A DNA stretch of 63,877 bases, the filler included, from Licmophora abbreviata (Eukaryota): the NCBI GenBank assembly GCA_900291995.1. It is 13 parts of 13 records of this genome, joined end to end, with 100 filler letters (N's around TTAATTAATTAA, not from the genome) between each part and the next. Parts side by side here need not be neighbours in the genome. Positions count along the whole stretch, not along the records: positions 6,440 to 19,501 come from OLMU01004897.1; 12 more parts are not named here. The stretch is one strand, 5' to 3'. Below are positions 1 to 63,877 of this stretch, piece by piece. The translations under genes and the position numbers were made by a program. Positions within the stretch are counted from its first letter, which is position 1. Each line of letters opens with the position of its first letter. Below the pieces are notes generated by a model that was given only the letters and a program-made list of their open reading frames with translations, ran no database searches and was not told the origin of the DNA.

Positions 1-1
1 T

Positions 2-2170
2 GTGAAAAAGTCTGCAGCGAAAGCTGCGTTGGAACAGCGTGCGAAAAGCTATCGTATTCCAGTTGCCGCCAAGCCGTCGGAGAGCGCCAGAAGCGTCGAT
101 ACTGCACCGTTTCCATCCGCCGCGTCGGGGCCATCAGTTGCCGCCTCAGCCAGTTTCGAAGACGACCTATCCATCGATTCACCGCCGATTGCTCAACAGA
201 TACATTCTGCCACGTTAGGTGCAGTGGCGGCACGCCAGTGGGCCGACAACTATCGACAAAGGAAGGCAGGCAGAAAAACGACTGGAGAAGAGGACGACGT
301 TGATACTCAACAGAACGGCATGACCAGCAGCACTCACTCAACCAGTCATGCATCCCCTGTGTCCGAATCCTCTCACTGCGATCGATCCAGCCGGATGGAT
401 TCAGGGAGCACACATTCTCGGGGAGAAGTGATACCGTCCAAGAAACATGGAATGCTGAATCGTGGAGGCGCCATTCAGTTTGATAGCAGTGGTCACATTT
501 CTATTTCTAAGGACGAGCAAGCAGAGCTACGGAAAGAGGGGAAGCCCCCAATAACAGCCATGACGGCGGAGAGCAGTCGAACTATGAGCTCGATGTCTTC
601 TCTCGGGTCTGGCGAATTTCACAGTGGCGGTCACCAACTTTCATGGAAGCCTTCCGCTAGCTTCGCCAACCAGCGTCCGCCTGTCGCTGTCTACGAGGAT
701 GACGAAATATCAGAAGCTTCCTCTGTTGGGATGCCAGCTCACGATGGGAGCGGGTCCCAATCCACGCCCCCTCATCTGCGGTCACGGCCACCTTCGGCGG
801 CATCCGGCCGGTCTGGGGGTTCTTCAAGGTCGGTGCATTCAAAGCAGTCCCACCGCAACGTATTGGTCGAAAAGGAAGAGCAAAGGATACTCGCAATCAT
901 GAGGCAAAGCGAATCGGAGTACTCCGAAACGGTGCGCTTCATGAAGGAGAATCCTAGCTCTGCCTCGATACAGGAAGAGGCCCTGAACTCGATCTCTCGC
1001 TTAGTTCTTCTACAACAGGACTACGAGGCCATGCCAGAGCTTGGTGTCTACGACGCTATTGTTACGGCTATGCGATCCCACCCGCACGCAAGCGAAGTTC
1101 AAGTGGCTGGATGCAGTGCTGTTTGGAATTTGAGTGCTACAACCGAAACCCAAATTGCACTCGTCGGTGCAGGTTCTCTCGACACGATCATTACTGCCAT
1201 GGCGGGGTTCCCCGACGACGCGATGATTCAAGAGAAGGCCATCGCTGCTCTTTCCAACCTCGCTGCTGCTGAACAAAGCCAAGAATACCTACTAGAAAAG
1301 GGTATGTTGAATAAAGTCGTTGAAGCCATGACGCAGCATACGGACAACAGCAACGTTCAAGTGAAGGGTTGCGCCGTGGTCGCAAACATTGCCTCCTACG
1401 ACACTCCCGCCAAGGATGGAATCATGGACACTGGCGCTGGCGGCGTTGTCGTCGTGTCGATGGTTATGCATCCCAACAATGTGGAACTTCAAGAGAGAGC
1501 ACTACGAGCGCTTCGAAACATTTGCGCCAACAGCGATGCGAACAAGGTTGCCGTCGCGAATGTTGGAGGTATCGATGCTGCCATTAGCGCCATGCAAGTA
1601 CACCGTGATGAAGCGGGCGTACAAGAAGCAGGCGCATGGACACTGTCGAATCTATCCGTAAATGCTGAAAACAAGGCCGTGATTGGCGACAGTGGCGGCA
1701 TCGATGTAGTGATACGAGCCATGTGGGTACACTCGGACAATGCCGGCGTCCAGGAGTGGTGCTGTCGAGCTTTGTGGTCCTTGACCGGTGACGCCTACAA
1801 TCGCGCGGTCGTACTTGAGGTAGGAGGTATCTCCGCAGTTGTAAATGCTATGCAGGCTCATCCGGACTCAGGGGCAGTTCAAGAGAAGAGCTGCGGCATC
1901 CTGAGCAATCTGGCGTCTGGTAGCGACGAGAAAGTCAAGATGCAGATAGTCGACGAGGAAGCTCTGGACGCAATCATCTTAGCCATGGTGCTACACGCTG
2001 ATAACCAGGGCGTACAGGATCGAGCATGCTCGGTTTTACGGAGAATTGCTGTCCCTTCCAACGTTAAGCAGATGCAAGCCGCGAATGTCAACGAGCTTGT
2101 GCGGCTAGCGAGAGACAACTTCCCGGAAAAGTGCGGCGAGAAGGCGAGTCAAATACTCTCAGTCCTGTAG
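2..2170 (+). CDS. Armadillo (ARM) repeat protein with Ser-rich disordered N-terminus; 5' partial
   Basis: 722-aa ORF open from the window edge. The C-terminal half has about 9 tandem ~42-aa repeats of the form GGIxxVxxAMxxHxxxxxVQExACxxLxNL. Confidence 0.85.
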   Translation: MKKSAAKAALEQRAKSYRIPVAAKPSESARSVDTAPFPSAASGPSVAASASFEDDLSIDSPPIAQQIHSATLGAVAARQWADNYRQRKAGRKTTGEEDDVDTQQNGMTSSTHSTSHASPVSESSHCDRSSRMDSGSTHSRGEVIPSKKHGMLNRGGAIQFDSSGHISISKDEQAELRKEGKPPITAMTAESSRTMSSMSSLGSGEFHSGGHQLSWKPSASFANQRPPVAVYEDDEISEASSVGMPAHDGSGSQSTPPHLRSRPPSAASGRSGGSSRSVHSKQSHRNVLVEKEEQRILAIMRQSESEYSETVRFMKENPSSASIQEEALNSISRLVLLQQDYEAMPELGVYDAIVTAMRSHPHASEVQVAGCSAVWNLSATTETQIALVGAGSLDTIITAMAGFPDDAMIQEKAIAALSNLAAAEQSQEYLLEKGMLNKVVEAMTQHTDNSNVQVKGCAVVANIASYDTPAKDGIMDTGAGGVVVVSMVMHPNNVELQERALRALRNICANSDANKVAVANVGGIDAAISAMQVHRDEAGVQEAGAWTLSNLSVNAENKAVIGDSGGIDVVIRAMWVHSDNAGVQEWCCRALWSLTGDAYNRAVVLEVGGISAVVNAMQAHPDSGAVQEKSCGILSNLASGSDEKVKMQIVDEEALDAIILAMVLHADNQGVQDRACSVLRRIAVPSNVKQMQAANVNELVRLARDNFPEKCGEKASQILSVL

Positions 2171-2590
2171 CTTAGAGGTTTCCCAAAGTAAGACACTACC
2201 TAGAGAAACGAAAGCTTATGTGAACTCAGTTTGCTGGGGTCGCATCGATCGTTGTCTGTGGTATCGCTTGCCTGTTAACCAATGCCGGCTATAGATTGAT
2301 TCATTCATCGGCATTTCTGCTGGATGAATCAAGTCGAATGATTCGGAGCAACAATAGAAGGCTCATGACCCGATAACCACAACCATTCGAATGAATCCGT
2401 CTGCATCCGAAAGATGATGAGAGAACGCGGCTCGATGGCGATACGACACAAACGAAAGCCCCGTGAGGGCATAGAGACCTGTGCCTCTTGGTCTCCTTGC
2501 TACGATACTACCGTTGCTTTAGTCCTAAGTGAATTCTCTAGGACGTGTGCTGCTGTTTAAAGTCTTGTTTTGGATCGCTCCCCACCAGAG

Positions 2591-5019
2591 ATGACAGAAG
2601 TCGAGCAAAGGTCGCGCAGCGAGCCCTCCGTGATGCACGACTCCGATGGTGAGGAAGATGGCTTTGTGGAAGACCTGGCCCGTCAGAAGAATGAAAAACT
2701 CAAGGAGAGTCCAGCGTCTTCTTCTCGTCTGTCTAGTATCAGAACTGTGAGCGATGGTGTGTACGTTCCTCCCCCCGACGTCGGGCCATGGAGGCAGAAC
2801 AGCGGAAGCAGCAAGAGCAAGAGGGTGCCCCCGATTCGTCGGCTGTGCAGCTCCAGACATGGCGAGAACAAGGCCGCGTTGTTCATGGAACGGTGAATCG
2901 CTTGAATGCGTCCACCATCAAGTCATTGATTCATGATCTACTTTCAAAGGTTAATCTTGTGCGAATGCGCGGTGTGCTGGCCAAGTCGCTGTTGCAGGCT
3001 TCCGTCTCGTCGCCGCGATACTCAAACGTATACGCGGCGCTCGTGGCGGTTCTCAATACCAAGTTGCCAGAAGTCGGCGAGCTGGTGGTCAAGAGATCAA
3101 TTCTTGGCTTTCGTCGGTACTATCGACAGAAGGACAAGGCTTCCTGCCTGGCAATGGCCGTCTTTCTCGGGCACTTGTTCCACCAAGCGATCGTTCATGA
3201 ACTGCTTGTATTGCAGATTCTCACGCTGCTGCTAGATGGGGACCCAACGGATGACTCTGTGGAAGTAGCTGTCGAATTCTTGACTGTCACCGGATACGCA
3301 CTGCTCGAAGTGAGTCCCGCCGGTGTTCGAGCCGTGTTGGAGCGCCTCCGCGCCCTGCTGCATGAGGGGAACTTGAATTCGCGTGTGGAATACAAGATGG
3401 AACAGCTACTTGCGTTGCGGAAAACGGGTTTTCGCGATCATCCACCGATACCAGAGGAACTAGATCTCGTCGAACGGGACGACCAAATCACGTTCGAACT
3501 CAGCCTGGACGATGATGATATCAAGAAAGAAGATTATTTGGACGTCTTTCGGGTCGACGATGAATACACGGAGAATGAGAATACATGGTCCAAGATTCGT
3601 GCCGAAATTCTTGGGTTGGACGAGGGCGATGAAAGCGAAGGCGATAGCGAAACCGACGACAGTGAAGGAGGTTCGGAAGAGGAGTCTGACAACGAAGCTA
3701 TTGACGGGGAGATCCCTATCCAGGAAAGCGCTGTTGTCCTCACTAAAACACAAACGGGTCCTATCCAGGATCTATCGGAAAGTGACTTGGTTCACCTGCG
3801 ACGGACTATTTACTTGACAATCATGTCAAGTGCCACATTTGAAGAGTGTACGCATAAACTCGCAAAAATCGAAATTCCGCCTGGTCGAGAAGAAGAGTTG
3901 ATCAACATGATTATCGAGTGCTGTTCCCAGGAGCGGACCTTCCTCCGATACTACGGTTTGATTGGAGCACGGTTCTGTCTTTTGAATGATCGCTGGAAAG
4001 ACGCTTTCCTGACTGCATTCGAGACGCAGTACACGACGATTCACCGTCTTGAAACAAACAAGTTGCGCAACGTAGCAAAACTCTTCTCGCACCTGTTGCA
4101 CACAGACTCGATGCCATGGAGCTGCCTAGCGATTGTTCATTTGAACGAGGAGGAAACGACGTCGTCTTCCCGTATCTTTGTCAAGATTCTTATGCAGGAA
4201 ATGGCGGAGGCGGTTGGAATGGCAAGACTGAAGAAACGTCTCGACTCGGATGATCCGGAGCTTAAGGAATGGTACAGAGGGATGTTTCCACGCGACAATG
4301 TTCGCAATACAAGATACGCCATCAACTTCTTCACCTCGATCGGTCTGGGTCCACTCACAGACGAGCTACGCGAGTTCCTCAAGAATGCCCCCAAGATGAT
4401 AATGGCGCAGGCTGCAGAGACTGCTCTTGTCAAGAAAGGAGAAGACGATTCTTCTGTCTCTTCGACGAGCTCGAGCAGTAGCAGTTCCGTGTCATCGTCT
4501 TCCAGCTCGAGCAGTAGCAGCTCGTTCTCTACTTCTTCGTCGTATTCATCCAACAGTNNNNNNNNNNNNNNNNNNNNNNNNNNNNNNNNNNNNNNNNNNN
4601 NTTAATTAATTAANNNNNNNNNNNNNNNNNNNNNNNNNNNNNNNNNNNNNNNNNNNNGGTCGTCTTCCTACTCATCTTCCTCCAGCGGGTCATATTCTTC
4701 ATATAGCAGCAGCAGAAGTCAATCTCGCTCTGCTAGACGATTTCGGGGGAGTTCCCCTTCATACTCGACTGACGACAGCCGTTCGCGTGCGCGATCAACA
4801 GAAAGGAAAGTCACCGTCAGCCGGTCACGCTCCAAATCGAACGACGAAGCTCGTGCAGCAAAGGAAGGCGACGTCTCGAAGAATCCAATCGGCGGAAGTG
4901 ATAAAAGAATCGACCGAAAGCGTCGTTATCCCGGCGATTCGCCCTCGTCCGATCATGGTACGACCAGTGAAGCTGATAGAGGCCGGCTGGAGAAGCAGAA
5001 ACGCTCGAAACGAGACTGA
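2591..5019 (+). CDS. CWC22: Pre-mRNA splicing factor CWC22 (MIF4G + MA3 domains, Ser/RS-rich tail); frameshift at C-run 2771-2776; spans spacer 4558-4657
   Basis: Motifs GVYVPP, VNLVRMRG..., RRTIYLTIMSS, IIECCSQERT, TIHRLETNKLRNVAKLF, TTSSSRIFVKIL and NTRYAINFFTSIGLGPLT. The Ser/Arg-rich frame continues after the gap to TGA 5017-5019. Confidence 0.95.
4558..4657. other. Artificial contig spacer N44-TTAATTAATTAA-N44 (also at 6340-6439, 19502-19601, 26376-26475, 28931-29030, 34761-34860, 38266-38365, 40794-40893, 42664-42763, 47574-47673, 56004-56103, 61686-61785)
   Basis: Twelve identical 100-nt blocks, each with a six-frame stop linker in the middle. Confidence 0.98.
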
Positions 5020-5409
5020 TCACCGCCTGATTTTCACCAGTTGAACCTACAAAACACAGATATTACCATTTCAACCATTAACTTCTCTTAGATATTTAGA
5101 ACAAGTACGATGTCGGGTTTTCCCCTGTGGTCCAACGCATTCTATCACGTCCGTCATTAGTTAGTACAGTCCTTGTACGCGACATGTTCTTGCTCGCGAA
5201 GCCTTTCGAAGTCATTTGACGGCTATTGATGCACGACTGACAATACCCAAAATATGAGCGCAGGTTTCCCATAAAACGAGTAGACGTGTTGTTTTCTCTA
5301 ACAGGTGCAACCTTCACGCATGGTTGTGTTCTGTCCCAACTTTGCTTTTCTGTTGGGGCTGCCGTCGTTTGTCGCAAAGGAAAGTGCGAACCTTATTCCT
5401 GTCAGCGTT

Positions 5410-6319
5410 ATGGCATCTGCGAGTCAAGAATACGTCGAACCCAATAGCGGAGACAACACCGCTCAGCAAGTAAGTCAATTCACATAAGTAAACTTAAAAA
5501 ACTTAACGATGCACTTTTGAGATGTAAGCTTTGTCATCTTATAATCTGTTTCGCTTTTCCTCCTCTGCTCAATCATCTGCATAGTGGGACGCAGGACGCT
5601 ACCAGTCTCAGCATAGTTTTGTCTGGAAGTACGGTTCCTCTCTGATTGACCTTCTTGAACCCCAAGCGGGGGAGTCGATTCTGGATCTCGGCTGTGGTAC
5701 TGGAGAGCTAGCAAAGGAAATTCAGAGAAACGGATCCCATGTGATTGGTGTCGACGCTGACCCTCAGATGATTGCACAAGCTCAGTTGCAGTTTCCAGAT
5801 ATCAACTTTCGCGTAGATGACGCCCGCTCCTTTTCGGTGGACGAACCCGTCGACGCTGTCTTCTCGAATGCCGCCCTGCATTGGGTACCGGACGCAGATA
5901 GAGCCGTGAAGGCCATTGCGCGCGCGCTGAAGCCGGACGGTCGTTTGGTCGTCGAGTTTGGTGGAAAGGGCAACATCAAACAGATCGCATCTTATCTCGA
6001 TCAAGCCGTTGGAAGCGAACGGAACCCGTGGTTCTTTCCTAGTATTGCTGAGTACGCCAGTCTACTAGAGAAGCATGGAATGGAAGTTACGTTCGCTCAG
6101 CTTTTTGATCGACCAACTCCCTTGGCAGAAGACGACAAAGGGTTGCGAAATTGGATTCTCATGTTTGGAGGTTCGTTTCTCGATGATCTGAGCGACGAGG
6201 ACAAGGAACGCGTCCTATCTGGGGCCGAAAGAGAGCTCCGGGTGTCAGACCTCTATTCTAATGGCCAATGGACGGCAGATTATCGACGTATTCGGATAGT
6301 TGCCAGAAAGACGTGGTGA
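5410..6319 (+). CDS. Class I SAM-dependent methyltransferase (trans-aconitate MT-like / bacterial-type); intron 5470-5584
   Basis: The spliced product reads WDAGRYQSQHSFVWKYG...ILDLGCGTG...GVDADPQMI...DAVFSNAALHW...DRPTPL...ADYRRIR. The GTAAGT...ATAG intron keeps the frame. Confidence 0.85.
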
Positions 6320-6672
6320 AGCAATAAGAGCACAGCCATNNNNNNNNNNNNNNNNNNNNNNNNNNNNNNNNNNNNNNNNNNNNTTAATTAATTAANNNNN
6401 NNNNNNNNNNNNNNNNNNNNNNNNNNNNNNNNNNNNNNNACGTAAGTGATGAATTGTTCCAGTGTTTTCCCGCCAAAATATTGTTTGAAACGTTGGATGG
6501 CTGTCGTCGCTCGTTGGACGATCGGATCGACGGATGACGCACTGATGTGTTGACATTCCCAGAAAATGTCATCCGCGCGTCTGCGGCGTACGTTTGCCCA
6601 TGGGATTCCATTCTCGGACCGCTGTTTGCCATCTTTCCTGGTCTCGGGTGTCATTTCAAAACTGTATGGAAC

Positions 6673-8301
6673 ATGCACTGTCGTACTTTACTACTCAGAA
6701 GAGGCAGGTCATCAGTAGACCGCTCGTCCCTGTCAGAAGCGGTATCTCTGGCACGACGGTATCTCACGTCCGCACCTCCTGCCGGAGAGCGCATGCGGAT
6801 CGCCATCGTCGGTGGAGGTGCCGCAGGTCTTTCGTCGGCTCTGCACTTAGCTCCCCTGGTACAAGAGGGTCTCATCGCTTCTCCGATTGATATTTACGAA
6901 GCTTCCTCGAAGGGAGGACGAGAAGTCGGCATTGGTCTCTGGAGTACGGCGTTGGACCCTCTGCGGACGGCGGTGCGGAGTTCGCATCAGCTGCTCTGGG
7001 AAGATTTGAATCGATATGGACGATGGGTAGGTGCGGTAGGGTATAGGACACCCAAGGGTACCTGGCTGGCAAAGAGTCGTCTTCCGACGCTGCTAGGCGA
7101 AGAAGAGGAATTGGACATGCCAGCACTTTTGTTTTTGCGAGAAATGGACTTTCTAACCGCGCTTCAGCGAGCGGCGCATTTGGAAGAGCTGCAGGGAGCA
7201 GTCAAAATTCACCGTGGGAGCATGGGGTCGAATGTAACGGGGCTTTGGGAAGAGTCACCTCGGCCGTATTCTGCTCCGCTCTTGCTGTCCAATGGAGATG
7301 CGACCGAACGGGACTATCATTTGATTGTCGCTGCCGATGGAATGCATTCGACTCTACGACAGCAGTATGGAGGTCATCGGCGACTGCAGAGATTAACAGG
7401 CACCAATGCTCTGTTTGATACGGATTCCGCAAGCTCGGCGGTTCGGTCATGGGATGCTTCCGAGTGGCAAAAGCAGGCGAATACAATTGAGGATCGCAAG
7501 TATACGGTATTCCGAGGAAACGCACCATTGACTGAGGAAGAGACTGGCGTGGATGGAGTCAGCTTTCAAACATGGGGTGTTGGTAGGAGCATGAGGTTTG
7601 CGACGGTTCCCTTGGCGTATCCATTGGGCGAATCCAAGCGGACTGAAAAGCAAGTTTGGTTTGCTACGACCTCAGACGAATCCATTGCAGCAGAAAAGGA
7701 TCCTGCCAAACGTCACAGTATGCTTTGCTCGGCCTTTTCTAGCTGGCACGACCCGATTCCAAGATTAATGCAAGCCACCCCTCCCGATGAAATTCTGTTT
7801 GATCGAGCCATGGCTCACCGACACAGTGTGCCCCCGGCCCTAAATATCAATCAAGTGTTGAAGCAGACAAAAAAACGACAACCGACTGCAAGTGGTCCTG
7901 GGCCTGCCATGGTCTTTGTCGGAGACGCGTTCATGACTGTAGATCCTATTTTAGCTCAGGGTATCACTATGGCAATGGAAGGCGCATCTCAACTAGCACG
8001 CTCGGTCGAGCAGGCATGTCAATCGGGCACGGAAGAACAATCGCTCGCGTTTGACCCGGACGTACTTCGAGAAGGACTCATAAGTCGTTACGACCTTCGG
8101 TATGACCGCTTACTCTGTTTGCTACGTGCGACGGAGCTTGTGCAGGCGCTCGGTCAGCCGCAGGGCGGTATCCTTGGGTCTCTCAGCCAGCGCGTTCTTC
8201 GGCCGCTTATGCGCATTTCTCCCGATTTCGTCAAGCGCCCGATATTCAATTCAATGCTCAAATACTCGTTGGGAGTTCCGATTCGGAACGCGAAAAAATA
8301 A
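6673..8301 (+). CDS. FAD-dependent monooxygenase (salicylate hydroxylase/zeaxanthin epoxidase-like fold), probable mitochondrial presequence
   Basis: IAIVGGGAAG Rossmann motif, LIVAADGMHS (DG motif) and VFVGDAFMTVDPILAQGITMAMEGA (GD motif). N-terminus is Arg/Ser-rich. Confidence 0.85.
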   Translation: MHCRTLLLRRGRSSVDRSSLSEAVSLARRYLTSAPPAGERMRIAIVGGGAAGLSSALHLAPLVQEGLIASPIDIYEASSKGGREVGIGLWSTALDPLRTAVRSSHQLLWEDLNRYGRWVGAVGYRTPKGTWLAKSRLPTLLGEEEELDMPALLFLREMDFLTALQRAAHLEELQGAVKIHRGSMGSNVTGLWEESPRPYSAPLLLSNGDATERDYHLIVAADGMHSTLRQQYGGHRRLQRLTGTNALFDTDSASSAVRSWDASEWQKQANTIEDRKYTVFRGNAPLTEEETGVDGVSFQTWGVGRSMRFATVPLAYPLGESKRTEKQVWFATTSDESIAAEKDPAKRHSMLCSAFSSWHDPIPRLMQATPPDEILFDRAMAHRHSVPPALNINQVLKQTKKRQPTASGPGPAMVFVGDAFMTVDPILAQGITMAMEGASQLARSVEQACQSGTEEQSLAFDPDVLREGLISRYDLRYDRLLCLLRATELVQALGQPQGGILGSLSQRVLRPLMRISPDFVKRPIFNSMLKYSLGVPIRNAKK

Positions 8302-8350
8302 ACGCCCTTGATGACGGCGCACTACCTTGTACTCTGTCACAGTTAATCTT

Positions 8351-10634
8351 TTAACCCATAGCTGGGATCACTACCTCGATTGTTTGCGCGAGCCCCGTGT
8401 CGGAACAGCAGAGCGCCCGGTACTTTTCGTAGTCTGCTGTGTGTCTTCCCATTTGAGCGAGCGCCAGTGGTGCGCACCAGACGGAGACTAGGAGATCCTC
8501 GCATCCTTCGCACTGTGTCGCTGGGATGTTGTACGCCTTGCGCGTGTGCTTGCGGGCACGCATGACCAACAGGAGAAAGATGAATACAAGGGGCGCTTGG
8601 ATCACTACAAGCAAAGCAAGTGCCGCGATTGCAATCGGTGGGTAGGGCGTACTGATAATGTAAAACAGCAAGAAAACGTTCAGTCCCACCAAAGCTATCG
8701 TGGACAGTACAACCGTCTTGACTCTAGTTCTCGAATTGAGAGTTGACGCCTTCTCGTTCGCTGCTGAAAGTCTCAGCCTTGCCATAATCTGAGTCAGTGC
8801 AACTATCATACAAAATAGAGTGGAGTTGGGGTGGTGAGCAAAAACCTGCCGAACGACGACATGTGCAGCGTGTCTCCATACCTTGGGGGCAACAGAAGCT
8901 AGTAAGCAGCATTGGATGGCATATACCATGTGCGAAACAGCTGAATAGGCCGTCCTTCCAACGGCCATGGGGAGTATTCATTTCCAAGTAATCTTTCGCT
9001 TTTACGTCATGCATCACCGAGTTGAAAACCTCGCCTTTTACGACACCGTCCTTTGGCTGACGATAAAAGAAGACAATTCACGTTAGAAGTGATGGACGGA
9101 TGTGAATGATCACATGCAAGCCAACTGCTCTCACCACCGTGGCTAGAAACACCTCCTTTCCAACTTGCGCTTCAAACTGATAGCCACCCGGCAGATTCTC
9201 GGGTGCAGCAACTTGCACAACCCGCACCCCAACGCGTCCGCCACCCGGACTAACACTCGGAAGCACAGTACCCTGCGGAAGCTCGTATTGATTAGTTTGT
9301 CCTGGTGTCTGAACAAGCACCCCGTCCCCCTTTTCAGTATTTGCACTCGCAGTGCCCCGAACACTCGAGTATCCCATTGCTGTGTCATTTATATTCCCCA
9401 AGTCCCCTGTACCTGACAACCGCGTTGTGTTTCTTTGTCCCCTAGACTGCGGCAGAATCTCGAGCATGTCGACGATGGAAGAATTCTGGTTGAGAACTCT
9501 ATCTTCCTCTTTCGTTTCGGTCACCACTTGATTATCTTTCGTAGGCGAAACAAATTGGGTCGCTTGGTCGTATCGCGCCTCTCCTTTTACCCGAAGAATC
9601 GAAGCAGGCTCCGGCGAATCATAGTGTCGTGGCGATCGCTTCTGCAAGCCTTTTCGTCCCTGAGAACTTTTCTGATTCTGCGATTGATGTAGCCGACGCA
9701 AGTCCATATCTTCTTTCGCGACCCCAACAGAATGCGTATATGATTCACCGCGGTGGCCGCCGTACTGCATGGGAGCCGTGCCGTCCAGTTGTCCATAGCC
9801 ATTTGATGGATGACTCTCAACCATTCCACCCCAATTCTGATATTGGTCTCTTGCGTCGCTCGGAAAATTGGCTCTCCTGTATTCTTGAGTTGGAGGAGCA
9901 TAAGTCGTTGGCCGGGGAGCGTGTCCGCCTCCTCCCTGCGCTGGATCTGAATAATTGTAATGTGAAAGAGTTGACTCGCGTCTTCGTGGGGAAATTGCCG
10001 GCCTATAATCTGGTGCTCGCAACGCTGGAGGACGAGCACTATGAGAATATCGCGGCATCGTTGCAGCGGAACTTTCTTGTCGGATCGGCTCTGGATGCTG
10101 GACACGTTGGTTCAACGACGCTGATGCACTGGGATCGGGGAACGTCGGCTCGTTGAGTTGGACGACTTGGTGCAGCGGTATCCCGGACCATCCTTGTCGC
10201 CCAGTAGGAATTTCATCTCGCCCTGATACAGGATCGAGACTCATAATGGTGGACCCAAACACCGTATTGAGTTGGCGCATCAGGACATCCTGCGGACCTT
10301 CCCCTGGTACAGGGAAGGTGGACAGAGTTTCGCGACGATACTGAAAGGCGTCGACAAGGTCGTGTCTATCCTTCCCGTTCAGCACTGTGAAGAGAGCTTG
10401 GTTAGGGCTCATCGGTCCATTCCTGTGAGCTCCCAATGCTCGCTGAGCAGTCGCACAGAAAGCGGCGTCGTTCTCTCTCAAGGGATTTGTTGGAGTCCGC
10501 TGCTGCGGAGAACGCTTGACTCCTGGTGACCGGGTTGGATAAACCGCTCTATCTTCGTCTGCGCGCCATCTTCGATCCCTTTGATTCACCAACGGCTCTT
10601 GCATGCTTCTTTGGTTAGTGCTGTGGTGCTCCAT
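8351..10634 (-). CDS. PLAC8-domain membrane protein, paralogue A (introns 9057-9134, 8803-8881; start uncertain)
   Basis: Spliced C-terminus: VAAPENLPGGYQFEAQVGKEVFLATV|PKDGVVKGEVF...GRWKDGLFSCF...CCPQ|VALTQ...RARKHTRKAYNIP...CEDLLVSVWCAPLALAQMGRHT. The W..GLFSC, CP, R..Y.I and QxxRH motifs are PLAC8-type. Confidence 0.8.
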
Positions 10635-10936
10635 TCTCCTACGTGCCTGTGGCAGTGGAGCTCTGATACCCACAATTGCACCACCGGCGACAACGGATTG
10701 CCATCCCCATTCTTGAGGAGAGGAAAAGGGACGCCGCCCAGATTTGAATACCATCTGTATATGTTTTACTTTGAGTACGAATACATTCAATATTGTTCAA
10801 CTTCAGTACGATAGCGTCCGTAGCTATCAGCAACGTAATTTCATACAAAGAATTAGTACGATTGGGCATTTTGGCGATAGGGCCTAATCGCAATTGCCGT
10901 CATTTTTTACACTGCAACGCATTCAATCATCATCCC

Positions 10937-13114
10937 ATGGTCACACACGCAAGAAACGACGGCCCCACCATGACTCGAGGATGGAAGACTCCAAGAGGAG
11001 GAGGCTCAGAACAAGATGCCGAGTTTGACGAGGCTTTCAGCTACGAGAACATTGCCCAGTCCAAGTCTCCGGCCGCGGATCGATATGGGCGAACACAGAC
11101 ATACACTTCGTATCGTCCTTCACGAGATGACCCTGGAGATCGGGAATATCGACAGGATATTACACCCATTTCACCAGTCGCACCGCAATCAGCTTCAGAA
11201 AGCATGATCGGAGATGACATTGCATTCTTCAGAATCGCCTCTGACCTCATGGACCTGCACACGTTAAAGAACAAAACTGCGCAACAAGCACTCGACTCGA
11301 TTCTAACGACCCGACAGCAACAAGCATTTCACGATAGACTGAGCACTCATATGTCTAATCTACCAATGTTTCCAGAGTCAGGAGAGAGCCGTGACATGCA
11401 GACAGTTCGAAGCGTTTGGGGTGTGTTCGGAAAGGCATTGAGTGATCTTGAGACACGGTTTGATGCTACTTCCAACGGCCGGCGATCGATGACTGGGGTT
11501 CCTCTGGAAGCGTCACGGCGGACAATGCAATCCACACCGGATCATAGTACGCCAGAAGACCCTAACACGGACGAACCATATGCATACGAGGGCGCTTTTC
11601 AACGTGACGACACAAGGATAGTTACACATGCTCATCCAGACCCCCCATACTATTCCGCGACGGCCGCTGTGTTGGACATGGAGGACTCCCTCAGTCCTCG
11701 GCCTATAGGGCCACATCGGCCTCTGCGAGTAAACGTCGATTGGAATATGGTACTTACTGAGGAGAATATCCTTGCGAAAGATAAACGAATGGGTAATTTG
11801 TTTGTCCCGACACAGTTGGAAGTTGCCGTGTCGATGGATCCAGACGTCCCAGGGCATGATTCGATTGCCCTTGGGTCTGCTGCCGTGACGCCGTCACCCA
11901 TGCGAACAATGGTTGATCCTGTGGAGGACCAGCCGATCGTTACTCGCTCAACAATAGATGCGGTCCCTAGGTCCGACGGTACAGACACGGTCTTCAGGTC
12001 AGGTGATGTAACTGCGTTGACGGATCTCGAATCACGGGGATTGAAAGAAACAACACGTCACCAGCGAAGAGAACTCTATACTACGGAGACAGCGCGAAAT
12101 AGGAAAGTTGAGGTTCTGGCACCGGAATCGCTTCCAGCGGTAAGTTGAAACTGATTGTCTACCGGTAAACATGAATGGCCATTGTCACACATAAAATTTC
12201 TCTAAAACTATTGGATATCTCACAGGGTTTCCAATTCGAAGCAAAAGTGGACGATAAAGTATTCTTAGCTACGGTGGTAAGAACCGTCTTGTGCACCGCA
12301 CTGCCATCGTGTTCGTCTTTTGCTCACAAACGTTTGAACTTCACTCCATTCTGCGCAGCCACAGGGTGGGGTCGAGAAGGGACAAGTATTCGTCTCCAAA
12401 ATGAAAGATGTCTATGGTGAAGAAAACTCGCGAAGTCGAGAGTTCCTGAACATGAATGTTCCTAAGTTCAGGTGGCGAACGTCATCGTGCGATTGCTTTC
12501 ATCATGGCTTCGGACATCCGTTCGTTTGGACAGCGCTGTTCTGTCCGCATGGTACGTGGAGAATAGCCTATTCGCCGGTGTTCGCGCGTCACGGATGCTA
12601 ATGTGCTGTGTATTCTGTCGTTGCTTTCTTAGTTGCACTCTCTCAGATCATGGCTCGTCTGAGGCTTTCTGGAACTGGTGAAAACAACGTTTCTCTTCGG
12701 TCGCGCACAAGGTTGAGCAGCATCAATTGTCTTTCTTTCGCTGTCGTTTTCTTGCACGCTTTTTATGGCTTGTACTTTTTGATTGTCAGTCCAACCATGC
12801 TTTCGGTTGGGATTGCTACATTGGCTTTGGTGGCACTCGATGTCTTTCTTCTCCTTTACTTTTTCTGCATGGTTCGGAGAACGCGTCACGTCATTCGGCG
12901 GGAATATGCCATCAAAGACATCATTTTCGGAGATGCGTGCATGGCGATTTGTTGTACATGCTGCACTTTGACACAGATGGGATATCATACGGCCGACTTC
13001 GACACTTATAGAGCGCATTGCTGCACAGACACTGGTCTCGCCCGTCATGTCGAGGTGAAGCTACCATTGGACGATGTGAATCGACGTCGTGTCGCGTCCG
13101 GAGTCGCTGTGTAG
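10937..13114 (+). CDS. PLAC8-domain membrane protein, paralogue B (introns 12140-12225, 12277-12358, 12552-12632)
   Basis: Spliced: VLAPESLPA|GFQFEAKVDDKVFLATV|PQGGVEKGQVF...RWRTSSCDCF...FCPH|VALSQ...RRTRHVIRREYAI...DACMAICCTCCTLTQMGYHT. Confidence 0.8.
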
Positions 13115-13536
13115 GTGCTAGCGACTGGCAAGTCTTCGATCAGATAAAGTGGTGAATTATCTGTTTACTCTAGCTTCGTTCTGTAGGGATTCTGATGACT
13201 TTGCTAGCTAGAGATCCTGCATACCGGTAGTCAGAAGTTGACGGCGCGAACAGCGTTTCTAATTGTACTTGCCTTCAGTACGTCTGTGTAGATCGTCGAG
13301 GCAACGGGAAAATATCATGATAGGCCCAACGCACGATCGCAGATTGGCGAGCCTGCCGTGGTCACTTTTTGTTCCACGTGGTGTGCTGTGTCGAATGCAT
13401 GAACTGCGAACGAAAAACGTGTCTCTTGTCGTGTCCCATAGCTTATGATATGTATACAGTCCAAGGCAGAGAAGATGGAGACCATGCATATAGACAAAAG
13501 AAGTTATCAACGATCCCAGAGCTGGGACTTGCTGAC

Positions 13537-14908
13537 ATGGCTAATAATCGGGTGACACTGACAATGTCACGTCCCATGAGTCCCAATGGTGCCCTACCCA
13601 TTATCCCTCCACACGACGTTACCAGAGGGGAAGTGCACAGTTCTAATAAGCAGGGATCTGAGTCTGTCACGCCAGGACCTAGCTCCCCTGCTGCCGTGTC
13701 AAAGAAGGTGACATTCGGCTCGCCCATCTCAAACGATGTCCATATCATGCGCCACGATATGAGGTCTGACGATGAAGAGTTTGCCATCGCAGCTCAACAA
13801 ATACTAAGGAGAATACAAGCCGACGAACAAAGAGACGAAACCAACCTACTCGCTGAAATTTTGCAGGATGGTGTAGATGTTATCTGGAGCTTTGGTAGCA
13901 GCGAGTCGATCATGGATCATGATGAAGAGGCCATACCTGTGATGACAGCACAATTTCTGGCCGATTTTGATATTGCATTGAAATATCGTATGAAACGATT
14001 GCCCTTTCGGACCAGCGGGAAGGAGACCGACGTGGAACAACTCACGCGAACAGTCACGTTCGCTTTGGCAAGTTGTGGCTACCCCCGCCCGGAGGACCAC
14101 CTAGCTTACAGAAAAGAATGTCCAGACGAACCAAGAGTAGACCCTGAAGCTCAATATTCAGTTTCGCTTCCTGGAAAGGCTGATGTCGGGCTTCTAGGTC
14201 GCTTGCGACAATGTTTTTTCCCAGACAACGAATCTTCTGGAGTGGGCGGTATCCCAGTAGAGGCTCCAGGACGAAGTTCTTCTTCGGTGCCGAAGGTTGA
14301 TCGATCGTTTGAAAAAGAGACAGTTATAGTTCGGGACTCTAATTTTAAGCCAATGGATAAATGGCAAGTCAACGTCCTTTCAGAATCAGCCCCGCTGTGT
14401 GGGGACGACGCAGTGGATTCCCATGCAAGCCCCGCGAACAGTCTGGGGAAAGGGCGAGAACAACGCACCGGGGCACGAAATTCCAGAAAAGAATTGAAGG
14501 ATGAAGAACTGGGCAGCGATAATGTCGATCGGGCATTCCGAAGACAGTATTGTTGTAATTCGGGAGTCTCGACTGATTGATTTATCGGCTTTACAAGCCT
14601 CTGCGAAGCAGGATAGCGAGGAACAGTCCGTCAACCTCCGACAAGTCTCGAATGAAGTCGCTGTACTACGTGAGCTGTCGATAGAGCGGCAGAGCCTTGT
14701 AGAAGAAAGTCGAAGAGTTCAAGGTATGGTTCGATCGACTCGAAATGAAAGTGTACGGATATCGTGCCGACGTCGTCTAGAGCAACTACGACTAAAGTTG
14801 CGAGAATTGTCAGGTTCTGACCCGTTGTCCATCCGACGCAGTCGAGGACGACAGAGCGGCGTCGATAACGGGAGACAGCAGGATGCCCCTCGTCGTCTGT
14901 CCCTCTAG
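13537..14908 (+). CDS. Paralogue D of the cluster: N-terminal helical domain plus C-terminal helical hairpin, no PLAC8 domain; frameshift at about 14539
   Basis: DDEEFAIAAQQIL...FDIALKYRMKRLP...LTR resembles the neighbours' N-domain. ORF 14501-14908 continues it: DRAF-EDSIVVIRES repeats the earlier DRSFEKETVIVRDS. Confidence 0.6.
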
Positions 14909-15022
14909 GAGATACGTTCGCTAAATAGCAAGTCTAATGATTCACAGGTTGTCAGAAATCAAACGGAACATGTATCTCTTATCTTAATAAACGTGTTCAA
15001 GTTTCTTCTGAAGTGGGGTCAA

Positions 15023-17182
15023 CTACACAATTTCCTGGGCCTCGCGACAATTGGTATTATAGATATCAGCTCCGGGAACAAGTCCCGTCATGGACCAACA
15101 TTCAGCCTCGTATTGGGCGTAATTCACCGTATGACGTTCCATCTGACAGACCGAGCAGGGCAAACAGAAAGCGGCACAGTAAAAATCTTCCAAATCGAAG
15201 CATCGCTTCTCTGGAATGTGGTGCTTGGTACGAAGCGCGGCACGAGTTGTTGACACGACGTTGATTGCAAACGCGAGAAACGCTCCATTGACCAGAACGA
15301 TCGCCAGCCAGTCTGCAACAGACAGTTCCAAGCCACTGTACCATTTGTAATTGTAGGCTGCGAACACCACCACATTCAGCGACAACCACACGAGGATGAT
15401 CTTCCACATCGTCGTGTAGGCCTTCTTAGAACCCTTCCTGGAGGGTCGTCCCATGAAGTCGAGACCGGTACGAGTCATAACTTGACCAAGTGCAACTGGC
15501 GAGAGCGAAATACGGCGACATATACTACATGAGATCGCATCATAAAAGGCAGCGGGAGTCACGAACAGAAACTTACGCAGAGGACACCACAGCCCGTTCA
15601 AGAGGTGGGCATGGAACATTCCGTGAGCGCCACAGTCAAAAAGGCTATCACGCCAGTCACCCCTGGGGACACCCTCTCGCGAGTTGACATCTCTCATGTC
15701 ACTCTTGAACGTTTCTCCCTTGTACACTCCGCCAACAGGCTGTGACAGACGAAAAGATAAAAGCGGTGAGAATCATACAACCAGTGAGACAAACTATATA
15801 CATCCACAGAATAATGACTCACCACAGTCGCAAGGAAACGCTTTCCCTCAATCTCCGCCTCGAAAACAAAACCCGTTGGCAAGTCTGCAGGGGCGACGAC
15901 ATCCACCAGTTCCGTTGAAGTGGCGCCGTCAGCGGCCACGGTGACCGTATCCATCGAGCGACTCGGTTCAGGATAAATTGCTCCTCGCGATGGAGGTATA
16001 TATTGTCCCGACGTCTGCAGATGCTGGTTATCCGTGGTAGAAGGTTAGCCTCGGGCTCATCATCGCGTAGACGAAGATGCGCCTGTAAGACTTCATCATA
16101 ATGATGGGAACTTGAAACCGATACCGCCGACGACGGGGTCTCAATGTGCAAGGCACGCAAACGGGCTTGGAGCTTGACGACGTGCTCCTTCCAGAACTCA
16201 GCAGCGTCTGATGTCTTGGATTCGGCCATGAATTTGGTGGCATCGCGAAGTTCCGCCATGAGCTGCTGCCTAGCCAAGTTCTCGGTGGCCGACGCGTGCG
16301 CTTCCGTAACGGACGTCCCCGTCAACACGGAACCGACAATGCTGCCGTCGTCGTGAGGGGAAATGTGCTGCGGAGGCAGGTTGGCAGCAGTCAGCGGTAC
16401 GCTTGAGACCATATTGGTAGCTCCCGACGGGGGCTTCGTGTTGGTCGGAGCGTTCTGTGTCAGGAGAAAGCACGATGCAAGTTAGTTTTGAGTTCTGTAG
16501 CAGCAGCGACATACAAATGGGATGACACAAGTACCCGTACCGTAAAGTGAATGGCTGAATCGTCCGTCGTCGCAAAACCAGCCGGCAGAGCCACTCCTGC
16601 CATTGCATAGAGAGGATTCGTACCATCCTCCCTGTCCAATCCCAAGTCCTTACAGCGACGCGTCAAGACATGAATCTGCGTTCCAGACTCAGACGGACAG
16701 TTGTGTTGGATTCGATAACGCACTGCCTCAACAAAGTCCTCCCTGGCCGAGGGTGGCAGCATGCTGTTGAGGTCATTCGAAGCGGCCGGATCAGTGAAAT
16801 ACGAAACGACCAAGTCGGCCAAAACATGGAAGGTATTGTCATTGTGCCTCAAGTCCAAGTTACGACTCTGGGTGGCGACAGACTGAGTCGGCGAGGGTGG
16901 CACCTTGGGTTCTTCTTGTGGCACGCCCGAGGGTTCCTCAACACTTTCCTGCGGAGGCACTGACGAGGGGCCGGCCTCGCTTTCGAGCTTGGGCACCGCA
17001 GCAGGCTTGGCGTCTTCTGTGACGGCCGTGAACTGTGAGTCGCCTGTCGGGGCGGACGTGTCGCTGCCGAGCTTTGGCGACGCCGGTGGCGGACTCGAAA
17101 CACGAGAGCGCTTCGTCGGACTAGCAGTCCGAGTGGAAGACGCAGACAACAGAGACGGTTCTTCCTTGTCGTTCCAGAACAT
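15023..17182 (-). CDS. PLAC8-domain membrane protein, paralogue C (introns 16455-16540, 15740-15822, 15496-15576; frameshift at about 16043)
   Basis: Spliced: VVAPADLPTGFVFEAEIEGKRFLATV|PVGGVYKGETF...GDWRDSLFDCG...WCPL|LALGQ...TRAALRTKHHIPE...EDFYCAAFCLPCSVCQMERHT. Confidence 0.8.
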
Positions 17183-17788
17183 GATGGCGAGAACTGCGTG
17201 GCCTATCTATGGCGCTTCTCCGTCACACAGATCTGAACTTGCCTCCGTCAGAACAAGTTGAAAGTACAGTGAGTCTGTAGGTGGCTCGAACCGCGCCACT
17301 TCTACCTCCAACACAGAATCCTCTGGCGATTTCTACTCAAGTCTTTCTAGGAGATGCACGCTTTCTCCGTTCGAGTACACTAGAAACAAGTGTCTTTGTT
17401 AGTACCGATGAAACGACAAAGGGTGCCGCGGCGTCGTGTCGATCGCTCTGTGTTCTGCTCCAAACCAGGTCGCTGATTTTCTTTTCATCAGTGGCGTCGC
17501 CAATCTTGTAGCCGGGTGGATCTGTCCGTTGGCGACATTAGTGTTCGCTGCACACGATTCAGTATACGGCACTGGTAGTAATACATACGCATCTGTCAAC
17601 TTTGAAAAGTGAACTGCGAGCTCTGAGCTCTCCAAACAAACAAACAATACTTCCCGCCAAGCCGCGGCATCTTGCGCGCCAAACTTCTGACATACGTCAA
17701 CCATGGGAGTGTATCCTTGACATTGCATCTGACTTAAGTACATCATCTCACTACAAGGAGCAGCCTTAAACCCACGCCTACTACAATC

Positions 17789-19328
17789 ATGTCAAAAGAG
17801 GGAGCTCCCCTCCCCGAGTCGGTCTCATGGCGTGTCTTTCTCGTGTTCTTTGGCATGTTCCAAATTACGCTCGCCGCCGGATTAATCGTCGGCTGGGCAG
17901 GTATCGCCGGGAGCATGCTAGTAGAATCGCTCGAAAACGGCGGTGCCGGTTTGACCCTCGATGAGACGACGCAGATGTTTGGTCTCGCTGCAAGTGTCAA
18001 CTACATTTCGCCGCTCTTCCTTGGTATCTTGTTGGACAAGCGAGGTCCTCGCACGTGTTCGGTCGTTTCCAATTCCTTTGTCGCAATCGGGTGCCTTGTC
18101 TTTTGCGCGGCACAGCAGCTTACGACGTTCTCCATTGGCATTTGTCTTGTCGCCTTTGGAGGACCTGGTGTACAAACGTCGCTGATTCATCTTGGAAACT
18201 TGTTTCCAGAACGACGCTTCTTTGTCATGGGATGTGTCGCAGAAACCATTACACTGTCCTTTGCCATATTGCCCTTGATGGATGTCCTGTGGCAAACCAC
18301 GTCGTTAGGATTTCGCGATTTATTCGGAGGACTCTCAGTCATGGTGGCTTGTTCGGCAGTGGCGTCCGTTTTACTCTGGCCCGATACAACCTACGAAGTA
18401 CAAGAAGTCCAGCATGAAGCTGTACAGGAGGAGGTACCGGTGACGCACAGCATTCGCTACCGAGATGCCAAGCAAGACTTGGAGGCGCTCTTACAGGACG
18501 AAGATATCGTGCCGCCCACCACGAGTCTACAGGACGCCACGTTTCAAGAGCAGGTGACCAGTGGAGTCTTTATCCGATTGAGTCTCTTCTTTCTGGTCAC
18601 CAGCTTCTGGGCGAACTTCTACATTGCAATTGTCACCACTGAGGTAAGAGGCAGCGAGTTTGACAGACAATCTGTATCATCGAAAAACGAATCTACTAAC
18701 TTACGTGCTTTCGGTGTAACGCGCACAGCTTGGAGACCAACAGCTTTTCGACTTGGACATGCAGCACCAACTTGCAGTCCTATTGAGCTTTATCGACGCC
18801 GGTGCCATTGTCTGTGCACCGCTTAGTGGCTATCTTCTAGACTCCGTCGGTTTCACCCCCACCGCCTTCATCACGATCTCCCTCGGCATCCTCCAGATGG
18901 TCCTTGTATTGAACGCCGGTGCAAGCGTTCCCCTGATGATGGCAAGCTTCGTGTCGTACTCCATCTTCCGTGCGTTCCTCTTTCCTTACTTTTTCGCCAG
19001 CCTCTCGAAAAAGATTGGCTTCAAGTTCTTTGGAATTCTATCCGGCATGTCGTTTTCTATCTCTGGCATTTCGCAGCTCTCCATTGCGCCCCTGGCGACG
19101 GTAATCGAAGGCACGTGTCATGAATTTGACGATATTACCGAAACCAACTGTGAAGTGGGCAAGTGGAACGAGATCCACGTGGTACAGATACTTTGCTTGT
19201 GTGCACTTTTGTTGGTACCCCTGATGGATTATTGTGTGACAAAGGCGGAGAAGGAGAAAGAGAAGGATGCCAGCATGAAGTTACTCCTGGACAAGTCGAG
19301 CCAGGGTTCGTATGGGTCGACGAACTAA
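17789..19328 (+). CDS. MFS transporter (SLC43/LAT3-like); intron 18644-18728
   Basis: About 12 hydrophobic segments and the MFS motif A variants GILLDKRGPR and GYLLDSVG. AGLIVGW and FGILSG are typical of SLC43. Confidence 0.8.
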
Positions 19329-19601
19329 CGAAGCTGACTGGCGTTGAGGCTTACTATATGTTGTTCAAAAGAGACGGTGATGTAGAGTACGTTGATACTT
19401 TAGGTTGTTTGTTTGCTCTTACGTATTTACGTTCGGAATGTACGTAGATCTCAAGAATTTACTTCGTAGTATTCGCGGTAGGTCATGCGGTACATCGGTA
19501 GNNNNNNNNNNNNNNNNNNNNNNNNNNNNNNNNNNNNNNNNNNNNTTAATTAATTAANNNNNNNNNNNNNNNNNNNNNNNNNNNNNNNNNNNNNNNNNNN
19601 N

Positions 19602-20567
19602 GCCATCGAAGCTCCTCCAGCTGCCGCAGCGGAGGCTGCTCCGCTTATCGCTGCGGATGCCGCAGTCGTGCCGGCGCCTCCACAGCACGAAGCACCGAAG
19701 CTCGCTGCTCCTCCCGCCAAGCGCTACAAGCGCCGCAAGGAAAAAGGCCCGTCCTTTAACGATATGCTCTTTGAACTTCTCCAGTTCCGCGCCAAGAATG
19801 GGCATTGCCGTGTCCCTCTCAAGTCGAAACTAGGAAAATGGGTCACGCATATGCGAGCTCAGTACCTGGCGATGGAGGGAGTGAAGGCCGCGGGGACCAA
19901 GAGGTACTTGACTCCTGAACGCGTTGAAGTGCTCAGCAGCATTGGCTTCGTGTGGGATGTCATCAAGTTCGACAGCGATCAGAGGTGGCAGAAGCACTAC
20001 GAGGAGCTCGTTTCCTTCAGGGACCTCAACGGACACACCAACGTGCCGCAGAGCAGCGGCTCGCTTGGCAAATGGTGCAAGATGATGCGCGAGCAGTACA
20101 AGGAAACGCAGCTCAAGCTCAGCGGAGTTCCCCTTCTGCCGCGTACCAAGCGTCGCACGTGCCTCGCTCAGGACCGCATCGACAAGCTCGAGGCACTGGC
20201 ATTCGAGTGGAGGATGGCGCCTCCGGCTGTTGGATGGGATGCTCGCTACTTGGAGCTCGCACAGTACCGTCGTGTCTATGGCGACTGCCTCGTCCCACAG
20301 GCGTGGGCGCCGAATCCAAGTCTGGGTAAGTACAGCGGTAGAATGGAGATTGACGTTTCACCCTTCTGTTTGGCAAGTTTCTAACCTCGTGTCTATACGG
20401 ATTGCTTTTTCTTCTTTTGTGCAGGACGCTGGGTCATGAAGCAGCGCTGCCAGTTCAAGCTCAAGCAGGAAGGAAAACACTCCCAGCTCACGGACGAGCG
20501 TGTCAGCAAGCTTGACGCCTTGGGTTTCACCTGGAACACGGTGGGTGTGCGTCAGCAAAGGCGCTAA
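19602..20567 (+). CDS. Helicase-associated (HA) domain repeat protein, three HA repeats; 5' partial; intron 20326-20424
   Basis: Repeats of W...ELxxFxxxxGHxxVP...LGKW...R...L..ERxxxLxxIGFxW. Confidence 0.85.
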
Positions 20568-20853
20568 AAGGGAGAAGCATCGCGAAGGAAGGAATGTGGC
20601 GGACGATGCCGTGGAAGAAGGTCGATTTTGCGCACAATGATCAAGTGCTTGCTTTGATTTTTGTTGGGGTATGCAATGTGTAAACGTATGGGTTAATCGG
20701 AGGTGGCATATGTCTGCTTGATATTGCCTACAACGAGTCGCGTAGACGCTCGAACTATCTGATATTGAAGTGGAAGTCTCGCTCCAATAGTCTACTTTAT
20801 TAGTGAACTTCGTTCATATTTGTAATTTCAGTGATGTCAACGAGACTGTATTT

Positions 20854-21969
20854 CTACACTTCGGCCTTTTGCGGATAGAAGATTGAGCTGCGATCACTAA
20901 GCAGGTTTCGGATGGGCTCTTGTATCCCTGGTACGAATCCAAACCGAGTAAAGAAGCGATGGTAGGGCATGCTTTCTTCTTCCTCAGAGCGGTATTGGTT
21001 CATCAGTTCCTCGCCTGCGGCAATATCTCGTCTTGCTCTTACTTCGACCGTGCCATCGATCTTTCGCATCGCATGTCCAATGTTGGGCTCGTCACTATGT
21101 TGTAGCATATCCAACATGGGTACAAGTTTTTCTGAATCTTCGTCGCCATCCTGAAAGGATCGAGTTAGCAAGCAGACGAAGGCGCCTGTGATAGCCTCAG
21201 GCAATCCTTCAACTGTTTCGGGCGACAGTGCGGGTTTTGCTTCCCACGGCCACGAGAAGCCACTCTCGGACTCGACCGTCTCACCTCGAGCAGCCCGAAT
21301 GGCTGGTCCAACAATTCCATTCATGATTTTAGTGGCGAGAGCTACTTCTGAGCGTATTTCGGCAGCCTCTTGATAGCTCAAGGAGCCTTTGAGCAACGAC
21401 TCAATGTCATCTTCCGACCAGAACAGAACGTGCTCTTGGTTGTTCACGCCTCGTTTCCAAGGGAGCGTGGCGAGATAAGCTGCAAAGGGGCTACCCGCAA
21501 CCGCTACTTCCTCACCATCAAGCATCGCTTGTCGCATCAGCAAGTACTCCTTGGCGAGAAAGCCAGCCATGCAAACCGTATTTCCTCCCGGGCCCGCCTT
21601 CTTCATCACAGCTGCAAAAGCCTCACCACAGCTGGGATCATCCATAACATCGTCCATCGTCACGCATGCATTCCTTGGGACAGTAAAGAGCAGGTCGTCC
21701 TTAGCTATGGATTCTGTAACGAACGCCCCGCATCCGCCGCCACGAGACGACTCCCGAATGACGATCTTGTCGCTGACTTCTGCGTCTAGTGACTTGATCC
21801 ATGAGAGCAACTGATCGTACTTGCTGGTTGCAGTCAATGAATTAGCATCATTGGTGGCGGAAGATCCATACAACCGCGTCGAAACAGCTCGTCCCTGAGA
21901 CTGTCTGACAGTGTTGGCCGGGGACAGAGTCAACAGAGCCAGGGTAGGCGCGACCGTCCAGAAAAGCAT
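20854..21969 (-). CDS. SET-domain lysine methyltransferase (Rubisco LSMT-like), probably plastid-targeted
   Basis: GGGCGAFVT, SPFAAYLATLP, LLTRSF, LVPMLDMLQHS, ARRDIAAGEEL..QY and FGFV motifs. N-terminal signal plus transit-like peptide. Confidence 0.85.
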   Translation of the reverse strand: MLFWTVAPTLALLTLSPANTVRQSQGRAVSTRLYGSSATNDANSLTATSKYDQLLSWIKSLDAEVSDKIVIRESSRGGGCGAFVTESIAKDDLLFTVPRNACVTMDDVMDDPSCGEAFAAVMKKAGPGGNTVCMAGFLAKEYLLMRQAMLDGEEVAVAGSPFAAYLATLPWKRGVNNQEHVLFWSEDDIESLLKGSLSYQEAAEIRSEVALATKIMNGIVGPAIRAARGETVESESGFSWPWEAKPALSPETVEGLPEAITGAFVCLLTRSFQDGDEDSEKLVPMLDMLQHSDEPNIGHAMRKIDGTVEVRARRDIAAGEELMNQYRSEEEESMPYHRFFTRFGFVPGIQEPIRNLLSDRSSIFYPQKAEV

Positions 21970-22477
21970 ATTGATCTACGCGATCAAGTCAGAAAAGCTG
22001 AGTCTAGTCCCTTTCTAAGAGCAGAGTCGTTGAACGAAGTGATTTCCGTGAAAAGACGTCGAGGCGATCCGTGAGAGAATGGTATACTGACTGTCACCGC
22101 CGGCAATGTTGACACGACACGTGAGAGAATACGCAGTGTGGCGGGAAAGTACCTTTGACTTCCAGCTGGAAGGCGCGCACGAGCTCCCGCCTCTTTTTGT
22201 GAAATCGTGAAATCGTGCGTCGTTGTGCGAGGATCTGCAAACGAGTGAGGATGATGATGATGATGATGCGCCGCGGTTCTTGCAACACACCGACGTGATG
22301 TGATGATGACAAGAAGGGGGGCAGCTCAATTCAATTTCTTGCGCTGTTAGACTCCTGACGACGCTTTGTACTGAATAAAACTGCAAAGTTCGAGGGGTTT
22401 TTTAGAAAAGAAAAGGCAGCATTGACTGTTCCAAAGTGTGCTCTCTATCACCTGAAACATTTGACACTGCAGTCCAA

Positions 22478-25400
22478 ATGTCCGGATCACAATCTCACCT
22501 CCCCGCTCAGTCGAAAAAGTCAGTTTTCGTCGGGGGAACCCTCTATGAAGGAGAGCGCTTTTACAAGTATTGTAGAACATACGGAATGTGTACAAACTGC
22601 GGTCTCGTTCAGACACATCGAGTGAAACTCAAGAAATTTGGAATGGATAGAAAACTCGTGCCCATAGACAAGAAAAAGAAGAAAAATGGCAAGGTCACCT
22701 ACGAAGTTTATAAGGGTGTAAGTAAGAGGAGCGGAGAGAAGGAGACTCCTTGTAATGTAGTTTGTTCGCTCACTGTACTGCGTCTGTCATATTTCAGTAC
22801 TGCCTCCAGCCCACTTGTTATTCCTTGAATCAAGTGAAATTGATCTTGGGGGAGAAAACTCGTAGACCGAGCGCAAGCAATTCATCACGTGACTTACGGC
22901 AAGGCGGCTTATCCCAAAATGTGCTGCATGCAGAAGTTTCGGTCAGGAAGATTCCGGAAGAAGCGTCATCCATCGACGATCGGAGCCGATATCAGAGTCA
23001 ATCCATTGATCTTTCCGACGGGAGTGGTACCGCGTCAGGGCGTCAATTCAGCAATCTTTTCGAGTCGAGGGGTGCCATCTCTTATCCCACTGATAGCGGG
23101 AACTCGGCACAGTCAAGCGCAGACAGTACATGCTATTCACCTGCAGTGTCGGATCGAACATGGAGCCGTCATCTCAACCCGGACTCTTCATCGCGCTCCC
23201 GAGAAACCGCATCTGTCGCCTTGGATGACTTCGTATGGAACGTCCCCCCTCCTCCTATCGAAGCGCCGAGGATAGGAGAAAAAGCAGAGATTCTCCGAAC
23301 GCTGAAGGATGCGGCAGACGCACAAGACTATTTGGATTTTCTGACTACGTTTGACGTCCAACATGCCGATGAACAAATAGCTACGCAGGCAATTTCCATG
23401 TTGCGCAAAATGGTGGCTATCTCCCATGGTAGCGAACGGCGTAAATATGTGTTTCCTCGAGATGCGTGGATCAAAATCGTGAGATCAACTTCGGAGGCGA
23501 ACCGCGGTTGCGTGATTCTCCAAGAAGAGATTGTAGTAACGTTATGGTATCTTTGCTCGTTGAACGAACACTACATGCGCGACGTCATACAGCACGACTG
23601 TGCCCAAATTATTCTCGCGGCATTGGAACACACATCGCCTGGCTTGGATGCGCTTTGTTGCGGGGCTCTCGAGTGTTTGACGAGGAACGAAAGAGAGGGG
23701 CTCGCCCTCGCCACGCGTGAACAGCATGACTCACTTCGGCCTGACGTATCTTTTGACGTAATGCATGAACGATGTATATCAACGGCTCAAGAAATGGTGG
23801 CGGTTGTTGCAGGGGAAAGTAGAGGCGGCAGAAATCTGGCAATCGCGACATTGTGCAACTTATCGTATCAGGCTGCAAGTTACGGCGACCTGCCAGCGTT
23901 GGTGACTTACATCCAAGATATAGCTCCCGATATGTCCCAGTTCTTGCAACAGTTGGTGCATGTCCTGAACGACGAGGGTGACACCGAAATAGTAGTGGAA
24001 GATACCCTCACGCTGCTTTGTCGCCTGTCATCAGCGCTCTGTGGTACTGCGGATGCCAGTCCATTCCGCCCTGTCACGGAGATGCTTATTGTATGCGCCT
24101 CGTCTTGCCTGGAAAAATATAGTGCCTCGCACTTGCAAGTTGTCGCCTGCTCTTTGATTTCAAATCTACATGTACCGAACAACGACGGTAGTGGTACAGC
24201 GGACGTATCCCCGGAAACAATACGGACTGCTGTGCAGAGAATCCAGACTCTATTCCATGATTTTGCCGACGAGTCTGATGTTCTGATATCGGGCCTTCAC
24301 GCTCTCAGCAACATGCTTAGCGATGCAAACAATCGGAATGCGTTGGTGAACGAGTTGGATTCATTAACAAGCGCAATCATAACTTTGAGCAAGACGTGGC
24401 AAGAAAACATTGAAGTGCAGCGCGCCGCGTGTCGTTCTTTGGCTTATCTTTGCTCTGGCGGCGAAAACTCAAGAGAAATTGTGATCTCCAAGGGAGGAGT
24501 GGATGCGGCAATGATAGCTTTGGGAAACGTGAGAACTGATGCATCAATGGAAGTGAGCCAGCTACAGGACGAAGCTTTCACCGCTCTGGGGACAATGTCG
24601 TTGTCGCCTTTGACAGCGATGGAAATTATGAATTCGGAGATCATGATGGTCTGTAAAGCTTCTGTCAGAACAGAGTCACCGCCCTCTCGTGGCTTACAGT
24701 ACCTCATCGTTGCATTGGCTCTGACTGCGAAGGCTTCATTGCTTGAAGAAGGAGAGACTGATCTCACATTCAGAGATATTACTTACCTTACACTTGAGAT
24801 TCTGTCGCACATAGGACCCGGGAGAACCCGTGCAAAGCTGTTAGGAGCCCTGCATGATATGTGTTATGCATCCGAAGCAGCCGTTGACGCTTTCCTAAGC
24901 GTTGCCGAAGGCAGCGGGATCGACACAATCCTGACGCTGATGGATGTCTCAAGAGACGACAGAGTCGTGCAGATCTACGGATGTGCCCTGTTTGCCAATG
25001 TTTACGCTCGATTGTCGTTCAAAGGCGAATTTAATATCCCAATTGAGCTGGCTAGTGATGAAGGACCCGTTGTTGTCGCGCCTCACAGGGCCTCCGTAGT
25101 GAAGACGATCAGACAAGCTTTAAAACACCACAAGAGCAATCCCAATCTTTGCCTTTCCGCTTGCCTTGCCCTGTCGAACATCATACTTGGAAAATCGAAC
25201 GAGTTCTCGTGGCAGGCCGATGAAGAGGTACGGTTGGCATTCTCGGGGACTTTCAAAGAAGTGGTAGATATTTTCTTTTTTCATGCCGAGTCCACAAGTG
25301 AAGCCGATCTATTGGGCCTAAAAGAAAGCGCAATAGTCTTGTCGCACATGCTTGTTCATGTCTCCGTCGACTCGGAACTAAAACGATGGAGTCCCCATCT

Positions 25401-26779
25401 AATTGACAGGGTAGTGAGCGAGATGCTGGCAATCAATCGGAACTCATATACACTTGCAAAGCGCTGCTGCATGACCTTGGTCGAACTCGTCAGCGGGCGC
25501 TTAGACGAGCGGTCCTTAAGCGATATTGCCGGGTCCGATTGCGCCGAAGCTCTACTCAAGGGTCTGGGTTACGATGACAGCCAACTGGGAGCGGGTCTGA
25601 TGTACGTCATATCTTCTCTTCTTCAAAATGTATTCACTTTCAGTGGAGAGGTTTTAAAGGACGACGGAATTCTCCGCAGGGTTGTCACTCAAATGGGCTG
25701 GTATGGGGAATCCGCATCCATCCAGGCTGAGGCGTGCTCTGTACTAAGATGGTCGTGCCAGCTAAGTGATGACTATGTGAAAGGCGACGTTTCGAATCTT
25801 GGGGCCGTCGATCGAATCATCATCGCGATACAGCGCCACCGGGATGACGTCGTGGTGCAAGAACGCGCGTGTTGTGCCCTAGCGGCGATTGCACCGGGAA
25901 TCCCGATCAAGAAGCTCCTCTCTTGCTTGGAAACGCTGTGCGAAGAAACAATATTTGCGTTCACCAACTACAGAGACTATGTCGGTATTCAATCGGCAAT
26001 TCTCGAAACGCTGGCGTCGCTTTGCGGACGCAGTGAGGAAGTGTTGAAGCTGGTGACGACGATGGGCCTAATTCGACACGTTGTGAATTCGATGCATGCA
26101 CACCTTCCTTCGGAGAAAGTTCAGAATTCAGGCTGTACCCTTCTGTGGATCCTCGCGACGCATGGGGACAAGAAGATCGAGATTGGCCAGTGCGGTGGCA
26201 TCCATGCAATCGTCGCGGCAATTTTGGCGCATGTCAACTCCCCGTCCCTGCAGAAAGAGGCCCTGATGGCTCTTAAATGTATTGCTAGAGAGCCTGAAAA
26301 CAAGGAAGCTATGGCACTCTGGGACGCAACAACTGCGATTCGACTCTCCATGTGGGCCAACATGAACGATCCATCNNNNNNNNNNNNNNNNNNNNNNNNN
26401 NNNNNNNNNNNNNNNNNNNTTAATTAATTAANNNNNNNNNNNNNNNNNNNNNNNNNNNNNNNNNNNNNNNNNNNNCCTGAGCATCGGATTGTCGGCTCTC
26501 AACAACTTTGCAGTGAATCTCGAGGCGAAAGAGGTGCTCCCGATTACGGAGGAGCTTCTTCAGTGCATTCTAACATCGATGAACCAACACGCAAATGACG
26601 CCGAGGTCCAAAAGAAATCATGCTTTCTCCTCAAGAGCTATACATTCAATCCGACGACGTTGCTGATGATGAGAGCAAAGTACGAACAGCTTGCCGAGCT
26701 ACTCATGGTTGCGTCGTCGATGTTCCCCGAGGAATGTGAAGTACGTTGTCAACAGATAATGCGAAAAGTGGAAGGCTAG
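22478..26779 (+). CDS. Large ARM/HEAT repeat protein with N-terminal Cys-rich motif; intron 22718-22797; spans spacer 26376-26475
   Basis: A 1221-aa ORF plus flanking exons. ARM repeats include VQRAACRSL, VQERACCAL and GGIHAIVAAI..H...LQKEAL. Confidence 0.75.
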
Positions 26780-26810
26780 CTAGAGATAGGTCATTGTTCT
26801 TCAAATACTG

Positions 26811-28896
26811 TCAGGTCCCTTCGTGTTTCCGGAGTATCTTCAACATTGCATTCTCACCATCCAGCTCGATTGGCGTTTCGCAGAAGAACTCTTTGGCCGA
26901 GTTGACTAGCTGCAGGCACCACAGCGCCTCTTTTGCAAATAGTTTCGAAGCCTTCGCCCCACCCTTGCCGACAATGTAGTTGCTAGTACCGGGGCCGGTT
27001 TTGTTCTTGTCCTTCTTGCTCATCGCTCGAACCTCCCCAGGCGATGGTCCCGGAAAGCATGTTGCTAGTATATCGCTCGAAATTGTTGCTGTTAGCGTCG
27101 AGTTCACCGCGTTCGAAGCGCAAAGTCCGATGCGCATGACATACTCATACTACATATGATGAAGCAACAAGAGCGGATGCGTTATTAGCGTACAGTTTCA
27201 ATAGTGGCAACTATCGAGGGGGAAAGAGAACCTCATGCAAGTGGAGGCCCTGTTCGACTTACCTTTTCACCCTTGGTCTTGCCATTATACTTCTTCTTTT
27301 TCAAAATGTTAAAGTATCGATGACTGCCCGTCATTTTACATGAAACGACAAATATCTTGTGTTCGTGCTGACGGTACAGCTCCTCATCCACGCGGATGCG
27401 TTCCATGAGACCGCGCAGTTCCGCGAATGACAGGTATACGAGGTCATGCTGTCGTTGTTGAAGTGCCTGCGCTGGACCGGTCGTCACGGTTGTTGCATCC
27501 TCTAATACAAACGCATTCCTGAGTGCTCCTTCGTTGTGATTGGTAGGCGTCGTGAGATCAATGGTTTCCTGAGACGACGACGACAGCTGCATGTTGGTTG
27601 TCGTTCGCGAAGATGTCCCGGTTTGAATGACAACCGGACGATGCTGTGAGTAAGGATTGTTGTTAGAATATGGATTTGACCGTGGACCTGTCGACGAGGA
27701 AGAAGATGAAGAAGCGGACGTCACCGGAACATGACGAGACGGTGGAGCGGGCGTCGATTGTGTCGTCCGGTGCTGTGGGGCTGCCGGTCTTGTCGTCCTT
27801 GCGTTGGATCCCGTGGCACCGACAGAGGGTGGAATCACAGTCGACCGTGACGTCGTTGCAACAGTAGTGCTACTGCTGAGCGACGACGGAATGCGAGCTG
27901 CCGGGGGTGGCATGACAGCTCTACTAATCGCAGTCACGGAGGGCGCAGGAGGTTGCGGTACCGCCACGACATCTCCACTCTCCTGTTCGCCTTCGTCTTG
28001 TTCTTCGCGAGAAAGACAAGGCACAAAAAAGGATGCAAGATAAGACACAACCTTACGCAGGAGATAATAACACGAACATACACTGTCAGTGGCAGCAATT
28101 TGCTTCAATCACTCATCGTACCTTCTTCCATCCCCGTCAAAGGATTCCAAATGAGAGCACGCACGGTCGGATCGACGCCCACCCCAGCCACTCGCTGCGC
28201 CTGTTCCAAGGCTTTCTTCTGCACATTGACGAGATCTTCTACCGACCCACCCAAGACAGTCGCGCATCCTGCATGCAGAAAGATCACACCCAATCGAATA
28301 TCCAGCGGCCCTCGCAGTAACACCTTGCAGCCCGCATGACTGTGTACCGAGAGATCGGACAGGAGCGGAGGCACTTCCATGGCAATCAAGTGTTGTGCTC
28401 GTCGTGTGTTCTCACTTGAGGATACTACTAGCGGATAACCATCCGTCAGATATAGTTTCAGACAGCGCGAATGCTGATTCCCCACAGCGGTTGGCCCCGT
28501 CCGCGACGCCGGTCCGACGCTGAGCCTTGTTTCCGCATTGACGGAGACGTCCAATACTTCTTCGACCTGTACCATCAATCGGAAGCTTTGAGGTAATCTT
28601 ATCACTTTTTCATGCTGTTGAGAAGTAGACTGTTGCACCGCTTGTCGTAGCGCTCTGGAGTTCCCGTTCATCGCACTGCGATCGACGACATCTCGCAAGT
28701 CGGCATGCAGCACTTGGTGCAAAATGGAGTCATCAGCTGCGGACGATGAATCATTGCTGCCGGTTTCTTGCAAGTGAACATGACAGGCACCTATCCAGTC
28801 TTCTGAGGGATATATGCCAGCCGTGCGTTGAAGAGAAGAAGAGGTAGTATTCGCACTGCTAGCGTCATCATTGGGAGCCACCATTGTCATGGTCAA
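26811..28896 (-). CDS. RMI1: RecQ-mediated genome instability protein 1 (RMI1); introns about 28003-28121 and 27150-27262
   Basis: RMI1_N OB-fold motifs MVQVEEVLDVS, RCLKLYLTDG, IAME, GCKVLLRG and GVIFL...VLGGSVEDL. A low-complexity linker precedes an RMI1_C-like region (VYLSFAEL...). Confidence 0.8.
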
Positions 28897-29275
28897 ATGA
28901 AAAAATTGTGTGCTGTCAAAATCGAAAGAGNNNNNNNNNNNNNNNNNNNNNNNNNNNNNNNNNNNNNNNNNNNNTTAATTAATTAANNNNNNNNNNNNNN
29001 NNNNNNNNNNNNNNNNNNNNNNNNNNNNNNACGAAGGAACCCGGACTAGTCAAAGCGATGATCATCGCGGCCGGCGGCCTTCGAGTTTGGCGCGGGCGCG
29101 CCATTTTTCTCGTTCAGACCGCGCGAATTAGCGCGCGGCGTCTGGCGTGGTCGGCACCATACACCACGATGACGCACGCGCGACGACGATCTTCCAAATT
29201 TGCAAAACTTTTTCCTCCGACAGAAAGATCGAGCCGTTGCCGGCGACATCGCCACATCCGTCAATCATCAGCATC

Positions 29276-29950
29276 ATGACAACGCCATCCTCGACTCGCT
29301 TCACGGATCAGCTTCGCCATGCCGCAGGCGATCAGTGGGATCGCGTGATTCACCACAAGTTTACGAACGAATTGGCAGCCGGTACAATTGATCGCGACAA
29401 GGTCCTCAAGACCTACCTCATTCAAGACCATCGCTTTCTCGATGCCTTTGTCGTTCTACTCAGTAGTATGATTGCGCACGCTCAATGTCTAGAAGACCGT
29501 ATTCCAGGCTGTCAGTTTCTAGCCATTATAACAGGGAAAGAAAATACGTACTTTGTGAGGTGTTTTGAGAAACTGGGGTGTAGCAATCCAGAAGAACGAG
29601 CACGGATTGCGAATGCTCCTTGTACCGACGGTTTCACTGGTCTCATGCGAGAGGTTGCCATGGAAGGGAGTCTCGGTGAAATGTTGTCTGTTCTTGTTGT
29701 CTGTGAGTGGTCCTATCTGTCGTGGGGAGAACGGGTAGCGTCAACCACGAATCGGGATGACTTTTTGACCTACGAGTGGGTCGACCTGCACTCGGGCGAA
29801 TTCTTTCAAGGTGTCGTGAACTACCTACGAGGCTTGTTGGACAAGGAGGGTATGTGGATGGATGAGAATGGGAAAGATGCATGCAAACGACGATTCCTTC
29901 AAGCTGTTCAGCTTGAAGAAGACTTCTTCGACTTTGCGTACAAGTGCTGA
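29276..29950 (+). CDS. tenA: TenA/THI-4 family protein (thiaminase II / aminopyrimidine aminohydrolase, thiamine salvage)
   Basis: W..VIHHKFTNELAAGT, YLIQDHRFL, CEWSYLSW, YEWVDLHSGE.F and LEEDFFD.AY motifs. Confidence 0.88.
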   Translation: MTTPSSTRFTDQLRHAAGDQWDRVIHHKFTNELAAGTIDRDKVLKTYLIQDHRFLDAFVVLLSSMIAHAQCLEDRIPGCQFLAIITGKENTYFVRCFEKLGCSNPEERARIANAPCTDGFTGLMREVAMEGSLGEMLSVLVVCEWSYLSWGERVASTTNRDDFLTYEWVDLHSGEFFQGVVNYLRGLLDKEGMWMDENGKDACKRRFLQAVQLEEDFFDFAYKC

Positions 29951-30078
29951 TTCACTTGTAGGCTGTCGGTCTTTGGTTGAAATAATATTACTTCATCCGC
30001 ATGAAGATAGACTGGTGACACAATTTATGCTATTTTCAACGTCCTCCTACTGCTTGATATTGAGCGAGATTGCTAGTC

Positions 30079-31188
30079 TTACAATCCTGCATCCCTCTTG
30101 AGCTTTTCCAACTCATCATCGATGGCAGGATTGGAAGGCGTGGAGTTGCTGGAGGATGCACCACTGCTGCCGCCTCCACTGGCATCGCTGCTGCCCCCCA
30201 AAAGTCCTTTCATTTTCTTCAGTTCATCATCGACAGAAGAAGAGGCCTCCAGCATTCTAAACTCTTTCTCGATATCACTTCCACCCGGCAAGGCATTCAT
30301 AGAACCCATCTCGGCCGAAACTTCCGCCGACGCCTCGAGGGCCTCCACTTTTTCTTCCATACGATTAAAGGCATCCATACTCGTTTTACCCGACACTCCA
30401 CTGAGCATGTCGTTCACTTTCTGCGTACTTTGAGCCGTTCGCGCACGCGCCACCATTTGATCCTTCTTTGCCTTACTTTCCATTATTTTGGACTCCAACA
30501 TTTGCATACCTTCGTACAATTTGTCAATGGACCCTGCCTGCGCATCAATCTGTTCCTGCGCCGCCGCAGCGGCTTCGACCTGTTGCTGACGACGCGTCAA
30601 GGCCTCTCGCGCCAATTCGTCGTTTCCTTTTTGCAAGGCGAGCTGGGCGCGATCATACCAATCCTTGGCGAGCGCCTCGGCCTGTTCCTTTTGTTTCATC
30701 AACCGACGTTGCGTGGCTGTGACTTCCGCATACGACTGACGCACTTTGACCAAATCAGCCTAATAGAATAAGTGTAAAAGAGGGCGGGGAGAGCCTACTG
30801 TGAGATTAGTGTACTAAACTATATGTTTCTTTGGACTTCCATTTTGGTCCTGGGTTTCTGATCATTGGTGCTCAGACGACGACGATGATGAACAACGTAC
30901 CTGCATGTCTTCTACCGCTTGACTCATAATTTTCTCGGGATCTTCTAGATTCTTCAGAATGTTATTGAGGTTCGACTTGGCAACGCGCGTGAATCGATCA
31001 AACAAGTTCATTTGAAGCGAGGTTGACGATGGCGCAAAGCTGCCCATGTTGCGTGCAGGAACAAAGGAGGACACGCTGCTGGCAGGAGCAAAGGCATCGG
31101 TGGTAGTGGTGCACGACATGAGACCTAATAGTGATGGTATCATCATCGCGAGAAGGAGCGTAGCAGCAGACTTCGGAAAATGAGCCAT
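30079..31188 (-). CDS. VIPP1: VIPP1/IM30 (PspA family), plastid-targeted; intron 30760-30900
   Basis: Signal peptide plus TDAFAP. MNLFDRFTRVAKSNLN..EDPEKI, ELAREALTRR and FNRMEEKV motifs. An extra C-terminal helix IDDELEKLKR follows a Gly/Ser linker. Confidence 0.95.
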
Positions 31189-31486
31189 GATGATGAACAC
31201 AACGAAGTTGCTGAGGGGGAAAGAGTAGTCTGTAGGTTAGCGACTGGCACAGAGGACGTGACGCAATGAGAGTATTGCCTAAAGTAAGATCGAGTCACTG
31301 CAACAACACAAGACGACACGCCAAGATTTCGAGCGTCGATTCGTTCCACGAGTTCAACTCTCGAGCGAAAATTGCGCGCGCTGCGATGAAGTTGTAAGAT
31401 TCCATCACCTTTGTGGAAGAAGATAGGACGGACGGAATCTCGAGGAGCACGAGCTCATTTTCGACATCATTCGAGCTCGTGCGCGA

Positions 31487-31494
31487 TGACGTCA
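31487..31494. promoter_or_regulatory. Palindromic TGACGTCA (bZIP/aureochrome-type box) in the divergent VIPP1 / ferredoxin-domain gene promoter
   Basis: Exact TGACGTCA in the ~490-bp intergenic region. An 8-mer can occur by chance. Confidence 0.3.
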
Positions 31495-31676
31495 CCTTTC
31501 TCACTTCAACAAACGCGACAAAACTGGAACAGAAGGCATTCTTCTACCAAAAGGGACGATACGTTTGCCCATGGTATTGTAACAGCAGCCTTTCCCTTCC
31601 TCAGTCATCATCACCTTTCTTGTCGTGCTAAGTGAAGCTAGGCCCCGTCGAAGCAGAAAATTTGTTGCTCTTCAGT

Positions 31677-32891
31677 ATGGAACACCGACGCCGTCGACTC
31701 CTTCCCATCGGCGTGTTGCTGTTGTTGTCGTCGACGACACGTGCCCTCGTAGTATCGCCGGCCTTCGTTACGCCTCGTGTTCGTTCATCGATTCACTCTA
31801 GAATGAGTACTCGGCTTTACTCGGACTGGAACGACAATCAAGACCAAGATAGCAATATCTGGAGGAGCTCTGAGGAAGAAGACGCTCTCCCACCCGGCAA
31901 TGAGGATGAAGACGACTGGCAAGTCAAACTGCAACGCAAACAAGACGGAAGCTACTGGTCTGACTTTGAGCCTCTTGACGACGACGACGATGATGATATG
32001 AATAATCATGATAGTAGCAAAGCAAAACTCGATTCCGAACTGTCCGACAAAGACAGCTCCACGAGTTCCCTTCCAGAGGATGAGGCGGCCGATGCTTGGT
32101 TGGATACACTCGCTTCCCTAACGGCCGAAGAAGTCGAGTTCAACTTGAAGGAGGCAGATCGAGCCGATAAGGTGCGACAAATGGAAGAATGGGGCTTTGA
32201 CGCCACAACGATTGGGAATGCTCTGGACGTGGCCATTAACGACACGCTGGATACAGAAGAGCTCCAGTCGTTTCGAGAATCTGCATACGAAGAGGACGAT
32301 GATGATGTCGATTACGCGACGGTCGAGTCGCATACGCGTGTGGACAAGGATGATGAAACGGGAGAGCCCATTCGATCGCAAATGGTCTACGTCGATGAGC
32401 ATACGTGCATTGGGTGTACCAACTGTGCCATGATTGCACCATCGACATTCTTCATGCACGATGAGCATGGACGAGCACGCGTATTTAGCCAATGGGGGGA
32501 CGATGACACTACGATTCAGATTGCAATCGAAACATGTCCGGTTGATTGCATACACTACGTCCCGTACGACGAGCTGGTGAATCTCGAAGTGGAACGACGG
32601 GATCAAAACATCAACTTCAAAGCACGGCTTGTGAGTCAAGGAGAGTATGGGGGCGTCGGAGGTAGTCACATGGTCGGCGGTGCGAACGGCTTCACGGCTC
32701 CGCAGACAATCAGTGGCAACCTGGGCACGCGGTGCAACAATTGCCCCAGCCGAGGCTGTGGCGACTGTCCCATGTACGGCGTCGGGAAAAATCCCGAGTT
32801 TGTAAAGAAAGAACAGGCGCGCAAGGCACGTATTGCCAAGAAGCGGATGCAAGCGGAGCGAGAGCGACAAAACAAGAGTGCGGACTTGTAG
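31677..32891 (+). CDS. Plastid-targeted 4Fe-4S ferredoxin-domain protein related to DJC76/CDJ3-type proteins, without a J-domain
   Basis: VYVDEHTCIGCTNCAMIAPSTFFM..EHGRARV..QWGD....IQIAIETCPVDCIHYV. Signal/transit peptide, acidic N-region, no HPD motif. Confidence 0.85.
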   Translation: MEHRRRRLLPIGVLLLLSSTTRALVVSPAFVTPRVRSSIHSRMSTRLYSDWNDNQDQDSNIWRSSEEEDALPPGNEDEDDWQVKLQRKQDGSYWSDFEPLDDDDDDDMNNHDSSKAKLDSELSDKDSSTSSLPEDEAADAWLDTLASLTAEEVEFNLKEADRADKVRQMEEWGFDATTIGNALDVAINDTLDTEELQSFRESAYEEDDDDVDYATVESHTRVDKDDETGEPIRSQMVYVDEHTCIGCTNCAMIAPSTFFMHDEHGRARVFSQWGDDDTTIQIAIETCPVDCIHYVPYDELVNLEVERRDQNINFKARLVSQGEYGGVGGSHMVGGANGFTAPQTISGNLGTRCNNCPSRGCGDCPMYGVGKNPEFVKKEQARKARIAKKRMQAERERQNKSADL

Positions 32892-33087
32892 TAAAGGCTA
32901 CATTCGTGTTCGGAAATCAACACACGCAAAGTACCGTATATTACTGTAGTTTAGTCGCTCCCAAAAATCGCGACCTCTAGACTCCATGTCACAGTATTTC
33001 TTTTAAATACCTACTAGCTAGCTAAAAAGTGATGCCTTCATGGCCGTTGCGTACAAATATAGCATTCCGTCGAACAAGACAACTTTC

Positions 33088-35093
33088 TTACTCGTCCTTT
33101 TTCTTCAAACCCACAAACTTCAACAGCTTGCCAAACGCTCGCTTGGCATTGAACGGAGGATATTTTTCCACGAGACTGCGGTCGAATTTACCCGTCACTT
33201 CGACGGGAATATAGCGCCAAATGACCGCCAAGATGCTCCCCGTCAAGGCCATCCACACGACACTGACCGCAGACGGAACGCGAGCCGCGTATTCACCAAA
33301 GTGAAGCTTTGCCAGCAAGAAGCCAAACGCAGAGGACTTCATGGATGTCTCAATCGCCATGGTGCGGGATGCGACTTCGCCAAATCCTGTCAGCCGGGGG
33401 AGCATGTATCCCACCAAGCCACCCACCAAGTGCAGCAACAAGACCGGGATCTGTGCACATGATACGATCGATAGATGATACGAATGACAAGCAGGGAATG
33501 AGCGAGACAAAACTCTACATGCGATTCTCACGTGAGCTTCCACCACAACAGCAACGTACCTGTAGAGAGATTCCGGCATTGAGAATAGGTTCCGCTACCT
33601 GGGCAACAGCACTGGCCACCAAGAGACACGTCGAGACGACACCTACTACTGGAGCAAAAGGAAGAATGGTCTTGACAAAGTTTGGAAAGAACTTGTTGGT
33701 GGCCATTCCAATAGCAATCGGAGCCAAGACGACCTGGAGAGAGATTCAAGCACTAGTTGGTTAGTGCCCTCACTCATTCACAATGCGATGGAACAACAAG
33801 ACACTCACCTGAATGGTCGAAAAGGCAATGCCAGCTGCATCGACGGGAACGACGGCCCCTAGAATACTCTTGCAGAGGATGGGCGTCATAAAAATCGCGC
33901 CCAGAGTGGTAGCGGTCGTCATCAAAACACTCAATGCCACATTTCCCTTGGCAATGTAGGTACACAAGTTGCTGGCTTGTCCTCCATTGATGCTCCCCAC
34001 CAGCACCATACCGGCAAGCATGGCAGGATCCAAGGCAAAGGCCTTCCCGAGGGCAAAGGCTAGGACGGGCATCATAGCATAGCAGAGACTGAACTGCATG
34101 AGGACTGCATTGGGACGGGCTGCGACTTTGACAAAGTCGGCAGGTGTGAGGGTAATGCCCATGGAAAGCATGAGAGCGGCCAATCCGGCTGTAAAGTACT
34201 CGGTGGTGAACCAAGCGAAAGACTGAGGGCTTTTCAGGGCGATTCCGGTAAAGAGGACGGTCCAAATGGGAAAGAGAGTCGTAGCGACGTTGGCAGTCTT
34301 CGTATAGGCATCAAAAATCTTCTTTCCCAAACCATCCTTCTCCTCGCTGGAGGAGTCTTCCTGTCATGACAAAAAATGTGAAGCGAGCGAGAGAGGCGGG
34401 TGCCCATGAGCAAAACGTGACGACGACGAAGCACGTATACTAGTGCAACACATAAGTCAACCCAGAGCATCTGGTTGTTCAAAATACGTACCGCGACCGA
34501 GGACGACATGCGGAGCGAAGAGGCAGTGCCGTCCTCGCTGGAGCTGCTTCCAGCAGTCGACGACTCCATGGACAAAGACATTGGCGACGACGAGCGACGA
34601 GACCGACTCTGAGGAGCAAGCTTCTGCCAAATATAAAAAGGAGAAAAAATTAAAGCAAATTGTAAAGAGTGAGACCTAAGTTTTACAATCGCAAAGCCAC
34701 ACATGACACGACACGCATGCTGCCGATGAGAACTGCCTGCCAGTGTGCCTCACGACGAACNNNNNNNNNNNNNNNNNNNNNNNNNNNNNNNNNNNNNNNN
34801 NNNNTTAATTAATTAANNNNNNNNNNNNNNNNNNNNNNNNNNNNNNNNNNNNNNNNNNNNATTAAAGCAAATTGTAAAGAGTGAGACCTAAGTTTTACAA
34901 TCGCAAAGCCACACATGACACGACACGCATGCTGCCGATGAGAACTGCCTGCCAGTGTGCCTGACGACGGAAAAAAGATACACCGGATCTTTCTCGATTT
35001 CTTTAAACTTACCACTGAGAGAGGGACGCGGGGAGCGAAGGCTTCCCCAGAGAGGGGAGTTAGCAAGAGCGTACACAGAGTCTGAATCTTCAT
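33088..35093 (-). CDS. BASS: Bile acid:sodium symporter (BASS2-like plastid pyruvate/metabolite transporter); 5 exons, first intron spans spacer 34761-34860
   Basis: Presequence GEAFAP. Motifs TTLFPIW, MLSMGITLT, GGQASNLCTYIAKGNVALSVLMT, SRTMAIETSMKSSAFG..LA..HF and VPSAVS. Confidence 0.9.
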
Positions 35094-35604
35094 GGTGCCG
35101 TTCAAGTGCAACAACAAAGTGGATATGCTGTTGCGGTATGTTGTCGCGATACGGATCGTCGGCTACGTCGTCTTTTTGGAAATGGCGCCAACTTGATGTT
35201 TTATGGTTGGGTTATGGGGGCACTGAGTCAGTGTCTATTTCGGGTAAACAAGATAGAATATATTTATGTAGGTGTTCGGGATATCCGTTGAGAGCTGGCC
35301 AGCTTTATACTCTTTTTTAGTTTGCTTCATTTGGTGTTCGCGTCATTTCTCCGAAGATCCCGCCGGCACCAGCGCGATGAGATGATTTGAGATTGAGCGA
35401 GACACATCGCCGATGTTCACAACTTTGAAGCGTTGGGAAGGCCACAACTGTGAAAGGTGATGATACTGTGCGAATGAACAAACTGAACTGCAAAAGCCTC
35501 TTTGATCCCTTTCGTTGCATATATATGTACACATTGACGCCATATCAGCTCAGAACACGATATCCGCACGTACACATTCACTCCCCGCCTCTTTTGGGCT
35601 CGAA

Positions 35605-37607
35605 ATGAATGAGACAACAGCATTTTCCATCGACTAACAGCAAGCAGCATTAGCAATATTAGACGCCCAGACCAGGCTGTGGCGGCCGCTACCGAGACGG
35701 ATCCTCTGCTACTCAATACTCAGTCCGGTCAGCACCATCGAGGCTCGTTACGAGCAAGGCGTCGATCTCCAGACGAACAGCATCAACAAGCGACAGCAAT
35801 GAGGAGTGCAGAAGGATATGCGAGAGCGGACCAGCAGGAGTATGATCAGCAGCAGCAGCAACAACAACAGGAACAACAACAACAACAACAACAACAACAA
35901 AACAACAACATGCGGTGGCGACGAATTATCGCTCGACAACAACCACCACGCCAATAACGGGATCCAGAAGCGAAGCATCGACAGAAAACTCTTCTCTTCC
36001 TCGACTGCCACAGCATCATCATGGCGCGGACAATCACACTTTCTCGACCAGAGTGCCTTCTTCATCGACCTCCAGTCAGACCGGATCGCAACGGAGTCGG
36101 AGCACTGAATACCGGAATGTGTACGCCATTGGAGCCTATCAACAACGCAGTCTTGAGAATACGGCAGACCACCCACCTTTGCTCGAAATCCCTGAAGAGA
36201 TCTATACAGTTCGGAAAGCGGCACTCAAAGTCATGAAGCCATTGATTGCATCGTGGGTGAGTCCGCAGGATCTCTGTCATGATATTCCTTGTCGCTCTTT
36301 TATACTCGCAGACGGATGTCTCACTCTATGCTATTTTCTTGTCTCGATCGATAGCTCTTGGTTTCCATAGGATTCGCTATTACCGTACTTTTGGGAATGG
36401 CTCGATGGACACGGCTCTTGACTGAATTGCCCTATTGGTTCATTCTTCTCCCCTCGTGGTCTTCTCATGTTGCCTTGCTGTGGTGTCACATTAGGTCAGG
36501 CCGTGCCCTCAGTAAGTTCATTGCCGAAGCGAACGAAAATCGACAACGACCCGACTCGACCGACACCACGGATCGCACCGAGTACTTGCCTCTCCTGCAG
36601 CGTTCGCTCAAGTTTGGAGTAAAGACGGGCGTCTTGTCCTTTTGCATCTTTGTCTTTGAAGTTCTGCTGTACATCAAACTTGCCCGTGGACGCCTTTCCT
36701 TGGCCTTCACCATGACACCCATATGGATGCTGGTCGGTGGTGCCATTTTCGATGGTCTCGTATGCAAGACGCAACACTTTGTGCGATTGTTGTGTTGGAT
36801 ACTCATCTTCACTGCCATGATATTGACTGTACTTAAGATGGACTATGGCATGTATACGATACAATGGAGAATGGTCATAAGTCCGATCGTCGCGGTCCTG
36901 AGTATCTGCTCTGGAACACTCATTTACATTGTGTACGGACATCAGGTCGCATATTATCGATTGACGGAGGCGCAATTGACTGCAGGGATATTGTACTCCA
37001 TGTCGGCCTTAATTTGTGTCGTACTCGTCGTGTTGATTGGCGAAGTCATGCCGCTCGCACGTCCTGTCGAGATTGAAACGAGACTCTTTTTTGTTGTCAT
37101 GGCACCTCTTGTCGTTTGTTTGGTGGGCATGGGAGCGTGGGTTGTAAGTCGAGATGAGTTTGGACGACTGCTCTTGTATGGGGGTCAGGCGGCTGTACAT
37201 CCGCGAAAGCTACGATGGGAAAAGGATGGGTGGACAAGTGTCCAAAGTAAGGGAGTGTCGATTATTCCCATGTTTGGTGAAGTAACGTGAGTTGTCACTG
37301 TTGAAGTTATGTCGTCGATGTTGTTGGCTATGGATGTTGTGTACGCTAATGATATCTCTTGTTGTCATCTCTCTCATGTCTTTGTGTCGCCCGCAGTTAT
37401 TGTCCATTGGATGGGAGCGACAAGCCGAGACGTGTTGAACTCTGTTCTTGTTGCTGTTCCTGCTACCCCTACGAAGAGGAAGATGAGTTTTCGGCTTCGA
37501 ACGAAAAAGCTAGTTGGCAGAGCCACCCATACTTGGCTCCCACTGTGCCGATTCGAACGCTGAGTCGAAAGGGATCCGGGACGTCGTCTTTTGGGTCATC
37601 GGTTTAG
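35605..37607 (+). CDS. TMEM185/Fragile-X-F-like multipass membrane protein with polyQ N-terminus; introns 36257-36354 and about 37287-37397; apparent frameshifts at about 35625 and 35900
   Basis: PYWFILLPSW, FEVLLYIKL, TPIWML and LKMD...WRMVISPI repeats are TMEM185-like. There are 7-8 TM segments. Confidence 0.65.
35847..35910 (+). repeat. (CAG)/(CAA) trinucleotide microsatellite encoding polyQ
   Basis: cagcagcagcagcaacaacaacaggaacaacaacaacaac... Confidence 0.9.
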
Positions 37608-37682
37608 ACATCTAAAGTAGACACACGGACCTTTGGTGAATACCTCTTATTATGTCGTGACTATCGCACTATCGTTCTACTA

Positions 37683-39290
37683 TCAGCTCAAATATCGCTG
37701 CTTGAGTTTCTTCAAGATATTGAACTCTCGTCCTTTGAACTTCTGCAGCATCAGTTGAACTTCTTCCAGCTTTTCCGGTGCATGCTCCGTGACAATGTCA
37801 ATACATTGTTCGGCTGGACTTTTCCTTGCGGAGGCGTCGTCGCCGTACATGAGCTGACGAGGCGGCGGATCAGGGGTCCAGATTCGCCAGGTGCGACTTT
37901 CATCATGAATACGAAGAGACGAGTCACCGTCTGGCGATGTCTTGGCTTCCTCGAGCAGTGCATCGGCGGTTGAGAAATCTTTTTCTCTCCTCGCAACATC
38001 GCGCTGTTTCAAAAGACCATTGACGAGATCTGGGTCCACGCACGCATCATAGTCAGGGATTGTCGGTATCTGACGCCACGGCGCGAGATCACCCCATCTT
38101 CCATCTCCCTTGAGATCAGACACCGACTGGGGTACCTTGCGTCCGTCTAAAGAAACCCACCACATCTTGAGCCTATCGTCGACATGGACACCAAACTTGA
38201 GTTTGAGTTCTTCGCGCATGTCGTCGGACGCGTCATAATTCCTTCTCTTGCGAGCGTCGTCGCGGNNNNNNNNNNNNNNNNNNNNNNNNNNNNNNNNNNN
38301 NNNNNNNNNTTAATTAATTAANNNNNNNNNNNNNNNNNNNNNNNNNNNNNNNNNNNNNNNNNNNNAGCGTTTTTCACCACGTTGCATAGGATTGCCACCA
38401 CTGATCTGGGGGTCACCATCTCGTTCTTGAACATCCTCTCGAACATAGAGGGTGTGTCCATCCAGCGGATTATCTCTCATGATTTTTATTGCATTCATGG
38501 CCATATCCGTCGTCTCGTACTGAACAACACCAAAACCCTTCGATTCTCCCGTGTTCATGTCTTTACTAACGGAAGCGAAGACAACATCTCCGGCGACGCG
38601 GAAGTGATCCTTCACGTCTTGCCAGCTAGCATCCAACGGTAAGCCCTGCACGAAGACTCGTGTACCGCGGAAGTCCTGTCGAAACGTACGATTTTTCTCA
38701 TTGCGATCATCTCCCCGTCGAGGCTCCCCACGACGCTGATCAAAGCTCTCTCGTTCGCGGCGAGGTTGTCGAGACGAGCGCGAATCGGACCTGGAAGAGG
38801 AGGACGCCTCGCCGGCGGATGACGAACCAGAAGAGAATTTCACATTCTTTTCCATCCACGAGGAAGATCCAGATCGAGTGTCGTCCCTTTTGTGCTTACG
38901 CTTGGTGCTCATTCCCGGATTTTCTGTCGGTTCTTTCGTCTCCACAGTTGCCGTGCTTGACTCGCTGAAGGTGACGCCTTCGTCAAGGTGGTGGTCGTCG
39001 TCTTCTACTACTGAGAAGTCCGGCGGGACGTAGGGTTTCTTCGACTCAATCTCCTCTTCCGTCAGATGACGTTCGTCCACTGTAAAGTCTGACGGCGGTT
39101 CCCACACCTCATCACCAGCATCTTCCTGATTTTGGGGTGTCCCGACGAGCCGACGCGAGAGGGTACGGCGTGCGTCATGCCGGATGGAGGCAGATGACGT
39201 TCCAAACGATGCAACAGGCACGCTCCACTGAAACGCGCGTGCTCCAGCGAATGTTAACAGACTCATGCGCTTTGCCACTGTTCTCATCAT
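37683..39290 (-). CDS. Organelle-targeted RRM protein with C-terminal CysRS-anticodon-domain-like repeats; spans spacer 38266-38365
   Basis: RNP2 RVFVQGLP and RNP1 KGFGVVQY. After the gap come RDDARKRRNYDASDDMREELK.KFGVHVDDR..MW and RDVARREKDFSTADALLEE...IHDESRTW. N-terminus is ARAFQW. Joining the two halves across the gap is inferred. Confidence 0.7.
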
Positions 39291-39629
39291 TCTTTGTTTG
39301 AGTTTGTTGTATCAAAGTTTTGCGGACCATGAGATGTGTAATGTGAGGCGACGAAAACGACGCGACGAGATCTTTTGTGATGGCGCGCGAAAGAATCAAA
39401 AATGGGTGGCCCCACGGCGCGGGCTATGAGCGCGCCATAAGCTCGACGCCATCATAAAAAGAAAAGAAGTACAAGAACAGCAACACAAGGGACCTACAGA
39501 AGTAGAGTTTACACTTAAGTATCACTGTCGACGATGTGCAGGCTCTAACGAGTCGATTGCAGATTGAAGTGCGTTCTATTTTCTTAGAGATACCGCCGGT
39601 ATGACTTGCAGACGCCATATGGTGGCCGA

Positions 39630-40607
39630 CTACGACGACCGCCAATAACACACCAGTTCTTTGCCCGCCCGACTTGCTACACTGCAGGGGCTTTCAAACG
39701 GCTCTGAATCCATAGTTATCCCCAATGGTTCCAGCACGCGTTGATAGTCTTCTACAGACACTGGGTAAGGCGGTCCTCTCGTGACATCGTCTCCCGGTAA
39801 CACTGGAAAGATTATTGTCATCAGTTGACCCGTACTTGGACGGAGTAGTTCCTTCATTCGACTTGCCCACGATGATCGCATCGTAGGCCGCACGGCACAA
39901 AAGAAGGTATAATCAAGGATAAAGTCAAACTGTGTCTCTGCTGATAATTCCTCCAATCGGTGGCGCTCCTGATGTCGATATTCGTCGTCGTGGAGGTGAT
40001 TTGAATTCTCAAACACGGTATTCCAGGAAGATGCCTTTTCAAAGAAGTTCCCGCACTGCAAGTTGACGAGTGTACGCCTCATATGGATTCCATTTGACAC
40101 TAACACATCTTGAGCACTGTCCAAGGATGTAGGTGATACGTCGAGACCGACAACGACACTACCACAACCATCCGCCACCAAATTGTCTTGGTGATCTGCC
40201 AGAGTCAACAGGTCGTACCCCTGGCCACACCCAGGAACAAGTGTTCTCATCATGTTGTCATCAGATGCTATTCCTTTTCTTGTTTCGTCGTGACGCAACT
40301 TGTGGAGTTCATCAATGAGTAGCGGAGTCGGTTCGCCGAGGTTCCACGGCGTCAGGCCGTCTTTCCATAAGGTATCCCAAGCCGAGTGGAACTTATTGTC
40401 GGACCCCTTGCTGCTATCGTCTATCCTGGTTTGCATCCTCTTGACTAGTGTTCTCGTTTCTCCTCCAGATGAGCATTCATTGAACGACTTTGACGAAAAC
40501 TTGCGGACCATGATGGGATTTAGACGATACCGGCTTTTCTGCGCACATTTCAGAAACATTATGTCGCTCAAGAACACACGAACAAGAGCGATCCGCCTCC
40601 CACACAT
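39630..40607 (-). CDS. Halide/thiol methyltransferase (HOL/HMT, TPMT family); start uncertain
   Basis: WDTLWKDGLTPWNLGEPTP, LVPGCGQGYD, GLDVSPTS, FDFILDYTFFCA and GPPYPVS motifs. Confidence 0.9.
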   Translation of the reverse strand: MCGRRIALVRVFLSDIMFLKCAQKSRYRLNPIMVRKFSSKSFNECSSGGETRTLVKRMQTRIDDSSKGSDNKFHSAWDTLWKDGLTPWNLGEPTPLLIDELHKLRHDETRKGIASDDNMMRTLVPGCGQGYDLLTLADHQDNLVADGCGSVVVGLDVSPTSLDSAQDVLVSNGIHMRRTLVNLQCGNFFEKASSWNTVFENSNHLHDDEYRHQERHRLEELSAETQFDFILDYTFFCAVRPTMRSSWASRMKELLRPSTGQLMTIIFPVLPGDDVTRGPPYPVSVEDYQRVLEPLGITMDSEPFESPCSVASRAGKELVCYWRSS

Positions 40608-40893
40608 CGCGCTTGTTCAAGCTGTAACATAGAGGCCGGCGAAGACGTTAGAAGCGCCTTCAAGCACAGCCCAGAGAAGTGCAACAGGCAACAGTCTGGT
40701 GGATCATGTCACTTTGTCGCGTTCTTTTTTTTTCGAAGAAACGAAGTGTTGACCTGTACCGCGCGTCTCACTTCGGCAGCAGATTTTTGAGAANNNNNNN
40801 NNNNNNNNNNNNNNNNNNNNNNNNNNNNNNNNNNNNNTTAATTAATTAANNNNNNNNNNNNNNNNNNNNNNNNNNNNNNNNNNNNNNNNNNNN

Positions 40894-42663
40894 TAATATT
40901 ATTGGACAGTGCCGTGACTGTGGTCAAGCGACGGTAGTATTTGGCAATCATGCCCCCGGTCCACAAGACGATTCCGCGGTCTGTCCTGCGAATGCGGTAC
41001 TTCGGTGCCCCAGCGAGGAAGAGTTTCAACAGGCATTGCAAGACACTGTGGATCGTTTGCGAAATGAAGGTACCTTGACTATTATTGACACCGTATCGGA
41101 TGTCTCAAGTGGTCCGACTCCTCCCACCCCTGCCCCTCAGCCCAACGTTGCAGTTTGCACTGCTACAGGCTGGGGTGATCCCCATTTTATCACCTTTGAT
41201 GGTTTAAAATACGATTGCCAAGCCGACGGTGAAGTCGTTCTGCTCAAATCTTTGGACTCCGAGTTCGAAATCCAGGGACGCTTCTCCTCGGTTGGTTTCC
41301 CCACAGTCACTACCGGTGTCGTTTTGCGCCCGAGCTCTACTCTTCCCCGCATTCAAGTGTCCATGGCGACGGTCGAGGGTGCCCCCGCTAATGTGGCGGG
41401 TTGTCCAGTAGAGCTCTATGTGGACAGCACCAAGCGCGATCTGCTACCCGTATTCTCCATTGATGATGCGGCACTAGTTACGGTGGTCTCGGGTAACATC
41501 GAAGTGAGTTACACTTCAGGATTGAAAGCCTCGATGTCGGTCGCTTCCTATCGCGGGGTCTGTTACTTTTCGGTGGACTATGCCTTGCCCCCGGACTGCT
41601 TGTCCGACCAGCAACTGGTTGGCATTCTTGGGTCCCCCAATGGCAACTTGGAGGACGATTGGATGACAACCAATGGTACGGGTGTGGAGATTACGGATAC
41701 GTTGTATGAGCAAGCGTATAACTATTGCACTGAAAATTGGTGCATGCGAGATGCTGCCACCTCTCTCTTCACCTACGAGACTGGGAAATCTTTCAATGAC
41801 TTCTCCAACTGTGATGGTGGCTACGATGATTCTACAGAAACTGCTGTCTCCAATGCACCACAATGTGTTCGAGAGCTCTGCGGTGATGACGAGGGCTGCT
41901 TGATCGACGCAGTCACTCTCGGAACTGGTGCTGCACAAGACTACTTACTAAATGACGCTGTGAACCCACCCTCTGACTGTGGGTCGGCGAGGACTTGCTA
42001 TTTCTCTTGTTTGGCCGCAATGGATACGTGCAATGTCACTTCCGGGCTGTTCGATATTTGTCCCGACGGCAATCAAGATTCAACGTCAGTATACTGCGAC
42101 CAAGAAACTAGTGGGGGTGGCTGGATGTTGGCGTATTCGTACAAACATTTGTCTGGCGACAACGCTCCCCTCGTCAACGGTTTCATTCCGCTGGACCCGA
42201 ATGATGGTTACAGCCACTTTTTCATTAATAGCTTCCCAGGCTATACATTGGAAGATATTGAAAGCGTTCGCTTTTACTGTACAACGTCTCGTCACGATCG
42301 AGTCGTTCATTTTTTCAACAGCCATCCCAACGTCAAGACTGCTGCCTTCAACGGAAACATGCAAACAGCGCCGGCCATTTGGAACGACCAATGCTTGTCG
42401 ATTGAGTTAAATGGTCACAATGGCACTTTACCAGCACAAACCAACGGTGGCTTTTCCTCCTCGACTCTTGGCTTCGAAGGGTTTCCGTTTTTTCGAAGCG
42501 GACTGAACCACTGGGGTCTACGAGGGAATTTTGGGGGCTTCCGTTGGGAGTGCGATGACATAACCGACGGGGCCACTAATGGACTGTTCTACAACACGAC
42601 ACACAAGGTGTGGGTCAGAATGAAAGCATTTCCAAGTACGGATTCACCATCTGCAGCGCCGTC
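40894..42663 (+). CDS. Extracellular protein fragment with VWD domain and fibrinogen-C-like domain, PT/PSxxP linkers; partial at both ends
   Basis: CTATGWGDPHFITFDGLKYDCQ and GILGSPNGN..DDW (VWD). VYCDQETSGGGWMLAYSY (FReD-like). Linkers PTPPTPAP and PSTDSPSAAP. Confidence 0.8.
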
Positions 42664-42763
42664 NNNNNNNNNNNNNNNNNNNNNNNNNNNNNNNNNNNNN
42701 NNNNNNNTTAATTAATTAANNNNNNNNNNNNNNNNNNNNNNNNNNNNNNNNNNNNNNNNNNNN

Positions 42764-45700
42764 GGAAACGCAAAGACTGTACGGAATGACAATAGCAGTC
42801 GATTCGGCAAGTTCATTCAAATGCAGTTCGACGTGGAGGACGCTACCACCGCTCAGTTTTCGGGACGTGCCGTGCCAAACTGTGTCTTGGCAGGATCTAT
42901 GATACGTGCGAAACGTACTTGCTGGAAAAGAGTCGTGTAGTGGGACACGAAGAACAGGAACGAACATATCATGTGTTTTATCAGCTCTTGGCTGCTTCGG
43001 AAGATGTCAAGAAAAGCATCTGGGAAGGTCTCGTCGGCAAGACAAATGAGTCGTTTCGCTATGTGGGAGCTTCTGAAACGACAGCAATTGAAGGCATGGC
43101 GGATGGGGAGCGGTGGGAGCGAACGCAGAAAGCTTTGGAAATGTTGGATATTTCGGGAGAGAGCCTGCTGACGCTCATGCGAGCGCTGTGCGTCGTTCTG
43201 CAGCTAGGAAACATTGCGTTTGACGAGAATCCCTATGATAATGAAAAGTCGACCATCTCGTCGAGTGATGAATTGGCCGCGCTTGCGAGTTTGATGGGTG
43301 TCGAGGTGGATCCTCTGGAGAAGGCACTGACACATCGAACGGTAGTTGCTGGAAAGGAGAGTTACACGGTGCCACTGAAAGTCGCAGGTGCGCGCGATGG
43401 ATGCGACGCCTTTGCGAAGGAGATATACCAGCAAGCCTTCGACTGGCTTGTTCGGCAAATCAACTCCGTGACCTGTGCAGAAAGGAACTATGACGATGCG
43501 ATGGACGTGCAGGAATATGGTATGATTGGACTCCTCGACATCTTTGGCTTTGAATCATTTGAGATCAACCGTTTCGAGCAGGTACGGTCGAGGATTTGGC
43601 GTCGAGACAGTAAGCTTCGATCAGCGGAATGACACCATGACTGTTTCTGACACCTCTTTCCTTCACCAATGTGCGTGTTCACAGCTTTGCATCAACTACA
43701 CAAACGAGAAGCTCCAGCAGAAGTACACGCTGGACATCTTTCGAAGCGTTCAAGAGGAGTACGCCCACGAGGGCATTGAACTCGGCGACATTTCTTTCTC
43801 CGACAATGAGCACGTGCTTAGGTTGATCGAAGGACGTGTTGGTATCATTAGTGTTCTCAATGAAGAGTGCGTGCGGCCCAATGGAAACGATACCGCGTTC
43901 GTGTCGAAAGTGAAGTCTGTGAACAACGAATCTTCGTGTCTATTGAGCGAGAAATTACACACGCCAGTCGAGTTTGCCATTGAGCATTACGCTGGCACAG
44001 TCAAATACGACGCTACCAACTTCGTACAGAAGAATACGGATGCCTTACCGAAGGATATCGTCGAGTGTGCTTGTCTGAGTACGAACGAATTGATCAAAAT
44101 TGAGTTGAAGGCTGCAGCCGACGAAAAGTTAAAGGCTTATGGTGACAAAGCCCCAGGCAAGCGCGGCGCATCTACTCTCACAGTTGCGACCAAATTCAAA
44201 CACCAGCTAAGTAAACTCATGCACGACGTCACGAAAACGCAGACGAGGTACATTCGATGCATCAAACCTAATCCGGAAAAGGTCCCACTCGAGATGGACA
44301 TGTCGTCTTCGGCCGAGCAGCTGCGATGTGCAGGCGTCGTCGCGGCGGTAACAATCTCTCGAGTCGCATTTCCGAATCGACTGATGCACGAAACTACACT
44401 TGATCGCTTTGGATGTCTTGGCCACGTGTATCTTGATGAGGTTATGGAGGAGAAGAAAGAAGAAAATGGAATTGATGAGACGGGGTACCATGAAGCCATT
44501 TCTACTTTGTTGACACCAATTTTGAAAGATCTCGAGATTCAAGAGGAGGATGGCGATGTCTCCAAGGCGTTCGAGGTTGGAAGAAGCCGAGTTTATTTTC
44601 GAACGGGAGCCCTTGAATTCCTCGAAGCGAAACGTCTTGCTGCGCTGAATGCTTTTGCCATAAGAATGGAACGCGTTGTTCATGGATTCACGGCCCGGTC
44701 ACGGTTTTGGAGGATCAAGTATGCCACTATCGATTGTCAATCAAATGCGAGACGCAACCTTGCCCGGAAGTCCTTTTTGCGCGCAAGGAGAGCAGCTACC
44801 GCTTTGGATTGCTGGGTGCGATGTATGTACGCGAAAAAAGAGCTGGTCAATCTCCGACATATGAGGGCTTCTATCAAACTACAATCGAGGTCCGTTCTTA
44901 GAATTGACCTCACGTTGCCTCACTGCTATACAGATGCTTCTCTCTCAATCACACTCTCCTTGTTTGGTCCCCAGGTGGCGTACGACACTGGCACTGGTTA
45001 GACTGTCAAAATGTAAATCAGCCGCCACAACAATCCAACAGAGTGCGCGAGGCGCCATTCAGCGCCCTAAGTATCGCGAGGCGTTGCAGGAAGCGCAAGA
45101 AGAGGCGACAGTCAACACAAAGCTTGCCGCCTTACAGAAGCGTTTGCAGGAAGCGGAACTAAAATGGATCCAGGCCGATAAACAACGTGTCGAAGCCGAA
45201 AAGAGAGCAGAAGGATTCGCGGCCGTCACAATCTCTGCACCCGCGGGACTTTCCATGTCTGCAGAGACAGCAATTTTGTGCGATAAAGGGGCAAACGAGG
45301 AACGCGCCGAGGGTGATATGCCTCTGAGTCAGCAGCTTGAAAAGACACCAAAGCCTGTCACGTCCTCCCTGCAGCAACAGCTCCTTATCGACGAGAGCAA
45401 CCAGTAAGTGCTTCCAGAGACGCGCTGAACATACTTCAGCATATTGTTTGTTGACTAACCTTCGATTTCCTTGGCTGGCACCTCAGAATGCTGGAGTACT
45501 TCAGAAAGGAGGTTTTTAAGCTCAAGAGTGCTAACTATCTTCTTCGGACCGACCTGGTGAGTGCAAAACAGGAAGGCAAAAGCGTGCTCGCTCTCAACGA
45601 AGCGCTGGAAGCTTCACTTGCGGCAATGAAGAAAAATTTCAACAAGATGAGTACGAAAAACATGCGGCTGTCCGCCCACGCGGCAGCGCAGAAGGATGCG

Positions 45701-46459
45701 ATAGCAAAAGTCAACCAGGAGTTGAAGATGAAGAAAATCAAACATGCTAGCGAACTGAAGGGATGGCAGGAGAACATGGCAGAGAAAGATCGGCAGCATG
45801 ACAACCAAGTCGCGAAGTTGATGAGGGAGGTGGAAAGTATGCGCAAGGTCATCGCCAAGCTCCCAGCTTCCGCCAAGCCCCTGCCGGAGTATGAGCGAGC
45901 CTCGTTTAGGCCAGCTGCCAAGAACGCGCCCCTCAGACCGCAGAACGCGCCGGCAATGTCACGCGAGAACTCCATAGCAGAAATGTCGACAGCGTCGACC
46001 GTTTCGTCCCTAGATGAATGGGGCCATGATGGGTTCTATAGTCGGAACTCGGAAAAAGAGGGAGATCCAAAGCAGCCTTGGAAAATTGTCGTTTCACCGA
46101 AGAGAAAGAAAAACAGACGTCCGCCCTCGGGGAAGAGCGGTCGACATCAAAATCCCAAGTCAAATCCCCGCTACGGCGGTCGCAAGCCATGGAGGCCTCC
46201 GAAGGCTCCATCCTCATCGCTTGCAGCTGCAGCAGCTGAATCTGGTGGTTCAAGGGAAAATCAACCTCCGGGAGAGAGCGGACAACAACGCAGAAAGAGC
46301 AAAGTGAAACGATCTTCGTCGCAAAGCAGTCTCAGTAGCGCTGCCACGAGATCTACCGACTCCATCAGAACATCAACATCTCAAAGCAGTCTCGGCAGCA
46401 CGGCGGCGAAGCAGAAAACCACCCCGAAGGTCTCCAACAGAAAGGCTGGAAAGTCATAA
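42764..46459 (+). CDS. Myosin (motor domain, IQ motifs, coiled coil, basic tail); 5' partial; introns 43582-43684, 44890-44974, 45404-45486; frameshift at about 42900
   Basis: [74 protein letters not shown] and QLRCAGV motifs, plus IQ-like motifs. Confidence 0.95.
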
Positions 46460-46530
46460 AAGCTACGTCTAACAAGATGGCAAGTTTACAGGGTCTTGAA
46501 AGATGATTAAAATCTAATCTAGAGTAGAAG

Positions 46531-47806
46531 TCATATGTGTTTTCTTGACTTGTGCTTCTTCGAGGCTGGACCAGCAACGAAGTCAAACACATTGTCGGAC
46601 CCACCGCCCTGTTCTCTCACCCGCTTCTGCACATTGGACTTGAGAGCATCGATATTCGGCGTGGTCGCCGTACTAGCAGTTGGCGATTGAATCTTTTTCG
46701 CTCGCACAGGAACAATATGTGACGCTTCTTCCCGCGCCGCTCGTTTCGCCTGGCTTGTGGCTGCCGCCTGCGTCCGCTTGTCGACCAACCTGCGCGCTTG
46801 GCGCTCACGCTCCGACACAAAGTACTCTCCCGTATCGAGCTGCAAGTCAACCTTACGAGGCTCTTGCGCCGGTGGGAATGGTGTATATGATTTCTTGACA
46901 CGCTGCTTCTTCGGTGCCTTGCGAGGAACATTTTTCTTGTGGAACGTCGGGAGAAAGCGCGACCAATCTTCATTCGCCAGTTTGGGATCTTTCGCGAGTT
47001 CCTTTTGAATCATGAGGCGTTTTATGTTGTAGACGGGATGGATATTGTTCATGCAATCAATGACCACCTGTCGCGCCTGCTTCAACCCGACATGTGTATC
47101 TCCCATTATGGCGACCGTATTGCCCTGTACCAAAATGTAGCAGTTGGTCAAAAGCTCGAGTGCTTTCAACGTGGCGCCGTCGGGACCGACCAATCGCTGT
47201 CGCCGTTTGACAAATCGCTCCTTATTTCGTACCATACCTCCAACCTTGACAATATCGCAATGGCAGTCGTCATTCAAGATCTTGAGTGCCTGTGCGACAG
47301 GAATGCTTCGAGCTAAGAGCTTTAAGAGATCTCGTGCTTTCAATATAACGTATGGGTCGCTCGTTTTTCGAGTTGTCCGGACAGTCATGCTGCCTTCCAC
47401 TAGGTTCAGTTCACATGCAATCTTGTGCTTATCCAAAGCTTTCGTAACCACGGGCCAGACTTGACGAAGGTAGGCTTCTCGATACTTGGGGAAGAGCGTG
47501 GCGAAGCTGGATTCTTCCAAGAGGTGTCCGCCGGGTAGCTCGTCCTTTTCCGCATCCCATGCCTGATTCTCCCNNNNNNNNNNNNNNNNNNNNNNNNNNN
47601 NNNNNNNNNNNNNNNNNTTAATTAATTAANNNNNNNNNNNNNNNNNNNNNNNNNNNNNNNNNNNNNNNNNNNNCCGCATCCCATGCCTGATTCTCCCAAT
47701 GGTCCACATCGTCAGTATCCCAAGGCTTGTCTCGGCGATACTTCTTGTGGTTCTTGGTCTTGATGACGTTCCTTTCGTCGCCAATTTGGCTGCCGTCGTC
47801 CGCCAT
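46531..47806 (-). CDS. KRR1: KRR1 small-subunit processome component; spans spacer 47574-47673
   Basis: [60 protein letters not shown] and [13 protein letters not shown] motifs. Confidence 0.97.
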
Positions 47807-48102
47807 GGTCACCGTCGTACAATTGTTCTTCACGAAGAAAAAAATGAAAATGGGTGGTCAAGACGTCCTGAACGAAACTTTGGCCGGCCCGGGACGACTC
47901 ACTTGACTACCTCTCACATATCTACTCGCACACGGGCATATCCAATATTGCTAAGTAGTATTTTACTCTGCCGATTTGACTGTACTCATTATGAGCCACA
48001 TACGTAGAATTCTACTGTGACTCTTGTTTGAATGCCAAACGAATATTCGCGAAAATTTTGACAGTGGCGTGACTGCTCCACATTTTTACCACGAAACGCA
48101 CC

Positions 48103-49355
48103 ATGAGGAACCTGTGGACGCCGGTGATCTTTCTTCTTCTGATACGGACAGGCCATGGCGTGGACGCGAAAGGAAGAAAGGGGGCGAGAAGGTCGTCACC
48201 CGAACGGCTGCGGGGCCAGCAGCTGAAGGTCCAGTCGACGCCAATCCGGCGTGGGCTCGGCTTCTCAAACCGAAATTTGGCCAATAGATATCATGATGGT
48301 GATGTGGGTGAGAGGAGGGAGAGAGTGCTAGCTGCTGGTGAGTTTATCCAATCCGTCTCACAGTAGGTATGGCGGTCGTCCTGCTGATGCGATCCGAATG
48401 TGTCTTCTCACGTTTCATTTTATTGTCGTCGTCCATGACAAACACTTTCGAACATGATTTCCCAGAAGACAACACACCAGAAAGACCTACTGCTTGGCTT
48501 CAAACAGAAATGGATCCGCAACAAGATCAGCTAGACAACTGGATGGAAACAGTCCAGAACTACGAAGAAAATAACGAGAATCGTCCCTCCACCGATACGT
48601 ACAGCTTTGATCTCTCGCCCTTTCAGCTCTTTTTTGTATCACCGACACCTGGTATGCAGGAAATGAAACTTTTGGAATTGACCATGAGGCATCTTACCCG
48701 GTGTCTAAAGCAGGTTTTTTCTGATCAACTCCTTGATCACGTGGAAATGTTTCAATTGATACGAGATGCTGCACCGAATACGAATCGCACGGGTACCATG
48801 GTGGCATTCGGAGGACAAGCGCACTTTTCCTATCTACCGACCCTTGGAATCAACCTGGACATATTGGGGGAAGCCACGTGGCTGGCGTTTCTCGGAGCGA
48901 ACGTTGAAAAATATTTGACAAGATTACAAGCTTCTGGCTTTGCTGATGTCGAACAAGTAGACCTCTACACTCTGGATGGCAGTCACGTATATCTGGAGGA
49001 TGGCGTCCTACGAATCACAGGACAGCCACACGACGAAACGGATGAAAGTCCCTTGATGGACAACATGAGCATGGCCATGTTGGCCGTTGCAATTGGAATT
49101 CCAGTCTTTGTCTTTGCCCTGGTCTGTGTGTTTTACGGGCTACTCCAATGTCGAGGGTACAGTCTGTGTCCCCAGACGGGCATTGATCCACTGTCGACAA
49201 TTTGGCAAAGCAAAAGTTATTTCAACGGACGCCCTGTGACACACAACCAGCTGAGAGGGTCGTCACAGTCGACTCGTAATGGTACTACAGCGGATGGGGA
49301 CCCATGTTGCTCTGAGAGCAACATTAGTAGTAGCACGACTGACCAAGATTCATGA
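48103..49355 (+). CDS. Predicted type I single-pass membrane protein of unknown function (SEA-like ectodomain); intron about 48339-48465
   Basis: Signal peptide MRNLWTPVIFLLLIRTGHG, one TM segment (LAVAIGIPVFVFALVCVFYGLL) and a Ser-rich tail. Confidence 0.55.
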
Positions 49356-49841
49356 TTATACAGGACTCATATTATAAATCCTAACTAGAAAAGAGGAGAA
49401 CGAGATAATTGCTTGAAGCTAGGGAAATTGCTAGCGGCAGTACCATCGTGTAGATACCGGGTAGCCTGCCATCAGGTGCTCTGTGCCGGTAGACCTAGAC
49501 TAATAGCGTCCGTTTTGTTTTTGATCTGTTCAAATTTTTGTTCACGTAGGTTTCTACGTGATTGATTACCAGCCAAAAGATCCCCAATCCGAAGCCACAG
49601 GCGATGAGACACCCGCAACGAAAGCACTTCCGCTATATCTCGCTCAACCCCATCAGCGGCGCAAACAGACCGGCGAACGGAGAGGGACAAGGTAGAACGA
49701 AGAACAGCCCAATCGAGTGCACAGTAGGACGCACCGTAAGAAGACGCTGTGGGAAAGTCGAGCGCTGAATAGGGCGGAAGCAAAGCTTCGGATCAAATTG
49801 AGCTTTTGAGCGACGAAACAAAGTGTAGACGATCGCAGAAA

Positions 49842-52534
49842 ATGCCAAAGAAGTCGAGCAAGCGTTCTGGCCGGAAGGAGCCCGAATCGGCCGCAAAATC
49901 AAAGGTACGTTCTATTTCACAGACTGGAGCAGTACATGCGTCCTCCTCCTCAAAGGTTGGGCTTGATTTTTCGGCTACTTTTGTTTTCCAGGTCTCACAT
50001 TTTTGCCCGAATCACACCGTGTCTCTGCACAGACCACCTTCAAGTTCTGTCCCTATACGGGAGAAAAGATCTGGCTAACGACTGTCACGTTGACAGAAAT
50101 CAAACGTGTTGCAAAAACAGGCGAGTGTCCTTCTTCCAAAAAGAAAGAACTGATTCGCATTCCCAGCAAGGCAGAACGTGACAAGCTCTACTACAACGCC
50201 TGCGATGCCATTGCCACGCGCGAACTCCAGTGCTTGCCAAATTACGGGGGACGACCGTGGAAGGTGCAATGCAAACTCACAGAGCCCAAACAGAGTAAGG
50301 CGCCCCTCTTTCGATGGTTCCGCGGACAGTTGGAACTTGCGTGCTTGCCTCATTTGCTCGAACGCATCCCAGAGCCTCCCCGGCTGCGCGGAAAATCTAT
50401 GCTGGACGACGTCGACGAAGACGAGTACATTCCGACGACGGCCCTACAGGAGCGTGCCGTGTCGGCACTGTCGGAGATCGCCTGGAACGATCGTGAATTT
50501 GGTATTCCTCAAGTTACGGTCAAGTACATGTCCCCCAATCATACCACGTGGATTGGCAGTCGCAAAGCGGCGTACGAACTGAGGGATGAGTTGATGGAAC
50601 GCACGCTACTCTTGGACAAGATCCTGCACGGATACGGTGCGCGGGGTCAAGAATTGAGACCCGTCAAAGCGCCGAAGCAACAAGCCCTGCATGTTGGGAA
50701 ACTGCGGTTTGAGCGCGATGGACTCTGGGTAGTGGGACAAGAAGAAGCATGGCAGGAGGAGCGAACGGAGCAGTTGTTGAAGATTCAAAAAGAAATGGAA
50801 GAGCGCAAGAGTAAGATTGGGTCGAAATGTGAACAGATCGAGAACGCACCAGAGGTGAAGAGGCCGCTGTCGGGACTGCGCTTCTTTATCCAGTCGGAGC
50901 GTGAGGCATACCGAGCGAAAAAGATGGCCCAGCTACAACGCCGAGCAGAAACCACAGAAAGCCAAACGACGAATGCACCAGATGCCGAGAGTGAGGGTGC
51001 CACGAATGAAAGTACTACTAGGGTGGCAAGCTCGCCGAAGCCTCCCCGCATGACGTTACGAGATGCGGAACGGGAATTACGAGATGTCTGGAAGGCCTTA
51101 TCCGATGACGAACAGAAGCAATGGAAAGATCGAGCACTGCAGGACTTTGAGCGACAAGAACATGACGGGCAAGAGGCCGACAGTGCAACAACAGAAGAGA
51201 TCTTGGTCGATCCCCCGACTGTGCTGGAAAAAGTTCCGACAGATATCAAAGATGCCGACGATCAATACGCTTCTGTCACCAAGGCAGTCTCGGCTACCGC
51301 TGCCGTAGAACCTGGCCCACTCGGTGTCGTTTTAGTGAACGACGTCACCCAAACTCAGTCCACCGCCACCAAAGATACTGCTACTGAATCGAACAAACCT
51401 GACTCGCAAGTCCTTGAGGTGACACTTCCTTCCGTTATGGTGGCTGCAACCTCGAATGAAAACGAACGCTCGCTAGTATCTCCGTCGCCTCCGGCGCACT
51501 CTTCGGAGGAGGACAGTGTCATGAATACCGAAATTTCCGTGCCTGCTCCCGTCGCCACTGTTGCGAAGAAACGACGCGCTCCCTCGGCATGTCCACCTCG
51601 TCGGATTCAACGATCTTCGCACTGGCGGCTAAAGCCCGAGAACATTGACCTATGCTACCAAGCTGCTATGGATCATTATGACACAGTCATGAACACAGTC
51701 AAGGCGCGAGCGTTGCACAATGAGCTTCAGGACGGGTTCGATCTACTGCGGGAGCGAGGTCGCGGTCGCTTTGACATGGAGCTTCCCGTCTTTGATACTC
51801 CCCAGTTTTCCTTCCTGACGGATATTTACAAGGCTGCCTGGATGCCTATTGTCCGGCAGATACTGGGGGATGAGGTGGTTCTCATTCACAAGGGTGTCTT
51901 CTTGTCCATGCCAGGGGCCGCATCCCAAGAGTATCACCAAGACGGTCCTCACCTCAACAAGAAACAACAACGTCCGTGTCATGCCATCAACGTGTTTATT
52001 CCACTGGTCGATTTACACTCACGCAATGGCCCCACAGAGTTCTGTCTGGGCACACACTTTCTAAACTACGAGGGTTATGTTCGCGATCGAACGGAAATGC
52101 CTCAAGCTGCGGCGGGGACGCCCGTGATTTTCGACTACCGTCTGGGCCATCGCGGTATGGCAAATACCAGTCAGTACTGTCGTCCTATAGTGTACTGCAC
52201 GTACGCAGCGACGGCGAATGGAAAGGAATTTCGCGACTCTGTCAACTTTTCGCGCAAACGCTACCATCGCATTGGAGATCTAGTCGAGAAGCCATTGTCT
52301 CGGGAGGAGCGCGTGAAACGTCGTCGACAGACTATTCAGGAGCAGAAGACTACTGAGTCGGAGGATGAAGTCATGTCGGAAGATATAGAAGAGATTGCTT
52401 CCGAGGCGACTCAAGAGACAAAAAAAGAAACGATTCCCAGTTTCGAAGGTGCGCCTGCAGCGAGCTTAGGCCCCGGCAAAGTGGAAGAAACGAGCGTTGC
52501 GGCAGCAGCGATGACAGTGACCACCTCCCAATAA
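49842..52534 (+). CDS. HMG-box plus PhyH-like 2OG-Fe(II) dioxygenase fusion protein; probable intron 49905-50032
   Basis: KRPLSGLRFF...WKALSDDEQKQW (HMG-box). QEYHQDG, INVFIPLVD...NGPTEF..GTH and IFDYRLGHRGMAN...RPIVYCTY (PhyH fold HxD...H...R). Confidence 0.8.
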
Positions 52535-52861
52535 GGCACTTTTAGAATTCAATAATACTCTAGCGAGAGATCAGAAGAGCTTGTGCTGTGACTGTTGTGT
52601 TCCTGCCCCACGAGTTTGGCGGCAAGACAAGTTTGAATGAATCATGATATGACATGTCGCATGCGACATTCTGTTGGTGAGTCGAGAGAGTCAATTCAAT
52701 GCGCACCTTCAAACTTGAGAACGCGCGGAACCACACATGACACAAAACTCAAAACTGACATCGACACAATCTTGCACTCTCCATGCGATCGTAGTATCTT
52801 ACGATTTTCCATTCATTGCAATCGCCCATACTCCTGTCGCCTTACCCTTCGCCTTGTTTCG

Positions 52862-53479
52862 ATGATGAAATTCCTGCTGGCATCCCTCCTGCCGTACTTG
52901 ACCTGTTCCTATGTCTTTGGACCCCCGCGATCTTTCCGATCTCGCGCGCCATCATCTGCTGCTCCCCGCGCGACTGACAGCACGTTCCTCCGACCGGCAG
53001 CAGGATGCTGGACGAACATGGGCATGACGGCCACACCTTCCGCCTCTCTTTCCGAGCAGCTGAGCAACTTGCTTGAAAACCTCACAGGAGCAAGTCTGCT
53101 GCAGAACTCGTCCGCATCCTGGCGCAGCGCCATCTACGACGCCATCGGTGCTCCGGCCAGTGCGGACGAAACGACTGTCGCCAAGACACTGCAAGACGCC
53201 ATGTCGCGCGATGACAGTCAGTTTGCTATCCTCATGGGCAAGGGGGAAGACTTTGCTGCGAACTTTCCTAGTGACCCTGTCGATTTCTTGGAAGATGGCA
53301 CGTGCTGGATCGAGTGTCGCTTGCGGGAAAGGGGATCTGATGAACTACTCGTCACCATGTCCATTCAGCTCAAGGAGGAAGAAGATGGAGCGTGGATGAT
53401 CTCGTCGTTGGACTGGCAAGACTTTCGTGATGCCTTTTACCCGGGTCTGTCTGGACGGGAGTGGCTTCGGGCCTTTTAA
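52862..53479 (+). CDS. Uncharacterised protein with signal/transit peptide, probably plastid-targeted
   Basis: Hydrophobic N-terminus, Ser/Arg-rich transit region, and a conserved-looking C-terminus WMISSLDWQDFRDAFYPGLSGREWLRAF. Confidence 0.6.
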   Translation: MMKFLLASLLPYLTCSYVFGPPRSFRSRAPSSAAPRATDSTFLRPAAGCWTNMGMTATPSASLSEQLSNLLENLTGASLLQNSSASWRSAIYDAIGAPASADETTVAKTLQDAMSRDDSQFAILMGKGEDFAANFPSDPVDFLEDGTCWIECRLRERGSDELLVTMSIQLKEEEDGAWMISSLDWQDFRDAFYPGLSGREWLRAF

Positions 53480-53832
53480 GCGGATTGCTACATCCGTCTT
53501 TTTGCTCGTAGACTAGGACACTTTGATTACAACCCTACTATTCGCACCGACTCGATGGAGCTATTCACAAACTATGAGCAGGCTAGCGTATTCCACATTA
53601 ATTTGAAAGCACGACAGTATGGCGACGATTGATGAAAACCTTCGGCCCCAACCCAATGAGAGAGGCACGACATGCGTCCTCCTTCTCAGACAAAGCTAGG
53701 TGCGATGTAGATACACTTTCGTCTATTTAGGAAAAAGTACGTCCACACGTAGTTTCCAAAAGTTTGTCAATTTAGATCGACTGCGTTCACTGTATGAAAG
53801 CGTCTTTGTAATATATTCTAGGATCTGACGGA

Positions 53833-55933
53833 TCAATGGCTAGATATCGTCACAGACCGCGGAACATGCTCTCCGTCTCGACTCAGTTCCTGGGACACTT
53901 CGTCGCCGTCAGCAGTCGTCGCCGTTTCTTCACCATCCTGGTTAGCCTGACCATCTTTCAAGTCATTCACTTGGACAGACTGAAACAGCTCCAAGATTTT
54001 CTTGGACCTTGGATGGAACGACGCTTCAGCATAGATAATAGGCGTGAATCCTCTGGCATCTCTTGCTGCAACACCTTGCTGGAAGGCCTCGACAAGTACC
54101 TGCACCACGTCAAAGCATGCCCCCTCGGTCACTGCCAAGTGCAATGGCAAGAGACCGTGCGAGTCGGGGCACGAAGCACCCTTGGGATACGCGCGTAGCA
54201 GGGTCTGCACGGTTGAGGCAGAACCGCTGCACTGTACTGCCAAGTGGAGCGGCAACAGTTGGAAGTCGTCAATGGCTACTTTGGAAGCCTCGGGGCAAAT
54301 CTCCAGGAGTTTCTTGACTACGTGGGATGGAGCTTTTCCACGACACGCCATGTGCAATGCAAAACGTCGTCGGCCGTGCAGAGGGTGCTTCGTCCAGACC
54401 GTGGCTTCTTCTGGGTGTGTGTTGACACGTTCCAAGGCCGCATCCCACTGTCGACGACAGAGCAGTGTACCTAGCTCACTGGGCGCCGCCGCCCAGTAGC
54501 TTATGCCCCTATTGAATTCAGACAGGAGCATCCTTTGGTGAGGATGATTGCCATTACTGACATAATCTTCCGCCAAGAAACCTTTGTCGTCCTTGATCAG
54601 CATGGCGTCGGGGTAGGCATCCATCAAGTAGGTAATGACGGGATGCCGACATCCTTCTGAGAGACAGGCCAAGTGCAAAGGAAGAAGACCCGTCAAGTCG
54701 GGAGCACGAATGGCAACAGTGTGCTGTTCGGCGAGGTACTGCACAACATCCAATGTGCATCCTGACTGACAAGCTACATGCAACGGGAGCATTCCATAGA
54801 ATTCCCTCGTGTGAACGCTTTCAGGGTAGTTTCCTACCAAGGCCTGAATGACATTCAGTGGCGCTTTACGACGCAGTGCCATGTGTAGCGGCAGGGAGTG
54901 GCAGGGAGGATCCCGCGGGGCATTGCACAGGGTCCAGACTTGGGCTTCGCGGGGTTGTTTGGCGAGCCGTTCGAGCGACTCGGTCCATCGACGCGACGTG
55001 ACGAGCAAAACGAGCTTTGTCGGTCCCTCTGGGTCTTTACCAGCGCGGCCGAGACTCTGCTTGAGGAGCTTCCAGCGACGCGATGTGGAGGACCTACTAA
55101 TACAAGGATTAAAAGGCGGGACTGGATGTGAGCAACAACCATGACAAAAAGACCTCGCAACACGATACAACACAACCTCACCTTGGTTCTGATGGAATGG
55201 TCTGCAACACGACGTCCGAGAGAGAAATGGAATGTCGAAGACTTTTCGGAGATGGGGGGCTTGTTGCACTTCTGCCCTCCAACAGTTCCATCAGTTCCGG
55301 TGGAACGTTTTCTCGCTCCTCCATGAATTCCAGCGCAGTTTTGCCATACTCGCAGCTGGAAGGAACGTAGCGACCTGTCGGAAAGGTTTCCAAGAGCAAA
55401 GAGACGACCCCGAGTCGCCCAATGTCTTCGCAGGCTCTCTGGCAAGCCAAATGCAGGGGCAAGAATCCCTGACCATTCTTGCACACCACGGAGGAAGGAC
55501 ATGCCTCGACTAAGAACTGAATGACCTCCAAGGACGCTCCAAAGTGAACGGCCACGTGTAGAGGCAGCCAAGCCGTCAAATCACCGCGCAGCACGCTCGC
55601 CGCATCACCCAACGATCCAACGCTTGTACTGTCTTCACTGCTCACCAAGGAGCCTCCACTCGAATGACTCAAGGATCGTACGCGTTCTCTTCGTTTGCTA
55701 GTTTGATGAGTCGAAGACAGTGTCGACATCGAACACCGGAGAGGTCCCTCTGGGTCAGCCTTTACCAAGGCCTGGACAACTTGTAACGGGACAGCAGAGT
55801 TTCCACAAGCCACGTGCATTGGGGAATAGACGGTGGTGGGACTCAGTTTCACTTCAACAACTGCCTCCTTGGGATGGTGTTCCAGTCTTTGACACACCGC
55901 ATCCCAGTCTTCACGCAACAACAACGACACCAC
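53833..55933 (-). CDS. Ankyrin-like repeat protein (diatom LPLHxA-type repeats); intron 55094-55181; 5' end uncertain
   Basis: About 9 repeats of GxLPLHLAC...VVxxLxxxYP in three blocks, each opened by W...xxRL..HPxEA. Confidence 0.8.
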
Positions 55934-56122
55934 AGTCGACCGACTAGCGCCGCTACCGTACGAAGTAAGAGTAGCGCTAGATACAAGCTTGGAATGATCT
56001 GTTNNNNNNNNNNNNNNNNNNNNNNNNNNNNNNNNNNNNNNNNNNNNTTAATTAATTAANNNNNNNNNNNNNNNNNNNNNNNNNNNNNNNNNNNNNNNNN
56101 NNNAATCTCAAACAAGGAATCG

Positions 56123-57406
56123 CTATAATCCTTCAATACTATCAAAACCAAAGAACTTTACCGCATTCTTTGTCATTTGCCGCGCCACCTCGTTTCGTTC
56201 CAGCAGTTCTTGCCCTCGCTCGTGTCGTCCGGCATTCAGACAATCCACCACTGCATCCACCACCAACGGCAAGCTGCTCGGCATATTTGGATAGTTTCCT
56301 TTGACCAATCGCTTCCGTTTCTTGCTAGTAAGTAGCTCCACACTGTCAGCATGTTTGTTCAAGTAATGTGTACGGCAGGTCTCAAAGCCCATGTATGGAG
56401 CATCGGTCTCGACCATCAGTCGATCGAGTGGAATAAGGCCATCCTGTAGACACTGCCGCACATCAGCCCCTGCCTCCTTGCAGATGAAGCCCGACACGGA
56501 GAGGTGATACCCTCGTTCCACGTACTGACGACACTCCTCCGACGTCCCGGTAAAGCAGTGAATGATAATGGACACCTCAGTAGCATCCTTCAATATCTCC
56601 ATTGTCTCACCAAAAGCGAGTCGTTCGTGAACAAACAGCGGGAGCTTGTGCGTATTAGCCAGTGCGACCTGCGCCTCAAAGTATGGAATCTGTTGTTCAA
56701 GCGGTGGAAAGCCCTCACTGGCATCCAACCCACATTCGCCGACAGCAGCAGCAAAACGAATGCCGTTATTGTAGTTCTGCAGCAGATCTCCAAGTGTCTC
56801 CATGGCGTCCTCTACAGTAGTCGTATCGTCGTCATTGACATGATAGGGATGAATCCCCACGGTCGTGCGAATCTGAAGACTTTGTTCTGTATCATCATTG
56901 CTGCTACTCATCACGGAACGGTGCACCCTAGTCCGTAGTAGCTCAAGTCCCAAACGCGACTCTTGTAGTGTCGAGGACGGAGAAAGCACAGCCACAATGT
57001 TTTGTTCTATTACGGCGTCATGTGACAGAATCTCCAGTGATGGATAATCTTCGTTGTCTGGAGTCGTACAAGACGAAAGAAGGAGAGGCTGCTGCAAGTC
57101 ATCGTGCCACAAATTACAGTCGACGTCGATCAGAGGGGGCAACGACGATGAGGGAAATGTCGACGACATTCGTCTTGTTTCCAAGGCGGTTACCGAAAAG
57201 GTGGACACTATGGATCGACCTAGCGGGGTGCGACGTTGAGGTCTGCAATGAGGCGTTCCAGTCAAGAAGCAGCCACCTCTCGATGTGCCGAGTCCTCTCC
57301 TACTAGCTGTGATGGGCAGCAGGGTACTTCGTCGTCTTCCCGCCAAAACGAGCTTCGAATGAAGGAACAGCTCGGCAAAAGAGCTGCTACCATACAAGTA
57401 AGCCAC
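56123..57406 (-). CDS. tatD: TatD family DNase (start uncertain, core from 57169)
   Basis: LIDVDCNL, TTVGIHP, AVGECGLD, LPLFVHER, IIHCFTG and LMVETDAPYM motifs. Confidence 0.92.
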   Translation of the reverse strand: MAYLYGSSSFAELFLHSKLVLAGRRRSTLLPITASRRGLGTSRGGCFLTGTPHCRPQRRTPLGRSIVSTFSVTALETRRMSSTFPSSSLPPLIDVDCNLWHDDLQQPLLLSSCTTPDNEDYPSLEILSHDAVIEQNIVAVLSPSSTLQESRLGLELLRTRVHRSVMSSSNDDTEQSLQIRTTVGIHPYHVNDDDTTTVEDAMETLGDLLQNYNNGIRFAAAVGECGLDASEGFPPLEQQIPYFEAQVALANTHKLPLFVHERLAFGETMEILKDATEVSIIIHCFTGTSEECRQYVERGYHLSVSGFICKEAGADVRQCLQDGLIPLDRLMVETDAPYMGFETCRTHYLNKHADSVELLTSKKRKRLVKGNYPNMPSSLPLVVDAVVDCLNAGRHERGQELLERNEVARQMTKNAVKFFGFDSIEGL

Positions 57407-57755
57407 GCGCTCCTTGATAATGGCGAAGGGAACTTCATGCGACCGGAGCGGCGGACGCTGTTACCATCGTCGTTGTCATCTCTCTGCATGTGTGTCGCAT
57501 GTCGCACTGCATCGTTTTGGGAGACACGGCCAGACGCGTTTGCGATGGTGTCTTCGCCCGAGATTGATGCGACTCGACTCATCCTGCGAAGTAAACCCTG
57601 TACCTCTACGCAGTAGCTAGAGACAACATAACTTTAGATAGAACGCCTAGAGGCCTAGAGCGGATTGTTCTTGCATGCACATTCAATCCCTCTGTAGTAT
57701 CCGGCGAAAGAAAGAAGAAGAAGACGTGTAAAATCACAATGTCTGCCTTACGAAC

Positions 57756-58764
57756 TCACGACGCCTGCTTCCAGAAATCGACAAGAGCCTTGGCGACTCT
57801 TTCGGGTTCTTCAATCCATGGCAAATGACCTTGTCCGATCACCAACTTGTTACCTCCAAAGTAACCTCCAACCGTTTCCTGCTGCTCCAGAGTCATCACG
57901 TCGATGTCCTCCGATCCCACCAGGAAGAGACACGGGAACGTCTTGGGAAATTCTTCCAGCCACTCGAGCTTCCATTCGAATGGAGACGGACTTCCGAAGC
58001 CAAAGAAAGATGGCATGATGCGCGCAAGAGAGACTGCCATGACAGGGAATTGTTGCGAGTTTTTTGTGTCGTCCATAGAAAGTCAATCGTCTCGTCTGGA
58101 ACCTTTTCCATGTCGCTATGAAAATGCGTTTTAAACAAGTCCACCGGCAGGGATCGAGGAGGAGGTTGAGCCATCATTTGCTTTCCAATCCACGAAGAGA
58201 GCATGCGAATGAGAAACGGAATCTTCATTCCAGTGAAACCGACAGGTGCTCCAACGAGCGACAAGGATTTCATCTTCTCGGGGAAGGCCCGGGCGAGCCA
58301 CACGCAAATGCAGCCGCCCATGGAATTTCCCACCAGATGTACCTTGGTGGTAATATTGAGCGCGTCCAAGACACTAACAATGAACTGACTGTAGAAATCG
58401 TCGACGGCCGTGCTCGAAAAATCGTAGGGGTCCGACAGCCCACTTCCGGGACGCTCCAACAAGAGAACACGATACTTGTTGCTGGACGACACGTCCAGTA
58501 GCGATGGTAGCAAAGCTGCAAAGTCATCCGGACTGCCTCCTCCTCCATGCACAAAGAGTACAGGCTCTCCATTATCAGGACCGAGCTGCAAGAGTCGAAC
58601 CTCGGCTGGCAGGGAAAACGATGCCTGGGGGTCGGCGGCGGCAAGAGAGATCTTGAGTTCCTTGAGCTGTTTTCCAGACTGTAGTGCTTCCAGACGGCCT
58701 CTTCGGCAGTCTTCAGAGCCTCAAGATCCTCTTTGCTGTGCTCGGTTGAGATCTTGGCTCCCAT
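57756..58764 (-). CDS. Alpha/beta hydrolase; two apparent one-base frameshifts (about 58671 and 58080)
   Basis: PVLFVHGGGG, ERPGSGLSD, nucleophile GNSMGG, FLVGSED and GHLPWIEEPE lie in three successive frames. Confidence 0.85.
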
Positions 58765-59712
58765 TGTGATACAGTATGATACTTCTTGCTGATTTTATGA
58801 CGATCACAACGGCACAACATTCACAAGTTGAATTCTAGTCGCGTTTCTATGTCCAATTCTCATTTCTCGTCGGAATTTCTAGATGGTGTTCGACTTCTGC
58901 GAACACAAGTCTGATGAATCGAATCAAATCTGATGTTTTGGCCCAATGACTTAGAATTGATGGAGATTTGTTGGCCGCTTGCGGGAGCACTCGCTCATCC
59001 AACCAGGAGGCAATAGTTACCTCCTAAAGTATGAGGTAGGAAGAGGTGGACACGCAGCTGCAGCTACTCTCGGTAATACATATGGTCGCAATGATCTGCA
59101 ACTGTGACTGAATCGACTCACTCGACTCACTCTGAGCCAAAGATTTGTCTTCGGAAGGATACTAGTATCGTACGTTAGCCTCCTCAGATTACTATCAGAG
59201 TACCACTCGTTTCTCTTGGTGTCCGCTTTCGTTGCCACTGCGCATCGACTTCTGTGCATTGTTCTCAAGTCGCAATGCGTGTAGTTGATCTTGCTCCTCA
59301 CACCATCTAGCTACTCTCTTGATTTTCAAGCAGCTTTGCTTTGGAGACGCACCCTAATTCTGATTCCGTGACGTGTCGAGCTCTTCGCGGAGACGCTCCA
59401 TCTGCGCCACATGAGCATCCTTGACAAGCTGGAGTTCTGTATTCTTCTCCTCGAGGATCGTCTGCAAGTTCTTACAGTCATCGACCTGCGGCAGATATGC
59501 ACTTGACCTGCACATCCGATTTAATCCGGGTCTGGAACGGCGACGCGTGACTGACCTGAATCAGTCGTTGGTTTCCTATACTAGTGACTCGACTGACGCT
59601 TCACTTTTTTCAGCAGAACTCTCTTGTTTTCCACTTATGAGGATGTGAACAAGACTTCGCAGTAGACGAAGATCCTTCTGCTCTCATTTCAATCTTGCCT
59701 CTCACCACCACC

Positions 59713-61685
59713 ATGACAGATCAACTGCTCCAGAGTGAAATTGAACTGGTGAATGTCGACAGCGACCCCCCGAACTCTACTTCGGCTGAATTTAGTAGAC
59801 GCCTCAAGCGCGGCAGCGACGATGAATCATCCTCCAGATCATACGACGTAATGACACTGCGCGCTCTTCGTCGTCGTCGTGGATTTCGGAGACCTAACAG
59901 GAGAGTCGTTCGGACTTCCCATTCGGTCGATGTCGAAACGGGAGAAGTTGGAGTACGCCAGTGTCATGTCGAACATGTACAGTCTCATGATGAGGAAGCG
60001 ATGGATCCGAAAGAGCGTCGGTGGAACAGGTTCGCGTCGAGACTGGGAGTTGTAGAAGAAGAAAACGAAAATATGGATAAAGAGGAAGAAAGCCGCGCAG
60101 AAGACGAATCCGAGAAGCGAGAGAGAAAGCATTTTCGTCTCACGGCTGGGAAATCTGCGACGCGGGAGGATTACTATGCCCAGCACAGTCTGCTTGTGAA
60201 ATACCTCCATTGGACCTTTCGTACTTCCTTTTTGCTCTTGTTTACCACCTCGACCCTTGCCTTTTGGACGTTTACAATTCTCTGGGCCTGTTTATTTCAC
60301 GCTGTTGGACATGCTCAGCCAGAATGCATTTCTGTCGGGGGACTCAACTATACGGCAGCCGGAGAGAACTTTATGGATGCGTATGCGCTCTCTTGGACGA
60401 CGTTCAGCACGGTCGGCTATGGACTGGTGTATCCACAGCTGGCCTTCAATGACGGGTCACGATGCTTTGGTGCCAACATGTTGGCGACGTTGGAGAGCTT
60501 CATCGGCGTCTTATTTGCCAGTTTTGTGGGGGCCATTGTCTATGGAAAGATTACTCGAACGCAAAGCGTTGCACCGACGCTCTTTAGCGATCCCATGGTA
60601 ATTCGGTACGGACCTGGTGTGATGGCCATGTCAGAAGATGAAAACGAGGACAGCGGCAACAACAATGAGAATCGTGATGCTGGCACGGAGACCGACAAGT
60701 CTACGCAAATACCTTGTCCCGTCCTGGAGTTTCGTGTCGTTAACCTGATGCATGCCGAGCCAAAAAGCGAAATTGTGGATGCCACCATCAAGGTTACAGC
60801 GAGTATTCTGGAGCGTGATGCCGCCGAGACAATTCGGCTGGTCGTCGAGCACCCCTCTCATCACAGGCGTCAGAGGAATGTTCGTCTCAAAGCGCCTCAA
60901 TTCTTGAAAATGCCACAAAAGCAGATTGGCAAGTTCACGTCCAGTATTGCCAAGAGTTTGCCAGCCAAGGAGCGCATTGAGAACGCAGCTAGAAACATGC
61001 GGTCGTCCATTGCAACTCCCTTTCTGCACTCGCAAGAAACTGATTCTGTCTACGATCCAGACGATCACATGAAGAGTGTCACAAGGAACTATGCGCCGAG
61101 CACTGATGCCACCACGAGGCTGCACAGCATTATTGACGAGGGAGACGGCTCTGCTCAACTGGTCCCTCGCCGTATCTTTTCCAGTCTCTCAATTGAGACT
61201 CCGAGCCATCCATTCTTCAAACGCGTGTGGAACGTTCGGCATACACTGGACCACACCTCGCCACTTTTGTCAGAAGAATGCAAAAAGATGATAATGGACA
61301 ACAATGGCTTTTGGCCCGAAGCGCTCAACAACTACACGGCAGTGGAGGAGCACGTACGCTTCGACCAGATTATCGTGAGTTTTTCAGGGACATCCAATGG
61401 GTCTGGTAGTACTGTATATGCTCAACATGTGTACGAACACTGCGACTTGAACATTGGCTATCGCTTTGCGGGCATTCTGAGGCAGCTAGGCGGCCGACTC
61501 GCAGTCGACGTGGCTCTCGTCAACGATGTTATGGAACAAAGTGGTGGTGGGGGCAAGCCGTTTGCCGACATTGCCAACGCTAACGATATTTCGGAGGACA
61601 TTGTGGATGCCCGAGAAAAGGCGGCGAAAGCAGCAAACGCAATGGCGACCACGAGCAGGGCGGTGGCAAAGTTTCTGGCCCTCCG
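59713..61685 (+). CDS. Inward-rectifier potassium channel (Kir/IRK family); 3' partial
   Basis: M1, pore SWTTFSTVGYG, M2 ESFIGVLFASFVGAIVYGK, then FSDPMVI, PVLEFRVVN and WNVRHTLDHTSPL. Confidence 0.9.
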
Positions 61686-61785
61686 NNNNNNNNNNNNNNN
61701 NNNNNNNNNNNNNNNNNNNNNNNNNNNNNTTAATTAATTAANNNNNNNNNNNNNNNNNNNNNNNNNNNNNNNNNNNNNNNNNNNN

Positions 61786-62202
61786 AAGGACGGAGACGAC
61801 GAGTATTGGACAGACACCTTTCTCAAGGAGAACCAAGCTCGTCTTCGAAAGCGCTGTGATACATGGCAGGCTTGTTGTCTAGACGAGTGTGACATCCCCC
61901 ACCTCCCGGCAGACTCTGGTCTCTTTGTGTGGATGGACATGACACAGTTCTTGCCGCCGCTCGACCCCGCGTCAGTGCTTGAACATGGCGAAGAGGAAGC
62001 CGCACAGATGGACACAAGGGAACGCACGCTATATCTGGAGCTCGTCAAGGAATATGGTCTTTTGTTTACCCCAGGTCGTAGCTTGCGCCATGAACGCCCT
62101 GGTTTCTTTCGGTGCGTCTTTTCCGCGGCGAGCAATGAAGAGTTTGAGCTAAGCCTGGAGCGGCTACGTGTGTTTGTCACGGCAAAGCACGGCTCGCGCT
62201 AG
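61786..62202 (+). CDS. C-terminal fragment of a class I/II PLP aminotransferase (ACC synthase-like)
   Basis: SGLFVWMDM and LFTPGRS..HERPGFFRCVFS motifs. The 5' part is lost in the spacer. Confidence 0.75.
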   Translation, partial: KDGDDEYWTDTFLKENQARLRKRCDTWQACCLDECDIPHLPADSGLFVWMDMTQFLPPLDPASVLEHGEEEAAQMDTRERTLYLELVKEYGLLFTPGRSLRHERPGFFRCVFSAASNEEFELSLERLRVFVTAKHGSR

Positions 62203-62419
62203 CTACAACCGCGATCGTCTTGCTTTCGTCACATGTCAATAAGCGCAAAATGTACATAGTATGCTAAGCAAGTTATAATTTTATGTCGAGTTCAAGTGCG
62301 CAAGGGAGACTTGAGACTTGGGTGCGCGGTATGATAGCACCATAAAGGCTGACAGTCAGGGAAATACATCCAAAGAAGATAGACGGACAGGACTGCGACG
62401 AACTGATGCAGCTTGATCG

Positions 62420-63877
62420 TTAGGGAGGAGCTCGCTCGATAGGATGAGAGCTGTTGTCCTCCTCGTTCAACCGTTTTGTGAGAATCTCCAACGCAGAATT
62501 GACCCATTGATCAGCAGCATCAGCAGAACTATCAAGTCGTGAGATAGAGCCCAGGTCGGTAAGACCGACTTGTCGCTTACGCGGCGTGGAGCTCGAAAGG
62601 TAAGTCCCCACATGGTGCCATTTCACATCGTCGTGCTGAAATCCGCTCTTTGCAAATTGCTTGAGCCCCTTCCGCAGCGCATCATTCTTCAACAATTCTT
62701 TCCGATCTTTGATCTCTATCATTTGGAAGTAGGGCATAAGGAGGCATCGCTGCCCTGTGTCGCCATATTGCTCGACACGGCAGAAAGACCATTCTTTAGA
62801 TCCGTAGACCTTCATCCAATTCGCTTGTTCCTTTTCTGCAGCTTGCACCGTCGTATCGTCCTTCTTAAAGAATTTGATTACACAAGCGTTGCCAGCTGTG
62901 TCGGTGGCAAGACAGCAAACGCCGCTCTCCCCGAATCCAAGAGGTGACCAAACGTAGAAAGTATTGCATTTGGCAGTGGGGAAGGCGTCGAGCTGTATCC
63001 CATTCTCTAGCTTGCGTCGACCAAATGTGAATACACGTTTTACTGGGTTGGGCGAAAAGATTATTTCCCGAGCTGGTGCTTCGAGGGGCGCTGCCAAGAT
63101 GTATTCCCGGCTTATTGAAGAGTTCATCATCGCCAACACTGCTGTTGCAAGCAGTGGTCCCACATCCTGGCCAGCGTGCACAGGGTTGCCCGCATACACC
63201 CGCCGTTCGACGTTCCCGGAAAGAGCTTGAACCTTCGCCCCTTTCGAATGATTTCCTTCCGAGCCAGGTTTCGCATGAGACATTGACGAGCGCACGATCA
63301 CTTGTGCAGCACCTTCAGGGGCGCGCAAGATGGATGCCTCGGGCGAGGAGCCTTTGACCACCTTGAGAGTCTCAGCAACATTGGGTGGAGATTGAAAAGG
63401 TTTCGTAAGGGAAACCAACTGCCACGTGTTCCAGTCAGTAACAAGTCCGATTGGTTCCTTCGGACTGTTGAGACATAAAAGACTCAGTTGCTCAAAGACT
63501 TGTCCGTTCACCTCAGATTCTCCGGCATCAAAGATCTTGCTGCGATCAATATCGTTGCTGTTAGGTTTCTTCACTTCCACTGAGCCGATTGGCAAGTTGT
63601 TTTCCTTGCGCACAATGAGTAGATCCGGTGCTACATCCAGTATTGACCGGTTCTGGTGTATACTCAGTACATTCTCCAATCCCAGAGCCTTGATGACGTC
63701 TCCAAGAAGACCGTTCACCTTAATTGTCACGTCATCTTCGCACTGAACACCTCTGTCACAGCGAAAACGGGGGGGTTGACTGTACCACTGCTCCTTACAT
63801 TCCTTGACCAGCGCGGAATTTGTTGGAACATCAATGATCTCTTTGGATGCGATTTTGTAGCCAGTCGACGTGTTGGG
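62420..63877 (-). CDS. Crinkler-type protein: PD-(D/E)xK restriction-endonuclease-like domain plus atypical kinase; 5' partial
   Basis: EDDV...APDLLIV...IGSVEVKKP...GQVFEQL...IGLVTDWNTW (REase). LGFGESG, VIKFF, LLMPYF, FQHDDVKWHHVG and LTDLG (kinase). The frame is open to the window end. Confidence 0.75.
   Translation of the reverse strand, partial: PNTSTGYKIASKEIIDVPTNSALVKECKEQWYSQPPRFRCDRGVQCEDDVTIKVNGLLGDVIKALGLENVLSIHQNRSILDVAPDLLIVRKENNLPIGSVEVKKPNSNDIDRSKIFDAGESEVNGQVFEQLSLLCLNSPKEPIGLVTDWNTWQLVSLTKPFQSPPNVAETLKVVKGSSPEASILRAPEGAAQVIVRSSMSHAKPGSEGNHSKGAKVQALSGNVERRVYAGNPVHAGQDVGPLLATAVLAMMNSSISREYILAAPLEAPAREIIFSPNPVKRVFTFGRRKLENGIQLDAFPTAKCNTFYVWSPLGFGESGVCCLATDTAGNACVIKFFKKDDTTVQAAEKEQANWMKVYGSKEWSFCRVEQYGDTGQRCLLMPYFQMIEIKDRKELLKNDALRKGLKQFAKSGFQHDDVKWHHVGTYLSSSTPRKRQVGLTDLGSISRLDSSADAADQWVNSALEILTKRLNEEDNSSHPIERAPP

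Follow-up and report, generated by a model that had tools for sequence, protein, structure and literature searches.

Plant PLAC8 proteins affect metal tolerance, the entry of Ca2+ and cell number, by a mechanism that is unsettled. For plant PCR, FW2.2 and CNR proteins, the relevant passages of PMC10380795 propose roles in Cd/Zn transport and in the control of cell number, and link Cd resistance of plant PCR to a motif, CC(L)XXXXCPC, located within the first hydrophobic segment. The section of PMC3903776 on MCA proteins describes MCA2 as a tetramer and gives these proteins a single transmembrane (TM) segment together with an EF-hand-like region at the N-terminus, PLAC8 being considered cytoplasmic. 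The same extracts (PMC10380795, PMC3903776) supply precedents among PLAC8 proteins both for oligomers and for the handling of metals or Ca2+. MCA is called land plant-specific in PMC8049495, the searched text of which is silent on diatoms and stramenopiles. Among stramenopiles, PLAC8 genes of the oomycetes Phytophthora and Saprolegnia are credited with high expression in zoospores or cysts in the parts of PMC7409359 and PMC3681718 that mention them. As the sequence-only reading of the locus studied here had suspected, our search of the literature on PLAC8 in diatoms turned up no paper describing such a family; supplementary transcriptome tables may list members.

Organisation of the cluster

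The window, that is the whole stretch of 63,877 nucleotides of Licmophora abbreviata DNA that was analysed, consists of contigs joined by N44+12+N44 spacers. The cluster lies inside one piece free of N, positions 6440-19501 (OLMU01004897.1), which carries genes A(-), B(+), D(+) and C(-); the array read earlier on a single gap-free contig is thus confirmed. Its features are as follows.

8351..10754, minus strand: gene A, 3 exons (10754..9135, 9056..8882, 8802..8351), 748 aa, from splice sites and translation
10269..10484, minus strand: N-domain of A, residues ~91-162, a weak HMM match (8.5 bits)
9012..9227, minus strand: beta module of A, split after FLATV by a phase-0 intron (9134..9057)
8552..8725, minus strand: predicted TM hairpin of A, two hydrophobic helices within PLAC8 (hydropathy scan)
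10755..10936, no strand: A/B spacer, 182 bp, head-to-head between the located start codons
10937..13114, plus strand: gene B, 4 exons (10937..12139, 12226..12276, 12359..12551, 12633..13114), 642 aa
12107..12403, plus strand: beta module of B, interrupted twice, by an additional intron (12140..12225) and the common FLATV intron (12277..12358)
12722..12883, plus strand: predicted TM hairpin of B, residues 513-566, two segments (hydropathy scan)
13450..14908, plus strand: gene D, 485 aa without one base at 14540, from ORFs and relatives
about 13753-14049, plus strand: N-domain of D, 12.8 bits alone against the family HMM, stronger by profile comparison
about 14627-14821, plus strand: D-type helical hairpin, aligning with P0178 and L017_g2
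15023..17182, minus strand: gene C, a canonical member, 602 aa under the intron model, from translation and collinear tblastn with 9 relatives over all four parts
16541..16894, minus strand: N-domain of C, residues 97-214, 164 bits with the family HMM
16140..16292, minus strand: helical hairpin of C, residues 269-319, 83 bits, 70% identical to P0002
16024..16124, minus strand: frame change in C, explained by a GT..AG intron of 101 nt or else by a 1-nt indel near 16024-16045 within coding sequence
15695..15909, minus strand: beta module of C, in two parts around the FLATV intron (15822..15740), 83% identity to relatives over 29 aa
15245..15415, minus strand: predicted TM hairpin of C, residues 473-529, two segments with Asn in both helices (hydropathy)

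Translations and hydropathy agree with the earlier description of A, B and C as each combining a disordered region with a beta module and a two-helix PLAC8 domain; the module lies directly N-terminal of PLAC8 in all three. A shows the N-domain, long disordered linker, module and PLAC8 of an A/B-clade member, and B is of the B-type, with His in the first TM helix (TM1) and Asp in the second (TM2). The two common intron positions also hold: GT..AG introns follow FLATV in phase 0 and, in phase 1, CPx, precisely CPQ, CPH or CPL plus one base. The introns of A measure 78 and 79 nt and those of B 86, 82 and 81 nt, the first of B (12140..12225) being an additional one inside the module that the sequence-only reading did not list. 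No splice joints were found in four low-depth contig runs, three of marine metagenome DNA and one (X5) that is RNA only by guess, none of which reaches across the frame change in C. Identity over module plus PLAC8 reaches 45% for A-B, 34% for A-C and 36% for B-C. The strong divergence claimed earlier is not true of the module, which is the best-conserved part across the whole family. Facing each other across the 182-bp spacer, A and B may share a promoter.

Genes C and D

Gene C is modelled with exons 17182..16541, 16454..16125, 16023..15823, 15739..15577 and 15495..15023. Its N-domain is 47% identical to residues 49-174 of P0002. Ahead of the frame change, the reading frame is similar to a short helix present in P0002 and P0025, so that a 1-nt indel is slightly favoured over the intron.

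Gene D becomes a single reading frame only on omission of one base at 14540. This additional base is absent from metagenome contig X2, and P0178 (35% identity to D) is collinear across the site. The hydropathy scan of D revealed no TM segment, and neither module nor PLAC8 was found in this gene. A metagenome scan using D gave 133 pattern matches, none of which was confirmed.

PLAC8 domain and predicted topology

Scored on exon pieces against Pfam PLAC8 (PF04749, cut-off 34.4 bits), A reaches 37.8 and C 39.5 bits, both above the cut-off, while B reaches 32.2 bits on its last exon, an incomplete piece lacking the first exon of the domain; its B-type relatives P0117 (48.8 bits), P0107 (52.6) and L017_g3 (44.1) all exceed it, and the PLAC8 assignment made earlier stands. 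With NCBIfam TIGR01571 (cut-off 35.05), exon pieces of C, A and B obtain 37.5, 31.5 and 29.6, and P0002 obtains 46.6. The 101 positions of the PLAC8 model are stretched over about 150 residues in the family because both helices are longer.

The hydrophobic segments of A (residues 625-682, two segments) have matching helices in the AF2 model of P0002 (491-518 and 525-556). Asn occupies TM1 in 77 and TM2 in 73 of the 109 rows outside the A/B clade; within that clade, by column, Asp occurs in TM2 in 6/8 and His in TM1 in 3/8. Beyond the PLAC8 region, the hydropathy scan detected no hydrophobic segment in A, B or C. By the positive-inside rule, these proteins would be nearly all cytosolic, with an outward loop of roughly ten residues. 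Since almost the whole protein is predicted on the cytosolic side, the recognition system suggested earlier as one possible function is unlikely. In each protein, the residues PQSTGENKRD make up 63-68%, and low-complexity or disordered sequence accounts for about two thirds.

A large diatom family

Exhaustive search with C gave 735 matches at E<=1e-3, 47 of them at E<=1e-30. Among the best 150 of the 735, the module is present in 101, absent from 17 and unjudgeable in 32 fragments, the N-domain is present in 38 and the helical hairpin in 51. Every named source is a diatom. Members run from a disordered N-terminus through a helical N-domain of ~100 aa, the hairpin, a disordered linker and a four-strand beta module of 45 aa to PLAC8, and reach 2,837 aa, against 600-750 aa for A, B and C. 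This architecture, first noticed in the cluster, is therefore not special to it, being standard for a diatom-wide family. Going by their sequences, A to D are members of this uncharacterised, large, multi-domain PLAC8 family.

For P0002, AF2 gives a confident model over residues 80-175, 228-276, 382-424 and 440-610, in blocks mostly >90, with low pLDDT in the disordered regions. Pfam and NCBIfam recognise PLAC8/TIGR01571 only, and Pfam offers no model for N-domain, hairpin or module; to that extent the novelty claimed for N-domain and module is upheld. Pfam Pyr_excise recurs on the hairpin at 17-23 bits (cut-off 23; 23.2 in P0021), and was rejected as a helical look-alike, not a glycosylase. 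IQ calmodulin-binding motifs occur in two giant members, P0033 and P0043, and Pfam/NCBIfam detected no cytoskeletal or adaptor domain in family members.

Structure-based searches gave little. A PDB sequence search with P0006 reached E 0.12 at best, with no related solved structure. For the full-length model, Foldseek returned no match at E<=1e-3 and the structure search only generic helical hairpins (Z<=7.8), module and PLAC8 being barely probed. None of 48,161 chains reached Z 5 with the N-domain model, nor did Foldseek find any at E<=1e-3, which does not by itself prove a new fold. In the ESM Atlas, P0006 retrieved PLAC8 clusters only, Bacillariophyta being the commonest source, and nothing usable came up for N-domain plus hairpin.

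Paralogy and age

Single-sequence scores against the family HMM are low for some N-domains (3.7 bits for that of B alone), and the helical hairpin is undetectable by this HMM in A and B of the window. Comparison of N-domain profiles by hhalign links all groups: canonical with A/B (96.2%, E 2.6e-9), A/B with D (97%, E 4.6e-10) and canonical with D (85.3%, E 5.9e-6). Together with the alignment of the D hairpin to P0178 and L017_g2, these comparisons establish all four genes as paralogues, in keeping with the common ancestry argued earlier from the introns of A, B and C. The proposal of a four-gene family holds, D being a fourth paralogue that has retained only the predicted cytosolic N-domain and the helical hairpin.

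The family is old, as had been supposed: proteins of other organisms are closer to B than A is (263 bits for B with P0117, 191 bits with A). SH-aLRT values are 91 for the A/B clade, 97 for the B subclade (L017_g3, P0117, P0107) and 98 for the clade with C. Sequence comparison thus places A and B in an old separate clade, not among recent duplicates.

A recurring neighbourhood

Canonical(+), D-type(-), B-type(+) and A/B-type(-) genes also lie on L017, an unrelated metagenome contig of 8.5 kb, in the order C-D-B-A of the window, at a protein identity of only about 35-45%. The canonical and D-type genes stay paired tail-to-tail, 76 bp apart in L017 and 114 bp apart in the window; A and B are not oriented alike in the two. 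Since L017_g1 falls outside the subclade of C in the tree, the parallel is one of gene types and not of strict orthology. At another locus, L031, a canonical gene and a D-type ORF of 654 aa stand head-to-head with 218 bp between them, and all three D-type genes with visible context (3/3) adjoin a canonical one. The local retention postulated earlier is thus borne out by the four types in the same order in L017 and by the pair in L031. Furthermore, longest contigs sized 16900, 11472, 4887 and 5104 are common to C-clade and A/B-clade protein clusters, and a contig size of 24689 recurs in B-type P0107 and canonical P0225; these equal sizes are indirect evidence that genes of the two clades lie on the same contigs. 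More than one module+PLAC8 gene was present at 1/55 loci fetched (1/22 among loci >=6 kb), so most canonical members are not clustered.

Discussion

The gene models, the paralogy, the size and domain set of the family and the recurrence of the neighbourhood were established directly above; on them we build a reading whose topology, assembly and ion function are conjectural. The products of this conserved neighbourhood of four paralogues would act together at one membrane complex, possibly handling cations (probability about 0.4). A, B and C would be anchored by a membrane hairpin of the two long PLAC8 helices, with the Cys/His-rich PLAC8 segments and nearly all the mass on the cytosolic side, and D would be a soluble paralogue that lost module and anchor. 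Canonical C, subunits of the A/B clade and soluble D may assemble with or regulate one another via their homologous cytosolic domains. Polar or ionisable residues in mid-helix (Asn/Asn in canonical members, His/Asp in the B-type) could line or zip an oligomeric bundle of hairpins, which would pass or sense divalent cations, in a loose parallel to the proposals made for plant PCR and MCA. Eukaryotes, to our knowledge, seldom keep functionally linked genes together in conserved neighbourhoods.

A bolder form of this proposal, which we hold to be doubtful, is a lineage-specific heteromeric complex of diatoms, made of at least three PLAC8 hairpin subunits and an anchorless soluble paralogue, that would be a cation channel or sensor of a new kind. 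The intramembrane Asn/Asn and His/Asp residues would then be the pore or sensing site, cytosolic control would be exerted via a domain of no known fold, and the canonical, A-type and B-type subunits would be encoded by a neighbourhood kept across distant diatoms.

Alternatively, the genes could be independent paralogues, relics of old tandem duplication that each act alone, perhaps as homo-oligomers in different membranes or life stages, their adjacency persisting by chance or through a common regulatory landscape and no physical complex being formed. This is a possible explanation, if a somewhat unlikely one. It accounts for the single PLAC8 gene at 54/55 loci with visible flanks, for A and B being oriented differently in the window and L017, and for the age and divergence of the clades (34-45% identity); it sits less easily with four types recurring in order in L017 despite about 35-45% protein identity, or with the D-type/canonical pair found again in L031 and 3/3 D-type genes adjoining a canonical one.

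We also consider it unlikely that these proteins are membrane-anchored scaffolds, not transporters, organising some cortical or organelle-surface structure particular to diatoms. Hairpin and Cys-rich juxtamembrane segments, possibly S-acylated, would then only tether long disordered cytosolic arms, N-domains and, in some members, IQ motifs. Conserved polar or ionisable residues midway in both helices would be unusual for a mere anchor, and cytoskeletal or adaptor domains were not detected in the Pfam/NCBIfam searches, whereas the extent of low-complexity sequence with low pLDDT (about two thirds; 63-68% PQSTGENKRD), the predicted cytosolic location of nearly all the mass, the restriction of named sources to diatoms, the IQ motifs of P0033 and P0043 and the loss of the PCR-type metal motif would all suit such a role. 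Finally, a decaying cluster in which D, and perhaps C, are frameshifted pseudogenes is suggested by base 14540 and the frame shift near 16024-16124 and is very improbable, given the independent metagenome contig without the additional base, the match of both halves of D to P0178 and L017_g2, the modelled exons free of internal stop codons, the usable GT..AG option in C and the conserved motifs, all intact.

Returning to the joint membrane complex, the results reveal in diatoms a large PLAC8 expansion with three additional conserved parts, one of them confidently modelled without a recognisable fold. The recurrence of four paralogue types, one lacking a membrane anchor, makes the heteromeric complex a testable hypothesis in ecologically dominant algae, with clear targets in the TM Asn, Asp and His residues, the module and the N-domain.

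Comparison with known systems

PCR/FWL proteins are small and essentially single-domain. The family shares with them PLAC8/TIGR01571 matches and Cys-rich segments beside hydrophobic helices within the domain, and differs by its size (600-750 aa, up to 2,837 aa) and its three additional conserved parts. At the site of the CC(L)XXXXCPC motif, A reads ..FCCPQ, B ..LFCPH and C ..LWCPL, and the family consensus is FCPLxALGQ (C-P-[LQH]); only C-P is retained.

The oomycete genes are likewise stramenopile PLAC8 genes and are set beside the family by description only; the portions of the papers that treat them name PLAC8 alone and describe no architecture of module, N-domain and hairpin.

With MCA1 and MCA2 the family has in common a multi-domain layout, in which PLAC8 is C-terminal, a functional domain stands at the N-terminus and a possibly comparable helical or coiled-coil element precedes PLAC8, as well as a large cytoplasmic and a small membrane part, here predicted. 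The helical hairpin, at most a putative counterpart of the MCA coiled coil, is present upstream in C, D and most relatives, and none was detected in A and B. The N-domain, hairpin and beta module are unrelated to anything in Pfam; the N-terminal exons of A, B and C gave no Pfam match, a weaker comparison in that Pfam coverage of the MCAfunc/EF-hand-like part is uncertain. The sole membrane segments of the family lie inside PLAC8, and A, B and C have no N-terminal TM segment; the relation to MCA, raised in the sequence-only reading, is therefore one of analogy and not of membership.

Gene models and setting

Between 4558 and 61785 the window carries 12 pairs of N runs, where its 13 pieces are joined via spacers of N44, 12 bases and N44. 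Gene order across the spacers is meaningless, because the window consists of joined pieces and is not one molecule; the four-gene cluster lies within a single N-free piece (6440-19501). Splice junctions were read directly in the sequence and the resulting models translated.

Genes of the cluster
10754..9135, 9056..8882, 8802..8351, minus strand: gene A, 748 aa
10937..12139, 12226..12276, 12359..12551, 12633..13114, plus strand: gene B, 642 aa
13450..14908 with one base at 14540 omitted, plus strand: gene D, 485 aa
17182..16541, 16454..16125, 16023..15823, 15739..15577, 15495..15023, minus strand: gene C, 602 aa

A tblastn search with nine relatives revealed no other family gene in the rest of the window (E<=1e-3). 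The cluster is flanked by an FAD-dependent oxidoreductase/monooxygenase-like ORF (6538-8301, plus strand; FAD_binding_3, 28 bits) and by an MFS transporter ORF (17738-18826, plus strand; 46 bits). Low-depth contigs, mostly from marine metagenomes, match the stretch in places, with 95-100% identity.

Two genes present frame problems. Gene D falls into two reading frames that meet at 14540. At precisely this position a contig of metagenome run X2 is one base shorter, and both the database relative P0178 and L017_g2, a gene of metagenome locus L017, are collinear with D across it; we therefore read D as a single 485-aa gene that contains an assembly indel or a sequence variant. The extra base points to indel errors or variants in the assembly, and gene C may show an event of the same kind in its frame change (16024-16124). 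In C the reading frame shifts between 16125 and 16023, where a 101-nt GT..AG intron fits. As the frame ahead of the shift resembles a short helix of the relatives P0002 and P0025, an indel of 1 nt in the interval 16024-16045 has at least the same likelihood; none of the matching runs reaches the site.

A diatom-wide family of PLAC8 proteins

Pfam PLAC8 matches the exon pieces of A (37.8 bits) and C (39.5 bits) above its cut-off of 34.4, while B scores 32.2, below the cut-off, on a piece without the start of the domain; TIGR01571 gives an agreeing result. By these HMMs A, B and C are members of the PLAC8 superfamily, as the sequence-only reading had proposed, and the two transmembrane helices that it placed inside the domain are found as two hydrophobic segments in each of the three. 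The same scan found none in D. Over module and PLAC8, identity is 45% for A-B, 34% for A-C and 36% for B-C.

An exhaustive phmmer search with a 249-aa read-through of the last two exons of C matched 735 proteins at E<=1e-3, of which 265 reach E<=1e-10 and 47 reach E<=1e-30; many of the 735 measure 400-2,837 aa. Among the best 150, the complete module stands immediately ahead of PLAC8 in 101 and is missing from 17, the other 32 being fragments that begin inside PLAC8; the N-domain is present in 38 and the hairpin in 51. The module (consensus VDVVAPADLPGGYxFEAEIxGxRFLATVPxGGVxxGETF) is the best-conserved part of the family, so the strong divergence earlier attributed to these genes does not extend to it. 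The nine tblastn relatives match gene C collinearly in four blocks, N-domain (~39-49% identity), hairpin (~39-70%), module and PLAC8, which makes C a canonical member.

All named sources are diatoms, centric and pennate: Grammatophora oceanica, Epithemia clementina, Conticribra weissflogii, Seminavis robusta, Mayamaea pseudoterrestris, Fistulifera solaris (two), Nitzschia inconspicua, Thalassiosira oceanica and T. exigua. Their records are annotated as hypothetical, as 'expressed unknown protein' or as PLAC8/TIGR01571 proteins, and Atlas look-alikes of the relative P0006 are PLAC8 clusters, commonest in Bacillariophyta. IQ calmodulin-binding motifs are found in two giant members, P0033 (1,790 aa) and P0043 (2,837 aa; Epithemia clementina KAL7575943.1), where they lie a long way N-terminal to the cassette formed by N-domain, hairpin, module and PLAC8; P0035 (2,512 aa) has the N-domain in two copies.

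Predicted structure and domains without Pfam models

An AF2 model of P0002 (626 aa; 60-row alignment; mean pLDDT 73.5) has four confident parts, namely a helical region (80-175), a two-helix hairpin (228-276), four strands (382-424) and residues 440-610, in which long helices at 491-518 and 525-556 are flanked by short Cys-rich ones; the remainder is of low confidence. Lys and Arg abound on either side of the long helix pair but not in the short intervening loop, from which we infer, by the positive-inside rule, that both termini and nearly the whole protein are cytosolic. Folded alone, the N-domain exceeds pLDDT 90 at residues 61-175, and a fold search returned no chain at Z>=5 among 48,161 and no Foldseek match at E<=1e-3. 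Pfam holds no model for N-domain, hairpin or module. Pyr_excise (pyrimidine dimer glycosylase) recurs on the hairpin, consistently across the family (C at 16140-16292, P0004, P0005, P0021, P0025 and P0033), with scores mostly just under the cut-off (P0021, 23.2 against 23); it is probably a helical look-alike.

Paralogy, age and introns

Single sequences score weakly against the canonical N-domain HMM (A 8.5, B 3.7 and D 12.8 bits). Profiles of the canonical (C-like) members, of the A/B clade and of the D-type, which has no PLAC8 anchor, are linked to one another.

N-domain profile comparisons
Canonical against A/B clade: 96.2%, E 2.6e-9, 80 columns
A/B clade against D-type: 96.7%, E 4.6e-10, 78 columns
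Canonical against D-type: 85.3%, E 5.9e-6, 78 columns

Judged by these profiles, which settle the question, all four genes are paralogues, as first supposed. The C-terminal hairpin of D aligns with P0178 and L017_g2 over a common signature, STR...V..CRxRLxxL. Together, the two comparisons identify D as a paralogue in which the cytosolic parts, N-domain and hairpin, persist while module and anchor have been lost; its closer ties seem to be with the A/B branch. No hairpin was detected in A and B of the window; it is present in their clade relatives.

A quick IQ-TREE of 117 module+PLAC8 rows, with SH-aLRT as its sole support measure, puts A and B together in a clade of 8 rows (91), unites B with L017_g3, P0117 and P0107 (97), and assigns C to a clade of 56 rows (98). 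Moreover, B is closer to P0117 (263 bits) than to A (191 bits). On this tree and these scores the A/B/C splits are older than the divergence of the sampled organisms, so the genes are not recent tandem copies, and the view of an old family holds.

The introns of the window genes measure about 80 nt. The two shared positions previously reported agree with the junctions: a phase-0 GT..AG intron directly after FLATV (78, 82 and 83 nt in A, B and C) and a phase-1 intron after CPQ, CPH or CPL plus one base (79, 81 and 81 nt). Gene B has an extra 86-nt intron within the module. Among 55 fetched metagenome loci, 13 are split at the same CPx residue and one is occupied at FLATV, and 13 database gene calls end at the CPx position; by these counts both sites are family features, found only in some lineages. 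Many of the 55 loci are uninterrupted, and some may be transcript-derived contigs. That members of all three clades retain the FLATV intron is an unusual trait of the window's lineage.

A recurring neighbourhood

The 55 loci were obtained by scanning metagenome contigs with the family alignment. L017 (8,517 bp) is the sole locus to combine several module+PLAC8 genes (1 of 55 loci, and 1 of the 22 that measure 6 kb or more). It has no introns, and its proteins are ~35-45% identical to those of the window.

Genes of L017
L017_g1, plus strand: canonical type, 93% identical to P0054
L017_g2, 940-3324, minus strand: D-type, 795 aa, with N-domain, two D-type hairpins and module, no PLAC8
L017_g3, plus strand: B-type
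L017_g4, minus strand: A/B clade

Read backwards, the window gives C-D-B-A, the same order of types, and in both the canonical/D pair stands tail-to-tail, with gaps of 114 bp (window) and 76 bp (L017). The FAD and MFS genes are absent from L017, which is wholly occupied by the four family genes. The local retention first proposed is thus borne out for the four types and their order, but the orientations of B and A differ and the arrangement occurs in one locus of 55. L017_g1 falls outside C's own subclade. L017_g2, which ends ~30 residues past its module, appears to bridge full-length members and the D-types without a module, namely D of the window, P0178 and the one in locus L031. In L031, a 654-aa ORF assigned by the D-type HMM (N-domain-like part and two D hairpins, no module, no PLAC8) lies head-to-head, at 218 bp, with a canonical gene; with the window and L017, all three D-type genes with context adjoin a canonical gene. 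The clusters of P0005 (C-clade) and P0078 (A/B clade) have four longest contigs of equal sizes (16900, 11472, 4887 and 5104), and B-type P0107 and canonical P0225 both have a contig of size 24689, which indirectly points to linkage within each pair.

Possible function and relation to known systems

Architecture, paralogy and recurrent linkage are established by the results above; what follows on function is a proposal. Residues in the middle of the membrane helices are conserved: outside the A/B clade, Asn occupies TM1 in 77 of 109 rows and TM2 in 73 of 109. In the clade itself TM2 has Asp in 6 of 8 rows and TM1 has His in 3 of 8 by column, B having a nearby His. Such mid-membrane residues would be compatible with an ion site, or with a polar zipper that joins hairpins. 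Plant PLAC8 proteins are tied to Cd/Zn and Ca2+ handling in the portions consulted of PMC10380795 and PMC3903776, the latter describing MCA2 as a tetramer. With these residues, the IQ motifs and the plant precedent in mind, we infer that hairpin-anchored subunits may assemble as a hetero-oligomeric complex, with the soluble D-type paralogue as partner, and that this complex might handle or sense divalent cations. We put joint action of the cluster products at roughly 0.5; a cation function is a more doubtful proposal. Two other readings are serious, that the proteins serve as scaffolds and that each gene acts independently.

The finding draws its interest from the domains that Pfam does not model and from the recurrence of the four-type neighbourhood. 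In the main texts searched, we found no description of diatom PLAC8 proteins: in the parts consulted, two oomycete papers merely name PLAC8 genes (PMC7409359, PMC3681718), and the main text of one on MCA domain evolution (PMC8049495) mentions neither diatoms nor stramenopiles. The cluster proteins are not MCA proteins, since the N-terminal TM that characterizes these is absent here. Nor are they of the PCR/FWL type, as their architecture is multi-domain and only C-P is left of the CC(L)XXXXCPC motif, a loss that also argues against a PCR-like role in metal handling.
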